From the NCBI GenBank assembly GCA_963697025.1, contig CAVOMM010000008.1, positions 263,741 to 327,740 on the forward strand: DNA of 64,000 nucleotides, read 5' to 3'. Positions within the stretch are counted from its first letter, which is position 1. Every line of letters starts with the position of its first letter. The notes under the pieces were generated by a model that did not search any database, was not told the origin of the DNA, and saw nothing but the letters and a program-made list of their open reading frames with translations. Below are positions 1-64,000 of the stretch, piece after piece. Source of the DNA: an uncultured Alphaproteobacteria bacterium. Lineage in GTDB: Bacteria > Pseudomonadota > Alphaproteobacteria > Rhizobiales > Xanthobacteraceae. The translations under genes were made by a program, and so were the position numbers.

Positions 1-141
1 CTGAAACCGAACAATTTGCGGATCGTCGAAATTCGCCTTTGAAATCAAGAGCGCAATTTCCTGACGGATCGGGAAGTCGGTCTTTGACCACGCGCTGAAG
101 AATTTTCAACGCTATATCAGCGCGTTATCATGGATTAAAAT

Positions 142-159
142 GATCGAGTGGGAGTAGGG
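142..159 (+). repeat. Direct repeat copy 1 (GATCGAGTGGGAGT-AGGG), partner at 3314-3332
   Basis: 14-nt exact match plus 4 more nt after a 1-nt indel with 3314-3332. It sits at the left edge of the AT-richer segment. Confidence 0.3.
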
Positions 160-170
160 CTCAGGCGCGA

Positions 171-857
171 TCACTTAGGAGCGAGCATTCTCGCTGTTGC
201 CTCAGCCGCACGCAGGATTCGATCGTTTCGATCAATTGAAAAGCTGGTACAATATTTTTGAAGATGGATTTCGCCCTCTTCAGCTTGGCCGATTGCGATA
301 AGCCCGAGGCCCCAGGCAATATGGGTCTGCACATAGTTTTCGAGCGAGAACCGCCGGAATTTCATCATCGATCTCTCACGAAAAATATCGATGATATCGT
401 GGATCGATTTGACGCGGTTGAAGTCGAGCCTTGCAGCTTTCACAGTGCCTTTCACCGTGCGGGGAACCTTACTCCAATCGTAAGCTTTCTCTGGAAAGAT
501 GAAACAAGAGAGCGCGCACCAGTCGTGTGGGCCGCCTTCTCGATCGATCGGGTCGATGCACAAATCGAATTCCGCGGCTTTCGACGTGCGCTTCCAGCAG
601 AGCCTTCCGCGCCTTCGGATTGGTACGAAGTCTAGCGAAAAGCCCCAGCACGCGGAGTAGCTCAAACCCTTGAGAGCTTGGAACCTAAATATTCTACGTA
701 TCGGGGGCTGGGCGCTTTCAACCCAATGACGCGGTCGAATTCGCTCGAAACCGAGCGATGACAATTCGGCATGAAGGATCATATCTATTCGTGCTGCCAG
801 AACCGACGCCGGAACCGATATGTCCGCTGCCGAGAGATGCGCGTTGGTTTCCTGCAT
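171..857 (-). CDS. Hypothetical protein (228 aa), no family recognised
   Basis: Long ORF in a region more AT-rich than the rest of the window. Tandem with the decayed gene upstream. I recognise no motif. Confidence 0.4.
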   Translation of the reverse strand: MQETNAHLSAADISVPASVLAARIDMILHAELSSLGFERIRPRHWVESAQPPIRRIFRFQALKGLSYSACWGFSLDFVPIRRRGRLCWKRTSKAAEFDLCIDPIDREGGPHDWCALSCFIFPEKAYDWSKVPRTVKGTVKAARLDFNRVKSIHDIIDIFRERSMMKFRRFSLENYVQTHIAWGLGLIAIGQAEEGEIHLQKYCTSFSIDRNDRILRAAEATARMLAPK

Positions 858-895
858 TGAATTTGACCGGGAACATGGGCCGGCATCGCGGACGT

Positions 896-1901
896 TTAGC
901 GGCCGGTTTCTTCGGTTATGACCTTCAGCTTCGGCAAGCCGGTGTAGCCATAAACATCATGCAGGATCGTAAGCAATTCGCGGGCGAGGTTCGCGGCGTC
1001 CACTTGGTCCATCGGATAGGTCTTCCAGTAGTTCGGGGATCAGCCCGGGTCGGCGAAGCCGACCGCATGCAACCGGGCGAACTCGATCCGGGTTGAGTAC
1101 GCTGGCAAGTGCCTCCCAGCTTTCGGCCGATTGAGCTTCACAATAAATTTCCGGCGGTGAGGAGTGGGGCTCGCATTGAACGTAACCAATTCCGGCTTCG
1201 AACACCGCAAACAGGCGTCGATTCATGTTCACGCGTAAGCGTGAAATCTCACCTGTTACCCGGGCTCCGTAGAGATCGAAGAGTTCTGCGGCCGAGCCGG
1301 CCGGCACGCTTGGCCCGAGGTCCGGCTTGGGCGCGTAACTGCAGGCATGAATTGCCGTCGCCTGCATGGATGGCGCATTGTTGACTATGCCGGCGAGGTT
1401 CTGGGTTGGTCCGTTGCGCGGTGGGCAAGGCTCGCTCCTGAGCCAAGTGCTCTCGACTTCGAGATTCGCCAAGTCTGCGTCATAAGCCGTAGCGAGCACC
1501 TGCAAAATTTTATCCGCAACCAAGCTCGCCGCCGTTCCGGTGGGAAAGATTCGCACATAATTGCCGAAGCTCAGATCAAGATGCCAGCCGAGCGCCGCGA
1601 GCTGGCTCACGCGTTCGGGGGTGAGCACGTGATCGAGCGATGGCTGCATCAGTGTCCCGGCCGCTTCACAGCGTAGGCTACGGTCCGGTAACCGACCGCA
1701 CTGCACGTATTTGTTGCCGTCCCAAATGGTTGCGAAACCCTCCTGCCCAGCACGTTCTAAGGTGATTACGTTTTGGAGAGCGGCCTCGACGCTGGCCTTG
1801 TTCGGCTGTGGCGGTGAATCCGTCATAACAACACCCGGCGCGCCAAGCGACACGCAGAGCAACACCGCCCATCCGGTCGGCTGCAATCTAAATACGCGCA
1901 T
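896..1901 (-). pseudogene. Decayed gene for a secreted protein with an internal two-domain duplication; 3' part disrupted by a frameshift and an in-frame TGA
   Basis: ATG at 1901 preceded by GGGAGG, with a signal-peptide-like N-terminus (MRVFRLQPTGWAVLLCVSLGA). Domain 1 reads LTPERVSQLAALGWHLDLSFGNYVRIFP...LVADKILQVLATAYD. Its paralogous copy (TRIEFARLHAVGFADPG*SPNYWKTYPMDQVDAANLARELLTILHDVYGY...TEETGR*) is readable only in another frame from about 1090, contains TGA at 1040-1042, and ends at TAA 896-898. Confidence 0.55.
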
Positions 1902-2251
1902 GCGAGGCCTCCCGGGAAGGTAGCGTAATGCTAAACTTATACGGGAATCAAGTTGTTTGGTAAGGCGTCGCGGCTTTAGGGCTCGGGGCTCCAGATCGCC
2001 CACGGAGCCGTCGATCGATATGGACAACACTTCAAGGTCAGTTCCCCGTTTCGTCCTCCTTGCGCTGGGTATTGGCCGGGTGTCTTCATTCAATCAGCGT
2101 TCGTCGCCGCTTCTTCGTTAAACACGATTCTCACATCCGATAGATGTCTCAGTTGAAAAGCTGAGTTCGTCGAGGCGCGCAGGTCATTTTCACGCGTGTC
2201 CATTTTACTTCACCCCAATGTTCGAACAGAGCGAGAAACGTCAGGACGCAG

Positions 2252-2893
2252 ATGCTGAATCGTAGCGCAATGCAAATGTTTCGATTGACTAATGAGCCCG
2301 GCGAATTGGGACTTAGTTGCAGCCCCGCCGGCGTGTCGCTCGCGGGAGTGCCTCTCCTTCGTCGAACCCCGGCGGGATTTGCACCACGACCTACTTCTGA
2401 GATCGCCTTGTTGCTCAAGGCGGCATACGGCGGCAATTCAACCGAACTGCAGTCAAGACTCGACGCGATCGCGCAAGCGCTCAATCGTAACGATTTCGTC
2501 GCGGCGATGATCGCTGCCGTCCATACGCGGACCCCGGAATTGAGCCCTGAGGCCGTCGTACGGCTTGCCGCCGCCGAGCAAGAGCTAACAAAGTACAATT
2601 ACAATCCTGATGAACCGCGAGATTGGCATGGCCGCTGGACCAGTGACGGAACCGCCGATCGGACAAGCCCGCTTGTACCTGGAGCCGTAAGCGATCCAAC
2701 CGCTGACGACAGTTCACGGGCGGTCGATATCGCGGCGAGAGATGACATTATGCGCAGCATCGTCAAGAATGCATGCATCGCTGAATGTTCGGAATCGAGT
2801 CTTCCAACCGGTGATTATGGCTGGAAATTCGTTCGCTGCTATAACGACTGTGTGAGGAGGCACGGTTACGATCCATCCGTCGTCCGTCTATAG
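2252..2893 (+). CDS. Hypothetical protein (213 aa) with NPDEPRDWHGRWT motif and a Cys-rich C-terminal about 60 aa
   Basis: ATG ORF. An opposite-strand ORF at 2149-2598 overlaps it, so the strand choice is tentative. No family assigned. Confidence 0.4.
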   Translation: MLNRSAMQMFRLTNEPGELGLSCSPAGVSLAGVPLLRRTPAGFAPRPTSEIALLLKAAYGGNSTELQSRLDAIAQALNRNDFVAAMIAAVHTRTPELSPEAVVRLAAAEQELTKYNYNPDEPRDWHGRWTSDGTADRTSPLVPGAVSDPTADDSSRAVDIAARDDIMRSIVKNACIAECSESSLPTGDYGWKFVRCYNDCVRRHGYDPSVVRL

Positions 2894-2923
2894 CTAATCG
2901 GTGTTTGTGCGGTGTGGATAAAA

Positions 2924-3154
2924 ATGGAGAGCAACAGGATGTCACAAGACGCAGCGAAAATCATAATGGACACTGTCATAAGACACCTGGCAGAGCAGGA
3001 TGCCGCTCTGATAAAAATCCAAACGTTGTGTACCGCAGAGGAATTTAATGAATACCGACGCATGATCGGAAAATCTATGGGAGAGATGGTCTCCGAGATC
3101 ATAAATCCAATTGTGTCGAAATATCCGGTGCTGAAACCGCCTCAAATGAGGTAG
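2924..3154 (+). CDS. Small hypothetical protein (about 76 aa), AT-rich codon usage
   Basis: The ORF starts 19-31 nt after the stop of the preceding ORF (GTG 2912 or ATG 2924). This is the most AT-rich stretch of the window. Confidence 0.35.
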   Translation: MESNRMSQDAAKIIMDTVIRHLAEQDAALIKIQTLCTAEEFNEYRRMIGKSMGEMVSEIINPIVSKYPVLKPPQMR

Positions 3155-3219
3155 GTGGAAGACGTCATTCGCTGACATAGATCTGACAAGCAAGAAACAA
3201 AATGAATGTGAGGGAGCCG

Positions 3220-3306
3220 ATGCCCATCACCATCTACGGCATCAAAAACTGCGACACCATGAAGAAAGCGCGCGCTTGGCTCGACAAGCGCGGCGTCGAT
3301 TATGCG
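3220..3306 (+). pseudogene. Truncated duplicate of the 5' end of the ArsC/Spx-family gene yffB (first about 29 codons)
   Basis: 3220-3306 matches 5754-5840 at about 84 of 87 nt and encodes [26 protein letters not shown]. Similarity then stops and the frame runs into unrelated sequence. Confidence 0.7.
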
Positions 3307-3313
3307 CCAGCAC

Positions 3314-3332
3314 GATCGAGTGGGAGTGAGGG
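3314..3332 (+). repeat. Direct repeat copy 2 (GATCGAGTGGGAGTGAGGG), partner at 142-159
   Basis: See 142-159. It begins 7 nt after the end of the yffB 5' fragment. Confidence 0.3.
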
Positions 3333-3364
3333 AAGAGTCCCGAGAAGACGGCTGGGCATCCGTC

Positions 3365-4312
3365 TTACCGACGCGATTCGCGCCCATGTAAGACTTTGTG
3401 CTGTACGGCCTCCGAAACCTCTTTCACCAGCGCGCAGAACCATCGAATGACGGGATCGTTCATTCGCAAGGCGGACGCCATAATTGTGTTTCTAAATCGA
3501 ACTTCAGGGAATGGCGGCTCCCTGACAACAAGTCGGTAGGCCTTGGCGTGTAGGCTGGCAAACAACAGCGAGGTTGTAGCAATCATATCCGTCGCGGAAA
3601 CGATCGCGAGACAGCCCATGAAGTGGGGCGTGATCAATCCGATGCGACGTGTGAGGCCGGCCTTGGCGAGCCGGGCGTCGATATCGCTGGTGCCGTCGCC
3701 CAGCAGCGAAACAGCGACGCTATCCCATTTTGTGTATTCCGCCAGCGTCCATTTCTTTTTCGCGGCTGGGTGCTTTTCACGCATCACGAGCGCGTAGCGA
3801 TCCTCAAAAATTACGGTCGAGACCGCTCCGGGCGGCAGTGGCGTTTCGGCATTGGAGAAAACGAGATCGACTGACCCGTCCTCCAGCCGCTTAAAAGCAT
3901 CGCGCGTGTAATTCTCGATCGATAACTCGATTCCGGGTGCCTCTTTCCGAATGCGGTTCATCAAGTCGGGAAAAAACAGGATCAAGTGCGCATCGCAGCC
4001 GACAAGATGCAAAATCCGGCGGACTTTTGAGAGTTCAAAGGGCGGCGGTCGATAAACGGTTCTTGCCGCGTTCAGGACCGCGGTCACGCGCGGCATGATT
4101 TCTTCGGCGCGGGGAGTCAAAGCGAGCCCCGAAGGGCCGCGCACCAGGAGATCGTCGTTCAAAACGCGGCGAAGCCGCGCCAGCACATGACTCATCGCCG
4201 GTTGGCTGAGACCGACATCCGCGGCCGCGCGCGTGACATGGCGTCGATGCAGCAACGCCTCAAGCGCGGGCAGCAAGTTGAGGTCGACGGACGCTAAATT
4301 CAAATCGCGCAT
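3365..4312 (-). CDS. LysR-family transcriptional regulator
   Basis: N-terminal wHTH ([38 protein letters not shown]) plus a LysR substrate-binding-type C-terminal region. Divergent from the downstream operon. Confidence 0.9.
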
Positions 4313-4406
4313 GATTGTTATATAATCTATGAATTTTCCTTATGGTCAATGCGGAGCTATTTGGAATCACCCGTCGCCAAGGAACACGAGAAGGGGAAGC
4401 CCGCAT

Positions 4407-4850
4407 ATGGTCGACATTCTGCACAAGGTCGGAATCAAATCGTCATCGCTCGATCAGGTCTATAAGGCGCTGGCCACGATTGACGGTCTTTCCGCGTGGT
4501 GGACAAGTGACACCCAGGGGGAAAGCAAGGTCGGCGGCGTGATCCAATTCCGCTTTGGCGGTGGCGGCTTCGACATGAAGGTTCTCGAGCTGCAACCCGG
4601 CAAGCGGGTTCTATGGCAGGTGGTCGACGGGCCCGAAGAATGGATCGGCACAAAGATCAGTTTTGACCTCAGGCAGGAAGGCGATTGGACCCTCGTCTTC
4701 TTCAAGCACACAGGCTGGAAGGAACCGGTGGAGTTCATGCACCACTGCAGCACCAAGTGGGCGGTCTTCCTCTTGAGCCTTAAATCGCTTCTCGAAACCG
4801 GCAAAGGTGCCGCCTGGCCGAACGAGATCAAACTTGACAGTTGGGAATAA
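4407..4850 (+). CDS. SRPBCC/AHSA1 (activator of Hsp90 ATPase-like) domain protein
   Basis: MVDILHKVGIKSS...LSAWWTSDTQGESKVGGVIQFRFGGGGFDMKVLELQPGKRVLWQV is typical of the family. ATG 4407 has an AAGGGGA RBS; the track start at 4329 is probably over-extended. Confidence 0.8.
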   Translation: MVDILHKVGIKSSSLDQVYKALATIDGLSAWWTSDTQGESKVGGVIQFRFGGGGFDMKVLELQPGKRVLWQVVDGPEEWIGTKISFDLRQEGDWTLVFFKHTGWKEPVEFMHHCSTKWAVFLLSLKSLLETGKGAAWPNEIKLDSWE

Positions 4851-4875
4851 TGCAGCGCTGCCGACGGAGTGAACA

Positions 4876-5625
4876 ATGAAGGACATCACGAGAGATGACC
4901 TTGGAGCGCCCAAAATAGTCGATCGAAGCACCTTCCATGCGGAGCTGGACGCATTGCGGCTGCGGGAGAAGGCGCACATGCGCGAGGGTGACGCGATCGC
5001 CGCGGCCCGCCGGCGGCTGCCCATGGTCGAGGTGGATCCCACGGTCGCGTTGATTGGCGACGACGGACCGGTAACGCTCCTCGATGTGTTCGAGGGCCGC
5101 CGACAGCTCATCGCCTACTACTTCATGTGGCATGCCGGCCGTCCCGCGCCGGAGCAGTGCGAGGGATGCACCTTCTATACATCGCAGGTCCGCGAACTGT
5201 CCTTTATTCATTCTCGCAACGTCACCTACGCCACGTTCGCCCAAGGCCCCTACACAGAGAGCGCACGCTACCGCGACTTCATGGGCTGGGAGATGCCTTG
5301 GTATTCGGCTCCCAAAGAGTCGCTCGAAACCCTCTTGGTTGGACGCCGCGTGGGCATGATGCACATCGTTTGCTATCTACGACAGGGAGCCAAAGTCTTC
5401 GAGACTTATTGGACGACGCGGCGCGGCGCCGAGGCGATGGACAACAACTACCGGCTGCTCGACCTGACCGTCTACGGGCGGCAGGAGAACTGGGAGGAAT
5501 CACCGGCCGGCTGGCCGCGACGGCCGAAAGGCGAACACAATTACCGCAGCGATGGACGCCCCATTCCGCAGTGGCCGCGCCTGAAGGTCGGGCATTCTGA
5601 CGACCTGGGAACCGGCGGGCGCTGA
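4876..5625 (+). CDS. DUF899 thioredoxin-like family protein
   Basis: Conserved DUF899 pattern: REKAHMREGDAIAAARRRLPMVEV...LLDVFEGRRQLIAYYFMW...CEGC...YWTTRRGAEA. Confidence 0.8.
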   Translation: MKDITRDDLGAPKIVDRSTFHAELDALRLREKAHMREGDAIAAARRRLPMVEVDPTVALIGDDGPVTLLDVFEGRRQLIAYYFMWHAGRPAPEQCEGCTFYTSQVRELSFIHSRNVTYATFAQGPYTESARYRDFMGWEMPWYSAPKESLETLLVGRRVGMMHIVCYLRQGAKVFETYWTTRRGAEAMDNNYRLLDLTVYGRQENWEESPAGWPRRPKGEHNYRSDGRPIPQWPRLKVGHSDDLGTGGR

Positions 5626-5753
5626 GTTAGATCCGCCCACCACAGCGACGGAAATTCCGGATGAACGTTCCGCGAGCCTTGATGGCTTGCCAAGCCAGCG
5701 GTAGGAAACGCACAATCGTGAGCGAGGCGAACGATTGATCGGGGGTTGCCGCG

Positions 5754-6113
5754 ATGCCCATCACCATCTACGGCATCAAGAACTGCGACACCATGAAGAA
5801 GGCGCGCGCTTGGCTCGACAAGCGCGGCGTCGCTTATGCGTTTCACGATTACAAGACCGCCGGCATCGAGCGCGAGCGGCTGGAACGGTGGGAGAAGAAG
5901 GTCGGCTGGGAAACGCTGGTCAATCGCGCCGGCACCACGTTCCGCAAACTGCCGGAGAAGGACAAGACCGGGTTGAACACCAAGAAGGCGATGGCGCTGA
6001 TGCTTGAGCAGCCGTCGATGATCAAGCGTCCGGTGCTCGATCTCGGCGGCGGCAAATTGCTGGTCGGATTTGCGCCGGAACTTTATGCCAAATCGGTGAG
6101 CACGCGCGCTTAA
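5754..6113 (+). CDS. yffB: ArsC/Spx/MgsR-family protein (YffB-like)
   Basis: [34 protein letters not shown]...LMLEQPSMIKRPVL. 119 aa, the typical length. Confidence 0.85.
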   Translation: MPITIYGIKNCDTMKKARAWLDKRGVAYAFHDYKTAGIERERLERWEKKVGWETLVNRAGTTFRKLPEKDKTGLNTKKAMALMLEQPSMIKRPVLDLGGGKLLVGFAPELYAKSVSTRA

Positions 6114-6391
6114 GCGAACGTTCGGCGTGCAACTTTCTCCACTCGCGGCCGCGGGTGCAAGTTCCATTGCCACATTCGTGGCGAATAAATCGCGGCGCGG
6201 AACTTTCGAATTGCAAAATTGTTGAAGGCAAATCGGCGGCCACGTTGCCGCCACCAATCGACCATGCTTTGCCCGGCAAGCTGCGGCTCTCTACCGCACG
6301 GCGGCCGGCAAAAATCTTGGCTCGGTCATCGGGGACTGAATACTTGGGACGAAAGCTCGGGGGCGAGTATCTGCGAGGCTGGAGGTTTGAA

Positions 6392-7114
6392 ATGAAATTG
6401 CGTGTGTTCGTTGGCGGCCTCACGCTGGCTGCCGGCACTGTCGCCTGCGTGTGTTCCGTTCAAGCGGCCGATTTGCCGATGCGTCCCGCTCCCGCGCCGG
6501 TCGCGCCGGTCGCCTATGCGCCGCCGGTCTATAATTGGAGCGGCTTCTATGTCGGCGGCCATATCGGCGGCGGCTTCGAAAACTCGAAATGGACCGATCC
6601 CTTCACCGGGGCCAACGATACGTTCAACCACGGCGGCTTTCTCGGCGGCGCCCAGGTCGGCGTGAACACGCAATTCAACTGGCTCGTGCTCGGCCTCGAA
6701 GGCGATTTCAGCTGGACGAGTCTGGCCAAAGGCACCGGCACCGATTCTTTCGGCGACACCATCACGACCAGTCCGCAATGGACTTCCACCGTGACCGGGC
6801 GCATCGGTGCGGCGTTCGATCGCTTGCTCGTCTACGGCAAGGGCGGTCTCGCGCTCGCGGAAGATAAGAGCACCTTCGCTCCCGTGGGCGGCGCCACCGC
6901 GACCGACACCTTGACGCGAACCGGCTGGACGGCCGGCGCCGGCCTCGAATATGCGCTGACCAACAACTGGTCGGTGCGCGCGGAATACGATTACCTGGGC
7001 TTCGGATCCAAGCAGCTCAGCTTCACGGCGCCGCCGCTCGGCACCGTGACGGCGAACGCGAATCTCAATGTCCAGGAAGTGAAGGCCGGGTTCGACTACA
7101 AGTTCGGCCCGTAA
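6392..7114 (+). CDS. Outer-membrane beta-barrel protein (Omp25/RopB-type porin family)
   Basis: GGAGGT RBS then ATG 6392. Signal peptide ending VQA-AD, alternating aromatic beta-strand pattern, C-terminal ...VKAGFDYKF. Confidence 0.8.
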   Translation: MKLRVFVGGLTLAAGTVACVCSVQAADLPMRPAPAPVAPVAYAPPVYNWSGFYVGGHIGGGFENSKWTDPFTGANDTFNHGGFLGGAQVGVNTQFNWLVLGLEGDFSWTSLAKGTGTDSFGDTITTSPQWTSTVTGRIGAAFDRLLVYGKGGLALAEDKSTFAPVGGATATDTLTRTGWTAGAGLEYALTNNWSVRAEYDYLGFGSKQLSFTAPPLGTVTANANLNVQEVKAGFDYKFGP

Positions 7115-7182
7115 TCAAACCAGCGAGTGGCGAATAGCGATAAGACGGAAGGTTCCTTTTCCCTACGCGCCACCCGCCTTCG

Positions 7183-8157
7183 TCAATTGATTTTGATCTT
7201 GGCCGCCGCGATCACCGGCGTCCAGCGCGCAACGTCGGCATCGACGCGGGCGCGGAATTGGGCCGGCGTGTCGGGGATCGGCTCCATCAATTGCGCCGTG
7301 AGCTTTTCGCGGATCGCGCGCGACTCGATCGCTTCGGTGACCAGCGCGCGAATTCGCTCGATCATGTCGTTTGAGATTCCGGCCGGCGCGATGAGACCCA
7401 TCCAGGCATCGGCTTCGACGTCGATGCCGGCTTCCTTCAGGGTTGGAATTCCGGGCAGCAGCGCCGAGCGTTCGGCGGTCGTGATGGCGAGGATTTTCAC
7501 CTTGCCGGAGGAAAGCTGCGGCACGACCGAAATCGCCGGCAGGCACACCATCTGCACGTCATTGCGGATCAGCGCCGTCATCGCCGCCGGCGACGAGGAA
7601 TATGGGACGTGGACGAGCTGCGCGCCGCTCTTGAGCGCGATCGCCTCCATGGCGAGCTGCGACAGCGAGCCGGTGCCGATCGAGCCGTAGGCGTATTTGC
7701 CGGGATTGTGCGCGATCAAGTCGACCAGCTCCCGCGTCGAGTTCGCGCCGAGGCCGGCATTGACCGCAAGCGCGCTCGGCTGCGTCACCAGCATGGTGAT
7801 GAGCGCGATATCCTTTTTCGGATCGTAGGGCAGATTGCCGAACAACAGCGTGTTGATGGCAAGCGGGCCGCCGATGCTGATGCCGATGGTCGAGCCGTCC
7901 GGCGCGGCCTTGGCCACGGCATCGGTGCCGGTATTGCCGCTGGCGCCCGGCTTGTTCTCGACGATGAATGGCACCTGGGTCTTGTCGTGCAGATAATCGG
8001 CGATCATGCGGGCGACAACGTCGGGCGTCGAGCCGGCGCCGAATGGCACGACGATCCGCACCGGCGCAGTCGGCCACTGCTGTGCGCTTGCCGAAACCGT
8101 GCAAAACAGGACGGCCCAAAACACGGCCGTTAATGCCGCCAGCATGCCGCGCTTCAT
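7183..8157 (-). CDS. Bug-family (TctC-like) tripartite tricarboxylate transporter substrate-binding protein
   Basis: Signal peptide followed by PVRIVVPFGAGSTPDVVARMIADYL...ENKPGASGNTGTDAVAKAAPDGSTIG, the Bug family signature. Confidence 0.85.
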   Translation of the reverse strand: MKRGMLAALTAVFWAVLFCTVSASAQQWPTAPVRIVVPFGAGSTPDVVARMIADYLHDKTQVPFIVENKPGASGNTGTDAVAKAAPDGSTIGISIGGPLAINTLLFGNLPYDPKKDIALITMLVTQPSALAVNAGLGANSTRELVDLIAHNPGKYAYGSIGTGSLSQLAMEAIALKSGAQLVHVPYSSSPAAMTALIRNDVQMVCLPAISVVPQLSSGKVKILAITTAERSALLPGIPTLKEAGIDVEADAWMGLIAPAGISNDMIERIRALVTEAIESRAIREKLTAQLMEPIPDTPAQFRARVDADVARWTPVIAAAKIKIN

Positions 8158-8234
8158 CGCTTTGCCTCTGCGTTTCCCACCCGCTGCGTAAGACGTATCA
8201 TGCTGGCGAAGGAAGTCGAAGCGGAGGTCGAATC

Positions 8235-9095
8235 GTGCGCGCCACGACGAAATTGCGGGCTTTGTTGAATTCGAGGCGCATCGCGGTCGCGCCGGGCGCC
8301 TTCGACGGGCTTTCCGCCCGGCTGGTCGAGCAGGCCGGATTCCCGGCGATCTACGCCAGCGGCGGCGCCATCGCGCGCTCGGCCGGTGTGCCGGACCTCG
8401 GCCTTCTTTCGATGAGCGCGATCGTCGAGCGGCTGGCTTCGATGGTGGACGTCGTTGCCGCGCCGATCATTGCCGATGCCGACACCGGCTACGGCAATGC
8501 GCTCAATGCCCAGGCCGCCGCGCGCGCTTTCGAGCGCGCCGGAGTGGCGGCCTTTCATCTCGAGGACCAGACGTTCCCGAAGAAGTGCGGTCATTACGAC
8601 GACAAGGGCCTCGTGCCGGTGGCCGAGATGGTGCAGAAGCTCAAGGCCGTGCGCGACGCCTTGCACGACCCCGATTTTGTGGTGATTGCGCGCACCGACG
8701 CCATCGCGGTCGAGGGATTCTCCGCCGCCATCGATCGCGCCTTCGCCTATCACGAGGCCGGCGCCGACATGCTGTTCGTCGAAGCGCCCACCTCGGAAGA
8801 CGAGATCGCCGCGGTCGCCAAGCGACTGCCGGGATGGAAGCTCATCAACATGTTCGAGGGCGGTAAGACGCCGCTTCTGCCGGCGCCCAGGCTGGAAGCC
8901 CTTGGCTACAACGTCGTCATCATCCCGAGCGATACGCAGCGCGCCGCGATCAAGGCCATGCAGCGCGTGCTGGCCGCCATCGCCGGTGACGGCAGCTCGG
9001 CGTCGATGCGCGGCGACATGGTCTCGTTCAAAGAGCGCGAAGCGCTCATCGGGACCGCGGCTTATCTCGAGCGCGGCGAGCGATATAGCGCATGA
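8235..9095 (+). CDS. Isocitrate lyase/PEP mutase family protein (methylisocitrate lyase / carboxyvinyl-carboxyphosphonate phosphorylmutase-like)
   Basis: LRALLNSRRIAVAPGAFDGLSARLVEQAGFPAIYASGG...IADADTGYGNALN...FHLEDQTFPKKCGH. GTG 8235 follows GGAGGT; the track start at 7968 overlaps the divergent gene. Confidence 0.8.
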   Translation: MRATTKLRALLNSRRIAVAPGAFDGLSARLVEQAGFPAIYASGGAIARSAGVPDLGLLSMSAIVERLASMVDVVAAPIIADADTGYGNALNAQAAARAFERAGVAAFHLEDQTFPKKCGHYDDKGLVPVAEMVQKLKAVRDALHDPDFVVIARTDAIAVEGFSAAIDRAFAYHEAGADMLFVEAPTSEDEIAAVAKRLPGWKLINMFEGGKTPLLPAPRLEALGYNVVIIPSDTQRAAIKAMQRVLAAIAGDGSSASMRGDMVSFKEREALIGTAAYLERGERYSA

Positions 9096-9151
9096 GCGCC
9101 GGCGCGCATCATTGACAATAAGACGGCGCTCGCCATGATCGCGGCCCGAAC

Positions 9152-9772
9152 GTGACCGGCGCGGAGCCTATCGTGGGACTTGCGGAAGAAATCCTTGGTC
9201 TTGTTATCTTTCTCGGCGCGCATGTCTTTGTGACGATGCGCGACCGGCGAGCCGCGCTGGTCGCCCGGATCGGCGAATGGCCCTATCGCGGCCTGTTCTC
9301 GGTGGTCGCCATCGTCGGCATTCTGCTTACCGCCTACGGTTTCGCCGATTATCGCGCGGTCGGCATGATTTACCTGTGGTATCCGCCGACCTGGACGCGT
9401 CACATCGTCGTGGTGCTGATGTGGCCGGCGAGCATCATGGTGGCCGCCGCTTACATCCCCGGCAATATCAAGCGCGTGCTCAAGCATCCGATGCTGGCCG
9501 GGGTCAAAACCTGGGCTTTTGCGCATCTGTGCGCCAATGGCGATCTCGGCGGGATCATCCTGTTCGGAGCGGTGCTGGCCTGGGCGGTGTACGACCGCAT
9601 CACGCTGAAACGTCGCGCCGACCCGGGTGCCCCGCCAATTCCGGTGGGCGGCACCAAAAACGATATCATCGCCATCGTCGTCGGTACCATCATCTATCTG
9701 GCGCTCGGTTTCGTATTCCATCCGATCGTGGTCGGCGTGCCGGCGTTCGGCACGCCGGCGCTCGGGCATTGA
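9152..9772 (+). CDS. NnrU family membrane protein
   Basis: Multi-TM protein with the NnrU pattern (FLGAHVF...[19 protein letters not shown]...[21 protein letters not shown]). The start may be GTG 9173. Confidence 0.75.
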
Positions 9773-9774
9773 CC

Positions 9775-10653
9775 ATGTCGGTGCAGGAGCAAATCCGGCG
9801 GCTGACGGCGCCCGACATTCGCGCCCGCAAGGGCGGCGAACCGATCGTTTGTCTGACCTCCTATCACGCCCACACCGCGCGCCTCGTCGACGCTTATTGC
9901 GACGTCATTCTGGTCGGCGACTCGCTCGGCATGGTGATGCACGGGCTCGAAACCACGATTCCGGTCACCCTCGACATGATGATCCTGCAGGGGCACGCGG
10001 TGATGCGCGGCTCCAAGCGTGCGCTGGTCGTCGTCGACATGCCGTTCGGCTCCTACGAAGCTTCCAAGGAACAGGCTTTCGCTTCGGCGGCCCTGGTGAT
10101 GAAGGAGACCGGCTGCGGCGCCATCAAGATCGAAGGCGGCCGCCGCATGGCGGAGACCATCGCCTTTCTGGCCGAACGGGGCGTGCCGGTGATGGGCCAT
10201 GTCGGGCTGACGCCGCAGGCGATCAACACCATCGGCTCGTTCCGCGCGCAAGGGCGCGACGAAAGCGATTGGGCGCCGATCGAAGCGGACGCGCGCGCGG
10301 TCGCCGATGCGGGTGCCTTTGCCGTCGTCCTTGAAGCGATCGCCGAGCCGCTCGGGCGGCGCATCACGGCGCAAATTGCAATCCCGACCATCGGCATCGG
10401 CGCCAGCGTCGCCTGCGACGGCCAAATCCTGGTGCTGGAAGACATGCTCGGACTGTCACCGCGGGTGCCGAAATTCGTCAAACGCTTCGGCGAGCTCGGC
10501 CCATCGATCGAGCAGGCGATCAAGAGCTATGCGCAGGAAGTCCGGGACCGCACTTTCCCGGGGCCGGATCACGTCTATCCGATGCGCAAACGCGGCGCCG
10601 AAGCGGCCGTGACCAAGCTCCCCGAGCGCGGTAAGGGCCCGTCCAGGGCTTGA
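9775..10653 (+). CDS. panB: 3-methyl-2-oxobutanoate hydroxymethyltransferase
   Basis: [34 protein letters not shown]...[10 protein letters not shown]...IKIEGG...[11 protein letters not shown] 9775; the longer track ORF from 9277 overlaps nnrU. Confidence 0.95.
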
Positions 10654-10938
10654 GCCTCGAAATGCCAATAAACCATATGGATTGGCCGCAGGCCTGCCGC
10701 GGGTTTTGCCTTGCTCGCGCCATATCATTACACTAGTTGCGGCAAGGCTTTACGGGTGTTCCAAGGGTTTTACGGGCGCTCAACGGCGCGAACGGCGGGT
10801 ATTTCCGATTTCATCGATGTCCGCGTATTAAGCGGGGCCTGTCCATAGGGTAGGGCCGGCACGGCTTTTCCGAGCCGAAATTTTCCGGGCGAATGAGCGG
10901 GGCCGCGGGGGCTTGAGATTGGGTTGGGGACGAGTGGC

Positions 10939-11592
10939 GTGACCGACATATTCAATGAAGTCGACGAAGAAGTCCGACGCGAACAGCTCAAGAAGCTGTG
11001 GGAGCGTTACGGGATTTACCTCATCGCGCTGTGCGTTCTCATCGTCGTGGGCGTCGGCGCCTGGCGCGGCTATGAGTGGTGGCAAGGCAAGCAGGCGGCG
11101 CAATCCGGCGCCGCGTTCGAGCAGGCGGTCGCGCTGGCGCAGGCCGGCAAGCATCAGGAAGCCGAAGCCGCCTTCGCCAAGCTCGCCAGCGACGGCACTG
11201 CCGGCTATCGCGTGCTGGCGCGATTGCGTGAGGCCGCCGAACTGGCGCCGACCGACCGCAAGGCCGCCGTCAAGGCATATGACGAGATCGCCGCCGACAA
11301 CAATGCGGGACAGGTCATCCAGGATTTGGCGACGGTGCGCGCCGGTTATCTTCTCGTCGACACGGCGCCTTATTCGGAGCTCCTGGCCCGGCTTGAGCCG
11401 GTGACCGCGAGCGAGCGGACGTTCCGTCATACCGCGCGGGAGATTTTGGCCCTGTCGGCTTGGAAGGCCGGCGACATGACTGCGGCGCGAAAGTGGACCG
11501 ACATGATCATGGCCGATCCGCAGACGCCGGCCGGAACGCGCAGCCGCGCCGAAGTTTTGAACGAGCTCATCGCGGCGAGTAACAAGGGCTGA
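10939..11592 (+). CDS. YfgM-like TPR membrane protein (ancillary SecYEG translocon subunit family)
   Basis: N-terminus DIFNEVDEEVRREQLKKLWERYG followed by one TM segment and an Ala-rich TPR-like domain. Conserved position upstream of der. Confidence 0.6.
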   Translation: MTDIFNEVDEEVRREQLKKLWERYGIYLIALCVLIVVGVGAWRGYEWWQGKQAAQSGAAFEQAVALAQAGKHQEAEAAFAKLASDGTAGYRVLARLREAAELAPTDRKAAVKAYDEIAADNNAGQVIQDLATVRAGYLLVDTAPYSELLARLEPVTASERTFRHTAREILALSAWKAGDMTAARKWTDMIMADPQTPAGTRSRAEVLNELIAASNKG

Positions 11593-11596
11593 ACGG

Positions 11597-12280
11597 ATGG
11601 CGTTCCGCTACCATTCCTCACTGTTCCGTGCCGCCTCGGCGCTCGCGTTCATGCTCGTCCTTGAGGGTTGCACTCCGGGAGGCCAATTCGACCCGACAGC
11701 GCTCCTCGATAACGACATGTTCGACGCCAAGACGAAGTTAAAGGGTCAGCGCGAGCCGCTATTTCCCAATGGCGTTCCCGGCACGACAACCGGCGTGCCG
11801 GCGGATCTGGTCAAGGGCTACCAACCGCCGCCCGATCAGACCGACGCGGATGCGGATGCGCAAACTGCGCCGGCTCCGGCGGCTGCGCCAAAGCCCGAGG
11901 AAAAACCGAAACCCAAGCCGAAAGTCGCAGTAGGACGGCCGCGCGCGCGAGCCGCGAAGGTCGAAAAGCCGCCGGCATCGGAGCCGACGCGGATCGACAT
12001 CGGTGCAAAAGGCGCTCCGCCGCAACAGCCCTCCGGCTCACCTTGGCCGAATTCGCCGCCGGCGGCCGCGCAGCAGGGCGGACAATTCGCCTGGCCGGCG
12101 CCGCCGGGCGCACCGGCCCAGCAGCCCGCGCAGCCGTCGCAATCGATCTGGCCAGCGCCGCCGTCAACCGCGCCGGCCCAGCCTGCAGCTGCGTCTTCAA
12201 CCGCACCGGCCGCGCAAACGGGGCCGTCATTCGATTCGATGTGGCCCAAGCCTCCGGCGAACGGCACGTCGACCCAATAG
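11597..12280 (+). CDS. Pro/Ala/Gln-rich lipoprotein, hypothetical
   Basis: Lipobox LVLEGC after a hydrophobic signal; the remainder is low complexity (PAPAAAPKPEEKPKPKPK, WPAPP repeats). Confidence 0.5.
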   Translation: MAFRYHSSLFRAASALAFMLVLEGCTPGGQFDPTALLDNDMFDAKTKLKGQREPLFPNGVPGTTTGVPADLVKGYQPPPDQTDADADAQTAPAPAAAPKPEEKPKPKPKVAVGRPRARAAKVEKPPASEPTRIDIGAKGAPPQQPSGSPWPNSPPAAAQQGGQFAWPAPPGAPAQQPAQPSQSIWPAPPSTAPAQPAAASSTAPAAQTGPSFDSMWPKPPANGTSTQ

Positions 12281-12414
12281 TGCGAAGCTTGGTGCGGCAG
12301 CGCCCGCTGTTGGCGGCATCCCATTAAGTGTAAGTGATCACCGCGAGCCGACCCGCCTCTGCCCTGCGGCCGGTCTTAAGATGATATACAGCGTCTCGTT
12401 GCAAAGCCCGGACC

Positions 12415-13782
12415 ATGTCCTTCACCGTCGCCATCGTCGGCCGGCCCAATGTCGGCAAATCGACGCTGTTCAATCGGCTGGTCGGCCGCCGTCTGGCGCT
12501 GGTCGACGATCAACCGGGCGTGACGCGTGACCGCCGGGAAGGCGAGGCGAAGCTCGGTGATCTGACCTTCAAGGCGATCGATACCGCAGGCCTCGAAGAC
12601 GCCGAGCGCGAAAGCCTGTCGGCGCGAATGCAGGCGCAGACGGCGGCGGCTATAACGCAGGCGGATGCCGTGCTTTTTCTTTTCGATGCGCGTGCCGGTG
12701 CAACGGCGGAGGATCGCGCCTTTGCTAATCTCGTGCGCAAGTCGGCCAAGCCCGCGATCCTGGTCGCCAATAAGAGTGAGGGCCGCGCCGGGGAGGCGGG
12801 CGCGCTCGAAGCCTATGCGCTCGGCCTCGGCGAACCGATCGCGATCAGCGCCGAACACGGCGAGGGTTTGTCCGACCTCTACGATGCATTGCGTGCCGCG
12901 TTGCCCGCGGCGACGGCGGAGCGCGAGCCCGACGATAGTGCCGTTGCGGCTTCGGAGCAGGCGCCGATCCGCATTGCCATCGTCGGACGGCCGAATACCG
13001 GCAAGTCGACGCTGATCAACCGTCTGCTCGGCGAGGATCGGCTGTTGACCGGACCCGAGGCCGGCATCACGCGCGATGCGATCGCCGTCGATCTTAATTG
13101 GCACGACCATCGTTTCCGCGTTCACGACACGGCCGGCTTGCGCCGCCGCTCCCGGATCGAAGAGAAGCTGGAAAAGCTCTCCGTCGCCGACGCGCTCAAT
13201 GCCATCCGCTTTGCCGAAGTGGTCATCGTGCTGATCGATGCGCAGGCGCCGTTCGAGGAGCAGGATATCCGCATCGCCGATCTGGTCGAGCGGGAAGGGC
13301 GCGCGGTCGTCATCGCGGTCAACAAATGGGACCTGATCGAATCGGAAACCGGCGCGCTGTCGCGACTGCGCGGCGCGGTGGATCGGATGCTGCCGCAGAT
13401 CAAAGGCGTCCCGGTCGTCGTTCTTTCGGCGAAGCAGGGAAAGGGCGTCGATCGGCTGATGGAAGCGGTCTTGACGGCGCATGAAGTGTGGAACCGCCGG
13501 GCGCCGACGGCGGCGCTCAACCGGTTTTTGGCGCAGGCGACCGCGGCAAACCCGCCGCCGGCGCTGCGCGGCCGGCGGTTGCGGCTCGACTACATGACCC
13601 AGCCGAAAGCGCGGCCGCCGACCTTTGTCTTGTTTTCATCGCGGCCCAACGCGTTGCCCGAGACTTACCGCCGCTATCTGATCAACGGTTTGCGCGAGCA
13701 GTTTGCGCTGCCGGGCACGCCGATCCGGCTCACCATGCGGGCCAAGGCCAATCCTTATGCCGGGAAGAAACGCCGCCGCTGA
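12415..13782 (+). CDS. der: Ribosome-associated GTPase Der (EngA)
   Basis: Two tandem GTPase domains ([14 protein letters not shown] and [14 protein letters not shown]) plus a KH-like C-terminus. Confidence 0.95.
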
Positions 13783-13793
13783 AGTCGGCTGCG

Positions 13794-14534
13794 TCATGCC
13801 GGTGGCGTGAAGTGCAGAAGCTTGCCGGCAGGGAAATCGTAAAGCTTGCCGGTCTCCGTAAAGCTCGGCAGGCACAGATCGACGATTTTCTCCGCGACTT
13901 GTTCGGGCGTCGGCAGCGTCATCGGATCTTCGCCGGGCATGACCAAGGCGCGCATCCGGGTGCGCGTCGGGCCCGGATTGAACAGATTGACGCGCACTGC
14001 AGTCGAGGTCGTTTCATCGGCATAAGTCCGCGCCAGCGCGTTGAGCGCCGCCTTCGATACCGAATAGGGTCCGGCATAGGCGCGCGCGTTGGTCGCGGCG
14101 CCGGAGGTAATGAACACGGCACGGCCGGCGGTCGAGCGTTTGAGCAGTGGGTTCATGGCGCGGATCAGGTGCCAATTGGCGGTGACATTGACCGCCATGG
14201 TCTCGTCCCAGTTCTGCGGCTCGACGTGATCGAGCGGCGAGCGCTGGCCGACGACCCCGGCATTGCCGACCAGCACATCGAGCCGCTGATAGCGTTCGTT
14301 GAGCGAGGCGGCGAGCCGATAGAGGCCCGGATAATCGCGCATGTCGAGCGGCACCAGCGTCGCCGTACTGCCGGCCGCTTGTACCGCGTCGTCGATCTCT
14401 TCGAGCGCGCCTTGCGTGCGTCCGACCGCGACAACGTGGGCGCCCGCTCGCGCGAGCAACAGCGCCGTTGCGCGGCCAATGCCTCGCGTGGCGCCGGTGA
14501 CGAGCGCGATACGGTCAGCAAGTGGCTGCGTCAT
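13794..14534 (-). CDS. SDR-family oxidoreductase
   Basis: TGATRGIG Rossmann motif, NAG, and the catalytic YSVSK motif. Confidence 0.9.
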   Translation of the reverse strand: MTQPLADRIALVTGATRGIGRATALLLARAGAHVVAVGRTQGALEEIDDAVQAAGSTATLVPLDMRDYPGLYRLAASLNERYQRLDVLVGNAGVVGQRSPLDHVEPQNWDETMAVNVTANWHLIRAMNPLLKRSTAGRAVFITSGAATNARAYAGPYSVSKAALNALARTYADETTSTAVRVNLFNPGPTRTRMRALVMPGEDPMTLPTPEQVAEKIVDLCLPSFTETGKLYDFPAGKLLHFTPPA

Positions 14535-14537
14535 TCC

Positions 14538-16001
14538 TCAGCTCGCCTCGGCGAGCAGCGAGAGCTGGCGCGGCGTCGCGTCTTGCGCGGCCCGGTCGGT
14601 GAGCGCGGTCGGGTATTCGCCGGTGAAGCAATGGTCGGTGAACTGCGGCCGGGCCGGATCGCGGCCTTTTTCGCCCATGGCGCGATAGATGCCGTCGACC
14701 GAAAGGAAGGCGAGCAAATCCGCGCCGATGAATTTGCGCATGGCTTCGAGATCGTGCGTGGCGGCAAGGAGCTTGTCCTGCTCCGGCGTATCGATGCCGT
14801 AGTAATCCGGGTGCGTGATCGGCGGCGAGGCGATGCGGAAATGCACTTCGCGGGCGCCGGCCTCGCGCATCATCTGCACGATCTTCACCGACGTCGTACC
14901 GCGCACGATCAAATCGTCGATCAACACGATGCGCTTGCCGCTCACCACGGCGCGGTTGGCGCTGTGCTTGAGCCGCACGCCGAGCTGGCGAATGTGCTGG
15001 GTCGGCTCGATGAAGGTGCGGCCGACATAATGATTGCGGATGATGCCGAGCTCGTAGGGGATGCCCAATTCCTGGGCATAGCCGATTGCCGCCGGCACCC
15101 CGGAATCGGGCACCGGCACCACCACGTCGGCGGCGGCGGGCAATTCGCGGGCAAGCTCCGCGCCGCAGGTCTTGCGCACGTTATAAACGCTGCGGCCGCC
15201 GATCACCGAGTCGGGGCGCGAGAAATAAATGTATTCAAAGATGCAGGGCCGCGGCGGCATCGCCGGGAACGGCTTGTGCGAATGCGCACCTTCCTCGTCG
15301 AAGATGAGAACTTCGCCGTTCTCCACGTCGCGCACATATTGCGCGCCGATGATATCGAGCGCGCAGGTCTCCGAGGCGAGGATCGGGCAGCCGTCAAGCT
15401 TGCCGAGCACCAGCGGCCGGATGCCGAGTGGATCGCGCGCGCCGACGAGCTTCTTATTGGTGAGGCCGACGAAGGCGTAAGAGCCTTCGAGCATGCGCAG
15501 GCCTTCGATGAAACGGTCGACGAAGCGGTTGCGGTGCGAGCGCGCCACCAGATGCAGGATCACCTCGGTGTCGGTGGTCGATTGCATCATGGCGCCTTCG
15601 CGCACCAACTGGCGGCGCAGCGTCAGGCCGTTGGTGAGATTGCCGTTGTGGCCGACGGCAAAACCGCCGGCGTTGAGCTCGGCGAACAACGGCTGCACAT
15701 TGCGCAAGATGGTTTCGCCGGTCGTCGAATAGCGCACATGGCCGACCGCGGCATTGCCGGGCAGGCGATCGATCACCTCGCGCCGGGAGAAGGCGTCGCC
15801 GACCAGGCCGAGACGGCGTTCGGAGTGAAAGCGCTTGCCGTCGAACGAGACGATGCCGGCGGCTTCCTGGCCGCGATGCTGGAGCGCATGCAGGCCGAGC
15901 GCGGTAATCGCGGCCGCGTCGGGATGGCCGAAGATTCCGAATACTCCGCATTCTTCGCGGAGCCGGTCCGCGTCAAGATCGAGGAGATCGGGTTCGGTCA
16001 T
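14538..16001 (-). CDS. purF: Amidophosphoribosyltransferase
   Basis: Start MTEPDLLDLDADRLREECGVFGIFGH (N-terminal nucleophile Cys), with a PRT domain further on. The track start at 16181 is over-extended into cvpA. Confidence 0.95.
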   Translation of the reverse strand: MTEPDLLDLDADRLREECGVFGIFGHPDAAAITALGLHALQHRGQEAAGIVSFDGKRFHSERRLGLVGDAFSRREVIDRLPGNAAVGHVRYSTTGETILRNVQPLFAELNAGGFAVGHNGNLTNGLTLRRQLVREGAMMQSTTDTEVILHLVARSHRNRFVDRFIEGLRMLEGSYAFVGLTNKKLVGARDPLGIRPLVLGKLDGCPILASETCALDIIGAQYVRDVENGEVLIFDEEGAHSHKPFPAMPPRPCIFEYIYFSRPDSVIGGRSVYNVRKTCGAELARELPAAADVVVPVPDSGVPAAIGYAQELGIPYELGIIRNHYVGRTFIEPTQHIRQLGVRLKHSANRAVVSGKRIVLIDDLIVRGTTSVKIVQMMREAGAREVHFRIASPPITHPDYYGIDTPEQDKLLAATHDLEAMRKFIGADLLAFLSVDGIYRAMGEKGRDPARPQFTDHCFTGEYPTALTDRAAQDATPRQLSLLAEAS

Positions 16002-16582
16002 GAGGGCCTGGCCTCCAGCCTGTCCAGCTCGCTGTGCTGCTGATCCGGGGTCTCGGTATCTTCCGGGTGCGGCTTCTTCAGCTTGTTTAAAATGGTGCTT
16101 TCCGGGTCCTCCGGCAACATCGAGATCAGCCATTGCCCGGTGCCGGCCAGCACGACGCGCGATTTGGCGCTCCTGACCCATTCCGGCTGGCTGCGGTCGG
16201 GAACCAGCCAGGTGAAGAACTGAAAGGCGACAACCACGATAATCAGCCCGCGGCCGAGCCCAAACAGGAAACCAAGCGTGCGGTCGAGGGCGCCGACGCG
16301 GCTGTCGAGCACCATATCGGAGACTTTTATGGTTAACACCGAGACCACCAAGAGGGTGATCAGAAATACGCCACCGACCACAGCGACCGCGGCGACGATG
16401 TCACTGTTGAAGTACTCTTTGGCGTAAGGGACCAGTTTCCCATACGAGTAGAGGGTCGCAGCGGCGGCCAGAATCCAGGCGGTGATGGAGAGCACCTCCC
16501 GCATAAAGCCGCGCACCATGGCGAGCAGCCCGGAAATCAGCATGACGACGATCAATACGATATCGAGCAGCGTAATCGGCAT
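15998..16582 (-). CDS. cvpA: CvpA family membrane protein
   Basis: MPITLLDIVLIVVMLISGLLAMVRGFMREVLS..., four TM segments. ATGA overlap with purF, the classic cvpA-purF pair. Confidence 0.85.
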   Translation of the reverse strand: MPITLLDIVLIVVMLISGLLAMVRGFMREVLSITAWILAAAATLYSYGKLVPYAKEYFNSDIVAAVAVVGGVFLITLLVVSVLTIKVSDMVLDSRVGALDRTLGFLFGLGRGLIIVVVAFQFFTWLVPDRSQPEWVRSAKSRVVLAGTGQWLISMLPEDPESTILNKLKKPHPEDTETPDQQHSELDRLEARPS

Positions 16583-16767
16583 TGGTTACCAGTCCGCTCG
16601 CCAGTGCGCCGCGCTCGCCCCGCCCAGCTCCGCCGGCTGTATAGCCGGGCTCCGGCACGCCGTCACCCGTCTTCTCGGACGCTCAACAGGATCGGTGGAG
16701 TCCAGGCCCTGACGCCAAACTGCGAGGCTAAAACGTTAAGACGCTCGTGCCCGACAAGCAGGCACCG

Positions 16768-18165
16768 TTATGCATCCTGGCGCCCCACGCGTCGCAGAGG
16801 AGGCGTCCCGTCGCGGGCGATATCGGCGACCAGGTTGGCCAGCATGCCGATGGCCGACAGCGCAAAGCCGTCGGGAGCTTCGTTGTTTGCGGCCTCAGGC
16901 AGGATGGCCTTGGTGAAACCGAGTTTCTGCGCCTCCTTGAGCCGGGCCGCGGTTTGCGCCACCGGGCGCACCGCGCCGGACAGCGACACTTCGCCGAAAT
17001 AGACGGCATCGGCCGGAAGCGGGGCCCGCGTCAGCGAAGATACCAGCGCCGCAGCCGCGGCAACGTCAGCTGCCGGCTCCTGGACGCGCAGGCCGCCCGC
17101 CACATTGAGATAAACGTCATGGCCCGACAGCCGGACGCCGCAATGGGCCTCGAGCACCGCCAGCACCATCGACAGCCGACTCGGATCCCAGCCGACGACG
17201 GCGCGCCGCGGGGTGCCGAGCGCCGTCGGGGCGACCAGGGCCTGGATTTCAACCAAAAGGGGCCGCGTCCCCTCGACCCCGGCGAAGACAGCGGTGCCGG
17301 GGCTGCCGAGATCGCGCTCGGACAGGAACAGTTCGGAAGGGTTTGCGACCTCGCGCAGGCCCGCGCCGGTCATCTCAAATACGCCGATCTCGTCGGTCGG
17401 CCCGAACCGGTTCTTGATGGCGCGCAGAATGCGGAATTGCTGCGAGCCTTCGCCTTCGAAGGACAAGACGGCATCGACCATATGCTCGACCACGCGCGGG
17501 CCGGCGATCTGGCCGTCCTTGGTGACATGACCGACCAGGATGACGGCCGCGCCGGTGCGCTTGGCAAAACGAATGAGCTCCGCGGCCGAGCCGCGCACCT
17601 GGGTCACGGTACCCGGCGCCGCTTCGAGGGCTTGCGTCCACATGGTCTGGATCGAATCGATGACGAGAAGCCGGGGCGTGACGCCTTGCGACAGCGTCGC
17701 CACGATGTCCTCGACCGAGGTTTCGGCCGCGACCTCCACCATCGCGTCGGCGAGCCCAAGCCGGTCGGCGCGCAGCCTGACCTGCGCCACCGCTTCTTCG
17801 CCCGAGATATAAACGGCACGGTGACGGCCACGTGCGAAGGCGGCTGCCACTTCAAGCAACAGCGTCGATTTGCCGATGCCGGGATCGCCGCCAAGGAGCA
17901 GCACCGAACCTCGCACCAAGCCACCGCCGGTGACGCGATCGAACTCGGCGATGCCGGAGGCAAGCCGCGGCGCATCGTGCGACTCACCCTTCAGCGCTTC
18001 GACGGCGAACAGCCGTCCCTTACGGGCAGAACGCCGCGGCCCCTCGGCGCCTTCCTCGACCAGCGTGTTCCATTCGCCACAGGCTTCGCATTTCCCGGCC
18101 CAGCGCGAATAGGCCGCGCCGCAATTCTGGCAGATGAAGTGTTGCGCCCGCGCCGCCATCTTCAC
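16768..18165 (-). CDS. radA: DNA repair protein RadA
   Basis: Zinc ribbon CQNCGAAYSRWAGKCEACGEWN, Walker A GDPGIGKST, and a Lon-like C-terminal domain. Confidence 0.95.
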   Translation of the reverse strand: MKMAARAQHFICQNCGAAYSRWAGKCEACGEWNTLVEEGAEGPRRSARKGRLFAVEALKGESHDAPRLASGIAEFDRVTGGGLVRGSVLLLGGDPGIGKSTLLLEVAAAFARGRHRAVYISGEEAVAQVRLRADRLGLADAMVEVAAETSVEDIVATLSQGVTPRLLVIDSIQTMWTQALEAAPGTVTQVRGSAAELIRFAKRTGAAVILVGHVTKDGQIAGPRVVEHMVDAVLSFEGEGSQQFRILRAIKNRFGPTDEIGVFEMTGAGLREVANPSELFLSERDLGSPGTAVFAGVEGTRPLLVEIQALVAPTALGTPRRAVVGWDPSRLSMVLAVLEAHCGVRLSGHDVYLNVAGGLRVQEPAADVAAAAALVSSLTRAPLPADAVYFGEVSLSGAVRPVAQTAARLKEAQKLGFTKAILPEAANNEAPDGFALSAIGMLANLVADIARDGTPPLRRVGRQDA

Positions 18166-19322
18166 GTTCCGCGATAGACGAGATGAGAGCGCGAGCCGAG
18201 ACGGGTGAGAATCTCGTAGCCGATCGTGCCGGCGGCTGCGGCGACCTCGTCAACGGCGATGTCCGCCCCGATCAGCGTGGCGAGATCGCCGCGATGGACC
18301 GCGCCGTCGGGAAGATCGGTCACGTCGATGCAGACCAGGTCCATGGAAATGCGGCCGATGATCGGACAGCGCTTGCCGGCGACGATGGCGGCGCCGCCGG
18401 GCCGGTCGTCGGTGCCACTGCCGGCCCGCAGCAGGCCGTCGGCATAGCCAAGCGCCACGATGGCAACCCGCGTGGTGCGTTTTGCCGTCCAGGTGGCGTC
18501 ATAGCCGATCGTCTCGTCGCGCGCGACGCTGCGCAATTGCAGAATGCGGCCGGACAATTCGACGACGCTCTGCATCGGATTGGGCCGGCCCGGAGTTGGA
18601 TTGACGCCGTAGAGCGCGGCGCCAGGCCGCGCCAGATCGAAATGCGCCGAATCGGCAAGGAAAATGCCGGAAGAATTGACGAGCGAAGCGGGCACGCTCG
18701 GGTACAGTCGATGCAACTCGCGAAACAGCCGGATCTGCTTGGCATTGAGCGGATGGTCGGGAATCTCGGCGCAAGCAAGATGGCTCAGCAAGAGCGCGAT
18801 GCCGTGATTTTCGGTCTGCGCGCGCGGGGCGAGCGCCGCCGCCTCGTCCGGCGAAATGCCAAGCCGGTTCATGCCGGTGTCGACCTGCAGCGCGGCGCCG
18901 CCCTGCCAGCCATGGGCGCCGACGAAGGCGTCCCATTCCGCAAGCTCGGTTGTCGAGTTGATCACCGGCCGCGCATTGATCTCGACAAATCCATCGCCCC
19001 AATCGGGCGTAAAGCCGTCGAGCACGTAGATGGTGGCGTCGCGTGCGCGTGAGCGCACGGTTCGCGCTTCCGCAAGATCGGCGACGAAGAAGGTCTGGCA
19101 GCCGGCTTTCGCCAGTGCGGTCGTGACCTGCGACAATCCCAGCCCATAGCCATTGGCTTTGATCACCGCGCCGCATTCGACGGTAAGGAGCCGGTGCGCC
19201 AGCGCGCGCCAATTTGCTTGGATTGCGGCGAGATCGACCGTCAGCGTGCCGCCGGTCTCCGGCGCCGCCGAAGCAGAGTCCGCGGGGGAAAGCCGTTTTG
19301 CGCGTGCCAAGGCCGCCTCCAT
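18162..19322 (-). CDS. alr: Alanine racemase
   Basis: PLP-lysine region AVIKANGYGLG and the C-terminal barrel motifs. ATG 19322 preferred over the track start at 19415. 4-nt overlap with radA. Confidence 0.9.
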   Translation of the reverse strand: MEAALARAKRLSPADSASAAPETGGTLTVDLAAIQANWRALAHRLLTVECGAVIKANGYGLGLSQVTTALAKAGCQTFFVADLAEARTVRSRARDATIYVLDGFTPDWGDGFVEINARPVINSTTELAEWDAFVGAHGWQGGAALQVDTGMNRLGISPDEAAALAPRAQTENHGIALLLSHLACAEIPDHPLNAKQIRLFRELHRLYPSVPASLVNSSGIFLADSAHFDLARPGAALYGVNPTPGRPNPMQSVVELSGRILQLRSVARDETIGYDATWTAKRTTRVAIVALGYADGLLRAGSGTDDRPGGAAIVAGKRCPIIGRISMDLVCIDVTDLPDGAVHRGDLATLIGADIAVDEVAAAAGTIGYEILTRLGSRSHLVYRGT

Positions 19323-19416
19323 GGACGCGTTATGACCGGCACAGCGGCGGCGGTAAAGCGGCAGATTTACCCTGGATAAGCCGCGGGATAAGTCGCGGAA
19401 ATTGTTTAATCTCATG

Positions 19417-19453
19417 CGTTATACGCTTGACGTATAACGATCGGGAATATATT
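19417..19453 (+). promoter_or_regulatory. Putative higBA promoter/operator: 9-bp inverted repeat CGTTATACG-N5-CGTATAACG overlapping TTGACG (-35) with TATATT (-10) downstream
   Basis: Perfect palindrome arms at 19417-19425 and 19431-19439. TTGACG at 19427-19432 and TATATT at 19448-19453 (15-nt spacer), 9 nt upstream of the higB ATG. Confidence 0.45.
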
Positions 19454-19461
19454 GTCGTTTT

Positions 19462-19740
19462 ATGATCCGATCGTTTCGCGATCGCGCCACGGAATCCGTT
19501 TGGATGGGCGTTTTCGTGAAGCGGTTCGGCGGCATCGAGCAGCAAGCTTTACGGAAGCTCGACATGCTGCATCACGCGCGGGACCTGAACGATCTTCGCG
19601 TGCCGCCAGCAAATCGTCTCGAAGCGCTTGTCGGAAATCGGCGAGGGCAGCATTCAATACGAATCAATGATCAATGGCGCATATGCTTCACCTGGACCAA
19701 GGAGGGCCCGGCAAATGTCGAGATCGTCGACTATCACTAA
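19462..19740 (+). CDS. higB: HigB-type toxin (plasmid maintenance system killer protein, RelE/ParE superfamily)
   Basis: MIRSFRDRATESVW...LRKLDMLHHARDLNDLRVPPANRLEAL.GNRRGQHSIRINDQWRICF.W......VEIVDYH, the canonical HigB pattern. 92 aa. Confidence 0.85.
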   Translation: MIRSFRDRATESVWMGVFVKRFGGIEQQALRKLDMLHHARDLNDLRVPPANRLEALVGNRRGQHSIRINDQWRICFTWTKEGPANVEIVDYH

Positions 19741-20044
19741 AGGAGCGGCTCTTCCCAATCGCGTGACGACGCATCCGGGGGAGATATTGAGCGAGGAGTT
19801 TCTCAAGCCGCTTGGGATGTCGGTCAATGCACTTGCGCTCGCTTTGCGAGTTCCCGCCACGCGTATTGGCGCGATCGTCAAGGGCGAGCGATCGGTGACG
19901 GCGGATACCGCATTGCGCCTATCCCGTTTTTTTGGCACGAGCGCCGAGTTCTGGGTGAATCTTCAAGCCATGCACGATTTGACTAAAGCCCGTGTGGAAA
20001 GCGGCGGCACGATCGAGCGCGACGTTCGACCGCGTGCTGCCTAA
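19715..20044 (+). CDS. higA: HigA-type antitoxin (XRE-family HTH)
   Basis: HPGEILSEEFLKPLGMSVNALALALRVPATRIGAIVKGERSVTADTALRLSRFFGTSAEFWVNLQ. The start is ambiguous (ATG 19715 overlapping higB, or GTG 19763). Confidence 0.85.
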   Translation: MSRSSTITKGAALPNRVTTHPGEILSEEFLKPLGMSVNALALALRVPATRIGAIVKGERSVTADTALRLSRFFGTSAEFWVNLQAMHDLTKARVESGGTIERDVRPRAA

Positions 20045-21531
20045 AAGTCCGGCCGGTGCGCCGTATCGAGATTGCCGAAGCGCGTGACGGCGGCGTCGAA
20101 CTGCAATTCCACGGTGCCCGTAGGGCCGTGGCGCTGCTTGCCGATGATCACCTCGGCTTTGCCGTCGACCCGATTGCCCTCAGCCAGCCATTCATCGAAT
20201 TTCTCGCGGTTCGATTCCAGGGGCTTGCGCATCTGGTGATAGTATTCCTCGCGGAACACGAACAGCACCACGTCGGCGTCCTGCTCGATCGAGCCTGACT
20301 CACGCAAATCGGACAATTGCGGCCGCTTGTCGTCGCGGTTTTCGACTTGCCGGGATAATTGCGACAGCGCCAAGATTGGAATGTTGAGCTCTTTGGCGAG
20401 CGCCTTGAGCCGGGTCGTGATCTCGGTGATCTCCTGCACGCGATTTTCACTGGAGCGGCGGCTGGAGCCCTGCAACAGCTGAACGTAATCGACCACAAGA
20501 AGATCGAGCCCACGCTGCCGCTTTAATCGCCGCGCCCGTGCCGCCAGTTGGCCGATGGAAAGGCCGCCGGTCTCGTCCACATAGAACGGCAGGTTTTGCA
20601 GCTCGATCGAAACGTCCTTGATCTTCTCGAAGTCGCCCTCGTCGATGCCGCCGCGGCGGATCTTGTTCGACGGTATCCCGGTCTGCTCGGAGATGATGCG
20701 GGTGGCGAGCTGCTCGGCCGACATTTCGAGCGAGAAGAAGCCGACGATACCGCCGTTGATGGTCGCCATGTGGCCGTCGGCACGAAGCTCGCCGGCCCAC
20801 GCCTTGGCGACGTTGTAGGCGATATTGGTGGCGAGCGCGGTTTTGCCCATGCCCGGCCGGCCGGCCAGGATGATCAGATCGGAGGGCTGCAACCCGCCCA
20901 TTCTGCCGTCGAGGTCGGTCAGGCCGGTCGCCAGCCCGGACAGGCTGCCGTCGCGCTGATAGGCGCGCGCCGCCATGTCGACCGCCGTGGTCAGCGCCTG
21001 CGCGAAGCGCTGAAATCCGGAATCGTAGCGCCCGGTTTCGGCGATTTCGTACAGCCTGCGCTCGGCGTCCTCGATGTGGTGCAGCGGCGTCGATTCGACC
21101 GGCGCGTCATAAGCCAGATTGACCATATCCTCGCCGATCGCGATCAGATCGCGCCGGATCGAAAGATCGTACACGGTTCGGCCATAGTCCTCGGCATTGA
21201 TGATCGTTGTCGCTTCGGCGGCAAGCCGCGCCAGATATTGGTTGACGGAAAGCCCGGCGATGTCGGTGTCGCCCGGCAAAAACGTCTTCAGCGTCACCGG
21301 TGTCGCGAGCTTGTTGGCCCGGATCAGGCCGCTGGCCAGCTCGAAAATGCGCTGATGGATCGGTTCGAAGAAGTGCTTGGGCTCGAGGAAATCGGAGACG
21401 CGATAAAACGCCTCGTTATTGACGAGGACAGCTCCGAGCAGGGCCTGTTCGGCCTCGATATTGTGCGGTGCCGTGCGGAACGTCGGTTCCGGCGGCGCCT
21501 GCTTGCGTGCGGTCGAATCGAATACCGGCAT
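20041..21531 (-). CDS. dnaB: Replicative DNA helicase DnaB
   Basis: PHNIEAEQALLGAVL N-terminal domain, Walker A GRPGMGKTALA, and the DnaB C-terminal motifs. Confidence 0.95.
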   Translation of the reverse strand: MPVFDSTARKQAPPEPTFRTAPHNIEAEQALLGAVLVNNEAFYRVSDFLEPKHFFEPIHQRIFELASGLIRANKLATPVTLKTFLPGDTDIAGLSVNQYLARLAAEATTIINAEDYGRTVYDLSIRRDLIAIGEDMVNLAYDAPVESTPLHHIEDAERRLYEIAETGRYDSGFQRFAQALTTAVDMAARAYQRDGSLSGLATGLTDLDGRMGGLQPSDLIILAGRPGMGKTALATNIAYNVAKAWAGELRADGHMATINGGIVGFFSLEMSAEQLATRIISEQTGIPSNKIRRGGIDEGDFEKIKDVSIELQNLPFYVDETGGLSIGQLAARARRLKRQRGLDLLVVDYVQLLQGSSRRSSENRVQEITEITTRLKALAKELNIPILALSQLSRQVENRDDKRPQLSDLRESGSIEQDADVVLFVFREEYYHQMRKPLESNREKFDEWLAEGNRVDGKAEVIIGKQRHGPTGTVELQFDAAVTRFGNLDTAHRPDF

Positions 21532-21807
21532 GATCGATCAGAAGAATCGCGGGCTGTGGCCGATTTGCGGCATATGGCCGAAATACGGCAAGTGAAAAAT
21601 TCGGCGTGTTACTCAACATCGTGGATCACTCAACGACAGCGGCACATTGCGCGCCTTGGCGTCCGTTACGCAACCACGCCCCGTCGATAGTCGAGCGGCC
21701 GCGCGATGGGAAATCCTCATTGCGGCTGTCCCCGTTACCCACCGGACGCATTTGAGGAAAGATCAAGCTGCTTGACGACAAGCGTAAAAACGCGCCACCC
21801 CGCCGAA

Positions 21808-23070
21808 CTACTCGCCGGCGAGTTGCAGCGGCGCCGAATAGCCGGCTTCGATGCCGCGCAAGCGGGCCTCTTCGCGTGCGATGTAATCGCGCGTTGCCGG
21901 CGTAAGCCCCTTGCGTTTGGCCATCTGGATCTGGAACACGACCATGTCGGCCTCGCGGAACGCCATTTCCGAGCAGGCGAGATAGAATTCCCACATCCGC
22001 ACGAAGCGCTGATCGTAGAGCCGCACCACCTCGTCGCGATGGGCGAGGAACCGCTCGCGCCATGCCTTGAGCGTCTCGGCATAATGCAGCTGCAAAACTT
22101 CCACGTCGGTGACGATGAGTTTTGCGCGCTCGATCGCTGGCAGCACTTCCGAGAGCGCCGGAATGTAGCCGCCGGGGAAGATGTATTTGGCGATCCAAGG
22201 ATTGGTAATGCTCGGAGGACCGCTGCGTCCGATCGAGTGCAGCAGCATGATGCCGTCTTCGGCGAGCAGGCTGGCGCATTTGTCGAAGAAGGTCTCGTAA
22301 AAGCCAACGCCGACGTGCTCGAACATGCCCACGGAGATGATGCGCTCGAAGCGGCCGCCGACGTCGCGATAATCGATGAGCCGGAAGGTGGTATCCTCGG
22401 TGCGGCCGCGCTCGAGCGCCCGGTTTTGCGCGCGCTGGAATTGCTCCTGCGATAGCGTGATGCCGGTGACCTGCGCGCGGGCGATTTCGGCGAGATAGAG
22501 CGCCAAGCCGCCCCAGCCGCAGCCGATATCGAGCACCGTAGAGCCGGGTTTGACCCGCAATTTGGCGGCGAGATGCCGCTTCTTGGCGAGTTGCGCATCG
22601 TCAAGCGACAGATCCGGCGAATCGAAATAGGCGCAGCTATATTGCTGGTCGCCGTCGAGAAAGAGCGAATAAAGCCGGCCGTCGAGATCGTAGTGGTGCG
22701 CGACGTTGTGGCGGGCGCGGGACCGCAAATTCAATTGCTGCAGGCGGCGGAACAGGTAGCGCACGAACCGTGGCAGCGCCCAATTCGGTGCGGCGATCGG
22801 CTCCTGGCGCAGCAGGATGGCAAGCACGTCCGCGATCGAGCCCTGTTCGACGACCAGGGTGCCGTCCATATAGGCTTCGCCGAGCTTCAATTCGGGGTCC
22901 ATCAAGACCGCGCGTTGCGCTCTTGCCGTGGTGAAACGCACCGCGATCGGCGACCCCCTGCCATCGCCAAATGTGTCTGTCGACCCCGCCGCCGTCGTGA
23001 CCGTAAAAGTCCCGTGGCGGATATACCGACGCAAGAATATGAACAGCAACCGATCCACGGCCGCCTCCAC
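21808..23070 (-). CDS. cfa: Cyclopropane-fatty-acyl-phospholipid synthase family SAM-dependent methyltransferase
   Basis: AHHYDLDGRLYSLFLD...YSCAYF...VLDIGCGWGGLALYLA...SVGMFEHVG, the CFA synthase pattern. Confidence 0.9.
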   Translation of the reverse strand: MEAAVDRLLFIFLRRYIRHGTFTVTTAAGSTDTFGDGRGSPIAVRFTTARAQRAVLMDPELKLGEAYMDGTLVVEQGSIADVLAILLRQEPIAAPNWALPRFVRYLFRRLQQLNLRSRARHNVAHHYDLDGRLYSLFLDGDQQYSCAYFDSPDLSLDDAQLAKKRHLAAKLRVKPGSTVLDIGCGWGGLALYLAEIARAQVTGITLSQEQFQRAQNRALERGRTEDTTFRLIDYRDVGGRFERIISVGMFEHVGVGFYETFFDKCASLLAEDGIMLLHSIGRSGPPSITNPWIAKYIFPGGYIPALSEVLPAIERAKLIVTDVEVLQLHYAETLKAWRERFLAHRDEVVRLYDQRFVRMWEFYLACSEMAFREADMVVFQIQMAKRKGLTPATRDYIAREEARLRGIEAGYSAPLQLAGE

Positions 23071-23275
23071 GATTTACAAAGCCCCTTGCGCAGCCTGCGA
23101 CGATTGGCGCTTCTTTCCGCCGTGACGGCCTTTGGGACGCTCAATCGGCCTGTTGCGGGGGCTCGGTCTTCTTGTTTGCCGTCATTAAAACAAAATCCTC
23201 CGCAACCAGCAATGCCGCGAAATGGCGCTTAGGGGTCTGCAACCGCGCTCGCATTCGGCCGCTTTTGGGGTATTC

Positions 23276-24031
23276 ATGATCGCCAAGCCATCAAGACTTG
23301 AGGGGGGCAGCGTGCTTCGCCGGGTAACGCCTATGATCGGGACGATTGCGGCCGTGGCTTTTGCCCTGGTTCCGGCCGCGGCCCGCGCTCAAGTCAATAT
23401 CGATCAGGGCAAGTCCGCAGCCGAGATTTTCTCAAGTGTTTGCACGGCTTGCCATAAGACGCCCCGGGGCTTGGCGGTCGGCAAGAACAGCCTGATGCTT
23501 TCGGCGTTTTTGCGCGAGCATTATACGGCAAGCAGCGGCCAGGCCTCCGCACTTGCCGCTTATGTCCTGGGCGCCGGCGGCGCCCAGCCTGTGCCGAAGC
23601 AAAAGGAAGTGGAGCACGCCAGGGCCGAAGAGCCTAAAGCAGAGCCCAAAGCCGGGGAGCCCAAATCGGCGACCCATCCGGTGCGGGCGGCGGCAAAGCC
23701 CGAGGAAGACAAGCGGCCGAAGCAGCAAGAAGCCAAGCGCGAGGAACACCCGGTGACCCCGCCGAGTGCGGAAAAGCATGAGCCAGCGCCGGAAACCGCA
23801 AGCCGGGAAGCCAAGCCGCAAGCGGAAGACGCCGCACCCGCTGCGCGCGAGGCTGTGCCAGTCTCGGCCACGCCTGCGCCCACGCCCGCCGCAAATGCAA
23901 GCCCGATTATGGCCGAACCGCCAAATCCGGTAACGAAGCCGGAGGTCATGCCGACCGCGAGTGCCGCGGCTCCGACCGAGGAACAGCCGGGTGCGAGCGC
24001 GGCGGTGCCGCGCGACAATATCCCGGACTGA
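23276..24031 (+). CDS. Secreted protein with a single CxxCH (heme c-type) motif and a long Lys/Glu/Pro/Ala-rich tail, hypothetical
   Basis: Signal-like IGTIAAVAFALVPAAARAQ, then SSVCTACHKTPRG, then low complexity (EPKAEPKAGEPK...). Start uncertain. Confidence 0.5.
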   Translation: MIAKPSRLEGGSVLRRVTPMIGTIAAVAFALVPAAARAQVNIDQGKSAAEIFSSVCTACHKTPRGLAVGKNSLMLSAFLREHYTASSGQASALAAYVLGAGGAQPVPKQKEVEHARAEEPKAEPKAGEPKSATHPVRAAAKPEEDKRPKQQEAKREEHPVTPPSAEKHEPAPETASREAKPQAEDAAPAAREAVPVSATPAPTPAANASPIMAEPPNPVTKPEVMPTASAAAPTEEQPGASAAVPRDNIPD

Positions 24032-24051
24032 GAAGCGACTGGTCGAGCCGG

Positions 24052-24672
24052 TCAGGTCTTATCGGATGCCGGCGGTTTTTCGGCCGCTTCGGCGTCTTCA
24101 TCCTGGCGCGACCCCGCGCCCGCTCCCGGCTCGAAAAACTCCTCTGCTGCGACGATAGCAGCTTCCGCTTCGGTCGCCTCGCGCAGTTGCGTCACATCTT
24201 CGCCGCGCGCGATGCGTGCGGCCTCGTCCTCATTGCGGGCAACGATGACGGTGATGGAGCTTTCGACCTCAGGATGCAGCGCGATCGGCACTTTGTGCTG
24301 GCCGATCGTCTTGATCGGCGCATTGAGCGCGATTTGACTGCGATTGAGCCGGAACCCGGCATCGCTGACGAGGGCGACAAGATCCCGCGGCGACACCGAG
24401 CCGAACAGCTGACCCGATTCCGAAGCCTGCCGCAGCACGGTGAAGCTCTTGCCGTCGAGCTTTCCCGCGACTTGAGCGGCCTCGGTTTTAAGCGTGAGCG
24501 AGCGCGCTTCCAGATCGCCTTTCATTGTCTCAAAGCGGGTACGGTTCTCGGCCGTGGCCCGTAACGCTTTACCGCGCGGCAGCAGGAAGTTCCGGGCAAA
24601 GCCGTCCTTCACGCGCACGACGTCGCCCATCTGGCCGAGCCTGCTGATACGTTCGAGTAGGATCACTTCCAT
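24052..24672 (-). CDS. rplI: 50S ribosomal protein L9
   Basis: [36 protein letters not shown], with an acidic C-terminal extension. Confidence 0.95.
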
Positions 24673-24683
24673 GGCGGCCTCCC

Positions 24684-24941
24684 TCAGCGGATCACATAGG
24701 GCAGGAGGCCCAGAAATCTCGCGCGCTTGATCGCCTGCGCCAGTTCGCGCTGTTTCTTTGCGGAAACCGCGGTGATGCGGCTCGGCACGATCTTGCCGCG
24801 CTCCGAAACGAAACGCTGCAAGAGCTTGACGTCCTTGTAGTCAATTTTGGGCGCGTTCGCGCCCGAGAACGGGCAGCTCTTGCGGCGGCGGAAAAACGGA
24901 CGGCGGCCGCCGGCGCCCTGCGGTGACATGGCCATGCTCAA
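24684..24941 (-). CDS. rpsR: 30S ribosomal protein S18
   Basis: [10 protein letters not shown]....[50 protein letters not shown]. Confidence 0.95.
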
Positions 24942-25417
24942 TCCTCCACCGGGCTGTCGGGTTCCTCGGAGCCTTCACGCGGCCGCCGGTCACGATCGCG
25001 CGGACGGTCCCCTCGATCGCCTCGATCAAAGCGGTCGCCTCGATCAAACCGGTCGCCGCGATCGCCGCGGCGGTCGTCACGGTCGCGATCGCGCTCGGCG
25101 CGGCGCATCATGGCGGATGGGCCTTCCTCGTGCGCCTCGACCCTGATCGTGAGATAGCGCAAAACATCCTCGTTGAGGCGTTCCAGCCGCTCGATCTCGT
25201 TGATGGCCGGCGGTGGAGCATCGACGTCCATCAGGGTGAAATGCGCCTTGCGGTTCTTGCGCAGGCGATAGGAGAGCGATTTCACCCCCCAATATTCGGT
25301 CTTTTTGATTGATCCGCCGAGGCCTTCGATGACGCCCTTAAGTTGCGCGGTCAATTCCTCGACCTGCTGTGCGCTGGCGTCCTGGCGCGCAAGATAGACA
25401 TGCTCATAGAGCGGCAT
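24938..25417 (-). CDS. rpsF: 30S ribosomal protein S6 with an Arg/Asp-rich C-terminal extension
   Basis: [13 protein letters not shown]...[22 protein letters not shown]. The tail is [37 protein letters not shown]. Confidence 0.95.
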
Positions 25418-25631
25418 AGCTGCCCTTTCCTCGTTTGCCGTGCTCGCCCAGGCGCGAAGCCCCTCGAACCCTTCGGGAAAGGCTCGAATGCTCTGAAGGC
25501 GGGAACACCGGACGCCGGACCACCAGTATTTGGGGGTCTTACCGCGCTTTCGGCGCGGCCGTCCGTTCAGCCCCCGGCCGGGGTCGAGCGGAAGGCGGCC
25601 TTATACGCGGCGGGGCAAAAAAGGCAATAGA

Positions 25632-25868
25632 TCAGGAAATCCGGCCGTGATGATCGGCGTTTTGGATCAACTCGGCCAGCCGCACGGCGAGTTCGACCCC
25701 TTCACGCAACTGCTTGGCCCCGGCGCCATTGGGTGCCGCAGAGCCGCGCAGCCTCTTCATCCCCGTCAACAGGACATCAAGGTTTTGCTCCAGAAGCCGC
25801 TGACGGAATGTCGGGTCCGAACGCGCGCGGGAAAGATCGGCATCGGTAACCGGCAAGAAAGGGCTCAT
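25632..25868 (-). CDS. Small hypothetical protein (78 aa)
   Basis: ATG ORF with plausible codon bias between rpsF and fabD. No motif recognised. Confidence 0.4.
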   Translation of the reverse strand: MSPFLPVTDADLSRARSDPTFRQRLLEQNLDVLLTGMKRLRGSAAPNGAGAKQLREGVELAVRLAELIQNADHHGRIS

Positions 25869-26038
25869 TACGAGGCGCTCGCGGTGAAATCCGGAGGTAG
25901 TCTGGCCGAATTGGCTATACTATCACCGTCCCGTTGTCGTTTTATTACGCCGCCGGCCGCCTTGACATGTCGTTCATCACGGTATCTTTCGCCCCTTCCC
26001 GGTGCGGGAATTCAGGTCTTTAGGCGGGCTTTGGGCTT

Positions 26039-26983
26039 ATGGCGGCGGCATTTGTTTTTCCCGGTCAGGGCAGTCAGGCCGTCGGTATGGGCAAGGCTTT
26101 GGCCGAGGCCTTTCCGGCGGCGCAGCGGGTATTCGACGAAGTCGACGCCGCCTTGGGCGAACGGCTCAGCGATATCGTCTGGAACGGTCCGGCCGATGCG
26201 CTGACGCTGACCGAAAATGCCCAGCCGGCTCTGATGGCAGTCTCGCTCGCGGCGATGCGCGCGCTCGAGGCGGAAGCCGGCGTCGATCTCAAGCGCGACG
26301 CGGCGTTCGTTGCCGGTCACTCGCTTGGCGAATATTCGGCGCTTGCCGCGGCTCGCTCGCTGAGCATTGCCGACGCGGCGCGGCTGTTGCGCATCCGCGG
26401 CCGTGCCATGCAGAAAGCGGTCGCCGTCGGCGCCGGGGCGATGGCGGCGCTGATCGGCCTTGAACTGGGCGACGCCAAAGCGGTTGCTGCGGAAGCCGGC
26501 AGCGTCGGCGTCTGCGCCGCCGCCAATGATAATGGCGGCGGACAAGTCGTGTTGTCGGGCGCCAAAGCCGCGGTCGAACGTGCCGTGGATCTGGCGAAGC
26601 TGCGCGGCGCCAAGCGGGCCATGATGCTTCCGGTCTCCGCTCCCTTCCATTGCCCGCTGATGCAGCCCGCCGCCGAGGTCATGGCGGACGCGCTGGCGAA
26701 AGTTTCGGTGATGCCGCCCATCGTCCCGCTCGTTGCCAATGTGCTGGCGCGGCCGGTCACCGAACCCGCGGAGATCGTGCGCTGTCTGGTCGAACAGGTC
26801 ACCGGCATGGTCCGATGGCGGGAATCGATTGTTTTCATGGTGCAGGCCGGCGTCACCGATTTTTACGAGATCGGCGCCGGCAAAGTGCTGACGGGCTTGA
26901 TCAAGCGGATCGCGGATGCTGCAACTGCGTCCGCGATCGGCACGCCCGAAGATCTCGGCCGGTTCACCGCGGTGCGCGCCTGA
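26039..26983 (+). CDS. fabD: Malonyl-CoA:ACP transacylase
   Basis: AFVFPGQGSQAVGMG and the active-site GHSLGEYSAL. Confidence 0.95.
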   Translation: MAAAFVFPGQGSQAVGMGKALAEAFPAAQRVFDEVDAALGERLSDIVWNGPADALTLTENAQPALMAVSLAAMRALEAEAGVDLKRDAAFVAGHSLGEYSALAAARSLSIADAARLLRIRGRAMQKAVAVGAGAMAALIGLELGDAKAVAAEAGSVGVCAAANDNGGGQVVLSGAKAAVERAVDLAKLRGAKRAMMLPVSAPFHCPLMQPAAEVMADALAKVSVMPPIVPLVANVLARPVTEPAEIVRCLVEQVTGMVRWRESIVFMVQAGVTDFYEIGAGKVLTGLIKRIADAATASAIGTPEDLGRFTAVRA

Positions 26984-27013
26984 GTTATTTCTGGTTGGAA
27001 GGGCAGGGATCGC

Positions 27014-27751
27014 ATGTTCGAGCTTACCGGAAAGACCGCGCTCGTGACCGGAGCCACCGGCCCAATCGGCGGCACCATCGCCCGCACCCTGCACGGCCAG
27101 GGCGCAACGGTTGCCATCTCGGGAACGCGGCGCGAGGTCCTCGATCGGCTCGCGGGCGAGCTTGGCGAACGGGTTCATGTCATGCCGTGCAATCTCGCTG
27201 ATCCGGCAGAAACCGAGACGCTAGTGCCGCGCGCCGAGGAGGCGATGGGTCAGCTCGATATTCTCGTCGCCAATGCCGGCGTGACCAGAGACAATCTTCT
27301 GGTGCAATTGCGCGACGAAGACTGGGAACAGGTCATCGCCATCAATTTGTCCGCCACATTCCGTCTCGCGCGCGCCGCGGTACGCGGCATGATGCGCCGC
27401 CGTTTCGGGCGCGTTATCGCGATCACATCGGTGGTCGGGACGACCGGTAATCCCGGGCAGGCCAATTATGTCGCGGCCAAAGCCGGGATTACCGGCATGA
27501 TCAAAGCGATGGCGCAGGAATATGCCAAACGCGGCGTGACGGCGAATTGCGTTGCGCCGGGCTTCATCGTCACCCCGATGACGGAGAAGCTCAACGACAA
27601 GCAGCGGGACGCCATCGTTGCCAAAATTCCGGCAAGCCGTGCCGGCACCCCCGAAGAGGTGGCGGCCGCGGTGGTGTTTCTCGCATCGAACGAGGCGGCC
27701 TATGTCACCGGCCAGACGTTGCATGTGAACGGCGGAATGGCCATGATCTGA
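27014..27751 (+). CDS. fabG: 3-oxoacyl-ACP reductase
   Basis: TGATGPIGG, NAG, YVAAK, and the HVNGGMAM C-terminus. Confidence 0.95.
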   Translation: MFELTGKTALVTGATGPIGGTIARTLHGQGATVAISGTRREVLDRLAGELGERVHVMPCNLADPAETETLVPRAEEAMGQLDILVANAGVTRDNLLVQLRDEDWEQVIAINLSATFRLARAAVRGMMRRRFGRVIAITSVVGTTGNPGQANYVAAKAGITGMIKAMAQEYAKRGVTANCVAPGFIVTPMTEKLNDKQRDAIVAKIPASRAGTPEEVAAAVVFLASNEAAYVTGQTLHVNGGMAMI

Positions 27752-27990
27752 AGGCGATAGGATCGGCGATCGCGGCACGCCGCCGCGCTGGTCAACGCTT
27801 TTGAAGTGTGGTAACCGAACCGAAATTGGGCTGGGGGAGCCGGAATGCCGGAGTGCGGGGCGAAACTTCCGCCTCTGAATCGGTGTCGACCCAATTGAGC
27901 TTGTCCGTCCCCGTCGGCAGGTTCAATGAAGAGCTTGGACGGGTTCACTGCTAGGTCGATTGGGTCGCGTTGAAAGATGAGGTTGAAGCG

Positions 27991-28230
27991 ATGAGTAATA
28001 TTGGCGAACGGGTGAAAAAAATCGTCGTGGAGCATCTTGGCGTCGAGCCCGACAAGGTGACGGAAAACGCCAGCTTCATCGATGATCTCGGCGCCGACAG
28101 CCTCGACACCGTCGAGCTCGTCATGGCCTTCGAGGAAGAGTTCGGCTGTGAAATTCCCGATGATGCGGCCGAGACCATTTTAACGGTTGGCGACGCCATC
28201 AAATTTCTCGAGAAGAACGCCAAGAGCTGA
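27991..28230 (+). CDS. acpP: Acyl carrier protein
   Basis: [20 protein letters not shown] phosphopantetheine site. 79 aa from ATG 27991. Confidence 0.95.
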
Positions 28231-28379
28231 CCGTCGGCGAGGCCCGGCAGCCGTTTCATGGATTGCGCGCGCCGCGAGAACTGCACATCATCATGTGCAG
28301 GCCGACGATGTTCGATCGGATTCTTGAGGCGAAACGCGCGCGATAGCCGCGGTTCCTGCCTTTGCCGGGAGTGTCCTTG

Positions 28380-29645
28380 ATGCGACGTGTCGTCGTCACA
28401 GGTCTTGGATTGGTGACGCCGCTCGCGTGCGGGATCGAGCAAACCTGGCAGCGCTTGCTGGCCGGCAACAGCGGCATCCAGCGCATCGAGAAATTCGACG
28501 TCTCCGATCTCGCCTGCAAGATCGCCGGCCAGGTTCCGCGCGGCGACGGCTCCGCGGGCACTTTCAACGCCGACGACTGGATGGAGCCCAAAGAGCAGCG
28601 CAAGGTCGACGACTTTATCATCTTTGCGATGGCCGCGGCGACGCAGGCGCTCAACGACGCCGGCTGGCACCCGCGGGACTATGACGATCAGGTGGTCAGC
28701 GGGGTTCTGCTCGGTTCCGGAATTGGCGGCGTCGAAGGCATAGCGGAAACCGCGCTTGTGCTGCGCGACCGCGGTCCGCGCCGGGTCTCGCCGTTCTTTA
28801 TCCCGGGACGGCTCATCAATCTCGCGTCGGGCTACGTGTCGATCGCGCATGGACTGAAGGGGCCGAACCACGCCGTGGTCACCGCCTGTTCGACCGGCGC
28901 CCACGCCGTCGGCGACGCCGGGAGGCTGATCGCGCTTGGCGATGCCGACGTGATGGTGGCGGGCGGCACTGAATCGCCCATCAACCGTATCTCGCTCGCC
29001 GGCTTTGCCGCATGCCGTGCGCTGTCGACCGGGTTCAACGACACGCCCGAGCGGGCATCGCGACCCTATGACCGCGATCGCGACGGCTTTGTCATGGGTG
29101 AGGGCGCGGGCGCCGTGGTGCTTGAAGAATACGAGCACGCCAAGCGGCGGGGGGCGCGCATTTATGGCGAGCTGATCGGCTACGGCTTGTCCGGCGATGC
29201 TTACCACATTACCGCACCGGCCGAGGACGGCGATGGCGCGTTTCGCTGCATGACGGCCGCCACCCGCCGCGCCGGCATTTCGGTCGGCGAAATCGACTAC
29301 ATCAACGCCCATGGCACTTCGACGCCGCTCGGCGACGAGATCGAGCTCAAGGCCGTCGAGCGCCTGGTCGGCAATGCCGCCGGCCATATTGCGATGTCGT
29401 CGACGAAGTCGTCGATCGGCCATCTGCTCGGCGCCGCCGGCGCCGTCGAAGCTATTTTCTGCCTGCTCGCGATGCGCGACCAGGTGCTGCCGCCCACCAT
29501 CAATCTGGATAATCCCTCGGTCGCGACGGCGATTGATCTTGTTCCGCACCAAGCTCAAAAGCGGCCGGTCAACGTCGTGCTGTCGAATTCGTTCGGATTT
29601 GGCGGCACCAACGCGTCTCTCGTTTTCCGCCGGGTGGCGTCGTAG
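28380..29645 (+). CDS. fabF: Beta-ketoacyl-ACP synthase II
   Basis: MRRVVVTGLGLVTP, active-site ACSTGAH, and the HGTSTPLGD and GHLLGAAG motifs. Confidence 0.95.
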   Translation: MRRVVVTGLGLVTPLACGIEQTWQRLLAGNSGIQRIEKFDVSDLACKIAGQVPRGDGSAGTFNADDWMEPKEQRKVDDFIIFAMAAATQALNDAGWHPRDYDDQVVSGVLLGSGIGGVEGIAETALVLRDRGPRRVSPFFIPGRLINLASGYVSIAHGLKGPNHAVVTACSTGAHAVGDAGRLIALGDADVMVAGGTESPINRISLAGFAACRALSTGFNDTPERASRPYDRDRDGFVMGEGAGAVVLEEYEHAKRRGARIYGELIGYGLSGDAYHITAPAEDGDGAFRCMTAATRRAGISVGEIDYINAHGTSTPLGDEIELKAVERLVGNAAGHIAMSSTKSSIGHLLGAAGAVEAIFCLLAMRDQVLPPTINLDNPSVATAIDLVPHQAQKRPVNVVLSNSFGFGGTNASLVFRRVAS

Positions 29646-30196
29646 TGCGCGCCAACACCCTTTCGCCATATTTGCTCCGCACTCGCCTGCGATCCACTGC
29701 AGGTCTCGTCTGTGGTCGCAAGCCATGAGTGGAAGCGGCACAACGTCCGGGCGGTCGTTGCCGTCGCGCCGAACATCCTTTCAAAGTCGATCATGCGGTT
29801 TGTAGATGCGGATACGCGGCCGTGACAGGTTCTAACGCCCCGCCGGGCGGCGGCGACAAAGCCGCGCCAAAATCACCGACGGCCGCTGGGCGCGCCGCGG
29901 ACGAGCCCGCGGTCCAAGCCCCGCGTTTGACGGCGCCCATTCCCCCGAATCCGGCAAAGCTTGCGGCCGCACCGTCCGCCAATGGGCCTGCCGCAACTTC
30001 ATCGGGCGGTTCGGCGCAAGGCCCGCGGTCGATTGGCGAAGCTCTGCTTGGTCGCGACGCGTCGGCGGCGCCGTCCTCGCCGGCATCCTCGCCAAACCGC
30101 CAATCTCCGCCATCCCCGCAGGATCCGGGGCGAGGGCCATCGGGCGCTGCCAATTCCCAACCGCCCAGGACGGAGCGACGGGCGAATGAAGTCGGC

Positions 30197-31433
30197 ATGA
30201 CGGTCACGGATTCGAATCGCAGCGATCCCAAGCGCATCGTGCCGCGCAGCCCGCGAACGGCGATCGAACCCGACACGGTCGAAATGCCGCCCCGCCGCTC
30301 GGCCAGCGCGCGGCATCCTCTCGTCGTCATCGGTAACGCCATCATCAGCATTTTTGTGCTGTTGGCGGTATTGGCCGGCGTCGTGCTTTTCGTCGGCGCC
30401 CAGCGCTTCGAGGCGCCGGGTCCGCTGCCGCAGGATCGTATCGTCAATATCCCGCATGGTTCCGGCATGCGTGATATTGCCGATGTTTTGACCCGCGAAG
30501 GCGTGATCGATCAGCCCTGGGTGTTCATCGGCGGCGTACTCGTGCTCAAGGCGCGCGAGGGCCTCAAGGCCGGCGAATACGAGTTCAAGGCGCATTCCAG
30601 CCTGCGCGACGTCGTGGCGACCATCGTCGAGGGCAAGGTGGTGGCGCACCAGGTGAGCGTTCCGGAAGGTCTGACGTTCGCAGCAGATCGTCGCGCGGCT
30701 GCTGGCCGACGACATATTGACCGGCGACATCAAGGCAATACCGGCCGAGGGCACTCTGCTGCCCGATACCTACAATTTCACGCGCGGGGTGACCCGCGAG
30801 CAAATGATCGGGCGCATGCAGCAGGCGCAACAACGCGCGGTCCAGGAGATCTGGGAGCACCGCTCTCCCGATCTGCCGCTCAAGACGCCGGAGCAACTCG
30901 TGACTCTCGCTTCGCTGGTCGAGAAAGAGACCGGCAAATCGGACGAGCGCTCGCGCGTCGCCGCGGTATTCATCAACCGGCTGAAGCAGAATATGCGGCT
31001 GCAGTCCGACCCGACGATCATCTATGGGCTGGTGGGCGGCAAAGGTACGCTCGGCCGGCCGATCCTGAAGAGCGAAATCACCCAACCGACGCCGTACAAT
31101 ACTTACGTCATCAATGGACTGCCGCCCGGCCCGATCACCAATCCGGGCCGCGCCTCGCTCGAAGCGGCCGCCAATCCGGCGCGGACACGCGAACTGTATT
31201 TTGTTGCCGACGGCAGCGGCGGCCACGTTTTCGCCGAGACCTACGAACAGCAGGAACGCAATGTCGCCCGGCTGCGGTCGCTCGAAACCGATCAGAAAGA
31301 TCAGGTCCCGATCGACGAGCAGATGAATTCGCGGCCGCCGGCGCAGGGCGCAACGGCTAATTCCGCCGCACCGGTGGCGGCGCCGCCGCCGTTGCGCGGC
31401 ACCTCGAAACCGCGTGTCCCGGCCGGCCATTGA
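30197..31433 (+). pseudogene. mltG: Endolytic murein transglycosylase MltG (YceG-like), reading frame interrupted by an apparent 1-nt insertion near 30677
   Basis: Frame 1 gives the TM segment and ...KAGEYEFKAHSSLRDVVATIVEGKVVAHQVSVPEGLT up to 30676. The conserved continuation SQQIVARLLADDILTGDIKAIPAEGTLLPDTYNF...NTYVINGLPPGPITNPG is in the next frame from 30678. The N-terminal start is uncertain: a Pro/Ala-rich extension is possible from 29729. Confidence 0.7.
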
Positions 31434-31569
31434 TTGCGGCCGCACGCCCGATCGAGGCGTAACGACGCGAGAGCGGCGGCGGCTTGTTCCGGTGACTTGT
31501 TCCCGTGGATTGCCGCCGTTAAGTTCGGCCCGATTCTTTTTCGCAATTGTGTCGCGGGGACCGCAGTCC

Positions 31570-32457
31570 ATGGCGCTTTCGAGCATGACGGGATTCGCTC
31601 GCGGCCATGGCGTGTCCGGCCCCTATACCTGGGCTTGGGAAATCAAATCGGTCAACGGCAAGGGCCTCGATCTGCGGCTGCGCATGCCGCCCGGATGGGA
31701 TGCCATCGAAGTGCCGGCGCGGGCGCGGGCCGCCGAGGCGCTGACGCGGGGCTCCGTTCAAGCCAACCTGACCGTGGACCGCAGCGGCGCGCAGCCGGTC
31801 GTCCACGTCAACGCGGCGGTGCTCGATGCAATTTTAGCGACGATGAAACAGATCGCGCCGAAGCTCGAAACTTCGCCGCCGTCGCTCGACGGGTTGCTCG
31901 CGCTCAAAGGCGTGATCGAGGTCAGCGATTCCGAGGAGCGCGAAGACGAGCGGCGCAGCGCCGAAGCTGCAGTCACCGCCGGATTTGCCGAGGTGATCGG
32001 CGCGCTCGGCGAGATGCGCCGCCATGAGGGCGCCGCGCTCGGTCGGGTGCTCACCGCGCGATTGGACGAAATCGCCGCGCTCGCCGAGCGCGCCGAGCGG
32101 GCGCCGGGCCGCCGGCCCGAAGCGATACAAGCGCGGCTTACCGAGCAGGTCGCAACGCTGCTCGCGCAGTCCGATCGCTTCGATCCGGACCGGCTGCACC
32201 AGGAAGCGATCATGATCGCGACCAAGGCCGACGTGCGCGAGGAACTCGACCGCCTCGCCGCGCACGTCGCCCAGGCGCGGCATTTGATCGAGCAGGGCGG
32301 GCCGATCGGTCGCCGGCTCGACTTTCTGGCGCAGGAGCTCAATCGCGAAGCCAATACGCTGTGCGCCAAGGCCAACGACGTCGAGCTCACCAATATCGGG
32401 CTGGAGCTGAAAGCCGCGGTCGAGCAATTCCGCGAGCAAGTGCAGAACGTCGAATAG
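31570..32457 (+). CDS. YicC family stress-induced protein
   Basis: MALSSMTGFARG......W.WEIKSVNGKGLDLRLRMP and the C-terminal DFLAQELNREANTLCAKA motif. Confidence 0.85.
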   Translation: MALSSMTGFARGHGVSGPYTWAWEIKSVNGKGLDLRLRMPPGWDAIEVPARARAAEALTRGSVQANLTVDRSGAQPVVHVNAAVLDAILATMKQIAPKLETSPPSLDGLLALKGVIEVSDSEEREDERRSAEAAVTAGFAEVIGALGEMRRHEGAALGRVLTARLDEIAALAERAERAPGRRPEAIQARLTEQVATLLAQSDRFDPDRLHQEAIMIATKADVREELDRLAAHVAQARHLIEQGGPIGRRLDFLAQELNREANTLCAKANDVELTNIGLELKAAVEQFREQVQNVE

Positions 32458-32474
32458 ACCGGCTGGTGGCAGAA

Positions 32475-33131
32475 ATGGCTCGCGGGCGACAAAGTCGAAA
32501 GAAAGTTGAGCGGCGCGGCGTGATGTTCGTGCTGTCGTCGCCGTCCGGCGCCGGGAAGACCACGCTGTCGCGGCTCTTGCTGCGGGCGGATCGCAGGGTC
32601 GAATTATCGGTCTCGGTGACCACGCGCCCCAAACGGCGCGGCGAAATCGATGGCCGCGATTATCATTTCATCGATCACCATCGCTTCGACGCCATGGTCA
32701 AAAAAGGCGAGCTGTTGGAGTGGGCCGAAGTGTTCGGCCATTGCTACGGCACGCCGCGCCGCCCCGTGATCGAAGCGCTACGGGCCGGCCGTGACATTTT
32801 GTTCGATATCGATTGGCAAGGCACGCAGCAGCTCCGCGAAAAAGCCCGCGACGATCTGGTCAGCGTCTTTATCTTGCCGCCGACCGTTCGTGAATTGGAG
32901 CGCCGGCTCAAGCGCCGGGCGCAGGACAGCAAATCCGTGATCGGCGCGCGCATGGCCAAGGCCGCGGGCGAGATGAGCCACTGGCCGGAATACGACTACG
33001 TCATCGTCAACCGCGACAAGGCCGAAGCCTTCGCCGAAGTGCGGGCGATCCTGGCCGCCGAGCGGCTCAAGCGCGAGCGGCAAATCGGGCTGTCCGACTT
33101 CGTGCGCGCACTGCAGGCGAAGCTTAAATAA
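32475..33131 (+). CDS. gmk: Guanylate kinase
   Basis: P-loop SSPSGAGKTT, TTRPKRRGEIDGRDYHF, and LLEWAEVFGHCYGT. Confidence 0.95.
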   Translation: MARGRQSRKKVERRGVMFVLSSPSGAGKTTLSRLLLRADRRVELSVSVTTRPKRRGEIDGRDYHFIDHHRFDAMVKKGELLEWAEVFGHCYGTPRRPVIEALRAGRDILFDIDWQGTQQLREKARDDLVSVFILPPTVRELERRLKRRAQDSKSVIGARMAKAAGEMSHWPEYDYVIVNRDKAEAFAEVRAILAAERLKRERQIGLSDFVRALQAKLK

Positions 33132-34191
33132 CGCTTTCGATCGACAGCACGGTTCGCCCGACCACGCGGCCGGCGCGCAGATCGTCGAGCGCCGCTTGCG
33201 CCTGATCGAGCGGACGTTCATGGGTCGGGATTGTGTGCAGCTTGCCGCTGCGCGCCAGGTCGATGAGCTCGCGCGCTTCGGCGAGCGTGCCGGTCAGCGT
33301 GCCCTCGACCGTCATGGCTTTGATCACGATCATCGCGGCCGCTATCGAGAAATTACCGCCGAGCAATCCCGTCACCACGACCTTGCCGCCGCGGCCGAGC
33401 ACTCCGGTCGCGAATTGCAGCGATTTTTCCGAGCCGACGAAATCGCAAGCCGCGAGCACGCCGCCGGTGGCCGCCATGACAGCACGGCGGGCCTGCGGGT
33501 CGGACGGATCGAAAGCCTGCGCCGCGCCGGCGGCAAGCGCCGCGTCGCGTTTGTCGGCAGCGATGTCGGCAACCAGCGGCGGCTCGTGGAACAACGCCCG
33601 TGCGATGGCGAGGCCCATCATGCCGACGCCGCCCATTCCAACCAGCAGCACCGGGCCGCGCGTGGCCCGTTCGCCGAGATGCCTGAGCGCCGAAAAGGCG
33701 GTGAGGCCCGAGCACATCAGCATGCCGGCAAAGTCCGGCGACAGCGGCGCATAGTCAATGAGATAGCGCGGATGCGGCACCAGGACGTGGGAGGCGTAGC
33801 CGCCGTCGACGGCAATGCCGAGATGACGATGCCTGGAGCACAGGTTGTCGTCGCCGGCGAGGCAGGCGGGGCAGGTGCCGCATCCGATCCACGGATAGAC
33901 CGCGACGCGGCGCCCGATTGCCGCGCCTTCGGCCGTTTCGCCGGCAGCCTCAATGACGCCGGCGATCTCGTGTCCGAGCGTGAAGGGCAAAGTGCGGTCC
34001 TTGGTGATGTCGAGCCGCTTGTCGCCGCCCAGCGCGAAATAGCCGTCCTGCAGATGCAGGTCGGAATGGCAGACGCCGCAACACTCCACCCGCAGCAGAA
34101 CTTCGCTGCCGCGCGGCGTCGGCAGATCCGCGAGCGTCTCACAGAGTGGTTGGCCGTAGGCGACAAGCGACTGGCGGTGGAATTTGGTCAT
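33124..34191 (-). CDS. Zinc-dependent alcohol dehydrogenase family oxidoreductase
   Basis: GVCHSDLHLQDG, GHEIAGVI, a structural-zinc Cys cluster (CGTCPACLAGDDNLC), and GMGGVG Rossmann. Confidence 0.85.
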   Translation of the reverse strand: MTKFHRQSLVAYGQPLCETLADLPTPRGSEVLLRVECCGVCHSDLHLQDGYFALGGDKRLDITKDRTLPFTLGHEIAGVIEAAGETAEGAAIGRRVAVYPWIGCGTCPACLAGDDNLCSRHRHLGIAVDGGYASHVLVPHPRYLIDYAPLSPDFAGMLMCSGLTAFSALRHLGERATRGPVLLVGMGGVGMMGLAIARALFHEPPLVADIAADKRDAALAAGAAQAFDPSDPQARRAVMAATGGVLAACDFVGSEKSLQFATGVLGRGGKVVVTGLLGGNFSIAAAMIVIKAMTVEGTLTGTLAEARELIDLARSGKLHTIPTHERPLDQAQAALDDLRAGRVVGRTVLSIESVI

Positions 34192-34225
34192 CGCGGCTTT
34201 GGCCTCATCGTTTCGGGGATACGCA

Positions 34226-35086
34226 TCATGCCCGATGATGGGGGGCTGCGGCGAGGGCCCGCGCCAAGGCGACAAAGCCGGCGACGGGGACGTCCTCCGC
34301 CCGCGCCGTCGGCTCGAGGCCTGCCGCCGCGATCAGGCTGGGCGCATCCATGCCGAGCGAGCGCAGGCTCTGGCGCAGCATTTTGCGGCGTTGCCCGAAG
34401 GCGGCCTGGGTCGCCCGCTCGAGCAGCTTGAGCTCGCACGGAAGCGGCGCCGCGCGCGGCACGAGACGGACGAGCGAAGAGGTGACTTTGGGCGGCGGCA
34501 CGAAGGCTGCGGGGTTCACATCGAACAAGATTCGCGCTTCGCAGCGCCACTGCACCAGGACCGATAGTCGCCCATAGCTTTTCGAGCCAGGCGCGGCGAC
34601 GATGCGTTCGGCGACCTCGCGCTGGAACATCAGCACCGCGGAATCGAACCACGGCGGCCACGGTTCGATGGAGAGCCAGCCGACCAGCAGAGCGGTTGCA
34701 ATGTTGTAGGGCAGATTGGCGACGATACGCACCGGTCCGGCGGGAAGCTGCGGCCTCGGGTCGAAGCGCAGAGCGTCGGCCGCGACGATATCGAGGCGGC
34801 CCGGATAAAGCGCTGCGATCTCATGTAAGGCAGCGATCGCCCGTTCGTCCCGCTCCACGGCAACCACATGCGGGGCGCCTTGCGCCAACAGCGCGCGCGA
34901 CAAGCCGCCCGGCCCGGGGCCGATTTCAAGAACGGTCACTCCAGCGAGCGGTTCGGCGGCTCGGGCGATGCGAGCGGCGAGGTTGAGATCGAAGAGGAAA
35001 TTTTGCCCAAGCGATTTCTTGGCGACAAGACCGTGCCGGCGGATCACTTCGCGTAGTGGCGGCAGGCTGTCGGAAGGGTCGCTCAC
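34226..35086 (-). CDS. rsmA: 16S rRNA (adenine1518/1519-N6)-dimethyltransferase
   Basis: [26 protein letters not shown], and NLPYNI. Confidence 0.95.
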
Positions 35087-36117
35087 GATGCGGCGAGAGG
35101 CACCGCCCGCGCGGCGCTCGGCGTGGCTCCGGCGAGCCGCGCCGCCAGCCGCAGTGCGGCGATCAGACTGGTCGGATCGGCGCGGCCGGTGCCGGCAATG
35201 TCGAAGGCGGTGCCGTGATCCGGCGACGTGCGCACGAACGGCAGCCCGAGCGTGACGTTGACGGCGTGATCGAAGGCAAGCGTCTTGATCGGGATCAGCG
35301 CCTGATCGTGATACATGCAGAGCGCCGCGTCATAGCTCGCGCGCGCACGTTCGTGAAACATCAAGTCGGCGGCAAGCGGGCCTTTGGCATCGATCCCCTC
35401 GGCAACAAGGCGCGCCACCGCCGGCGCGACGATCGTGCGATCTTCCTCGCCGAGCGTGCCCGCTTCGCCGGCATGCGGGTTGAGCCCGGCGATCGCCAGC
35501 CGCGGGTGCGCGATCTTAAAGCGCGCGGCAAGATCGTGCGCGACGATGCGTCCGGTTTCGACCACGAGTTCGCTGGAAAGGTGCTTGAAGATTTCGCGGA
35601 GCGGCAAATGGATCGTGACCGGCACGACCGCGAGTTCGGGCGACCACAGCATCATCACCGGACGCAGCGACATGCCGGTCGCCTCCTGCACCAGCGTCGC
35701 CAGAAACTCGGTATGGCCGGGCTCGGCGAAGCCCCAATTGTACAGCACGTTCTTGGCGACGGGATTGGTGACGACGGCCGCCGCCGCGCCGGCCATGACG
35801 TCGGCGACCGCACGCCGGATCGAAGCCACCGCGGCGGGCGCGCTCGAGCGATCCGGCTGGCCCGGTTGGGCCGTCACGGCGATGTCGAGAGGCAATACCG
35901 GCAGCGCCGAGTGAAATGTCGCCGCGGCCGACGGCGCCGTCACGTGGGCGATCGGCACGTCGAGGCCGAGTGTGGCGGCCCGCCGCCGGAGAAATCCGGG
36001 ATCGGCGACCATGTAAAATGGCGGTAGGTCAAGCTCGGCGCGGCGCCGCCAGATTGCCAGAGCGAGATCGGGGCCGATCCCAGCGGGCTCGCCGAGCGTC
36101 AATGCCAGAACTTGCAC
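35083..36117 (-). CDS. pdxA: 4-hydroxythreonine-4-phosphate dehydrogenase
   Basis: [22 protein letters not shown], and [14 protein letters not shown]. 4-nt overlap with rsmA. Confidence 0.95.
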
Positions 36118-36215
36118 GAGCCTGCATCCTTCACGCAGTCTAAAATACGCCTGCAGCGGACTTGATCCATGGCAAAAAACGGATGCCTGGAAAGACCGCG
36201 CCTCACTTGACGGCT

Positions 36216-37151
36216 CTATTTGTATTCGATCATCGCCTGGCGGCGCAAATCGGCGAGGTAGCGCTTGGCCTTGGCGCCGAATTTCTTCTCGAATATCTGA
36301 TCGCGCAATTTCCGCGCTTCCGGCGTATCGGTCTTCAACTCCTTTTTGGAGCAGATGGCGAACATCTGGATGCCCTCGTCGGTCTGCTCGGGCGGCGTCA
36401 GGTGGCCGACCTCGGTGCTGTCGAGGATGTCGCGGAGTTGCTGCGGCAGGTCGGCTGAGGATTTGGGCACCGGGTCGCGCACCGCGACTTCCGCCAACCC
36501 TTGCGCAAACGCCACGCCGTCGGTGCAGTTGGCGAAGCGGCCGCGCAAAGCGTCGGCTTCGCGCTTGCGCGCTTCGTAGGTGGCAGGCGGAGAGCCGCGC
36601 GGCACCACGAGGATGATCGGCCGCATCATGTACTCGTAGCCCACTTCGCTTTTTTGGTCGGGCTGGTGCAGCTTGAGCTCTGCCTCAATGTCGGTGTCGG
36701 GGATTTCCAGGCTTGCCTTGTAGCGTCCGCGCACCAGACTGGACCAGGCAATCTGCGCCTTCAGCTGCAGCTTGAGGGTAGCCTCGCTCGCCCCGCCGCT
36801 GGCAAGCATCTGCGTCAGCTTTTGGGTGTCCACTCCCATACGGCTTGCCACGCTGGCATAGGCATTGTTCACGTCCGTGTCGCTCGGCGCGATCTCGTAG
36901 CGCTTGGCCTCGCGCAATTCGAGGATTTGGTCGATGAGACTGTCGATCGCTTCCTGCCGCGGCGGCGGCTTGTGGGAGCTCAACTCCATGAATTTGGCGC
37001 GTTGCTGAATGTCGAGCGACGTAATCGGCTCGCCATTGACCAGCACCACGACTTCTTCCTGGGAACGGGCAGTCGAGGCCACGGCAAGCAGGGTTGCCGT
37101 GGCAAGCACCAAAGCCCCGAGCCGGGCGCTGACTGCAATCTGCGACCTCAC
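36216..37151 (-). CDS. SurA-like periplasmic chaperone (SurA N-terminal domain protein)
   Basis: GTG 37151 after GGGAGAGGA. Signal peptide, then VNGEPITSLDIQQR...AIDSLIDQILELREAKR. Conserved lptD-surA-pdxA-rsmA position. Confidence 0.8.
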   Translation of the reverse strand: MRSQIAVSARLGALVLATATLLAVASTARSQEEVVVLVNGEPITSLDIQQRAKFMELSSHKPPPRQEAIDSLIDQILELREAKRYEIAPSDTDVNNAYASVASRMGVDTQKLTQMLASGGASEATLKLQLKAQIAWSSLVRGRYKASLEIPDTDIEAELKLHQPDQKSEVGYEYMMRPIILVVPRGSPPATYEARKREADALRGRFANCTDGVAFAQGLAEVAVRDPVPKSSADLPQQLRDILDSTEVGHLTPPEQTDEGIQMFAICSKKELKTDTPEARKLRDQIFEKKFGAKAKRYLADLRRQAMIEYK

Positions 37152-37242
37152 TGTTCCTCTCCCTCGACGGCAGGGGTCCTGCCGGCTTGACCGATTCGCC
37201 CCCGAAATTTCGCGACACCAACCCATAAACTCACGGCAAAAT

Positions 37243-39726
37243 TTAGAACGACGCGCCCACCGGTGCCAAAGCATCGGGTCCGAGCGTCCGCAAGCTGAAT
37301 TGCAGCATGACCGTGCTGTCCCTGACCGGTGTTGAATTGGCAATGGCAGTATATGTGTATCCGGTAAGCCAGTTCACGGACAACATGAAGCAGTCATCGA
37401 CGTAGCCAATTCCAATCCGGGATTGGTCGATCTGATCGTTGGCGATATCGTAGCGGGCGGAGCCGAGTGCGATCCAGTTCTCCGTCAGCTTGACCGATGC
37501 TCCGGCGAGGATGCCTTCGCGACGGGTCAGGAAGCCGAGCAGCGGTTGCGCGGCATAATCGCCGTAGAGCACCTGCAGTGTCCAGCGATCGAAGTTGGCG
37601 CGGCTTTCGAACTCGAGACGCTGCGGCGTAAATGTCGCTTGGTCGAAACGCCCTCGTGCGGTGAACGAATAAACCTGGTTTGGCTGATACGTTACCCGGC
37701 CGACGTAATCCGAGACAGACTTGTCGAGACCGCTTTCCAGGCCGGTATTGGTGAAATCGGGGGTCTGGAACGAGTTCTGGCCGAACAATGCATAGGATTG
37801 TCCGAACAGGACATTGAGCGAGCCCGCGCGGTTGACCTGGGCGGTATATTGCACGCCGGCATTGACTCGGCTGCCGCCTTCTACGCGATCCCAGCCGGCG
37901 AACTTGTCGATCGCGAACAGGTTCGAATCGTCGAAAATCAGGCTCTGCGAGTCTTCGTTTGGAAATTTGCCGATGGCGGTTTCGTTGGGACGCAAGATCA
38001 GCTGGGCGATCGGTTCGATCGTCTGCGTCCCCCACGGTTCCACGTCAACGAAGGGATAGCGATATTCGACGCCGGCGGCCGGCATGGCGCGCGCCAGATC
38101 GGTTTGGCCGGGAGCGATATAGTTGGCAACGCCGAGCGCATTGTCGACGTTGACCGAGGCGAGGTCGCCGCGGAACTGGAAGAACGGCATGATCATCTGG
38201 CCGTTGTCGGTGACGACGGTGCGGCGCCAATCGAGCTCGGTGGAAGCGCGGGTGTACTGTCCCGGGATGGCGCGCAACAGGCAGTTCGCCGGAATGGCGG
38301 TGTCGGCGGTCGGGCTGGCACAGGTGCCGATGGCCTGCGCGTTCTGCGTGATCGACTGGAATTCGGCCTGTTGCCGGCTCAAGCTCGTCAGGTTGAATTT
38401 GTAGCTGAATTCGCCGCCGAGAACCGGCTGCGCCAATACATTGGAATAATCGAGCACGGGATGGATGATCGGAATCTGTGCTTGGACGTCCTGTTGCGAG
38501 AAGCCGTAATAGTAGATTGAACGGACGTTGAAATAGCTGCGTTCGCCGGCGCCGCTCAGGTAGAGCTGCGAGACTCCCTGCGAGGCGACGCCGGTTTGGA
38601 ATGGATCGAATGCGCCACTGAATTGCCGGAGCTGATAGTCGAACAGGAACTGGGTATCGGTGACCAACAGCCCGGTCCATCCCCAGACCCATTTGTCGTT
38701 GATCGCGAACTGGCCCGCCGTCTGAATTGCGCCGCGAAACGTCTGCGCGGTCGGGCTATTCGGCCCGTCGCGGCCGGCGAAGTAGCCGGGGTCCTGCTGG
38801 AAAATGCCGGCCGCCCTGATCGAGTAGGAACCGTTGAGCAGACGATGCCGCCACTCGGCTTCGCCGAGCACGCCCTGCTTGGTCGTCAACAGCGTGCCGA
38901 AGGTCAGGTCGTAATTGGGCGCCAGCGCCCAAAAATATTTCGGCTCGACGCCAAAGCCGTATTGCGAGGACTCCGAGAGGCCCGGAAACAGAAATCCGCT
39001 TTTGCGCTTCACTGTCGGATCGGGCGCCGACATGAACGGGACGTAAGCCAGCGGCACCCCGAAAAATTCGACGCGAGCGTCCTCGAAATACAGCATCTTC
39101 TCGCCCTCGTCGTGGATGATCCGCGCCGCCTGGACCTGCCACAGCGGCGGTTTTTTGGGATCGTCCCTGCAGGGTTCGCAAGCCGTATAGACGCCGTTTT
39201 GCAGGACGGTGTAGTTGCCTTTGGCGCGATCGGCGCGCGCTGCGGCAAAGCGCGTGTCGTCGGGCGTTTCCAGCCGCAGCGAATCGACAAAGCCGTCGCG
39301 GAAGTCGTCGCTCAGATCGATGGTCTGGCCATAGGTGATCTTGCCATCCGCCTCGGTCAGCCGGACGTTGCCTTGGGCGCGCAGCCGCTTGGTCTTTTGC
39401 TCGTAAATGACCTGATCTGCTTCGATGGTGGCGCCGCCGTAGTAGATTTGCACGTTGCCGACGGCGGCGACCGTATTGTTGGTGTAGTCGTATTTGATCT
39501 CGGTCGCCTGCACGAGCATCGGGGCATTGGACGGCGGCGCCGGTTTTTTCGGCGGCGGCGGCGGCCGGGGCGGGAAATGCATCAGATTGCCCGCCTGCTG
39601 GGCGAACAGCGGTGCGGCTAAGAGGGTCGACCCGATGATAAACGCCAGCAACGCAGCCAGCGCCGTTGCACCAACGCGAACGCTACTACGCAGGCCGGGA
39701 CAGAGGGGGCTACGCGTACTCGCCAC
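37243..39726 (-). CDS. lptD: LPS-assembly outer-membrane protein LptD
   Basis: OstA N-terminal domain (ATEIKYDYTNNTVAAVGNVQIYYGGATIEADQVIY) and a large beta-barrel. The proposed GTG 39726 start shares 1 nt with the lptG stop. The track start at 40062 runs deep into lptG. Confidence 0.9.
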   Translation of the reverse strand: MASTRSPLCPGLRSSVRVGATALAALLAFIIGSTLLAAPLFAQQAGNLMHFPPRPPPPPKKPAPPSNAPMLVQATEIKYDYTNNTVAAVGNVQIYYGGATIEADQVIYEQKTKRLRAQGNVRLTEADGKITYGQTIDLSDDFRDGFVDSLRLETPDDTRFAAARADRAKGNYTVLQNGVYTACEPCRDDPKKPPLWQVQAARIIHDEGEKMLYFEDARVEFFGVPLAYVPFMSAPDPTVKRKSGFLFPGLSESSQYGFGVEPKYFWALAPNYDLTFGTLLTTKQGVLGEAEWRHRLLNGSYSIRAAGIFQQDPGYFAGRDGPNSPTAQTFRGAIQTAGQFAINDKWVWGWTGLLVTDTQFLFDYQLRQFSGAFDPFQTGVASQGVSQLYLSGAGERSYFNVRSIYYYGFSQQDVQAQIPIIHPVLDYSNVLAQPVLGGEFSYKFNLTSLSRQQAEFQSITQNAQAIGTCASPTADTAIPANCLLRAIPGQYTRASTELDWRRTVVTDNGQMIMPFFQFRGDLASVNVDNALGVANYIAPGQTDLARAMPAAGVEYRYPFVDVEPWGTQTIEPIAQLILRPNETAIGKFPNEDSQSLIFDDSNLFAIDKFAGWDRVEGGSRVNAGVQYTAQVNRAGSLNVLFGQSYALFGQNSFQTPDFTNTGLESGLDKSVSDYVGRVTYQPNQVYSFTARGRFDQATFTPQRLEFESRANFDRWTLQVLYGDYAAQPLLGFLTRREGILAGASVKLTENWIALGSARYDIANDQIDQSRIGIGYVDDCFMLSVNWLTGYTYTAIANSTPVRDSTVMLQFSLRTLGPDALAPVGASF

Positions 39727-40829
39727 TAGCCGTCCTCCTGGAACAACAGCGCGACGAAGCCGGTCAAGCCTCCGACAACGACAGGAATCCACGCTGCGGC
39801 CGCCGGCGGCATGAGCTCCGCTCTGCTCATGTCGTCGGTGATTTTCTGCAGGACGAACAGCAGAAATCCGGCGGTGATACCGCTTAACACCATTTTCTGC
39901 ACGCCGCCGAAGCGGAAGAAGCGCAGGCTCACGGACGCCGCGAGCAAGACCATCGCCGCGAGCAGAAACGGGCGCGCCAGGAGCTGCTGATATTGCAGGC
40001 GATAACCGGCGGCGCCGAGCCCGGCGCGGTCGGCGAGGTCGATATAGGTGGGCAATTCCCAAAACGGCACGGTCTCGGGCGTTGCAAAGCTTTCCCGCAC
40101 CTGCTCCAGCGTCAGATTGGTGGCGACGCGATAGCTGTCTTCAACGTCCGGCGCTTTGCCGCCGGCATAGATGCGGGCATCCTGAAGCTGCCAATAGCCC
40201 TGCTCCAGCGTGGCGCTTTGCGCCTCGATCCGCTGCTGGAAATGACCCTCACGATCGAACGTGTAGATGGTGACGCCGCCGAGCTGGGCGCCTTGCTCGC
40301 GGCTGGTGCTGGCATTGATGATGGCCGCGCCGTTGGCGCTTTTCTGGCGGACCCAGAATCCGCTGGTGCTTTCCTGCAACGCCGACATGTTCTCCCCCAA
40401 CATTTCGGCTTCGAGACGTTTCGAGCGCTCGTGCAACAATGCGGCGACGGGATTGTAGACGGTGGTGGCGACGCTGCCGAAGATGAAAGCCGCGATCATG
40501 GCGGGAGCCACGAACTGCCAGGCGGAAACTCCGGCCGACCGCGCTACGACGAGTTCGAGCCGCCGCGACAGCGTCAGGTAGCACGACATGGCGCCGACCA
40601 GCACCGAGAACGGCATGATGCGTTCGGTCAGCTGCGGCACGCGGTACATCGAGATCTTGGCGAGCACCCAGGCCGTGGCGTTGGGCCAGTCGGCGCCGCG
40701 GCGCATCAGTTCGACGTAGTCCATCATCGCCGCCAGAACCACGACGCCGATGAACGAGCCGACCACGGACGTGAGGAACCGCATTCCGAAATAACGCGAC
40801 AGCGTGCCGGTGATCATGGGCTGTCTCAT
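39726..40829 (-). CDS. lptG: LPS export ABC transporter permease LptG
   Basis: YjgP/YjgQ family, six TM segments, second gene of the lptFG pair. Confidence 0.9.
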   Translation of the reverse strand: MRQPMITGTLSRYFGMRFLTSVVGSFIGVVVLAAMMDYVELMRRGADWPNATAWVLAKISMYRVPQLTERIMPFSVLVGAMSCYLTLSRRLELVVARSAGVSAWQFVAPAMIAAFIFGSVATTVYNPVAALLHERSKRLEAEMLGENMSALQESTSGFWVRQKSANGAAIINASTSREQGAQLGGVTIYTFDREGHFQQRIEAQSATLEQGYWQLQDARIYAGGKAPDVEDSYRVATNLTLEQVRESFATPETVPFWELPTYIDLADRAGLGAAGYRLQYQQLLARPFLLAAMVLLAASVSLRFFRFGGVQKMVLSGITAGFLLFVLQKITDDMSRAELMPPAAAAWIPVVVGGLTGFVALLFQEDG

Positions 40830-41983
40830 CAGCTTGTCGCCCGCGCGATGCGTTCACCGATCGCGGCCGCCAGCCGCGACACCGCCGCTGCCGGCTCCAC
40901 CGCCTGGCCGCGCGAGATTTGCCACAAGCCTGCAGCGATCGAGCCGAATATCGCGACATATTGCACCGCGAGCACGGCCGGCACGCGCACGCCGACGATC
41001 ACGCTGACGAAGCCGACGAGCCGCAACAGAGAGACGGCGCCGATCATTCCCAACAGCGCCAGTGTGCGGCTTTGCCGCGTCGTCTGCGGCGGGCCGAGGA
41101 AGGCGAAGGCGAGGATGACGAAGGCGAACGGATAGAGCGGGGTGGTCAGCCGATCATGCAATTCCGACCGATATTGGTCGGGCTGCGACGCATAGAGGGT
41201 ATCGTCGGCCCGCGGCCACATCAGCTCCCAGAGGTATTTCTCGCGCACCGTATAGACGACGTTCTGCGTGGCGCCGGCGAATTGCGACAGGTCGAACGGA
41301 TAGCGGTCGAAGGTCACGATGCGTGGGTCGCGCTGCCCGGTTTCGAGCCGCTGAATGCTGCCGCCCTGCAGGACCAGGAACGATGCCTTGTCGTTCTTCA
41401 CGATCTCGCCCTGCTCGGCGAGATAGGTGGAGTGCACGTTGGGATCGCGGCGGTCGTCGACGAAAATGCCGACCAGGAGGCCGTCCGGCCGCCGGTCGGC
41501 GATGTGGAAGGTGAGATTGCCGCCTATCGTGGTGAAGCGGCCCGGCTGCACGATATTGGTGAGGATGTCGGCGCGCACCTGCGCGCCCCAGTCGCGCAAC
41601 TCGCGCAAAGCTCGGGGCGAGACATAGGCGGCAATGACCGCGACCAGGAGCGAGACGACCAGCGCCGCGGCAAGAAACGGTCGCAAAAGCCGCCACGGCG
41701 ACACGCCGGCCGCATTCATCACGATGATCTCGGAATCGGTAGCAAGCTTGTTGAGGACGTGCGCGGCCGCCATGACCAGCGCGATCGGCGCCAGCATCAT
41801 GATCAGGAGTGGCACGATCATCCCGGTGATGCCGACGAAAACAAGCAGGGTCTGGCGCTGGCTCGTGATCAGGTCGAAATCGCGCATCGCCTGCGTGAAC
41901 CAGATCACGACGGTCAGGCTGACGAGGATGATCAGGAACGCGCCCATCGTGGCGCGAAACATGTAGCCGCCGATCGACCCCAT
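40829..41983 (-). CDS. lptF: LPS export ABC transporter permease LptF
   Basis: YjgP/YjgQ family, divergent from pepA as in enterobacteria. Start ATG 41983 (MGSIGGYMF) or the track start at 42001. Confidence 0.9.
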   Translation of the reverse strand: MGSIGGYMFRATMGAFLIILVSLTVVIWFTQAMRDFDLITSQRQTLLVFVGITGMIVPLLIMMLAPIALVMAAAHVLNKLATDSEIIVMNAAGVSPWRLLRPFLAAALVVSLLVAVIAAYVSPRALRELRDWGAQVRADILTNIVQPGRFTTIGGNLTFHIADRRPDGLLVGIFVDDRRDPNVHSTYLAEQGEIVKNDKASFLVLQGGSIQRLETGQRDPRIVTFDRYPFDLSQFAGATQNVVYTVREKYLWELMWPRADDTLYASQPDQYRSELHDRLTTPLYPFAFVILAFAFLGPPQTTRQSRTLALLGMIGAVSLLRLVGFVSVIVGVRVPAVLAVQYVAIFGSIAAGLWQISRGQAVEPAAAVSRLAAAIGERIARATS

Positions 41984-42282
41984 CGGACTGAACTTCCCCA
42001 CTGACGGCCACCCGCAAGGCGGCGTCGCACCGCCGACGCCGCATCCCGAGAGCCGCTCTCCCCAACTCGGGTAATTTCATGCTTTCACAAAGTGGCTTCG
42101 CCAAGGCAAAGCTATTGAACATGCACACTAAAGCGTTAATACGCGCGTTTGATAAAGGCAGCGCATAACGGGCCTGGTTTTGGCATAAAAGGCCGCTTTG
42201 CACGGCCGCCCGGTCCGGTTCATAACTTACCGACCCCAACTGCGGCTTCCCAGGCCGCAAAGACCGAGCCAAAGGACGCTCC

Positions 42283-43776
42283 ATGGCCGCTGCCCTCAAA
42301 TTCGATTTCAACTCTTTCGCCCGACCGCACGGTGTTCTCGTTGTGTTCTGCGAAGAAAACCTCAAATTCGGCCCGGCGACGCAACGGGCACTGTCGCCGC
42401 TCGGGGATCTCGTTCGCCGGGCGGCCGCGGCCGATCGCTTTACCGGCAAGAGCGGTTCGAGCCTCGATATCGTCGCCCCATCCGGACTAAACGTTCCTCG
42501 GCTGGTGGTGGTAGGGATCGGCAAGGAAAGCGAGTTGAAATCGCGCGATATCGTCAAGCTTGGCGGCATCGCCATGGGAAAGGTGCCGACGGCCGCGGCA
42601 AGCGCCACGATCTTTGCGGAATTCGGCTCGGGCGCGCTCAAGGCCAATCAGGTCGTCGATCTGGCGTTGGGCGCCCGACTGCGCGCCTACACATTCGATC
42701 TCTACAAGACCAAGCGCAAGGAAGATGAGGAGCGGCCAAGCAAAGTCGAGCTCCATTTTGCCTGCGCCAATGCGGCGTCGGCGGAGAAGGCCTGGGCGCA
42801 GCACGCGGCGATTGCCGACGGCGTGGTGCTCGCCCGCGATCTCGTCAACGAACCGGCCAATGTGCTCTATCCGGGCGAGTTCGCGCGGCGGGCCTCGGGT
42901 CTGAGCAAGCTGGGCGTTGGCGTCGAAGTGCTCGACGTTGCCGCCATGCGCAAGCTCGGCATGGGTGCGCTGCTCGGCGTCGGCCAGGGCTCGGCGCATG
43001 AATCGAAGCTTGTCGTCATGCGCTGGAACGGCGGCAAGCGCGGCGTCGACCCGGTCGCGTTCATCGGCAAGGGCGTCTGCTTTGATTCCGGCGGTATTTC
43101 GATCAAGCCGGCTGCGAACATGGAGGACATGAAGGGCGACATGGCGGGCGCCGCCTGCGTCGTCGGCCTCATGCATTCGCTCGCGGCGCGCAAGGCCAAG
43201 GTCAATGCCGTCGGCGCCATCGGGCTCGTCGAGAACATGCCCGACGGCAAGGCGCAACGGCCGGGCGACATCGTCAAGACGATGTCCGGACAGACGATCG
43301 AAATCATCAATACCGATGCCGAAGGCCGTCTCGTCCTCGCCGACGTGCTGCATTACGTCAACAAGCGCTTCAAGCCGAAATTCATGATCAATCTGGCGAC
43401 GCTGACCGGTGCCATCATCGTCGCCTTGGGGCAGGAATATGCCGGCATGTTCTGCAACGACGATAAGCTCGCCGAGCGGCTGACCAAGGCCGGCGAGACG
43501 GTCGGGGAACGGGTATGGCGGATGCCGCTTGGCCCCGAATACGACAAGATGATCGATTCGAAATTCGCCGATATGAAGAATACCGGCGGCCGCTGGGGCG
43601 GCGCGATCACCGCGGCGCAATTGCTGCAGCGCTTCGTCAACAAGACGCCATGGGCGCATCTCGACATCGCCGGTACCGCGATGGGATCGCCGCAATCCGA
43701 TATCAACAAGAGCTGGGCGTCCGGCTGGGGCGTGCGGCTTCTCGATCGGCTGGTCGAAGAGCATTACCAGCGGTGA
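42283..43776 (+). CDS. pepA: Leucyl aminopeptidase (M17)
   Basis: [12 protein letters not shown] signature plus the [14 protein letters not shown] metal-site region. Confidence 0.95.
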
Positions 43777-43785
43777 GTGCGCGCG

Positions 43786-44238
43786 ATGACCGAGATCCTC
43801 TTCTACCACCTCAAAGGTCAGACGCCGGAGCAGGTGTTGCCGGCATTGCTTGCGAAGTCACTTGAACGCGGCTGGCGGGTCGTGGTGCAGGCGTCTTCCG
43901 ACGAGCGCGTCGAGGCGCTCGATGCCCATTTGTGGACGTGGCGCGACGACGCCTTTCTGCCGCACGGAACTTGGCGTGACGCCGAAGCCGCCGAACATCC
44001 GATCGTGCTCACCGTCAATGAGGAAAATCCCAACGGTGCGACGGTCCGCTTCCTGATCGACGGCGCAAGCTTGGCCGGCGCTGCCGCAGGCTATGACCGC
44101 ATCGTGCTGCTGTTCGACGGCGAGGATCCGGACGCGGTCGAAGCGGCGCGGGCGCGCTGGAGCGAGGCCAAAGCGGCCGGCGCCGAGGTGACTTACTGGC
44201 AGGCCGATGAGAACGGCCGCTGGCGTCGCCAGGGGTGA
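43786..44238 (+). CDS. holC: DNA polymerase III subunit chi
   Basis: MTEILFYHL......LPALL.KSLERGWRVVVQ pattern and the conserved pepA-holC pairing. Confidence 0.85.
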   Translation: MTEILFYHLKGQTPEQVLPALLAKSLERGWRVVVQASSDERVEALDAHLWTWRDDAFLPHGTWRDAEAAEHPIVLTVNEENPNGATVRFLIDGASLAGAAAGYDRIVLLFDGEDPDAVEAARARWSEAKAAGAEVTYWQADENGRWRRQG

Positions 44239-44398
44239 CGCCGAACGGCTTCGAAATCAGGGCAAATAAGTCTTATATCATATTGAAATTATGTGACTTT
44301 CACGGCCTTAATCATAAGCTTCTGCGGGTGGTTCAAACGCGCGTTTTCAGCACTATATTTTTTGCTCGATCGCTAATTTGGATGCTATAGTTAGTTCC

Positions 44399-44821
44399 AT
44401 GAACAAACATTCAGTGAAAAAGAAACGGCCCGCCAAAGCGGGCACCAAACCGAGCCGGAGTGCAGCGGCGCGCAAGGCGCCGTCGCGCGCGGTCGCCGCC
44501 GTCCGAAAGCCTTCCGCGACACGCCAGTCGGCGCGAAAGCCGGAGTCGCTCAGCGCTGCGAAGATGATGCGCGTTGAGGTGGGGACCGTGACCGTCGCGC
44601 AGGTGACGGCGTTGGCTCCATCGTTGAAGACGCACAAATATCGCGTTGGCCAAACTGTCTTTTACACGTCGAGCCCGATCAGCCGGCCCGGTGCGAGCGG
44701 CAGTTACCAGGTGGTCCGGCTGTTGCCGTCCGACGGCGACGATTATCAATACCGGATCAAGAATCCCGGCGAGGCGTTCGAGCGCGTCGCCAAGGAAAGC
44801 CAGCTCGAACTCGAGCATTGA
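44399..44821 (+). CDS. Hypothetical protein with a highly basic N-terminal half
   Basis: ATG 44399 after an AT-rich intergenic region. Lys/Arg/Ala-rich N-terminus and a globular C-terminus (YRVGQTVFY...YQYRIKNPGE). Confidence 0.5.
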   Translation: MNKHSVKKKRPAKAGTKPSRSAAARKAPSRAVAAVRKPSATRQSARKPESLSAAKMMRVEVGTVTVAQVTALAPSLKTHKYRVGQTVFYTSSPISRPGASGSYQVVRLLPSDGDDYQYRIKNPGEAFERVAKESQLELEH

Positions 44822-44910
44822 CCGTTCCGGCGCACTGCTGGCGCCCTTTGCGCCGCTGCGCCATAGTCTCGCCTCGGCAAGCGGCATAATGGCGGGTTTT
44901 GGGGTGGTTG

Positions 44911-46029
44911 ATGTTCGGCGTTGATCCCGACATCGGAAGCTCGGCGTTGCGCTTGTGGGTCGCGGCCGGATCCGCGGCGCTGCTCGTTTTCATTTGCGCG
45001 CTGGCATTCGATTGGACCCGCACGCGAACGCTGGCGCGGGTCGGCGTCGTTGTTCTCGGCGCGGTGCTGGGGGCGACGCTGGCTTGGTCGTTCCTGGATG
45101 CCGCGTCGTCCCGCGACCGCAGCGCCGAGCGTCGCGCGCTTGAAGCGCGCGCGGCCGCGCTCAATGCCGAAAGTCTCGCTCCGGGTTCTCCGTTGGCTTG
45201 CTTGAACGGTTTGGCCGGCGACGATGTCGAGGCGGCTTGCGAAAAGGCGCTGTTTGCCGCGCCTTCGTCCGTGGCCAGCGCCACGTCCTATGTCGCCGCG
45301 CGTTTTGCCCTGCTGGCCGACATGGTGGCCTATACCAAGCGCGGCGGTGGCGGCATCAATAGCATGTTGCTGCCATTGCGGCGCTCGCTCGAGGCGGATC
45401 GCTTCGGCTTCGTGGCCCATACGCTCGCCGTCGCCGACCGCTGCAGCAGCGATCATTGCGAAGCGCTGGCGCTTTTGGACGATCCGAGCCAAGTGCGCGC
45501 GAATTTGAGCGGGCAAACGCTGGAGCGCTATCTCGATCATTATTTGCCGGTCTGGGCGAAGGTGCCCGATGTTCCGGTGGCTGACGCAACGTCCGCAGGC
45601 ACCCAGCCGGGCACGCCGCCGCCGCACAAATTCGTCAATATCGACTTTCCGAGCGCCGCCTCGATCCCGGCCATCAGCATCATGAATCCCGAGCCGTCGG
45701 GACCGCCGGCGGCCGCCGCCATCGCCGCTGCGACGGCCGGTGAACCGAAAACGCACGAGACGCCGGCTCACGAGGCGCTTCCTCGCGAAGCGCCTGCGTC
45801 GTCGTCGCGGCGTGCGCGAAAGCCGCCGCCGAGCCCGCCCGCGCAGGCCGCCGCTGCTGCACCTCCGGCGGCGGCCGCCGACCCGGTCTGGCAACCGCGT
45901 CGCGAGCCGAGCTCACCGCCTGCCGCGCCCCCACCGGCGGCGGCGAGTGCCGCTCCGTTGGGTCCGGTGCAGCTCAATCCATTTCAAGCGCCGCCGCAGA
46001 CGAGCGCCGGAGCCGCGCGCGCCCAATGA
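44911..46029 (+). CDS. Hypothetical membrane protein with a Pro/Ala-rich C-terminal tail
   Basis: Two predicted TM segments near the N-terminus, a Cys-containing central domain, and a low-complexity PPAAAA tail. Confidence 0.5.
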   Translation: MFGVDPDIGSSALRLWVAAGSAALLVFICALAFDWTRTRTLARVGVVVLGAVLGATLAWSFLDAASSRDRSAERRALEARAAALNAESLAPGSPLACLNGLAGDDVEAACEKALFAAPSSVASATSYVAARFALLADMVAYTKRGGGGINSMLLPLRRSLEADRFGFVAHTLAVADRCSSDHCEALALLDDPSQVRANLSGQTLERYLDHYLPVWAKVPDVPVADATSAGTQPGTPPPHKFVNIDFPSAASIPAISIMNPEPSGPPAAAAIAAATAGEPKTHETPAHEALPREAPASSSRRARKPPPSPPAQAAAAAPPAAAADPVWQPRREPSSPPAAPPPAAASAAPLGPVQLNPFQAPPQTSAGAARAQ

Positions 46030-46068
46030 GTTGAAAGCGGCCGCGTTAGGCTATCTGATGCGCCGGCC

Positions 46069-48039
46069 ATGTTCCGCTCCGTCCTCATCGCCAACCGCGG
46101 CGAAATCGCCTGCCGCATCGCGCGTACCGCCAAGCGCCTCGGGTTGCGCACGATCGCGGTCTATTCCACCGCGGACGCCGACGCGCTCCATGTGCGGTCA
46201 TGCGACGAGGCCCACTGCATCGGCGGCGCCGCGCCACGTGACAGCTATCTTTCGATCGAGAGCCTGATCGCGACGGCGCGCAAGGCCCGCGCCGAATGCA
46301 TCCATCCGGGCTACGGCTTTCTGTCCGAGAACGCCGACTTTGCCGAGGCTTGCGAAAAAGCCGGCATCGTCTTTGTCGGGCCGCCCGCGGCGGCCATTCG
46401 CGCCATGGGACTGAAGGACCGCGCTAAGACGCTCATGGAGAAGGCTGGCGTGCCGGTCGTGCCGGGGTTCCACGGCGAACGCCAGGACGCCAAATTCCTC
46501 AAGGAGAAGGCCTACGAGATCGGTTATCCGGTGCTGATCAAGCCGGTGACGGGCGGCGGCGGCCGCGGCATGCGCCGGGTCGACAAGCACGCCGATTTCG
46601 AGACTGCGCTCGAAGGCGCGATCCGCGAAAGCCAGTCGGCATTCGGCTCGGGCCGGGTTCTGATCGAAAAATTCATCGCCGCGCCGCGGCACATCGAAGT
46701 CCAGATCTTTGCCGACCGGCATGGCAATGCCATTCATCTCGGCGAACGCGACTGCTCGCTGCAGCGCCGACACCAGAAGGTGATCGAGGAAGCGCCGGCG
46801 CCGGGCATGACCGCGGAATTGCGCGCGCGGATCGGCGCAGCGGCGGTCGTGGCGGCCAAGGCGGTGGATTACCGCGGCGCCGGCACCGTCGAATTCGTTG
46901 CGGACGGCAGTGAAGGATTGCGGTCCGACGCCGTCTGGTTCATCGAAATGAATACCCGGCTGCAGGTGGAGCACCCGGTCACCGAGGCGGTCACCGGCCT
47001 CGATCTGGTCGAATGGCAATTGCGCATCGCCGCCGGCGAAAAGCTGCCGCTCCAGCAAGGGGAAGTCCGTATCGACGGCCATGCCGTCGAGGCGCGCGTC
47101 TATGCCGAGGATCCCGAGCATGGCTTCCTGCCGTCGACCGGTACGATCGTGGCGCTGGAACTGCCGCACGATATCCGCGTCGACGCGGGCGTCGAAGCCG
47201 GCGACCAAGTCACGCCCTTCTACGATCCGATGATTGCCAAGCTTATCGCGCAGGCGCCAACGCGGCAGGCCGCGCTCGACCGGCTTATGAAAGCGCTCGA
47301 CCGCACGGTGATTGCGGGCGTGCGCAACAACGTCGCCTTCCTCGCCAATTTATGCCGCGCCGACGAATTCCGCCGCGCCAATGTCGATACTGGCTTTATC
47401 GACGGCAATCTGGGGCGGCTCGGCGCCGCGCCGCAACCGCGCGACAATGCGGCCGCCGCGCTCGGTGTCGCGCATCTGCTCGACGACGCCACCTCGGACG
47501 AAGCGGCAAGCGACGACGACTCGGCGCAGGGCGAGTCACCCTGGGACAGCCGCGACGGCTTCCAGCTCGGCCGCGTGCGGTCGATTGCGATCCCGCTTGT
47601 GATCGACGGCGAGAATGTCGATGCCACCGTCACCTACGCGAAGGACGGCGCGCGCGTCGCTGTCGGAGGCGCTGAGCCGGCGACTGACGCCAGGGTATTT
47701 GCGGCGGGGCATGAGGCTTACGTCGTGCGCGGCGGCCGCCAAACCCGCGTTCAGATCCGCGATTTCGCCGCGCCGAGCGCGTCGGCGAGCGCCGGCGACG
47801 GGGTGATCAAGGCGCCGATGCACGGCAAGGTGTTGGAACTTCTCGCAAGTGTCGGCGATCGCGTCGATTTCGGTCAACGTCTTGCCGTGATCGAAGCGAT
47901 GAAGATGGAACACACGCTGCGCGCGCCGTTCGCCGGCACCGTGACGCAGGTTCCTGTGCGTAGCGGCGCCCAAGTTGTGGAAAGCGCGCCGGTCATGGTG
48001 TTAGAGCCGATCCCGGAAAGCCCGGACGACATAAAGTAG
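46069..48039 (+). CDS. Biotin-dependent acyl-CoA carboxylase alpha subunit (biotin carboxylase + BCCP; MccA/PccA-like)
   Basis: MFRSVLIANRGEIACRI, the ATP-grasp domain, and the C-terminal biotinyl-lysine motif EAMKMEH. Confidence 0.9.
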   Translation: MFRSVLIANRGEIACRIARTAKRLGLRTIAVYSTADADALHVRSCDEAHCIGGAAPRDSYLSIESLIATARKARAECIHPGYGFLSENADFAEACEKAGIVFVGPPAAAIRAMGLKDRAKTLMEKAGVPVVPGFHGERQDAKFLKEKAYEIGYPVLIKPVTGGGGRGMRRVDKHADFETALEGAIRESQSAFGSGRVLIEKFIAAPRHIEVQIFADRHGNAIHLGERDCSLQRRHQKVIEEAPAPGMTAELRARIGAAAVVAAKAVDYRGAGTVEFVADGSEGLRSDAVWFIEMNTRLQVEHPVTEAVTGLDLVEWQLRIAAGEKLPLQQGEVRIDGHAVEARVYAEDPEHGFLPSTGTIVALELPHDIRVDAGVEAGDQVTPFYDPMIAKLIAQAPTRQAALDRLMKALDRTVIAGVRNNVAFLANLCRADEFRRANVDTGFIDGNLGRLGAAPQPRDNAAAALGVAHLLDDATSDEAASDDDSAQGESPWDSRDGFQLGRVRSIAIPLVIDGENVDATVTYAKDGARVAVGGAEPATDARVFAAGHEAYVVRGGRQTRVQIRDFAAPSASASAGDGVIKAPMHGKVLELLASVGDRVDFGQRLAVIEAMKMEHTLRAPFAGTVTQVPVRSGAQVVESAPVMVLEPIPESPDDIK

Positions 48040-48043
48040 GATT

Positions 48044-48481
48044 ATGCCGCTTCACCTCATCAAGCTATGCGTCGGCTGCGACTCGGTTCGCGATCTTGAG
48101 GGCTGGATCAAGCAAAAGCTCAAGGCCAAGCGCAAAGCCGGCGAAAAACCCGAGCACATCCACCGCACCCGCATGGTGCCCAAGCGCGCCGCCGAGCTCA
48201 CCGACGGCGGTTCGCTCTATTGGGTGATCCGCGGCGAGGTCATGTGCCGGCAGCGCATTCGCGACGTGCGGCCGTTTCGCGACAAGGACGGCATCGGCCG
48301 CTGCGGTCTCGTGCTCGATCCCAAAGTGATCCTGGTCGAGCCGCGGCCTTATCGCGCATTCCAGGGCTGGCGCTACCTGGCGGCGAACGACGCCCCGCGC
48401 GACCTCGATAAGGCCGTGAAGGGCGCCGCCGCCATGCCGGAGACTATGCGCCGCGAATTGCGCGAACTCGGCCTGATGTGA
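48044..48481 (+). CDS. DUF1489 family protein
   Basis: MPLHLIKLCVGCDSVRDLEGW...GGSLYWVIRG....RQRI is typical of the family. Confidence 0.8.
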   Translation: MPLHLIKLCVGCDSVRDLEGWIKQKLKAKRKAGEKPEHIHRTRMVPKRAAELTDGGSLYWVIRGEVMCRQRIRDVRPFRDKDGIGRCGLVLDPKVILVEPRPYRAFQGWRYLAANDAPRDLDKAVKGAAAMPETMRRELRELGLM

Positions 48482-48587
48482 GCCGGCCGCCGGTCCGCGC
48501 CAGGTCCGCCAGGTCCGCCATGGCGCTCGCCAAAGCGATCACGTAAAATCCGCCCAGACCGAGATTATCCGGTTTGGAGCAATAAGA

Positions 48588-49529
48588 ATGATCATTGGCA
48601 GTGAGAAAGACGTCACCAAGGCGGTGCTCAAGGAATATGAGCGCATCAAAAATCCGCGGCTGCGCGAGATCGTGGCGGCGCTCGTCCGTCACCTGCACGA
48701 ATTCGCCCGCGAGCTGAAACTGACCGAGGAAGAATTCCAGGCCGCCGTCGCCTATATCGTCGCGCTCGGTAAGCGCACCACCGACACGCACAACGAAGCC
48801 GTACTGATGTCCGGCTCGCTCGGCTTTTCGACCCTGATCTGCCTTCTCAACAACGGCAATCGCGGCCAGACCGAGACCGACGCCAATCTGCTGGGGCCGT
48901 TCTGGCGCATGGATTCGCCGCCGACCAAGAACGGCGACACCATCATCCGCTCGCCGACGCCGGGGCCGGTGCTGTTCGTCGACGCCTGGTTCCGCGACAC
49001 CGCGGGCAAGCCGATCGTCGGCGCCGAGGTCGACATCTGGCATTCCTCGACCGAAGGTTTTTACGAGAACCAGGATCCGGTGCAGGCCGACATGAATCTG
49101 CGCGGCAAGTTTACCACCGACAAGGACGGCCATATCAGCTTTCGCAGCGTCAAGCCGGCGGGCTACCCGATCCCGATCGACGGCCCGGTCGGCGAATTGT
49201 TGCGCGCGGCGGGCCGGCACAATATGCGGCCCGCGCATCTGCACTTCCTCACCTACAAGCCGGGCTTCAAGACGCTGATCTCGCAAATCTACGATCCCGA
49301 GGACCAGAACATCGAGACCGACGTGCAGTTCGGCGTCACGCATCATCTGATCGGCAATTACCTCAAGCATGATGAACCCTGCCCGCACGCCGCCGACGTC
49401 AAGGCGCCGTGGTATTCGATCGAGCATACCTTCGTCATGGAAAGCGGCACCGCGCGCCTGCCGCGCCCGCCGATCACCGGCAAGGCGCAAGGGGAGCGGC
49501 CGGAGATCCCGCATCTCGAAGCGGTGTGA
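48588..49529 (+). CDS. Intradiol ring-cleavage dioxygenase (hydroxyquinol/catechol 1,2-dioxygenase-like)
   Basis: LGPFW, VDIWHSSTEGFYENQD, GYPIPIDGPVGELL, and RPAHLHF iron-ligand motifs. Confidence 0.85.
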   Translation: MIIGSEKDVTKAVLKEYERIKNPRLREIVAALVRHLHEFARELKLTEEEFQAAVAYIVALGKRTTDTHNEAVLMSGSLGFSTLICLLNNGNRGQTETDANLLGPFWRMDSPPTKNGDTIIRSPTPGPVLFVDAWFRDTAGKPIVGAEVDIWHSSTEGFYENQDPVQADMNLRGKFTTDKDGHISFRSVKPAGYPIPIDGPVGELLRAAGRHNMRPAHLHFLTYKPGFKTLISQIYDPEDQNIETDVQFGVTHHLIGNYLKHDEPCPHAADVKAPWYSIEHTFVMESGTARLPRPPITGKAQGERPEIPHLEAV

Positions 49530-49615
49530 GGCTCTTTCTCCCCGCGAGCTTGCACTCGGGCGCGCGCAAGCGCGACCCGGGTGGGGAGGGGAACAAATAA
49601 AAGGGGAGGACCATC

Positions 49616-50785
49616 ATGAAACGCCGAACACTGCTCAAAGGCATGGCCGCGACTGCGGCGAGCGGCATGCTCGTCCGCCGCGCGGCCGCCGACAGCGTCC
49701 TTAAGATCGGCATCAGCATGCCGATCACCGGCGCCGGCTTCAACGCGGTCGGGCGTCAGCTGCAGGCGGCGCTGAAGCTTTACATGGTGCAGCACGGCGA
49801 CACGGTCGCCGGCCGCAAGATCGAGCTGATCATCCGCGACGACGGCGGCGCCGCCGATACTGCGCACCGGCTGATCCAGGAAATGATCGTCAACGACAAG
49901 GTCGACGTGCTCGGCATCGGCATCACGCCGACCGCGCTCGCCATTGCGCCGCTGGCGACCGAGGCCAAGAAGGTGACGCTGGTGATGAGCTCCGGCGCCT
50001 CGATCACCACCGCCAAATGTCCGTATTTCGTGCGCGCCGGCTTTCTGCTCAGCCAGCAGTCGTGGATTCTCGCCGAATGGGCGGCGAAGAACGGCTCGAG
50101 CCATGTCGTCAGCCTGGTCAACGACTGGGCGCCCGGCATCGAGGCGGAGACCGCGTTCAAGACCCGCTTCACCCAGGTCGGCGGCACCATCGTCGAAGCC
50201 ATCCGGCTGCCGCTCGCCAATCCCGACTTCGCGCCGTTCCTGCAGCGCATCGCGGATCTGAAGCCGGACACCGCTTTCATTTATTTCCCCGGCACTCAGG
50301 CGCCGATCTTCGCTAAGCAATTTGCCGAGCGCGGACTTGCCAAAACCGGCATAAAAATCATCGGGCCGGGCGACCTGACCGACGACGACGGCCTCAATGC
50401 CATGGGCGATCAGATGCTCGGCATGATCACCGCCGGGCCTTACTCCGCCGCGCACAATTCGCCGCTCAACAAGACCTATGTCGCCGGCATCGAGCAGGCC
50501 GGCCACTTCCGGCCGGATTTCGTCTCGCTCGGCGGCTATGACGGCCTGCATCTGCTCTACGAGGCGCTGAAAAAGACCAACGGCAATTCCGACGGCGACG
50601 CACTGATCGCGGCGATGAAAGGCATGGCTTTCGAAAGCCCGCGGGGCCCGATCTCGATCGACGCCGCGACGCGCGACATCGTCAACAATATCTACATCCG
50701 CAAGGTCGAGAAGATCGACGGGCAGCTCTGGAACACCGAGTTCCAGACCTACCCGAACGTGAAAGACCCGATGAAGAGTGGGTGA
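49616..50785 (+). CDS. ABC transporter substrate-binding protein (LivK/branched-chain amino acid-type family)
   Basis: Tat/Sec-like signal MKRRTLLKGMAATAASG and the type I periplasmic binding fold pattern (KIGISMPITG...). Strong GGGGAGG RBS. Confidence 0.85.
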   Translation: MKRRTLLKGMAATAASGMLVRRAAADSVLKIGISMPITGAGFNAVGRQLQAALKLYMVQHGDTVAGRKIELIIRDDGGAADTAHRLIQEMIVNDKVDVLGIGITPTALAIAPLATEAKKVTLVMSSGASITTAKCPYFVRAGFLLSQQSWILAEWAAKNGSSHVVSLVNDWAPGIEAETAFKTRFTQVGGTIVEAIRLPLANPDFAPFLQRIADLKPDTAFIYFPGTQAPIFAKQFAERGLAKTGIKIIGPGDLTDDDGLNAMGDQMLGMITAGPYSAAHNSPLNKTYVAGIEQAGHFRPDFVSLGGYDGLHLLYEALKKTNGNSDGDALIAAMKGMAFESPRGPISIDAATRDIVNNIYIRKVEKIDGQLWNTEFQTYPNVKDPMKSG

Positions 50786-50858
50786 GAATCTTCCAGGGCG
50801 ATGCTCTGAGCGCCACGTCGTTTGAATCAACTTGGTCAGCCATTTGGCGCGTAGCGCA

Positions 50859-50897
50859 GCGTCGGATGATAGTCCTTCTTGGACTGTCATCCGACGC
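50859..50897. other. 17-bp-stem hairpin (GCGTCGGATGATAGTCC-TTCTT-GGACTGTCATCCGACGC) ending 4 nt before the first CRISPR repeat
   Basis: The inverted repeat has a single T/C difference, which is a G-U pair in plus-strand RNA. Followed by TTCC. Confidence 0.5.
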
Positions 50898-50901
50898 TTC
50901 C

Positions 50902-51728
50902 GTTGCGGTTGGCTCTCAATCACCAGACCGCTAAGCTACATCCGATTATGCCACAGCCATAGTCGTAGTTGCGGTTGGCTCTCAATCACCAGACCGCTAA
51001 GCTGTTCATCGTGAGGCCGTTGCTGCCGCCGTAGTTGCGGTTGGCTCTCAATCACCAGACCGCTAAGCTGTCAATGCGGCGTACCGGCTGCAAGGGATGG
51101 TTGCGGTTGGCTCTCAATCACCAGACCGCTAAGCTGCCTTCGACGAGATGAAAAGCGCGATCGAGGTTGCGGTTGGCTCTCAATCACCAGACCGCTAAGC
51201 TAAGAACTTCAAGCTGGGCATCCGCGACGGGGTTGCGGTTGGCTCTCAATCACCAGACCGCTAAGCTCCAACTCGTGTGCGAGGGCCTCCCGCAGATGTT
51301 GCGGTTGGCTCTCAATCACCAGACCGCTAAGCTACCAACACCCAGGCCCGCCTCCCCATCGGCGTTGCGGTTGGCTCTCAATCACCAGACCGCTAAGCTC
51401 ATAGCGCGTGCCGGGCGACTCTCGCCAGTGTTGCGGTTGGCTCTCAATCACCAGACCGCTAAGCTCTGGGCAATGAGGTCCACCATGCCGGCGTAGTTGC
51501 GGTTGGCTCTCAATCACCAGACCGCTAAGCTGACCGCTACGCCGCGCTCGAGTCCGACGTGGTTGCGGTTGGCTCTCAATCACCAGACCGCTAAGCTCGC
51601 CATCCAAGGCGCCGACGGTGGAACAGGGTTGCGGTTGGCTCTCAATCACCAGACCGCTAAGCTCGTTGGCACTGCACATGTTAGCGGATCCTGTTGCGGT
51701 TGGCTCTCAATCACCAGACCGCTAAGCT
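50902..51728 (+). CRISPR. CRISPR array: 13 identical 36-bp repeats GTTGCGGTTGGCTCTCAATCACCAGACCGCTAAGCT, 12 spacers (eleven 30 bp, one 29 bp)
   Basis: Repeats start at 50902, 50968, 51034, 51100, 51166, 51232, 51298, 51364, 51430, 51496, 51562, 51628 and 51693. The plus strand is assigned because the tracrRNA anti-repeat (plus strand, 56496-56516) is complementary to the plus-strand repeat sequence. Confidence 0.97.
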
Positions 51729-51740
51729 CTCTATCTGCTT

Positions 51741-51766
51741 AAGGCCCTGGAAACGGGGCCTTTTTT
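51741..51766 (+). terminator. Rho-independent terminator after the last CRISPR repeat (AAGGCCCTG-GAAA-CGGGGCCTT + T-run)
   Basis: 9-bp stem including one G-U, a GAAA tetraloop, and a TTTTTT tract. It is 12 nt downstream of repeat 13 and oriented to stop plus-strand array transcripts before cas2. Confidence 0.6.
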
Positions 51767-51801
51767 CTTGATTGAGAGTATGAGCGACAAGCGCGGTCAA
51801 G

Positions 51802-52158
51802 TCAGAATAGGGCAAATTGCTCTGGGTTTTTTGGGCTCCGTTCACGGTTTCGGCCACGGTAGGTGTGGATATTCTCATATTGCTTATCCGTGATCGCAAG
51901 GATGTGCACTTTGCCAGCACTCGGCATTGCCTCCTCGATCCTGCGTTCGTAACTCTCGGCCTGTTCCTTTCCCGCGCAAAAGCGCAAGTAGACCGAATAT
52001 TGCGTCATTTCAAAACCGAGATCGAGGAGCTTCAATCGAAAGCGCGTCGCCGCCTTCCGCTCCTTGGCGGACCCTACGGGCAGATCGAAGAATACGCAGA
52101 GCCACATGATTCGATAACCCGATAAGGCGGCCGGAGCACCATTGCCACGCGCAGCCAC
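51802..52158 (-). CDS. cas2: CRISPR-associated endoribonuclease Cas2 (type II)
   Basis: LSGYRIMWLCVFFDLPVGSAKERKAATRFRLKLLDLGFEMTQYSVYLRF. The proposed GTG 52158 lies 2 nt after the cas1 stop; the track start at 52257 overlaps cas1. Confidence 0.85.
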   Translation of the reverse strand: MAARGNGAPAALSGYRIMWLCVFFDLPVGSAKERKAATRFRLKLLDLGFEMTQYSVYLRFCAGKEQAESYERRIEEAMPSAGKVHILAITDKQYENIHTYRGRNRERSPKNPEQFALF

Positions 52159-52160
52159 TC

Positions 52161-53060
52161 TCAGAACCCAAGCGGAAGTCCGGCCCGCGGGAAAACAAGC
52201 CGACCGACCTCCCCCGCGTAAGCCTTGGCGAGCGAATTGGCGAGCCGATCGAGACACGTCATCAATGGGCTCATTCCCTCTTCCGCCGGTAGATCAATCA
52301 CCATGATACGAGCGAGCGCGGCCTTGGCCTCGGAGGTGACCTCGGTGAGACCTTGCTCCTTGAGCCTGTGAACTTCGCGATCGACCAGCGGACGGAAGGG
52401 CTCCATCAGGTCGTCGATTAGGACGAACGAGTTGCCGCGGTTGGCATGCATCAACCCGAGGCTGGGATGCAATCCTGCCGCCATAACCGCACGCGCCGTG
52501 GCAGCCCGCAAAATGGCATAGCCGTAGTTCAGCAGACCGTTGACGCCGCTGCCATCGGTGTCGCGGCGAAACTCCCGTCCGAAAAGCAGTGGCCAGTATC
52601 TTCGCGCCGCTTCCGCCTCGACGTTCTGCGGGTCGCCCGGTCGCACCTTTCGTGCAAGCAGGCGGAAACCGCCAGCCTCGGCGCCGACCGTGGCCAACGT
52701 GGCGCCTTGCGCCAGGATCTTTGCTTGCACGATCTGCTGCCAAAGGCGCTTTTTCAGCGGGGCACTCGCCCGCGCCTGGTCGCTCATGCGGCCGGCCTGA
52801 GCATGATGGCCGTCGACCGGCCAAACCAAGGCGGCCGGCCGATGATTGGGTCCGCACAGCACGACCGGCACGCCGCGCGCCGCTAGTGTCACCATGAGAT
52901 TGTTCGAGTAGGTCAGGCCGTGCGCATTCGCGACGACGGCGGCAAGGTCGTCGAGCGGTATCCGGCCGACCTCCGCACCCTTCTCGGCGATGGTCAAAAA
53001 ACCACGCTCAACGGCCAAGTGCCGTCCATCCGTTGCGACCTCGACAACGCGTCCGACCAT
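52161..53060 (-). CDS. cas1: CRISPR-associated endonuclease Cas1 (type II)
   Basis: 299 aa with NGLLNYGYAILRAATARAVMAAGLHPSLGLMHANRGNSFVLIDDLMEPFRPLVD, which covers the Cas1 catalytic-core region. Confidence 0.95.
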   Translation of the reverse strand: MVGRVVEVATDGRHLAVERGFLTIAEKGAEVGRIPLDDLAAVVANAHGLTYSNNLMVTLAARGVPVVLCGPNHRPAALVWPVDGHHAQAGRMSDQARASAPLKKRLWQQIVQAKILAQGATLATVGAEAGGFRLLARKVRPGDPQNVEAEAARRYWPLLFGREFRRDTDGSGVNGLLNYGYAILRAATARAVMAAGLHPSLGLMHANRGNSFVLIDDLMEPFRPLVDREVHRLKEQGLTEVTSEAKAALARIMVIDLPAEEGMSPLMTCLDRLANSLAKAYAGEVGRLVFPRAGLPLGF

Positions 53061-53144
53061 CGCGGCCTACGTCTGTTGCGTCCATCCGCGCATCCGCGCA
53101 GATTGGAAGGTTGCGGCGAAGTCAGGCCGCGAGCAACGATTGCG

Positions 53145-56100
53145 TTAGCCTTTGGTTAACGCCTCTGTCTGAATGCGCCACGGGCGGCCGAGTTCATCAA
53201 CGCGGACTGGGACCGCGCCCATAGCTTTGAGCGTGCCGTATGAGGCCATCAGCCAGCGGAACGGGTCGATCTCATTGTCCGTCGCGTGCCGGCGATCCAG
53301 ATTGCCAGTCTCGTTATGCGGTGCGAGTTTGAATTGTCGTGCCGCCGCGTCGAGACGGTGAACCACCATGATTTCGGTCTTGCCATCGTTCTCAAGCCGG
53401 ATGAGATCGCCTTTGTGGACACGCATGACAAGCTTGGCATGCGGTTGCTCCTGTCGCCAACGCGGTCCGTTGCCGATTTGGTTGGCGTCGAAACGACGCA
53501 CCGCCTCGCCGTTCCATCTTCCATCTGGCGTCTCAAATATCTCGATGCAAAAATTCTCGCCGGCTGAATAGGCTTTATATGGCGCACCGGTTCGCCGATC
53601 GCGCACTGCCACGAGATATTCGGCCTTCTCAGGTTTTAGCAAGCGCACCCGACGCAGGCCGTGCCTGATGTGCGGGTCGTCGGTCTTGGCGTGCAGCTTG
53701 CGCAACGCATCCGCAAGCGCAATGCCGTTGGCTTTTTCGGCAGTGACATGCGCATGCACCATGTCACGCAGCCGGCGGTCGCGAATGCGCCCGATCTCGT
53801 TCTCATTGAGCGCCTCGATGGGCTTTCGATAGACCAGGTTCGCACCCTCCATTTCCGGCTCCTTCACAAAACCGTAGGCGGTATCCTCGTGGAGTTTGCC
53901 CCCAATGCCATGGTCGGGCTTGTGCGAGACCACCATCCGTTCGAGAGCCGCCTTGAGGTCTTCGCGCAGCTTTTCCTTGTCCCAAGGCGTCGGTATTTCG
54001 ATCTTTTCCCGCTCGTCGTCATAGGCATTCGCCATCTTCCACAACAGCGAACGGTCGGTGAGCGCAGCCACCAAGCCGTCGATGGCATGATGGCGGTGAT
54101 CCGCGCGGTTCTTGACGCCGGAAAATTCCATGGCGTCGGTCGCCGCCAGAAAGTCTTCGGCTTTGTCCTGCACGCCGGCATAGTTATGGTCCGGCAAGAG
54201 GGAATTGAGACCCCACTTACCGCGGATCATCGACGTGAGCCGGCCCGGCACGACCCAGATGTTGTAGGGATTGGTTACAGCGCCGAGATATTGTTTGGCC
54301 AACCTTGCTAGCCATCCGGTCTCGTTGAGTTGGCGGTTGAGAAATCCGCCTCTTTTCTCAAACTGCTCGCGGGCGTCGGCATCGAAGCGCCAGCGCTTGT
54401 TCTTGGGCAGCAACGCCGCACGCGCGGCAATCTCGTCCCATCGGTAGGTAAAGCCATCGATCGTTGGGTTCGACCCGAACGCTTTGTAGGGCCACTGTTT
54501 ACGCTTGGCGCGGTTTGCATAGCGCATGCAGACCGTCTTGTTCGCCGCGCTGTCGTCGAGGCTTTCCTTGAACGGAGCCAGATGCTCGATTTCGACCTCG
54601 TCGGACATCAGTCGGGCAAGCCCGATCTGTTCGCCAGTGAATGGACACTTGCGATCGAGCGAATCCCGGGGATTTAATTCTTCCCACAATCGCATCTTGA
54701 GCATATTGCGCGGCGAAGCTGGCAGGCCATGCTCTGCAAGGTCCTTGGCGCGGGCCTCGTTTCTTTCCTGATTGCGCTGCTGTTGGCGCTGATACTCTAT
54801 TTTTTCTCGCGGAGACAGCTTGAGGGCGCGAGTAAATTCGATGGCGATTTCGGTTGGGGGACCGAAGTCGTCGATCAGGCCGTTGACCAGACGGCGGAGC
54901 TGGCCGAGCCCGATGTGGACTGTGGGATTTGGCAGCCGACCGAAGCGCTTCTCATTGGGTTCGCGTTTGTCGCCGCTGCCAACAACCGCGTCGGACAGCC
55001 ATTCACCGTAATAGGGCAACTTGTCGAGTATTTCGCCGGTCGGCAGCTTGGCGTGATCGCCGAATATTTCTGTGGCGGCTTCGTCGTAACGCAGGCCGCC
55101 TTCCATCAACGGCAGGAGCTTCTTGATGGCGCGCAGTCCGAGCCTGCAATGACCGTCTGGCAATGCCGCATCGGCGATTTTTTCGGCTCTCTCTGCATCG
55201 ACGTTGCATTTGCCTTTCAGCCACAGCGCCAGTTCGATTTCATCGGCCTCGTTGAGCAATTGCTCAATGATCGCGATCTGCCGTTCGACGTCAAGACCGC
55301 GCCAAGTTTTACCAAATAGCGCCTTGTGCGAGAGCCGTGCCGCGGTCTCGTCCCCATTGAGCACCTGGCGCCGCTCGGACTCCAGGTTGAATTTTGCTTC
55401 GGCGGGAAGTTTAAGGAGCGTTCGCAGCTTGTCGAATTTCACTTCCTTGTTCTGCAGCAAAGCGAGCGCGACAAGGTCGCCTTGCTCTTTTGTCAGTTTC
55501 CTCATTGTCCGGCCGGCTTGGCCGACTTCGAGATTGCGCGCCTCCTGATAGATACGGAAGCGCTGCGTGAGCGGATGCGCCCACGGGCATCGGTAGCCTT
55601 CCGGGTCTTTCTCGAACGGCTCCGTTGCCGGATCAAGTGAGCACTTTCCGACCGGCGGCTGTTTCAAGGGGCGTTGATAGAAGATGATTTTGCTTATCTG
55701 TTCTTCCGCGGCTTCCGTCATCGTGGGGTGGTGAGGCGCTTGCGCAGTCCAGATCGCGTCGAACTCGGATTGCAGCAGGTCGCGCGTCGGATAGAAGTCG
55801 TAGGTCGCCTTGGGACCGCTCGACGTGTTACGGGCGCGCACGCCTTCGCGCTTGCGGTGACGGTGCCACAGGAATTCTCCAAGCGTGCGAGCATTCTCAG
55901 CCTGCATCGCTTCCTTGAGCCTGCTTGCGCCCTGCTTGATCGCGCCTTTGTCGTCCTCCTTCTTGTCCGCCTTGCGATTGGAGAGGAAACCGCGGCGCTG
56001 ATTGAGATGGAAAAGTGTCCGCCCGATATGGTGAGCGGGTAGGGGACTATCGAGAGCGTTCGCGCGCAGCTCGTAGGGATCGAACGCCTCCAGCGCCTTT

Positions 56101-56411
56101 CGCTCTTTCGCGTCCTCCGGCATCAGACCATGACCGACGAGTGCATCCATCAATTCGGTGCGGCGGCCGAAATATCGATCAGCGAAACGGTCGCGGCGTC
56201 TGCGGGCACTTCGGGCGGTGCGGCGGTCGACGGCGTTCGACGTTCCCGATTGCGGGTCGCGCCCGTCGGGAAAGACGCGCACCCCACCGCGGCCGAGACT
56301 GGTCGGCCGCCAGTGATCGCCATTGCGTTCCAACAAAACCGTGAACCAACCGAGCGAGTTTGTCCCAAGGTCCAGGCCCAGACGATACGGTCGTGCCATA
56401 TTATGAGCCAT
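53145..56411 (-). CDS. cas9: Type II-C CRISPR-associated endonuclease Cas9 (1088 aa from ATG 56411)
   Basis: RuvC-I YRLGLDLGTNSLGW; Arg-rich bridge helix RRTARSARRRRDRFADR; RuvC-II EIAIEFTRAL; HNH EVEIEHLAPFKESLDDSAANKTVCMRYANRAKRKQWPY; RuvC-III DHRHHAIDGLVAAL. GAGGG RBS 5 nt before ATG 56411. Confidence 0.95.
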   Translation of the reverse strand: MAHNMARPYRLGLDLGTNSLGWFTVLLERNGDHWRPTSLGRGGVRVFPDGRDPQSGTSNAVDRRTARSARRRRDRFADRYFGRRTELMDALVGHGLMPEDAKERKALEAFDPYELRANALDSPLPAHHIGRTLFHLNQRRGFLSNRKADKKEDDKGAIKQGASRLKEAMQAENARTLGEFLWHRHRKREGVRARNTSSGPKATYDFYPTRDLLQSEFDAIWTAQAPHHPTMTEAAEEQISKIIFYQRPLKQPPVGKCSLDPATEPFEKDPEGYRCPWAHPLTQRFRIYQEARNLEVGQAGRTMRKLTKEQGDLVALALLQNKEVKFDKLRTLLKLPAEAKFNLESERRQVLNGDETAARLSHKALFGKTWRGLDVERQIAIIEQLLNEADEIELALWLKGKCNVDAERAEKIADAALPDGHCRLGLRAIKKLLPLMEGGLRYDEAATEIFGDHAKLPTGEILDKLPYYGEWLSDAVVGSGDKREPNEKRFGRLPNPTVHIGLGQLRRLVNGLIDDFGPPTEIAIEFTRALKLSPREKIEYQRQQQRNQERNEARAKDLAEHGLPASPRNMLKMRLWEELNPRDSLDRKCPFTGEQIGLARLMSDEVEIEHLAPFKESLDDSAANKTVCMRYANRAKRKQWPYKAFGSNPTIDGFTYRWDEIAARAALLPKNKRWRFDADAREQFEKRGGFLNRQLNETGWLARLAKQYLGAVTNPYNIWVVPGRLTSMIRGKWGLNSLLPDHNYAGVQDKAEDFLAATDAMEFSGVKNRADHRHHAIDGLVAALTDRSLLWKMANAYDDEREKIEIPTPWDKEKLREDLKAALERMVVSHKPDHGIGGKLHEDTAYGFVKEPEMEGANLVYRKPIEALNENEIGRIRDRRLRDMVHAHVTAEKANGIALADALRKLHAKTDDPHIRHGLRRVRLLKPEKAEYLVAVRDRRTGAPYKAYSAGENFCIEIFETPDGRWNGEAVRRFDANQIGNGPRWRQEQPHAKLVMRVHKGDLIRLENDGKTEIMVVHRLDAAARQFKLAPHNETGNLDRRHATDNEIDPFRWLMASYGTLKAMGAVPVRVDELGRPWRIQTEALTKG

Positions 56412-56479
56412 CGCAGCCCTCGTGCGAATTCTCGTTGACGAAGGCATCAAACCATCTCACACTTACTACGTGCAAGCGT

Positions 56480-56580
56480 CTCGGGAACCGAAAGACTTAG
56501 CGGTCTGGTGATTGAGGGCCTCCCGTTAACAAGCGAATGCACAAAATGGGGCGGGCTGCGGCCCGCCCCTTCCTATTTCG
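56480..56580 (+). ncRNA. Predicted tracrRNA (anti-repeat 56493-56530, terminator hairpin 56548-56569)
   Basis: CTTAGCGGTCTGGTGATTGAG (56496-56516) is the perfect reverse complement of repeat nt 14-34. Pairing continues with bulges to repeat nt 1 (..GGCCTCCCGTTAAC), followed by AAGCG.. and GGGGCGGGC-TGCG-GCCCGCCCC + TTCCTATTTCG. The 5' and 3' ends are not defined; an alternative 3' end lies at the weak hairpin + T5 at 56592-56616. Confidence 0.75.
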
Positions 56581-56644
56581 TTATCCGGTTTTGCGCCCGG
56601 ACACTCGCGCATTTTTCCCTGGGTTTCGCTTCGCTCAACCCAGG

Positions 56645-57439
56645 CTATGGAATGCTCACATTATCGATCAACCGCATCGTCCCGATCCGTGCCGCCACCA
56701 GAAGCCGGATCGGCTCAACCGCCGACGCGGCGAGCGGCGCGAGCGTCTCGGCGTTGCGGGCTTCGAGGTAATCTAGCGCGAAGCCGGCGCGGGTAATCGC
56801 TTCCCGGCCGTCGTCGAGCACGGCCTCGACCGGGCCCCCGGCCTTGATCCGCCCGGCGCACTCCTTGAGCACGCGATAAAGCGCCGGCGCCGCGGCGCGT
56901 TCGTCCGGCGTGAGGTAGCGGTTGCGCGACGACAGCGCCAGGCCGTCCTTTTCGCGCACGATCGGCGCAGCGACGATGCGGGTCTTTAGCCCCAGATCGC
57001 GGGCAAGCCGGGTGACCACTTTGAGCTGCTGGTAGTCTTTCTCGCCGAACAGCGCGATATCCGGTTCGCATTGGATCAAAAGTTTGGCGACCACGGTCGC
57101 CACGCCGGCGAAGAAATGCGGCCGGAAAGCGTCTTCGAGGCCGGCCGTGGCCGAGCCTTCGGGCACAATTCGGGTGGCAAAGCCTTCCGGGTACATGGTT
57201 TCGACCGACGGCGCCCAGACGAGGTCGGCCTTCAGCTCCTTGAGTGCGGCAAGGTCGGCGGACCAGGTGCGCGGATAGGTGCGCAAATCTTCGTTTGGCG
57301 CAAACTGCGTCGGGTTGACGAAGATCGAGACGATGACCCGGTCGGCGCGGGCTTGCGCGATCTTCACCAGCGCAAAATGGCCGGCGTGCAAGGCGCCCAT
57401 GGTCGGCACCAGCGCAATGCTGCGCCGCCGCGCGCGCAA
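56645..57439 (-). CDS. panC: Pantoate-beta-alanine ligase
   Basis: [32 protein letters not shown], and SSRN motifs. Only a TTG start at 57439 is in frame (see findings). Confidence 0.9.
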
Positions 57440-57660
57440 TTCGGCAATCGCGCGGCGTAAGTTCGGCGATGTGCGTATGACTCGGGGATGACTTTTGGAC
57501 TTTCCGTGATTTCATCTTTACCAGTTGCAGCGCGGGCACACCGTTGCGTTTTCGGCGACGCACGCGCGGTTAATGATTAACTTCGGCAAGCCGATGCTGT
57601 ATCTTGACCGCACACGTTGCAATCCGGAAAAATAGTTGCAGCGTAGGGGCCGCGTATCCC

Positions 57661-58584
57661 ATGTTGATGCAGGCTGATGTCGGCAGGCCGTCTTCGGCGC
57701 ATGTCATCGTCCTTGGCAACGAAAAAGGCGGCTCCGGCAAATCGACCACGGCCATGCATGTCGCCGTCGCGCTGCTGCAAGCCGGGCAGCGGGTCGCCAC
57801 CATAGACCTCAATTCGCGGCAGAAAAGCTTCACCCATTACATCGAAAATCGCCGCGATTGGGCGCGGCGCGGGGGCGTCAAGCTCGAGGTCCCGGCCCAT
57901 TATTGCGTCGCCCGCGGGTTCGGCGCGCGGCTCGACGAGATCGAAGCCCAGGAATTCGCGGCCTTTGCCGAGGCCATCGGCGCGGTCGAGCAAACCCATG
58001 ATTTCGTCGTTATCGATACGCCGGGCAACAATTCCTACCTGATGCGGCTTGCCCATTCGATGGCGGATACGCTGATCACGCCCTTGAACGACAGCTTTGT
58101 CGATTTCGACGTGCTCGGCACCATCGATCAGAGTACGTTCGAAGTGGCCGGAGTGAGCCATTACGCCGAGATGGTGCGCGAGGCGCGGCGGCAGCGCCGC
58201 CTCGTCGATGGCGGCCTTACCGACTGGATCGTGGTGCGCAACCGCCTCTCCAGCCTCGGCTCGCGCAACCGGCGGCTAGTCGGGGAGGGGGTTGAGGGCC
58301 TGGCCAGACAGCTCGGCTTCCGCGCCATCGAGGGCTTTGCCGAACGCGTTGTTTACCGGGAGTTCTTTCCCCGCGGCCTGACCGCGCTCGACGATTTGAA
58401 CGAAGATACCCTCGGCGCGCGGCCCTCGACGTCGCACGTCACCGCCCGCGACGAGGTGAAGATGCTGATCGACGCGCTGCGGCTACCGATCGATGAACGC
58501 GGCAAGCGCCGCGCCGCGGCCCGCGCCGAGTGGATCGCTGCCGCGGGCAAGCCGCTCGAGACCCACGATCTGTTGGCCGATTGA
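57661..58584 (+). CDS. mipZ: Division-plane positioning ATPase MipZ (ParA/MinD superfamily)
   Basis: HVIVLGNEKGGSGKSTTAMHVAVALL..G.RVATIDLNSRQKSFTHYIENRR.W...IDTPG......RLAHSMADTLITPLNDSFVDFDVLG closely follows the Caulobacter MipZ pattern. Divergent from panC. Confidence 0.85.
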   Translation: MLMQADVGRPSSAHVIVLGNEKGGSGKSTTAMHVAVALLQAGQRVATIDLNSRQKSFTHYIENRRDWARRGGVKLEVPAHYCVARGFGARLDEIEAQEFAAFAEAIGAVEQTHDFVVIDTPGNNSYLMRLAHSMADTLITPLNDSFVDFDVLGTIDQSTFEVAGVSHYAEMVREARRQRRLVDGGLTDWIVVRNRLSSLGSRNRRLVGEGVEGLARQLGFRAIEGFAERVVYREFFPRGLTALDDLNEDTLGARPSTSHVTARDEVKMLIDALRLPIDERGKRRAAARAEWIAAAGKPLETHDLLAD

Positions 58585-58651
58585 GGCCATTGCGCGGCCT
58601 GCGGTCCAGCGCCACCTTAGGACCGGTTCGTACGGCTTTAAGGTCCCTTCG

Positions 58652-59383
58652 ATGAGCAAAGACCGCGCGCCGGCGCCAACGCGCAATCCGGCCGAGCCCT
58701 CGGCAGCATCCGGCCGCGCGGAAATCGATCAGTTTCTGCAACGCGTCAAGGCGCTCGACCCGGCGGTCGAGTCTGGCCAGCGCGGCCGGCTGATTTTCGC
58801 CCTCGATGCCACTATGAGCCGGCAGCCGACCTGGGACAGCGCCTGCCGGCTGCAGGCCGACATGTTTCGCGAAGCGGCCGCCGCCGGCGGGCTCGATGTC
58901 CAGCTCGTCTATTATCGCGGCCTGGCGGAATGCCGCGCCTCGCCATGGGTCGCCGAGGCGAAGCGGCTCGGCGCGCTGATGGAGCACATCGATTGCCGCG
59001 GCGGCCATACTCAGATCGCCAAGGTGCTCGCCCATGCGCGGCGGGAAAACGATGCCCGCAAGGTCGCGGTGCTGGTTTTCATTGGCGACGCCATGGAGGA
59101 ATCGCTCGACGATCTCTGCGCGGCCGCCGGCGAACTGGGCCTGCGCAACGTCAAGGCATTCATGTTCCAGGAAGGCTCCGATCCGGTCTGCGAGCAGGCG
59201 TTTCGCGAAATTGCCCGCCTGACCGGTGGCGCGTTCTGCCGCTTCGCACCAGGCGCCGCGCACGAACTGGCCGAGCTGTTGCGCGCCGCGGCGGCCTATG
59301 CCGCCGGCGGCATGAAAGCGCTCACGGCGCTCAAAGCGCGACAAAGCTCGGGCGCGGTCTTGCTGCTTGAGCAGATGAAATAG
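58652..59383 (+). CDS. VWA domain-containing protein
   Basis: MIDAS-like LIFALDATMSRQ, ...GGHTQIAKVL..., and VLVFIGDAMEE. ATG 58652. Confidence 0.6.
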   Translation: MSKDRAPAPTRNPAEPSAASGRAEIDQFLQRVKALDPAVESGQRGRLIFALDATMSRQPTWDSACRLQADMFREAAAAGGLDVQLVYYRGLAECRASPWVAEAKRLGALMEHIDCRGGHTQIAKVLAHARRENDARKVAVLVFIGDAMEESLDDLCAAAGELGLRNVKAFMFQEGSDPVCEQAFREIARLTGGAFCRFAPGAAHELAELLRAAAAYAAGGMKALTALKARQSSGAVLLLEQMK

Positions 59384-59401
59384 CCGAGCTGCGAAGAAGC
59401 C

Positions 59402-60109
59402 ATGCCCGAAATTCTTCTCGGCGTTATCGTGCTCGTGCTCGGTCTATGGGCGGTCAATTCCTTCTCCAAGGCCGACCCCAAACAGGCGGCGCGGGTGCTG
59501 CGCGCCATCGGCGGCGCGGCGGCGCTGATCTTTGCCGGATTTCTGCTGCTGCGCGGCGAGATCGGCGTGGCCGTGACGGTCGGCCTGTTCGGCCTCGGCC
59601 TGCTCGGCTACGTGACGCTGTGGCCGGCGACTTTGGGCGCGCGCACGCAGAAAAGCGCCGGCCAGGCCTCGCGCGTGCGTACCGACTATCTCGAAATGGA
59701 GCTCGACCACGACAGCGGCGCCATGCATGGCCGCATTCTTAAGGGTCGGCTTGCCGGCACGGCGCTCGACAGCCTCGACCGCGCGGCGCTGATTAATCTG
59801 TTGGGCGAGATCGACGCCGACAGCCGCGATCTACTTGCAGCTTATCTTGACCGCCGGGCGCCCGGCTGGCGTGAGCACGCGCAAGGCGATGCGGGTGCGA
59901 GCGGCGGGCCGCGGCCGTCGTCCGGCGGCAAAATGACTGAAGAGGAAGCTTATCAGATCCTTGGCATTCAGCCCGGGGCGAGCGCGCAGGACATCAGTCG
60001 CGCCCACCGCTCCCTCATGAAGAAACTGCATCCCGACCAAGGGGGGACGACGTATCTTGCGGCCCGCGTCAATGAGGCCAAGGACGTTCTTCTGCGCCGC
60101 CATCGCTGA
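59402..60109 (+). CDS. Membrane-anchored J-domain protein (DnaJ-like)
   Basis: N-terminal TM helices and a C-terminal J domain (EEEAYQILGIQPGASAQDISRAHRSLMKKLHPDQGG). Confidence 0.8.
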   Translation: MPEILLGVIVLVLGLWAVNSFSKADPKQAARVLRAIGGAAALIFAGFLLLRGEIGVAVTVGLFGLGLLGYVTLWPATLGARTQKSAGQASRVRTDYLEMELDHDSGAMHGRILKGRLAGTALDSLDRAALINLLGEIDADSRDLLAAYLDRRAPGWREHAQGDAGASGGPRPSSGGKMTEEEAYQILGIQPGASAQDISRAHRSLMKKLHPDQGGTTYLAARVNEAKDVLLRRHR

Positions 60110-60241
60110 GGTACTCCATACCAACCTCGCGTGGCCTTCCAACTCCGGCTGACAACCCGCACGCGCCCCGTTTGCCGGGGACTTGGAACATGATGGGGAA
60201 AGGTTGACGCCGCCTTTCCGCGGCGATCCCGCTCGAAAAAA

Positions 60242-61960
60242 TCAATCCTTCAGCGCCATGCACTGGAAGTCGCTGCGCTTGAGCTCGCGGCAGACGGCTT
60301 CGGCGGAGGCCTGCTTGTCGAAGCCGGCGAAGCGGGCGCGATAGAGCGCCTTGTCGCCCTTCTGCACCCGCTCGGTGAACGGGTCCTTGGCGGCGAGCGC
60401 GGCATGCAGCTTGAGCTGCGCTGCGCTCAAATGCTCCTTGGCATCGTTCACGTCGTCGAAAGCGCCAATCTGGATCAGCCAGCCGCCACGCGCGTGAATT
60501 GGCCTGGACGGTATGGCGGTCTCGAGCTTGGCGGGTTGCGCGTCGGCGATCTCGGCGCGATCCGCTTCAAGCGGCGCCTGTTCGACTTTGGCGGCGACGT
60601 TGGCGGGGACTTGCGAAGATACTCGCGCGGCGGGCGCGATCGGCATCGGTTCGGCGGGCGCGGGTGGCGCGGCTTGCGGCGCCGGAGTTTTGAGATCGAT
60701 GGCGGGCGCCGCCGATGCGACTACGGTCGGCCGCTGCTCGGTGACGGCGGCGGCAGCCTGCGCCTGCATGCTCGGTTGGGACGCCGTGGGCTGCAGCGCC
60801 GGAGGCACGACTGGCACCAGCATCGGCATCGGCGCCAGCGACGCGGTTTGCACCGGCACCGTGCGGTAAGAAATGGTTCGCACCAAGACCGGTTTGATCG
60901 GAGCGTTGGAGCCGGCGGCCGGGGCATTGACGCTTGCCGTTGGCGTCGGATCGGCGCGCGAGGCGAACGAGGTCGAGGTGAGCTTGGTCGACGACAGAGG
61001 AGAATTGGCGAAGGCGATCGGCTCGTTGTGATGGATGGTCGCGTCGGCGATCATCGGCGCGGTGCGATGCAGCGCGGCTTCCTTGATGTGGTCGGCGATC
61101 AGTTCGCGCATGCGCGCGTCGCGCTCGGATGCGCTCGGACCGCCCATGACCACGGCGACCAAATAGCGTCCGTCGCGATGCAGCGAGGTGAGCAGATTGA
61201 AGCCGGAGGCCCGCGTAAATCCGGTCTTGATGCCATCGACGCCTTCGACCTCGCTCAACAGGTGGTCGTGCCCGCGGATGGTTTCACCGTGAAAGACGAA
61301 GGCCTGCGTCGAAAAGTATTTGTAATAGCGCGGGAAGCCATCCTGGATGGCGCGGCCGAGCAAAGCCTGGTCGCGCGCGGTGGTGATCTGATCGTCGTCC
61401 GGCAGGCCCGACGCGTTGACATAAGTCGTGTGGGCCATGCCCAGCGCGCGGGCCTTCTGCGTCATCATCTTGGCGAAGGCTTGCTCACTGCCGCCGAGAT
61501 ACTCGGCAATGACGACTGCTGCATCATTGGCGGACCGGGTGACGATGCCCTTGATGGCATCCTCGACCGTGATGGTCTGCCCGGGCTTGAGCCCGAGCTT
61601 GGTCGGGTCCTGCTCGGAGGCATGTTGGGAAACCGGCAGCGGCGTATCGAGCTTGAGCCTGCCGGCGTCGAGACGCTCGAACAACAGATAGAGCGTCATC
61701 ACTTTGGTCAGCGACGCCGGATGGCGCAAGGCGTCCGGATTCGACGCTTGCAGCACCGCGCCGCTGTTGCCGTCGATCATGATCGACGCAAACGGCGGAT
61801 CGTAGCCTTCGGCGCGGGCGTGATGATGGTGGATCGAAATGCGATGATGACGGTGCGCGACAGCGGCATCGCTGTTGATGGTGAGAGCCGCTGCGAGCGC
61901 GGCCAAGCTCAAGAGACCGCCACGAACCCCGTTACGGGCTCCGATATTCACCCATGCCAT
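60242..61960 (-). CDS. D-alanyl-D-alanine carboxypeptidase (S11, PBP5/6-type) with a Pro/Ala-rich linker and a C-terminal SPOR domain
   Basis: SLTK, SAND and KTGFT active-site motifs. The C-terminal GGWLIQIGAFDDVNDAKEHL...YRARFAGFDKQASAEAVCRELK is SPOR-like. ATG 61960. Confidence 0.85.
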   Translation of the reverse strand: MAWVNIGARNGVRGGLLSLAALAAALTINSDAAVAHRHHRISIHHHHARAEGYDPPFASIMIDGNSGAVLQASNPDALRHPASLTKVMTLYLLFERLDAGRLKLDTPLPVSQHASEQDPTKLGLKPGQTITVEDAIKGIVTRSANDAAVVIAEYLGGSEQAFAKMMTQKARALGMAHTTYVNASGLPDDDQITTARDQALLGRAIQDGFPRYYKYFSTQAFVFHGETIRGHDHLLSEVEGVDGIKTGFTRASGFNLLTSLHRDGRYLVAVVMGGPSASERDARMRELIADHIKEAALHRTAPMIADATIHHNEPIAFANSPLSSTKLTSTSFASRADPTPTASVNAPAAGSNAPIKPVLVRTISYRTVPVQTASLAPMPMLVPVVPPALQPTASQPSMQAQAAAAVTEQRPTVVASAAPAIDLKTPAPQAAPPAPAEPMPIAPAARVSSQVPANVAAKVEQAPLEADRAEIADAQPAKLETAIPSRPIHARGGWLIQIGAFDDVNDAKEHLSAAQLKLHAALAAKDPFTERVQKGDKALYRARFAGFDKQASAEAVCRELKRSDFQCMALKD

Positions 61961-62196
61961 TGCGCACCCCGTCCCTGAACGCGCCCAGCCCCCGAAAGGC
62001 CGCCCCTTTTTGCACCTGTGGGCGTGTGCTCCCCCCGCCAAATAGCAGCCGGATTTAAGGCCGCTTACGCCGACGAGAGAGGCATTTCCCTACGCGATCG
62101 TTACCTTTACAACACGGTCAAGCACGTTAGGCGAACGCCGTTGCGAAAGGGTTAAGTCCCCGCCGCGCCGCTATTTTGTGCATTTGACGACACCCG

Positions 62197-62225
62197 TTGC
62201 ACTCTATTGTGCACTGCACTATAAT
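62197..62225 (+). promoter_or_regulatory. Putative sigma70-type promoter of the phasin gene (TTGCAC-17 nt-TATAAT) embedded in TGCAC repeats
   Basis: TTGCAC at 62197-62202, a 17-nt spacer, and TATAAT at 62220-62225. The surrounding sequence is TTGTGCAtttgacgacacccgTTGCACtctaTTGTGCACTGCACTATAAT. Confidence 0.5.
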
Positions 62226-62327
62226 ATCATCGATGCCGCAAACGGCCTTTTCAAGGCAACGGGCCCACGCGGAGCCCAAGCGGGCTTTAACCATAGCGCA
62301 CACAGCCGGTCGCCCCGAGGAGCCATC

Positions 62328-62657
62328 ATGACCAACGAAGAGATGCAGAAATTCGGCAAGGACAGCATGGAGACGATGATGTCGTCGTTCGGCGCGTGGT
62401 CGAAAAGCGCCCAAGCCATCGCCGTCGAGCTCACCGACTTCTCGAAGAAGTCGCTTGAGGATTCCGCCGCCGCCTGGGAGCGCCTCATCGGCGCCAAGAC
62501 CCTGGAGAAGGCGATGGAAGTGCAGAGCGACTATCTGAAATCCTCGTATGAGGATTTCGTCGCCGAAGCGACCAAGCTTAGCGAGCTCTATGCCGGTCTC
62601 GCCAAGGAGGCCTACAAACCGTTCGAGGGCGCCTTGGCGAAAGCCGGGATGAAGTAA
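62328..62657 (+). CDS. Phasin family protein (PHA granule-associated)
   Basis: 109 aa, Ala/Lys/Glu-rich helical, with FGKDSMETMMSSFGAWSKSAQAIAVELTDFSKKSLEDS. GAGGAG RBS before ATG 62328. Confidence 0.8.
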   Translation: MTNEEMQKFGKDSMETMMSSFGAWSKSAQAIAVELTDFSKKSLEDSAAAWERLIGAKTLEKAMEVQSDYLKSSYEDFVAEATKLSELYAGLAKEAYKPFEGALAKAGMK

Positions 62658-62692
62658 CGTATTACGGCGTCGTCGCCAGGATTACCGAGGCT

Positions 62693-62896
62693 TCACACCT
62701 TCGGAGGCAGCGCGGACTCGATCGCAGCGGCGATGCGGGCGAGCGTCTGCTCGATCCGGCTGACGCGAAAGGCGATGTGCTCGAGCGCATAGGCCGCACG
62801 CTTGTCGGCCGACGGCATGCTCTGGGCGTCGTAATCCGGAACGAACTCCGCTTCCATTTCGCGTACGAGTCTCGCCCGCCGGGTGAGGTCGACCAT
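62693..62896 (-). CDS. Small hypothetical protein (67 aa)
   Basis: AGGAGG lies 5 nt upstream of ATG 62896. No family recognised. Confidence 0.45.
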   Translation of the reverse strand: MVDLTRRARLVREMEAEFVPDYDAQSMPSADKRAAYALEHIAFRVSRIEQTLARIAAAIESALPPKV

Positions 62897-63212
62897 GGTC
62901 ACCTCCTATCGCAGTTGCTGCCGTATTTTGCGCGATCAATAGCCAAGTCGGCGGCCGGCACCAATTGGTCCCTGCGCGGCATCGCGCAGGGATCGTCGCC
63001 GGCCGGCCTTGGTGGTCTTGCCGCGAATCGTTTGCGGCTATGCCGAATTTGCCGGAAACGGGTTGCGCGTGCCGGTGGGCGGCATATCTGACGGCCTCGG
63101 CGACGCCGCAAAACCATATCAATGTGACAGAACTCGCGGAATCGCCGGCCGCCGCAATTAATGCATAGCGGCAACGCTATCGATTTGGCACGGAAAGCGC
63201 ATTAGCTTTATC

Positions 63213-63659
63213 ATGGCGCATCGGGGGCACCGCAAGCCGCCGCGCGAACAGCGCCAACCGAAGGTCCGGAAGACGAACGAACCAATGCCGCCGCTTGACG
63301 TTACTATCACCGTACGACCGGTCCGCCTGGCCGACGACGATCGCAAGCGCAAAGGCGATGGCGGTCCCGGCACGGCGGTCATTACCAAGACCAAGCCGCA
63401 GACCAAGCGGCCGAACCTTTATCGGGTGCTGCTGCTCAACGACGACTACACGCCGATGGAGTTCGTGGTCCACGTCCTGGAGCGGTTCTTCAACAAGGAT
63501 CACGAGGCGGCGCATCGGATCATGATGCATGTGCATCAGCACGGCATCGGCGAATGCGGTATCTTCACCTATGAGGTGGCGGAAACTAAAGTGACGCAGG
63601 TTATGGACTTTGCCCGCAAACATCAGCATCCTTTGCAATGCATCATGGAAAAGAAGTGA
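63213..63659 (+). CDS. clpS: ATP-dependent Clp protease adaptor ClpS
   Basis: [26 protein letters not shown]....A..IM..VH..G...CG.FT.EVAETK. The basic N-terminal extension makes the start uncertain. Confidence 0.9.
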
Positions 63660-63700
63660 TTCCGGGGGGAAGCTTCCAATACAAACGATGAGAAGTTGAA

Positions 63701-64000
63701 ATGCCCACGTTCTCGCGCAGCCTCGAACAGTCGCTTCACCGGGCTCTGGCCCTCGCCAACGAGCGTCATCACGAATACGCCACCCTGGAGCATCTCCTCC
63801 TGGCGTTGATCGAGGATCAGGATGCCGCGGCGGTGATGCGGGCATGCAACGTGGATCTGGAGAAGCTGCGCCGCAGCCTCATCGCCTATCTCGAATCCGA
63901 ACTGGATAATCTGGTCACCGACGGAGCGGAGGACAGTAAGCCCACCGCCGGCTTTCAGCGTGTCATTCAACGTGCCGTCATCCACGTACAGTCCTCCGGC
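63701..64000 (+). CDS. clpA: ATP-dependent Clp protease ATP-binding subunit ClpA (N-terminal part, runs off the window)
   Basis: MPTFSRSLEQSLHRALALANERHHEYATLEHLLLALIEDQDAAAVMRACNVDLEKL, the Clp_N repeat. Absent from the ORF track because no stop lies in the window. Confidence 0.9.
   Translation, partial: MPTFSRSLEQSLHRALALANERHHEYATLEHLLLALIEDQDAAAVMRACNVDLEKLRRSLIAYLESELDNLVTDGAEDSKPTAGFQRVIQRAVIHVQSSG

Follow-up and report, generated by a model that had tools for sequence, protein, structure and literature searches.

Type II-C CRISPR-Cas systems comprise only cas9, cas1 and cas2, and are devoid of both the csn2 gene of type II-A and the cas4 gene of type II-B (PMC3737331). In Neisseria meningitidis and Campylobacter jejuni, the II-C array is read in the direction opposite to the cas operon (PMC3737331), and in N. 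meningitidis the crRNAs start from promoters embedded in the repeats, at the sixth nucleotide of the spacer (PMC12477760, PMC12638026). Chylinski et al. detected neither an array nor a tracrRNA at the loci of R. palustris, N. hamburgensis and Bradyrhizobium that they analysed (PMC3737331). We analysed a 64-kb stretch of DNA (hereafter the window) from an uncultured Xanthobacteraceae-like alphaproteobacterium which, as judged from its sequence, very probably carries a complete, apparently active type II-C CRISPR-Cas9 adaptive immune locus. Unlike the loci analysed by Chylinski et al., this one has both an array and a tracrRNA gene, and both are intact. The locus is of an ordinary, well-described kind, with thousands of homologues, and nothing in it alters the present understanding of type II-C systems.

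The locus occupies 5,859 bp (50786..56644), from the stop codon of a binding-protein gene to that of panC, and contains cas9, cas1, cas2, the array and the tracrRNA gene (Table 1); the flanking genes encode the binding protein, PanC and MipZ. Codon 2 of panC (57510-57512) shows either a true frameshift or an error of the assembly. Looking up the exact sequence of the binding protein, with a view to strains of the same species, gave no record. The three cas genes form a single minus-strand unit, the array lies 73 nt beyond cas2 and the tracrRNA gene is divergent from cas9. Since the non-coding gaps in the block measure only 116, 73, 84 and 233 nt, there is no room for csn2 or cas4, and the cas complement is that of subtype II-C, i.e. 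cas9, cas1 and cas2 alone. The initial annotation had described such a minimal set on the minus strand, in this gene order, with the array directly downstream of cas2, the tracrRNA gene just upstream of cas9 on the opposite strand, 13 identical repeats, and a 1088-aa Cas9 carrying the RuvC I–III and HNH motifs. All of this was reproduced: three genes fill the block, the repeats are exact copies, the profile search classifies the large protein unambiguously as Cas9, and every catalytic residue was located (see below).

Table 1. Features of the type II-C locus and its flanks (positions in the window)
Feature	Position	Strand	Description
Peripla_BP_6 binding-protein gene	49616-50785	+	flank; Pfam
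Hairpin, cas-distal side of the array	50851-50906	+	core and outer stem; predicted from folding and covariation
CRISPR array	50902-51728	+ (predicted crRNA sense)	13 identical 36-nt repeats, 12 spacers
Terminator hairpin, then TTTTTCTT	51741-51762	+	between array and cas2
cas2	51802-52158	-	118 aa, GTG start 2 nt after the cas1 stop codon
cas1	52161-53060	-	299 aa, type II / NMENI class; TIGR03639, Pfam, PADLOC
cas9	53145-56411	-	1088 aa, type II-C effector, RuvC I–III and HNH; TIGR01865 and Pfam
Candidate tracrRNA promoter	56435-56463	+	TTGACG, 17 nt, CACACT; read from the sequence
tracrRNA gene	~56470-56577	+	anti-repeat, nexus stem, terminator stem, U-rich tail
panC	56645-57439 or further	-	flank

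The locus resembles that of N. meningitidis (Nme1Cas9/Nme2Cas9) in its minimal cas9–cas1–cas2 set, a Cas9 of about 1080 aa, 36-nt repeats starting with GTTG, 30-nt spacers and an array oriented opposite to the cas operon (PMC3737331, PMC12477760), and also in a TAnnnT that closes the repeat on its 3' side, the place of the -10 box in Neisseria repeats (PMC12477760). It differs in having a short tracrRNA gene, located upstream of cas9, that contains just one terminator hairpin, and in having a hairpin at the cas-distal end of the array. Cas9 loci of the Nitrobacteraceae and Xanthobacteraceae (Nitrobacter hamburgensis X14 plasmid NC_007959.1, Rhodopseudomonas pseudopalustris, Nitrobacter sp. TKz-YC01 and Xanthobacteraceae MAGs) form one Cas9 family with it, at 63–89% identity, with a shared repeat family and tracrRNA; the N. 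hamburgensis X14 relative (64% identity) is plasmid-borne. Unlike the present island, the relatives at 75% identity or less whose flanks are readable do not adjoin panC: the L089 copy lies between lptB and rpoN, and neither panC nor mipZ is found near L093–L095 and L098.

The cas9 gene is preceded by a Shine-Dalgarno sequence (GAGGG) 7 nt upstream of its ATG. Its product matches TIGR01865 with 553.4 bits over positions 1–1069 of 1070, as well as Pfam HNH_4 and RuvC_III, and has the hallmarks of a type II system, namely a single large effector with a split RuvC domain, an inserted HNH domain and retained catalytic residues (D14, E525, H610, N633, H774/H775 and D778). The residue preceding the HNH histidine is a Glu, unlike the usual Asp present in NmeCas9; this Glu is common to L081 and L083, both of which carry long arrays. 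Among solved structures, the top match is 8ja0 (E = 5.5e-52, residues 9–743), with 6jdq and 6kc8 scoring nearly identically; from the D16/H588 motif numbering in the alignment, we take these three to be structures of Nme Cas9. The resemblance to NmeCas9 is remote and does not extend to the C-terminal, PAM-interacting part, which fails to align. The other top matches are likewise compact Cas9s (1055–1154 aa), the matches named by their depositors as Streptococcus thermophilus Cas9 score far lower, and Cas9s of 1337–1442 aa come last.

Cas1 matches TIGR03639 (cas1_NMENI) with 238.4 bits for a cut-off of 120, Pfam Cas_Cas1, and PADLOC Cas1_II with 324.8 bits. By these profile and solved-structure scores, Cas9 and Cas1 appear to group with the II-C representatives. 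The dN/dS values are 0.06–0.09 for cas9 and 0.04–0.08 for cas1, which points to strong purifying selection on both genes. Cas2 matches TIGR01573 (62.7 bits) and PADLOC Cas2_II (138.5 bits). The profile scores of the Cas proteins far exceed the curated cut-offs. Its N-terminal PxALSGYRIMWL is kept through synonymous changes, and cas2 of L094, L095 and L098 has an ATG at the position of the GTG at 52158, which we retain as the real start; a start at an internal ATG was rejected, as were readings of 151 and 101 aa in favour of 118 aa.

The tracrRNA consists of an anti-repeat (56493-56530), a short GC...GC nexus stem (56533-56540) and a terminator stem (56548-56569), with a 5' end placed tentatively from the candidate promoter; equivalent hexamers and spacing (TTGACG/T, N17, C/GACAA/CT) are found in L081, L083, L086 and L089. 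Aligned with the reverse-complemented repeat, the anti-repeat agrees at 28 of 36 positions, so that the locus has the tracrRNA complementary to its CRISPR repeat that characterizes type II. Across 11 related loci, 98.4% of the cells of the tracrRNA:repeat structure are paired and nine pairs have changed on both sides (0 of 500 shuffles), compensatory changes that support the predicted duplex. A search of Rfam gave no match to a tracrRNA or CRISPR family, and a match to 'mir-278' was rejected, as it corresponds to the leader hairpin near the array. Small ORFs between the tracrRNA and cas9 in L088 gave no informative Pfam matches, nor did ORFs in the low-GC start of the window.

The repeat, GTTGCGGTTGGCTCTCAATCACCAGACCGCTAAGCT, occurs in 13 exact copies (50902...51693, the last one ending at 51728) with a period of 66 nt, separated by 12 unique spacers, 11 of 30 nt and one of 29 nt. 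Because of the orientation of the anti-repeat and of the terminator, and because of the covariation, the plus strand is the predicted crRNA sense, which makes the array convergent with the cas operon. The T-run of the terminator located between the array and cas2 is on the plus strand, consistent with this sense, and the element is oriented so as to stop array transcripts ahead of cas2. It is kept in the six island copies examined (the window, L081, L083, L086, L088 and L089), including L089, which is at another genomic site.

The array is short compared with those of relatives, which carry 24–47 repeats, and spacer content is wholly different between lineages, which implies active acquisition; L083, L084, L085 and L091 share every visible cas2-proximal spacer, so that a comparison of shared spacers gave no sign of array polarity. 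No protospacer was found for the spacers tested: the whole array gave only chance-level matches to phages and plasmids, the sole real match being the repeat family on the N. hamburgensis plasmid, and 157 spacers from related arrays had no match in plasmids. IMG/VR was scanned with eight exact 20-nt seeds; two seed matches (L100 and L101) were rejected as due to chance since neither extends into the other 10 nt. These searches of phages, plasmids and viral contigs yielded no PAM. Within the 64-kb window, no spacer has a match at up to six mismatches; an identical stretch of 12 nt shared by spacer 6 and the anti-repeat region was attributed to chance (19 of 30 positions overall).

The other end of the array is bordered by a stable predicted hairpin. 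The 152-nt stretch 50786-50937 folds with a free energy of -69.9 kcal/mol (z = -5.5). Its core is an 18-bp stem (50858-50875 with 50881-50898) located 4 nt before repeat 1, and a 6-bp outer stem (50851-50856 with 50901-50906) takes in the first 5 nt of this repeat. In five island copies, 91.5% of the cells are paired and seven pairs have changed on both sides, a level reached by 0–1 of 500 shuffles; the hairpin is absent from the L089 copy. A conserved, covarying stem beside the first repeat, with outer pairs reaching into it, is reminiscent of the leader–repeat hairpins by which crRNA production is controlled in type VI (PMC13187072) and of the type II-A leader RNA (cited in PMC12477760); unlike those, the present stem is almost wholly outside the repeat, looks like an intrinsic terminator of the upstream gene, and is missing in L089. 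It probably serves the co-directional binding-protein gene as a terminator or an insulator.

Each repeat also contains a weak promoter-like motif, TTGGCT (nt 8–13) and TAAGCT (nt 31–36) separated by 17 nt, which matches the sigma-70 consensus at 7 of 12 positions and falls below the threshold of the promoter scan. At 11 loci, T31, A32 and T36 are invariant while nt 33–35 vary, and T36 is retained where its pairing partner changes, a pattern that fits a -10 element; the L086 and L093 repeats read TGnTAAACT. The hairpin, which stops 4 nt short of repeat 1, leaves no space for a leader promoter, and in L089 only 8 nt separate the terminal repeat from the stop codon of lptB. Neither the covarying hairpin nor the repeat motif figured in the initial annotation.

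[quoted passage not shown] The crRNAs would start at the weak promoter of each repeat, a few nucleotides into the following spacer, and plus-strand array transcripts would run towards cas2 and meet the conserved terminator at 51741-51762, with the hairpin most likely keeping transcription of the binding-protein gene from running into the array. The repeat part of the crRNA would pair with the tracrRNA anti-repeat through a lower stem, a 2x2 loop and bulge, and a 25-bp upper stem; Cas9 would bind this duplex, optionally trimmed by RNase III, and cut PAM-flanked DNA with its RuvC and HNH sites, and Cas1–Cas2 would insert new 30-nt spacers.

Compared with its closest relatives, this genome carries the 5.86-kb block as an insertion. 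Indeed, in six related species genomes (L001–L006), panC and the binding-protein gene are convergent with their stop codons about 5–25 nt apart (5 nt in L001 and L002, about 9–25 nt in L003–L006) and with the gene order kept on both sides. The flanks stay L001-like up to the junctions, with 84–88% nucleotide identity on the panC side (last 800 nt) and 92–96% on the binding-protein side (first 200 nt). The same junction is occupied by the island in five other related lineages (L081, L083/L091, L086, L088 and L090), so that, within one clade, some members have the island at the panC junction and others do not, and gain here and loss in the nearest relatives look alike. The insertion between a transporter gene and panC proposed in the initial annotation is thus borne out by the empty junctions, but the island is not unique to this genome.

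The Cas tree groups L086 with L088 (100% bootstrap) and the window with L083 (85%); the tree of the flanking genes conflicts with it, grouping the window with L086 (99%) and L083 with L088 (87%). Together with the empty sites of L001–L006, this conflict backs the horizontal origin initially suggested from composition, and the composition itself was as described: the GC content of the block is 0.597 vs about 0.645 in the flanks, and GC3 is 0.62–0.74 for the cas genes vs 0.80–0.87 for the flanking genes. As also noted at the time, neither of the marks of an integrase- or transposase-borne island was detected: there are no direct or inverted repeats of at least 8 nt at the island ends, and no mobility gene inside the block or adjoining it. 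We infer that the island was exchanged between lineages, and because it is without integrase or terminal repeats, the exchange probably took place by homologous recombination in the conserved flanks. Between copies, dS is 0.9–1.8 for cas9 vs 0.46–1.18 for panC; since the cas values are at least as large, they lend no support to a recent transfer between the lineages sampled, and neither flank shows a donor-like recombination tract.

Other readings of these data have to be weighed. One, which we consider doubtful, is that the island is ancestral at the panC junction and vertically inherited, so that this genome acquired nothing and the empty sites of L001/L002, L003/L004, L005 and L006 are secondary deletions. 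Six lineages do share the exact junction with no integrase to explain repeated targeting, and the depth of cas9 dS, equal to or beyond that of panC, is what long residence would produce. However, such a history demands at least four independent deletions, each leaving about 5–25 nt between intact stop codons and no recognisable remnant of the 20–110-nt island margins, and it has to accommodate the strongly bootstrapped tree conflict, the lack of cas9 within 10 kb of panC at all 80 species-representative panC loci, and cas genes whose GC3 has not approached that of the host. Exchange between lineages remains our preferred reading. Quite improbable, taken jointly, are the more elaborate proposals that the island is a self-contained cassette with structured ends (the tracrRNA terminator and the hairpin), which some mechanism beyond simple flank recombination would have inserted repeatedly at the tail-to-tail panC junction, and that the hairpin is a dedicated II-C device, blocking extraneous leader-derived crRNA or insulating a leaderless, repeat-promoted array from the upstream gene.

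The production of crRNAs can also be viewed differently: they might be processed from one long precursor starting upstream of the array, with transcription either initiated at a leader promoter within 50786-50856 or reading through from the binding-protein gene, in which case the hairpin would be part of a leader RNA and not a terminator. Such a precursor would be in keeping with the poor sigma-70 match of the repeat motif, with the co-directionality of the array and the upstream gene both here and in L089, with the short motif TGAATCnACTTGG common to the window and L086 upstream of the hairpin, and with the pairing of the leader to the start of repeat 1 in the outer stem, which recalls leader–repeat structures of other CRISPR types (PMC13187072). 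Yet the hairpin, which is GC-rich, 18 bp long and followed by UUCCGUU, would more probably halt transcription than let it pass, the promoter scan found no sigma-70-like promoter in 50786-50856, the invariant T31, A32 and T36 fit a -10 element, and the II-C systems studied experimentally use repeat-embedded promoters (PMC12477760); we regard the long precursor as less likely than initiation within the repeats. It is very unlikely that the locus is intact but silent, or has a non-defence role such as Cas9-guided regulation of host genes or the limitation of DNA uptake. Such a state could account for the short array and for spacers that match none of the phages, plasmids or viral contigs searched, but it fits poorly with the purifying selection on cas9 and cas1, with the complete difference in spacers between lineages, which implies active acquisition, and with the absence of spacers matching the window itself; moreover, a lack of protospacer matches is normal for soil bacteria, whose viruses are largely unsampled.

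The panC junction thus offers a clean natural presence/absence of CRISPR-Cas at one precise junction of convergent housekeeping genes in a clade of soil alphaproteobacteria, and, given the empty sites and the tree conflict, it can be used to ask how defence islands that lack mobility genes are spread and lost. The locus also provides a compact, 1088-aa Cas9 orthologue whose guide pair is fully specified and which is a candidate for PAM and editing tests. The pair consists of a 36-nt repeat and a tracrRNA with one terminator hairpin; the primary transcript of the latter is predicted to measure about 110 nt, of which about 85 nt extend from the anti-repeat to the 3' end.

The initial annotation had described a minimal type II-C set without csn2 or cas4, comprising a 1088-aa Cas9 with its RuvC and HNH motifs, 13 identical repeats and a tracrRNA gene on the strand opposite cas9, and each of these elements was recovered. 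The 1088-aa protein scores 553 bits against TIGR01865 (cut-off 100) and also matches Pfam HNH_4, RuvC_III and several PADLOC Cas9 models; its start codon, preceded by a GAGGG ribosome-binding site 7 nt on the 5' side, aligns with the starts of homologues. The cas2 frame was corrected to 118 aa because its N-terminal segment (PxALSGYRIMWL) is kept over twelve loci by synonymous changes, with ATG replacing GTG in three of them. Besides cas9, cas1 and cas2, the block has only non-coding gaps of 116, 73, 84 and 233 nt, too short to hide csn2 or cas4. As judged from sequence, every testable hallmark of type II, and of subtype II-C, is present in the locus.

Features of the type II-C locus and its neighbours (window coordinates)
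Feature	Position	Strand	Remarks
Peripla_BP_6 binding-protein gene	49616-50785	+	neighbour of the block
Cas-distal hairpin	50858-50898		18 bp; upstream side of the array
CRISPR array	50902-51728	+ (crRNA sense)	13 exact copies of the 36-nt repeat GTTGCGGTTGGCTCTCAATCACCAGACCGCTAAGCT
Hairpin between array and cas2	51741-51762		T-run on + strand
cas2	51802-52158	-	GTG start at 52158, 2 nt past the cas1 stop
cas1	52161-53060	-	best model type II cas1_NMENI, 238 bits
cas9	53145-56411	-	TIGR01865 end to end
Candidate tracrRNA promoter	56435-56463	+	TTGACG, 17 nt, CACACT; predicted from sequence
tracrRNA terminator stem	56548-56569	+	9-bp GC stem, then U-rich tail, 3' of anti-repeat
panC	from 56645	-	other neighbour of the block, with mipZ

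Cas9 residues were assigned by alignment to 8ja0, the solved Cas9 with the best score (E = 5.5e-52); in the printed alignment the RuvC-I and HNH motifs coincide with chain residues D16 and H588, in agreement with NmeCas9 numbering. D14, H610 and N633 of the window protein thereby correspond to D16, H588 and N611, while E525 lies within an IAIEFT motif and HHAID occupies positions 774-778. The residue preceding the catalytic histidine is Glu (EIEH) in the window and in L081 and L083, two related lineages with the island, and Asp in three other copies (L086, L088, L089); the Glu is a conservative change, found in lineages that keep long arrays. The dN/dS ratios against five orthologues (0.06-0.09 for cas9, 0.04-0.08 for cas1) place both genes under strong purifying selection.

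Outside the array, the 64-kb window has a single repeat-like sequence, at 56494-56529, which agrees with the reverse-complemented repeat at 28/36 positions. When each repeat was joined to its own tracrRNA and the window was aligned with ten further loci, standard pairs filled 98.4% of cells and both partners had changed in nine pairs, of which the repeat:anti-repeat duplex holds six and the terminator three. These values were reached by 0/500 shuffles, and pairing fell to 32-49% when the partners were slid by 1-3 columns. The tracrRNA is therefore real and encoded on the + strand, which makes + the crRNA sense as well. The array is thus read toward cas2, convergent with the cas operon, an arrangement already described for II-C arrays in N. 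meningitidis and C. jejuni (PMC3737331). The candidate tracrRNA promoter recurs at equal spacing in L081, L083, L086 and L089; an Rfam search for the tracrRNA returned no matching family.

The surroundings of the tracrRNA gene vary between copies. Two more small hairpins (TCCGG...CCGGA, and CCTGGGTT...AACCCAGG at 56618-56644) are found in the interval from the tracrRNA terminator to the panC stop codon, a 70-nt segment (56584-56643) absent from all other island copies. Between tracrRNA and cas9, L088 (7770-9000) has three small ORFs (about 57, 95 and 96 aa) on the strand opposite cas9, none with a Pfam match, L083 and L086 have 250-300 extra nt, and an inverted repeat, CCACGTCACGAC...GTCGTGACGTGG, is common to L086 and L088; the window has none of these.

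The array has a period of 66 nt, and its 12 spacers, each unique, are 30 nt long except for one of 29 nt. The spacers have no match in the 64-kb window itself, and a comparison with 50,697 phage records and 72,556 plasmids gave chance-level matches only; none of 157 spacers from related arrays matched the plasmids. Eight 20-nt seed scans of IMG/VR yielded two matches, neither extending into the remaining spacer. Within spacer 6, positions 51272-51292 have GAGGGCCTCCCG, 12 nt, in common with the anti-repeat region (56505-56525; 17/21 identical, 19/30 overall), which was judged a chance match and no self-target. In four contigs with identical Cas9, the visible cas2-proximal spacers are all shared. 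The hairpin between array and cas2 is kept in 6/6 island copies examined, including L089, where the island occupies another site.

At the cas-distal end, the segment 50786-50937, which contains the hairpin preceding repeat 1, folds at -69.9 kcal/mol (z = -5.5), and a conserved GCGnAGCG motif pairs with the start of repeat 1 in a 6-bp outer stem. In five island copies the hairpin differs in sequence while keeping its shape (91.5% of cells paired, seven pairs changed on both sides). With the co-directional binding-protein gene on its 5' side and UUCCGUU after it, it is most simply read as a terminator or insulator.

This hairpin ends 4 nt before repeat 1 and so leaves no room for a leader promoter adjoining the array; in L089 just 8 nt separate the lptB stop codon from the terminal repeat, without any leader. 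In N. meningitidis, II-C crRNAs arise from promoters within each repeat and start at the 6th spacer nucleotide (PMC12477760; PMC12638026). The window repeat carries a candidate made up of TTGGCT (nt 8-13), 17 nt and TAAGCT (nt 31-36). Over eleven loci, T31, A32 and T36 are invariant and nt 33-35 variable (L086 and the more distant locus L093 read TGnTAAACT), which fits a -10 element. We therefore lean toward crRNAs that would start from a promoter embedded in each repeat, a preference kept modest because the motif matches the consensus at 7/12 positions and was not reported by the promoter scan; the same two points keep a leader or read-through precursor a serious, if less probable, alternative. 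In L089 (14324-14370), the island copy lies inside an lptC-lptA-lptB-rpoN string, and its terminal repeat, 1 nt different, is co-directional with lptB: transcripts reading through from lptB would run into the array in the sense of the crRNAs.

By analogy, the locus would work like the Neisseria and Campylobacter systems. It is an ordinary member of a populous alphaproteobacterial Cas9 family. Its Cas9 has 7181 homologues at E <= 1e-20, the closest being 87-89% identical and metagenome-derived, one named as a Xanthobacteraceae MAG. What it adds is modest: the covarying hairpin before repeat 1 and a same-site polymorphism.

A PanC scan of species-representative genomes returned 80 loci, of which the closest were L001 and L002, uncultured alphaproteobacterial MAGs whose flank proteins are 87-97% identical to those of the window and whose gene order is the same (dnaJ-like, mipZ, panC, binding protein, dioxygenase, DUF1489, carboxylase). 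The empty junction that the initial annotation had proposed seeking is found there: the panC and binding-protein stop codons are 5 nt apart in L001 and L002, and about 9-25 nt apart in L003-L006. Compared with L001/L002, the last 800 nt on the panC side are 84-88% identical at the nucleotide level and the first 200 nt on the binding-protein side 92-96%; both flanks are L001-like up to the junctions, and foreign DNA starts right after the binding-protein stop codon. The block was also correctly described as less GC-rich (0.597 against 0.645 in the flanks) and as lacking mobility genes and flanking direct repeats (its ends have no terminal repeats of at least 8 nt). GC3 is 0.62-0.74 in the cas genes and 0.80-0.87 in the flank genes, with an equal offset in four other copies. 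Relative to its nearest relatives, the block is, by this comparison, an insertion.

Five further lineages carry the same island at this panC junction (L081, L083/L091, L086, L088 and L090, the last a complete 7.7-kb contig). Cas9 copies of at most 75% identity with readable flanks are not beside panC; lptB and rpoN flank the L089 island, and a relative at 64% occurs on a Nitrobacter hamburgensis plasmid. On the flank-gene tree, presence and absence are interleaved: the window (with island) is sister to L001/L002 (without), L088 (with) to L005 (without), and L083 (with) groups with L003/L004 (without). The Cas tree unites L086 with L088 (bootstrap 100%) and the window with L083 (85%), whereas the flank-gene tree unites the window with L086 (99%) and L083 with L088 (87%), a conflict indicating that the island has a history of its own. 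Given the very short empty junctions and the conflict between the trees, repeated clean deletion of an island ancestral at the junction is less likely. We read the pattern instead as presence/absence polymorphism of the island at a single junction, lineages having occasionally exchanged it, most plausibly by recombination in the conserved flanks. Since dS between island copies is not smaller for cas9 (0.9-1.8) than for panC (0.46-1.18), the high Cas protein identity reflects constraint and not recent transfer among the sampled lineages. The horizontal acquisition first suggested is supported by the empty junctions and the conflicting trees; gain in the window lineage is inseparable from loss in L001/L002 with present sampling.

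The region downstream of panC is a generally variable spot with recurrent gene gain and loss, since L091 has no binding-protein gene (its island, with 47 repeats, directly adjoins the dioxygenase gene at 17737-17942) and DUF1489 directly follows panC in relatives outside the clade. At the other end of panC, the ATG (57515-57513, - strand) has AAA behind it, against AA in L001 and L002, which puts the start codon out of frame with the rest of the gene; deleting one A restores an L001-like N-terminus. Either the assembly is wrong in this homopolymer, or a real frameshift shortens PanC by about 20 residues. Elsewhere, window positions 1-3000 are the lowest-GC stretch (0.57 against a mean of 0.637), with ORFs that have no Pfam match save a weak chaperone-like PF22552, and may be another acquired segment.

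Follow-up and report, generated by a model that had tools for sequence, protein, structure and literature searches.

A repeat-spacer array lies beside cas9, cas1 and cas2 in a 64,000-nucleotide stretch of alphaproteobacterial DNA (the window), and raises the question of which strand is read and whether crRNA transcription starts in every repeat or once, ahead of the whole array. The explanation preferred here, with rather more confidence than doubt, is a working II-C array of the Neisseria/Campylobacter design that is read on the plus strand, with a promoter in each repeat and acquisition of new spacers on the cas2 side. Coordinates of the features are given in Table 1.

Table 1. Features of the CRISPR-Cas locus, numbered from the first nucleotide of the window
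Feature	Coordinates	Strand	Description
CRISPR-Cas island	50787-56656		5.87 kb, bounded by a soil-metagenome empty-site contig
18-bp hairpin	50858-50898	+	ends 4 nt before repeat 1; dG -40.3 kcal/mol, z -8.5
CRISPR array	50902-51728	+ (crRNA sense)	13 repeats of 36 nt each and 12 spacers
Repeat 1	50902-50937	+	cas-distal, unmutated
-35-like hexamer TTGGCT	50909-50914	+	repeat nt 8-13; recurs every 66 nt, in all 13 repeats
GC-extended -10-like box GCTAAGCT	50930-50937	+	repeat nt 29-36; in all 13 repeats
Repeat 13	51693-51728	+	cas2-side
12-nt variable linker and intrinsic terminator	51729-51768	+	stem 51741-51762, T run; between array and cas2 end; dG -17.6, z -2.6
cas2	51802-52257	-	longest ORF; Pfam CRISPR_Cas2 match at residues 51-129
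cas1	52161-53060	-	Pfam Cas_Cas1
cas9	53145-56411	-	1088 aa; Pfam RuvC_III, HNH_4, Cas9_a
tracrRNA (predicted extent)	56494-56579	+	anti-repeat 56494-56529, nexus-like short stem, terminator hairpin 56548-56569, U-rich tail

The repeats start 66 nt apart, with 65 nt for the last interval. Eleven of the 12 spacers are 30 nt long and S12 is 29 nt. A 20-nt probe taken from the repeat matched 13 times, against 0.01 matches expected from shuffles. By whole-genome comparison the 5.17-Mb genome holds no second array of this kind, the sole extra match being the anti-repeat. An earlier note, made from the window alone, had described 13 perfectly identical repeats without a degenerate terminal copy, together with a list of spacers and their lengths. 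All copies were found to be the same, neither end of the array carries a degenerate repeat, and the spacer sequences read exactly as listed there. The locus is a real, intact type II-C CRISPR array.

The class is given by the gene set and by the adjoining elements. cas9, cas1 and cas2 form the complete cas set; no csn2, cas4 or other cas gene was found in the locus by Pfam search and in the ORF list, the flanking genes being a binding-protein gene and panC. They are adjoined by the array and by a predicted tracrRNA that includes the anti-repeat. Among solved structures the best matches of the Cas9 are to N. meningitidis Cas9 (6jdq, 8ja0; E 5e-52), ahead of the II-A enzymes, which places the protein, by sequence comparison, in the II-C clade. 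The true start of cas2 is probably further in than that of the longest ORF, since the Pfam match spans only part of it.

The anti-repeat stands immediately 5' of cas9, in divergent orientation, and is complementary to repeat nt 5-34 at 27 of 30 bases. In ∼16 related loci the repeat-sense strand shows the order anti-repeat, short stem, GC-rich hairpin and U-rich tail. Substitutions in the terminal hairpin are compensatory, and the genes next to it differ among the loci; a hairpin kept in this way is part of the tracrRNA rather than of panC. No Rfam family matched the tracrRNA or the hairpins. A plus-strand reading of the array, from 50902 towards cas2 and opposite to the cas genes, is well supported by these comparisons and is regarded as very probable.

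Reading on the minus strand, in continuation of the cas9-cas1-cas2 operon and with a tracrRNA that is also minus-strand, was considered as an alternative. Transcripts of the cas genes may enter the array, the terminator that follows cas2 having no U tract in that direction, and the repeat folds slightly better as a hairpin on that strand. However, a minus-strand anti-repeat would run straight into the start of cas9 with no terminator between, whereas a hairpin and U tail stand 3' of the anti-repeat on the plus strand only, across the same ∼16 loci. G-U pairs of the plus-sense duplex also turn into A-C mismatches: over eight distinct repeat/anti-repeat pairs, the positions that are not Watson-Crick comprised 18 that form G-U in the plus sense only and three in the minus sense only. 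Known type II repeats begin with GTT in the crRNA sense, and the 5' end of the present repeat is GTTG, the same as that of the N. meningitidis (Nme) repeat. Repeat sense was opposite to cas9 in 17 of 17 related loci having an array. A minus-strand reading is considered very improbable.

The earlier note had likewise placed the anti-repeat on the plus strand and had proposed transcription from 50902 to 51728, against cas9-cas1-cas2. The anti-repeat was located as listed in Table 1, and the order of the tracrRNA elements, the G-U asymmetry, the conserved terminator and the decay of cas-distal repeats (the last two described below) all agree with that direction. Its statement that characterised II-C loci are read opposite to the cas operon agrees with the literature (PMC3737331, PMC3656092); the Nme and C. 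jejuni arrays are both transcribed in this manner (PMC3737331).

The array would thus be transcribed convergently with cas9-cas1-cas2, and each crRNA would consist of the 3' part of a spacer and the 5' part of the next repeat. The repeat part would pair with the plus-strand tracrRNA, and the duplex could be cut by the host RNase III. A gene for RNase III is present in the genome, so crRNA 3' processing is available.

It is plausible, and on the sequence evidence reasonably probable, that each repeat drives its own transcription from a weak promoter. Most likely this would be a housekeeping-sigma promoter composed of TTGGCT, 15 nt and the GC-extended -10 box GCTAAGCT, from which transcription would start ∼5-7 nt inside the following spacer, with predicted guides of ∼24-26 nt, by analogy with C. 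jejuni (position 5 of the spacer, PMC3656092) and N. meningitidis (6th nt, PMC12477760). TTG (repeat nt 8-10)-N18-GCTA is present in each of the 13 repeats. The motif TTG-N17-19-GCTA was found upstream of eight of the 49 tRNA genes of the genome, five of them at N18. This is a ∼40-fold enrichment, with ∼0.19 occurrences expected from the genome-wide rate in the 3920 nt searched. All eight tRNA promoters with the motif read GCTAT, and the repeat reads GCTAA. In Bradyrhizobium japonicum, a member of the same family, an extended -10 of GCTATA was mapped by dRNA-seq and the GC extension was verified by mutagenesis (PMC4842269). A genome-wide scan for TTG-Nk-GCTA with k = 10-28 gave no peak at promoter spacing and was uninformative because coding sequence swamps the signal.

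Conservation of the box was followed in the repeat variants of the family. GCTA is invariant and GCTA-N3-T is kept in nearly all variants, one ending in CC and one being without T36; the ends of relatives' repeats include GCTATAGT and GCTAAAAT. Repeat nt 33-35 show free variation and for the most part do not pair with the tracrRNA. Against the promoter reading, the TTG at nt 8-10 falls in the bulge of the repeat:anti-repeat duplex, and Cas9 may read this bulge. The conservation of GTTG...GCTA...T could instead stem from recognition of the repeat ends by Cas1-Cas2, or from the RNase III duplex. In the relative that has lost T36 (L095, G108:C7, array at 12848-14184), the repeat is 35 nt long with a period of 65, and the 36th base differs from unit to unit.

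The box itself is weak. Its hexamer TAAGCT agrees with the TATAAT consensus at only three of six positions and lacks a TG extension, and of the -10 boxes in the family it is the weakest and the lowest in A+T. No promoter site was found in the array by an E. coli-type scan. The weak hexamer, the empty scan and the loss of T36 in one relative would suit a different source of crRNA, namely a single long plus-strand precursor that is transcribed from upstream and whose maturation, like that of type II-A arrays, relies only on tracrRNA, RNase III and trimming of the 5' end. Such a precursor would arise by read-through from the binding-protein gene that ends at 50785, which is co-directional with the array, or from an unrecognised promoter in 50787-50857. 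The promoter-like letters of the repeat would then be kept for recognition by the integrase or in the RNase III duplex, and the presence of RNase III is in keeping with maturation of this kind. However, the motif in the repeat genuinely marks promoters of this genome, and a comparison of related loci gave no conserved canonical promoter upstream of the array. Both characterised II-C arrays use repeat promoters; these promoters, with starts at spacer nt 5-6, were established experimentally in C. jejuni (PMC3656092) and N. meningitidis (PMC12477760). The long precursor is considered possible but somewhat unlikely, and further evidence bearing on it is given below with the first repeat and the upstream hairpin.

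Repeat-embedded promoters had been proposed in the earlier note from an alignment of the repeat end with that of Neisseria. The alignment was confirmed: nt 1-4, 29-32 (GCTA) and 36 (T) are identical in the repeat of N. meningitidis 8013 (PMC12477760), and the GCTA-N3-T positions are those of the Nme TGCTACAAT box. The argument that was drawn from T-A-N3-T held only in part. The letters align, but this is not the strongest argument here, since the tRNA promoters of the genome do not keep a fixed T at -7; a better one is TTG-N18-GCTA, in which the -10 is GC-extended as in Bradyrhizobium and Caulobacter (PMC4842269). The proposal of promoters in the repeats gains from this motif, from its enrichment at tRNA genes and from the Nme-homologous box, and is qualified by the three weaknesses named above.

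The age order of the array was judged from the end repeats of 18 related arrays. The last repeat, on the cas2 side, was unmutated in all of them, bar the locus with nt 36 varying throughout. The cas-distal repeat was degenerate in seven of the 18, and two more carried a decayed extra copy upstream. The restriction of degenerate repeats to the cas-distal end is indirect evidence that this end is the old one and that spacers are acquired at the cas2 side, where new ones would be inserted at repeat 13. Repeat 1 would then be the oldest and first-transcribed repeat, an 'extra' copy without a spacer of its own, and the oldest spacer would adjoin it. In Neisseria, acquisition takes place at the leader-adjacent repeat (PMC12477760), and the same is stated for II-C systems generally (PMC12080349). 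A comparison of 394 spacers from 24 loci found none in common between loci by which acquisitions might have been ordered.

The decay of the first repeat is uneven. Of 30 mutated positions, 26 fall in nt 1-11 and one in nt 29-36, and in one locus just the 3' 26 nt of the old repeat survive. Retention of the 3' end is expected if it drives the crRNA of spacer 1. By this comparison the first repeat appears to lose its crRNA-making part and to retain the would-be promoter part that serves the oldest spacer. Decay of the 5' end with the 3' end kept argues against a long precursor, under which, moreover, the newest spacers would be the farthest from the promoter.

The 18-bp hairpin upstream of the array leaves just 4 nt ahead of repeat 1, a position that, with its conservation, also counts against incoming transcription of a long precursor; it has no U tract, however, and may not terminate. 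It is kept in four same-genus loci, in which seven of the 18 pairs have changed on both sides and none is broken. Its one G-U pair is possible on the plus strand only. Relatives without the hairpin have a 5'-mutated first repeat in its place. In a survey of >650 II-C arrays (Feussner et al. 2025, PMC12080349), the first transcribed repeat was the spacerless one, and three devices were described against its extraneous crRNA: a terminator upstream, a hairpin in which the 25-nt guide position is sequestered, or mutation of the first repeat itself (PMC12080349). The 25 nt that immediately precede the first transcribed repeat, in which that survey looked for a helix and which are the guide position of an extraneous crRNA, contain the 3' arm of the present hairpin (50881-50898). 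The hairpin fits this published device, and would either block incoming transcription or trap the guide of the spacerless 'extraneous' crRNA.

The second hairpin follows the array. The same terminator hairpin stands exactly 12 nt past the last repeat in ∼15 related loci (L082, L083, L085-L087, L089-L095, L097-L099), in which the 12 linker nucleotides themselves vary. It is missing in Rhodopseudomonas palustris XCP (L088) and R. pentothenatexigens JA575 (L096). The terminator would stop transcripts of the array and of the last repeat before an antisense run into cas2. Speculatively, the fixed 12-nt distance suggests a possible second role for it as a component of the acquisition leader. In a wider form of this idea, the terminator would be a leader element that places Cas1-Cas2 for polarised integration and silences the promoter of the last repeat, and the promoter within the repeat would have exchanged the TG-extended box known from Neisseria for the GC-extended one preferred by the alphaproteobacterial host polymerase; this is put forward as a long shot.

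The II-C array architecture found here, including its polarity and the upstream hairpin, is already in the literature. As far as the available accounts of the N. meningitidis system go (Zhang et al. 2013 via PMC5965381; PMC12477760), the two loci share cas9-cas1-cas2 as the only cas genes, a 36-nt repeat and 30-nt spacers, an array opposite to the cas operon, and the GTTG start, GCTA and final T of the repeat. The acquisition leader of Nme lies at the transcription-distal, cas2-side repeat (PMC5965381; PMC12477760), the position predicted for the present array. In contrast, the repeats are identical at only 17 of 36 positions, and the -10 is GC-extended here (CGCTAAGCT) with a TTG at -35 spacing, whereas that of Nme is TG-extended (TGCTACAAT). 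A further difference is the short tracrRNA of the present locus, which has one terminal hairpin and is oriented away from cas9. For Nme, those accounts demonstrated where transcription starts and that the promoters are active; for the present repeats both are predictions.

The C. jejuni system (Dugar et al. 2013, PMC3656092) is similar in having a -10-like box at the end of each repeat (GGTAAAAT in C. jejuni) and a structure directly upstream of the first repeat (PMC3656092). There, primary transcripts start at spacer position 5, and the 3' end is formed by RNase III with tracrRNA (PMC3656092). It differs in its AT-rich host and near-consensus -10, and in having an upstream U-tract terminator and a mutated first repeat, where the present locus has a hairpin without a U tract and an intact first repeat. 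The likeness to the arrays surveyed by Feussner et al. 2025 (PMC12080349) is that the hairpin at 50858-50898 covers the extraneous-crRNA guide position; the 18-bp stem and genus-wide covariation are stronger here than for the 8-bp helices of the survey, and the role of the present hairpin is a predicted one. With the alphaproteobacterial GC-extended -10 (B. japonicum motif III, and Caulobacter housekeeping promoters cited in PMC4842269) the repeat has TTG, the usual spacing and GCTA in common, but the verified consensus continues GCTATA, whereas the repeat reads GCTAAG. An alphaproteobacterial-style GC-extended -10 in place of the Neisseria TG-extended box is the small twist that this locus would add.

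Current understanding of CRISPR biology is unchanged by the locus. It provides a clean, complete example of a Neisseria-type II-C system from soil Alphaproteobacteria that are GC-rich (Xanthobacteraceae as broadly defined, with Bradyrhizobium, Rhodopseudomonas and Nitrobacter included), in which the promoter-like box of the repeat obeys the GC-extended -10 rule of the host and not the enteric TATAAT. It is a simple test case for the generality of II-C repeat promoters and for their possible adaptation to the polymerase of the host. Tool builders may find the compact 1088-aa Cas9 and the short, fully predictable tracrRNA of interest.

Spacer targets were sought in phages, plasmids and genomes. 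An array BLAST against 50,697 phage records gave no target, with only 24/26 chance matches to mycobacteriophages (E 3). BLAST against 72,556 plasmids gave none either, the only hits being a related mini-array of Nitrobacter hamburgensis X14 and chance matches. No spacer matched elsewhere in the 5.17-Mb genome, and no convincing match was found in 176 genus and 400 family genomes. In IMG/VR, exact 22-23-mers of S1, S4, S9 and S12 (four of the 12 spacers scanned) had no match. The earlier note, which had seen no match elsewhere in the window, was right for the whole genome too; the searches it suggested against phages, plasmids and the genome itself returned no target and no self-targeting match.

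The best partial matches (25-26/30) sit in ordinary chromosomal genes and do not exceed chance level. A 26/30 match of S4 inside a YhdP-like gene and 23-25/30 matches of S10 were set aside as chance level or too weak. In two genomes of the family (L080, L081), S5 (51202-51231) matched at 25/30 within a conserved segment of genes for LivK-type binding proteins, which was rejected as too weak. For the arrays of three relatives, no usable protospacer was found in plasmids, phages and genus genomes. Without protospacers no PAM could be inferred, so the PAM side gave no help in confirming the strand.

Spacer turnover is nevertheless evident from sequence comparison. The closest relative, with a Cas9 that is 87% identical, has the identical repeat and shares no spacer, and on contigs from soil metagenomes this repeat alternates with other spacers. 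The metagenome comparison used DNA contigs from four runs, which hold no strand or end information. The earlier suggestion of recent or ongoing activity is supported by the intact cas genes and by the different spacers of the nearest relative, and the absence of any target found for the spacers leaves it short of full support; ongoing activity is plausible on this evidence.

The locus is an inserted unit. On a soil-metagenome contig from a related strain, position 50786 was joined to 56657 with 13 other letters between, and from this empty site the whole of 50787-56656 was recognised as an insertion between the LivK-type binding-protein gene and panC. Five of the 176 genus genomes searched, the present one included, have an array whose repeat is the same or nearly so, and a sample of 400 family genomes gave Cas9 relatives in 27. 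The relatives comprise Xanthobacteraceae MAGs, R. palustris XCP, R. pentothenatexigens, R. rhenobacensis, Nitrobacter winogradskyi, Bradyrhizobium sp. RDM12 and Tardiphaga MAGs.

Absence of the island from a closely related soil strain, its presence in so few genus genomes and the lack of a target for any of the 12 spacers would be in line with a recently transferred passenger, silent or inactive, whose neat repeats reflect a young insertion. Against this, all three cas genes are full length, the nearest relative combines an identical repeat with entirely different spacers, and further spacers stand between the same repeats on metagenome contigs. The four RNA elements of the locus are all conserved, and the accessory ones are under purifying and compensatory selection. 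An inactive passenger is considered improbable, and a working array is preferred.

Several further observations were made in the relatives. The Rhodopseudomonas-type Cas9 of three genomes (L012, L013, L014) matched in two pieces, residues 3-186 and 167-1084, and one internal TAA was reported for it in the three genomes, which may reflect a broken gene or an inserted-segment artefact. Plasmid 1 of N. hamburgensis X14 carries two degenerate related repeats near a transposase gene (L009 1292-1395). The cas9 that this plasmid also carries (L045) has no array within 14 kb, in agreement with Chylinski et al. 2013. In R. rhenobacensis DSM 12706 (L099/L041) a second array with the same repeat lies inverted, ∼0.9 kb from the main array at its cas-distal end. 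In the present locus, an 8-mer ACGTGCAA in the segment 56462-56480, between cas9 and the tracrRNA, is kept in relatives. On the cas9 strand ACGTGCAA reads TTGCAC, with TTTGAT 18 nt further on, and these constitute a candidate cas9 promoter.

Follow-up and report, generated by a model that had tools for sequence, protein, structure and literature searches.

Organization of the locus

The window, a stretch of 64 kb, harbors a complete type II-C CRISPR-Cas9 locus with cas9, cas1, cas2 and a CRISPR array. This raises the question whether the segment between cas9 and panC encodes the tracrRNA of the system and, if so, where this RNA starts and ends and how it pairs with the crRNAs. Comparative sequence analysis makes it very probable that positions 56470–56579 of the plus strand encode the tracrRNA. 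The array and the cas genes are arranged as follows:

50902–51728, predicted crRNA sense plus: CRISPR array of 13 identical repeats of 36 nt, with 12 spacers of 30 nt
51802–52257, minus strand: open reading frame of cas2 (Pfam CRISPR_Cas2, E 7.5e-17)
52161–53060, minus strand: cas1 (Pfam Cas_Cas1, E 2e-29)
53145–56411, minus strand: cas9, 1088 aa, type II-C (Pfam RuvC_III and HNH_4 above, Cas9_a below the curated cut-off)

Read on the plus strand, all 13 copies of the array repeat have the sequence GTTGCGGTTGGCTCTCAATCACCAGACCGCTAAGCT. The Cas2 domain comprises aa 51–129 of its open reading frame, and the real start of cas2 probably lies further inside. The start codon of cas9 is ATG 56411, which results in a protein of 1088 aa, the same length as the database copy P0001. 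Two in-frame ATGs, at 56411 and 56399, give MAHNMARPYRLGLDLG, and the one at 56411 is preceded by the Shine-Dalgarno sequence GAGGG, 5 nt upstream. Homologues named Cas9 or Csn1 display 60–89% identity, the nearest named relatives being found in Xanthobacteraceae (87%), Rhodopseudomonas (67%) and Nitrobacter (63%). Upstream of cas9, panC is located on the minus strand and ends at 56645.

Directly 5′ of the first repeat, a perfect 18-bp hairpin can be observed (50856–50900, fold z-score −7.3). In the minimum free energy (MFE) fold of this region, an outer helix joins CGUAGCG to GUUGCG, the 5′ end of the first repeat. Hairpins and terminators of type II-C arrays have been reported to suppress ‘extraneous’ crRNA (PMC12080349), and the hairpin at 50856–50900 fits such suppressors. 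Comparison of the 12 spacers with 50,697 phage records gave no match, and hence no protospacer evidence on PAM or orientation.

Pairing of the anti-repeat with the repeat

The element that connects the segment upstream of cas9 to the array is an anti-repeat:

56493–56530, plus strand: anti-repeat, pairs with repeat nt 36–1

Its core is the 21-mer 56496–56516 (CTTAGCGGTCTGGTGATTGAG), the exact reverse complement of repeat nt 14–34. Allowing up to 3 mismatches, this 21-mer matches only the 13 repeats, in minus sense, and 56496–56516 itself in the 64-kb window, with 0 matches expected by chance. The perfect complement described in the original prediction is thus confirmed and unique within 64 kb; it is the sole repeat match outside the array and lies in the opposite orientation to the repeats.

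RNAcofold, applied to the repeat and 56480–56580, yields a duplex of about −85 to −89 kcal/mol. It reproduces exactly the bulged duplex that had been proposed from the letters, with pairing extended downstream to repeat nt 13–1 and upstream, via AG(A)C, to nt 35–36. At the 5′ end, A56493 forms a pair with repeat nt 36 and G56494 with nt 35, while A56495 is bulged out. The 21 perfect pairs of the core are followed by GGCC, which pairs with repeat nt 13–10 and includes one G-U. After a 2×2 internal loop (UC / UU), CCG contacts repeat nt 7–5, and behind a single bulged U the duplex is closed by UAAC, paired with repeat nt 4–1 and again including one G-U. The upper part of the duplex accordingly has 27 pairs; below the 2×2 loop, a single bulged base separates 3 pairs from 4 further pairs. 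The first base of the anti-repeat is situated 82 nt from the cas9 ATG, in agreement with the claim that the gene begins less than 100 bp from this codon on the other strand.

The G-U of the upper duplex involves 50914 (repeat nt 13) and 56517. At this repeat position the window and its near-identical relative, locus L001, have T13, and close relatives have C13. The upper duplex holds this single G-U because repeat nt 13 changed from C to T in the lineage of the window and L001, with the G of the anti-repeat unchanged. Since the anti-repeat keeps G opposite repeat nt 13, the transition in the repeat preserves pairing.

Conservation of the element in related loci

For comparison, 80 loci encoding Cas9 proteins 38–87% identical to that of the window were fetched. 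In all array-containing loci, the best repeat-like match outside the array is found 80–450 nt upstream of cas9, inverted relative to the repeats. On the strand opposite to cas9 these loci share a common layout: the anti-repeat is followed by CCGTTAACAAG and by a short and variable stem-loop, after which a linker of the form CAC(A/C)A(A/G)AT leads to a GC-rich hairpin whose loop is of the UNCG type. The layout is completed by a T-rich tail, which in AT-richer genomes turns into a clean T-tract. The sequence flanking the element is unrelated from locus to locus. The corresponding parts of the window are:

56531–56547, plus strand: AAG junction, stem-loop 1 and linker ACAAAAU, with near-invariant motifs and covariation
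56548–56569, plus strand: terminal GC-rich hairpin of 9 G-C pairs with the loop UGCG, followed by TTCCTATTTC
56570–56579, plus strand: U-containing tail UUCCUAUUUC, predicted 3′ end

The junction motif CCGUUAACAAG (56523–56533) shows little or no variation among 54 aligned sequences and the published RNAs of Sdo and Ghh1. Within the same 54 sequences, the motif GTTAACAAG (56525–56533) and the sequence CAC..A.AT are near-invariant. Both stems are predicted by RNAalifold on this alignment. Over all 13 pairs, 92.4% of the cells are paired, as compared with 68.6% in shuffled alignments and 41–55% with slid partners, and the two stems together show 152 double-sided changes versus 40 in shuffles. 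In the terminal hairpin such changes affect 9 of the 10 pairs of the consensus helix; in stem-loop 1 the pair counts are CG 35, UG 8, GC 4 and AU 3. In the window, stem-loop 1 is formed by two base pairs, G56533–C56540 and C56534–G56539, which enclose the loop GAAU. The proposed likeness to the nexus and terminator part of tracrRNAs is hence borne out by the covariation of both stems, although the ‘nexus’ amounts to a minimal 2-bp stem with a GAAU loop.

Repeat and anti-repeat also match each other locus by locus. When compared with repeats differing at 8 or more positions, the repeat of the own locus is the most stable partner of the anti-repeat in 47 of 48 loci (mean z −5.4).

A covariance model, R1, was built from 44 loci with the window and L001 left out. 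In the 64-kb window R1 gives one strong match, which spans the full length of the model at 56489–56579 on the plus strand (80.6 bits, E 7.6e-17); on the minus strand it recognizes the hairpin only (14 bits). Among the 80 loci, 76 yield a single match, which in each case lies on the strand opposite to cas9 and upstream of this gene; in the four loci lacking a match, the sequence available upstream of the cas9 match does not exceed 105 nt. Moreover, L001, with a Cas9 87% identical to that of the window, matches the block 56482–56575 (94 nt) at 100% identity, whereas both flanks have diverged. Taken together, the R1 match, the covarying stems, the preference for the own repeat in 47/48 loci and the constant position in 76/76 loci support the original reading of a tracrRNA divergent from cas9. 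A search of 48000–60000 with Rfam 15, which includes a Streptococcus-type tracrRNA model, returned at E up to 1 only a chance miRNA match elsewhere; this shows only that the tracrRNA class of the window has no Rfam model.

Terminal hairpin and predicted 3′ end

The hairpin 56548–56569 is predicted to act both as a Cas9-binding stem-loop and as an intrinsic terminator. Its U-tail is interrupted by CC, and in AT-richer relatives clean U-tracts occupy the position of this tail on the same strand. The predicted 3′ end of the tracrRNA lies at about 56575–56580, after this first hairpin, because the covariance-model match, the identity to L001 and the metatranscriptome matches described below all stop within 56573–56579: the model match ends at 56579, and L001 and all metatranscriptome contigs depart from the window at 56573–56575.

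A longer primary transcript, which either reads through to a second hairpin followed by T5 (56592–56616) or starts upstream of 56470, is considered quite unlikely. Read-through would be compatible with the U-poor tail UUCCUAUUUC behind the first hairpin and with the T5 run behind the second, and several metatranscriptome contigs of relatives extend beyond the terminator or further upstream than the predicted start. However, these contigs are unstranded and possibly derived from DNA, and the model match as well as all sequence conservation end at 56573–56579. Furthermore, the second hairpin is absent from the closest relative, L001, and conserved in none of the relatives. Of the two ends envisaged in the original prediction, conservation favors the one at about 56580 and speaks against the one after 56592–56616.

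The segment 56580–56644, which separates the tracrRNA terminator from the panC stop codon by about 60 nt, is missing from L001 as a whole. Besides the weak hairpin with its T5 run, it contains an 8-bp palindrome (CCTGGGTT...AACCCAGG, 56618–56644) that is unique in the window. Fragments resembling 56613–56647 occur in two metatranscriptomes (X45 and X51). The segment may represent a small mobile or repeated element.

The GC-rich hairpin 56548–56569 is terminator-like on both strands; on the minus strand its tail reads ATTTTGTG and is complementary to the conserved linker ACAAAAU. The hairpin could thus also stop read-through from panC, which would otherwise run antisense across the tracrRNA into cas9.

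Predicted promoter, transcription start and the intergenic region shared with cas9

Between the cas9 ATG and the anti-repeat, the following elements are predicted:

56435–56440, plus strand: −35 box TTGACG of the tracrRNA
56458–56463, plus strand: −10 box CACACT, 17 nt after the −35 box
56470–56492, plus strand: predicted start and 5′ leader

The original prediction had named TTGACG but regarded it as lacking a convincing −10. This has to be revised, as CACACT is found 17 nt further on and is conserved in relatives. TTGACN is located at the equivalent place in 12 of the 12 closest relatives, followed after 17–18 nt by CACAAT, CACACT, CACAGT, GACAAT or a similar hexamer in which A2 and T6 are kept, while the sequence of the spacer between the two boxes is not conserved. 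The strict pattern TTGACN-N16-18-NANNNT occurs in 34 of 55 loci versus 1.4% of shuffles. CACACT agrees with the consensus at 3 of 6 positions and falls below the threshold in a generic promoter scan. Hence the predicted −10 box is weak by consensus and phylogenetically conserved.

From the geometry of the promoter, the start is predicted at about 56470, the G of the conserved GTGCAA (56470–56475). This motif is kept in eight close relatives, in which the adjacent bases are not, and the metatranscriptome contig X47 ends at it. The 5′ leader contains a small hairpin, UCGG-GAA-CCGA (56481–56491). With an end at about 56577, the tracrRNA would have a length of about 105–110 nt.

The distance from the predicted tracrRNA start to the cas9 ATG is 58 nt, and the −35 box of the tracrRNA lies 24 nt from this ATG, so that the cas9 promoter must overlap the tracrRNA promoter. 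A weighted scan of the minus strand points to TTGCAC (56475–56470), an 18-nt spacer and TTTGAT (56451–56446) as candidate cas9 promoter. TTGCAC is the complement of the conserved GTGCAA, and the candidate −10 TTTGAT lies inside the spacer of the tracrRNA promoter. Counterparts are found in L001, L002, L005, L007 and L056, most of their −10 hexamers being devoid of the key A2. The cas9 promoter proposed by the generic scan, TTCGCA-17-CATAAT, overlaps the start codons, is incompatible with ATG 56411 and is probably spurious.

In the MFE fold of the tracrRNA, the 5′ GUGCA pairs with UGCAC at 56538–56542. GTGCAA could have a role as initial transcribed sequence, as cas9 −35 box (TTGCAC) or as partner of UGCAC 56538–56542. 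It is a rather doubtful proposal that the tracrRNA and cas9 promoters are functionally interdigitated, or that the pairing of 5′ GUGCA with UGCAC keeps the free tracrRNA closed. If true, interdigitated promoters would admit RNA polymerase on one at a time and thereby couple the levels of Cas9 and tracrRNA, and either promoter interdigitation or closure by GUGCA would represent a regulatory layer undescribed for type II-C systems.

Direction of array transcription

Three independent lines point to the plus strand as the sense of the crRNAs, since the terminator and T-tracts of the tracrRNA, a terminator behind the array and the −10 signature of the repeat all lie on the plus-strand side. The second of these is:

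51741–51770, plus strand: post-array intrinsic terminator, 9-bp stem (51741–51762) followed by TTTTCTTGAT

This terminator separates the last repeat from the cas2 end and would stop transcription of the array before it runs antisense into cas2. With regard to the repeat, T31 and A32 are invariant among the 39 distinct repeats of the Cas9 clade and T36 is found in 90%, whereas nt 33–35 are free. Repeat nt 31–36 thus carry a −10 signature (TAnnnT), and yTGGmC is located 17 nt upstream. The repeat-embedded promoter does not reach the threshold of 9 of 12 matches in a generic sigma-70 scan, its support being the family-wide TAnnnT signature. By analogy with Neisseria meningitidis and in view of the −10 signature, crRNAs are probably transcribed from promoters embedded in each repeat.

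In the reverse arrangement, the array would be transcribed from the minus strand together with the cas operon, and 56516–56496 would give rise to the functional anti-repeat RNA as a minus-strand transcript in the cas9 5′ UTR. Complementarity alone is symmetric, and Chylinski et al. 2013 assumed co-directional transcription by default for systems lacking validation. Nevertheless, this arrangement is highly improbable. Between the anti-repeat and cas9, the minus strand shows no conserved structure or terminator, and the covariance model scores nothing but the hairpin on this strand; the conserved stem-loop and the U-tracts are located on the plus-strand side in 76 loci. Likewise, the repeats start with GUUG and display their −10 signature in plus sense, the post-array terminator is a plus-strand terminator, and the validated Sdo, Ghh1 and EH guides have the plus-equivalent orientation.

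That the element is an inert remnant, in which a decayed inverted repeat copy happens to lie beside a panC terminator hairpin without any RNA function, is barely credible: on the minus strand the hairpin does resemble a terminator and is located downstream of panC, but the composite element recurs in 76 of 76 related loci between flanks that are unrelated from one locus to the next, repeat and anti-repeat co-evolve, the stems covary, and a perfectly conserved 94-nt block stands between diverged flanks.

Matches in sequencing runs

No sequencing run was found to contain the locus of this organism; the best candidate, a run of soil DNA, included 28% of the words. Run searches for the relatives Nitrobacter winogradskyi (L004) and Azospirillum brasilense (L050) returned uninformative metagenome contigs only. 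With a 118-nt tracrRNA query, 14 metatranscriptome runs were obtained that contain 43–100% of 7 sampled words, and the contigs of 12 of them were compared with the window. Contigs of all 12 assemblies match the window at 99% identity or more, from 56481/84 to 56573/74, and then continue into flanks unlike the window. Because of these flanks, the contigs are assigned to relatives.

In four runs, analyzed at 80% likeness, cas9 is essentially uncovered and the tracrRNA block reaches a word depth of 5–20, which is suggestive of an origin from RNA rather than from DNA carry-over. Two contigs, X53 and X56, show the Illumina read-2 adapter directly after plus-strand positions 56538 and 56536, respectively. 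Provided that the libraries were dUTP-stranded, these adapters would hint at plus-strand RNA. Overall, the metatranscriptome contigs are unstranded unitigs, several of which extend over the promoter or past the terminator, and DNA carry-over is possible. They were rejected as a source of transcript ends, being unstranded unitigs that run into unlike flanks.

Comparison with characterized systems

In type II-A and II-C systems anti-repeats are found mostly upstream of cas9 (Chylinski et al. 2013). The closest experimental counterparts of the window RNA belong to clade IX of type II-C, namely those of Sulfitobacter donghicola (Sdo) and Ghh1, for which repeats, tracrRNAs and working sgRNAs have been described (Gasiunas et al. 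2020, PMC7606464, supplementary file 4). SgRNAs of the Sdo/Ghh1 type cleave DNA in vitro (PMC7606464). The modules of both tracrRNAs align one by one with 56493–56580. As in the window, the 36-nt repeat starts with GUUGCGG and the anti-repeat ends with CCGUUAACAAG, followed by a short stem-loop, a linker of the form GCAC(A/C)A.AU, a GC-rich hairpin whose loop is of the UNCG type, and finally a U tail. In contrast, the sequence of the upper stem differs, following the repeat as expected, and stem-loop 1 has 4–5 bp in Sdo and Ghh1 versus 2 bp in the window. In addition, Ghh1 possesses an extra hairpin. The Cas9 proteins of loci with Sdo-like (L074, L079) or Ghh1-like (L020, L034) tracrRNAs are 38–43% identical to the window Cas9, those of L074 and L079 only about 39–41%. 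Judged by sequence, the window RNA is an ordinary, typical member of a tracrRNA class already validated in related bacteria.

EHCas9 derives from a metagenomic, alphaproteobacterial-like type II-C locus that is active in E. coli and as sgRNA (Esquerra-Ruvira et al. 2023, PMC10281378). Repeat-embedded promoters, as in N. meningitidis, have been invoked for this system as well (PMC10281378). The guide-RNA modules and the general layout of the EH locus agree with those of the window. It shares the order cas9-cas1-cas2-array with the window, its repeat starts with GCTGCGGCTGGACC, and its array is inferred to be transcribed in the direction of the tracrRNA, as proposed for the window. It differs in its Cas9 (1070 aa) and in its repeat, and the tracrRNAs were compared at primer-derived ends only.

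The type II-C array of N. meningitidis is reportedly transcribed opposite to the cas genes. Its repeat is said to start with GUUG and to end with a −10-like TAnnnT, so that each repeat can be a promoter, and its guide is described as a bulged repeat:anti-repeat duplex followed by two 3′ stem-loops. Unlike in the window, the tracrRNA gene reportedly lies between cas9 and cas1 and not upstream of cas9, and the nexus and terminal hairpins are said to be longer and of different sequence.

In Streptococcus pyogenes, the tracrRNA gene is located upstream of cas9 on the opposite strand, with neighbouring promoters as in the window; this system is of type II-A and its scaffold sequence is unrelated to that of the window. 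A long form of the S. pyogenes RNA, tracr-L, reportedly represses the cas9 promoter. For the window, a natural single guide resembling tracr-L was rejected, as no repeat-like segment is found from cas9 to the anti-repeat (score 10, p 0.95) and the MFE fold contains no fold-back.

Proposed mode of action

Transcription of the tracrRNA would be driven by a sigma-70-type promoter of its own (TTGACG, 17 nt, CACACT), start at about 56470, run away from cas9 and stop at the GC-rich hairpin and U-tail at about 56575–56580. The computed pairing would engage the anti-repeat 56493–56530 with the repeat part of plus-strand crRNAs. Judging from validated relatives, RNase III is likely to act on the upper duplex of 27 bp, and Cas9 would bind a scaffold that extends from the bulged lower stem and the GUUAACAAG junction through the minimal stem-loop and the ACAAAAU linker to the terminal hairpin. 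The resulting crRNA:tracrRNA:Cas9 complex would cleave matching DNA, as it does in these relatives.

Together with Cas9 and the crRNA repeat, a tracrRNA with predicted ends and promoter completes the parts list of an uncharacterised alphaproteobacterial type II-C system. This permits the design of an sgRNA of the form N22-24 + GUUGCGGUUGGCUCUCAA + GAAA + UUGAGGGCCUCCCGUUAACAAGCGAAUGCACAAAAUGGGGCGGGCUGCGGCCCGCCCCUUCCUAUUU. The picture gained from 76 loci, with fixed position, conserved promoter, covarying stems and the −10 signature of the repeat, is reusable for the annotation of relatives. The understanding of how Cas9 systems work is left unchanged by the finding.

Repeat remnants near tracrRNA genes

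Derivation of the window's tracrRNA promoter from a decayed sense repeat was considered and rejected (score 10, p 0.95), a remnant of this kind being present in about nine relatives. In L004, L005, L011, L026, L040, L046, L052, L064 and L074, an orphan degenerate repeat in crRNA sense is situated between cas9 and the tracrRNA. The intergenic regions between the two genes are long in these relatives, and the orphan repeat of L005, GTTGCGGTTGGCCCTCATCA, may serve as an example. L064 contains a second repeat-like copy, which provides the promoter of the tracrRNA (TTGACC...TATCAT). The orphan repeats of these relatives are possibly a trace of the origin of the tracrRNA gene.
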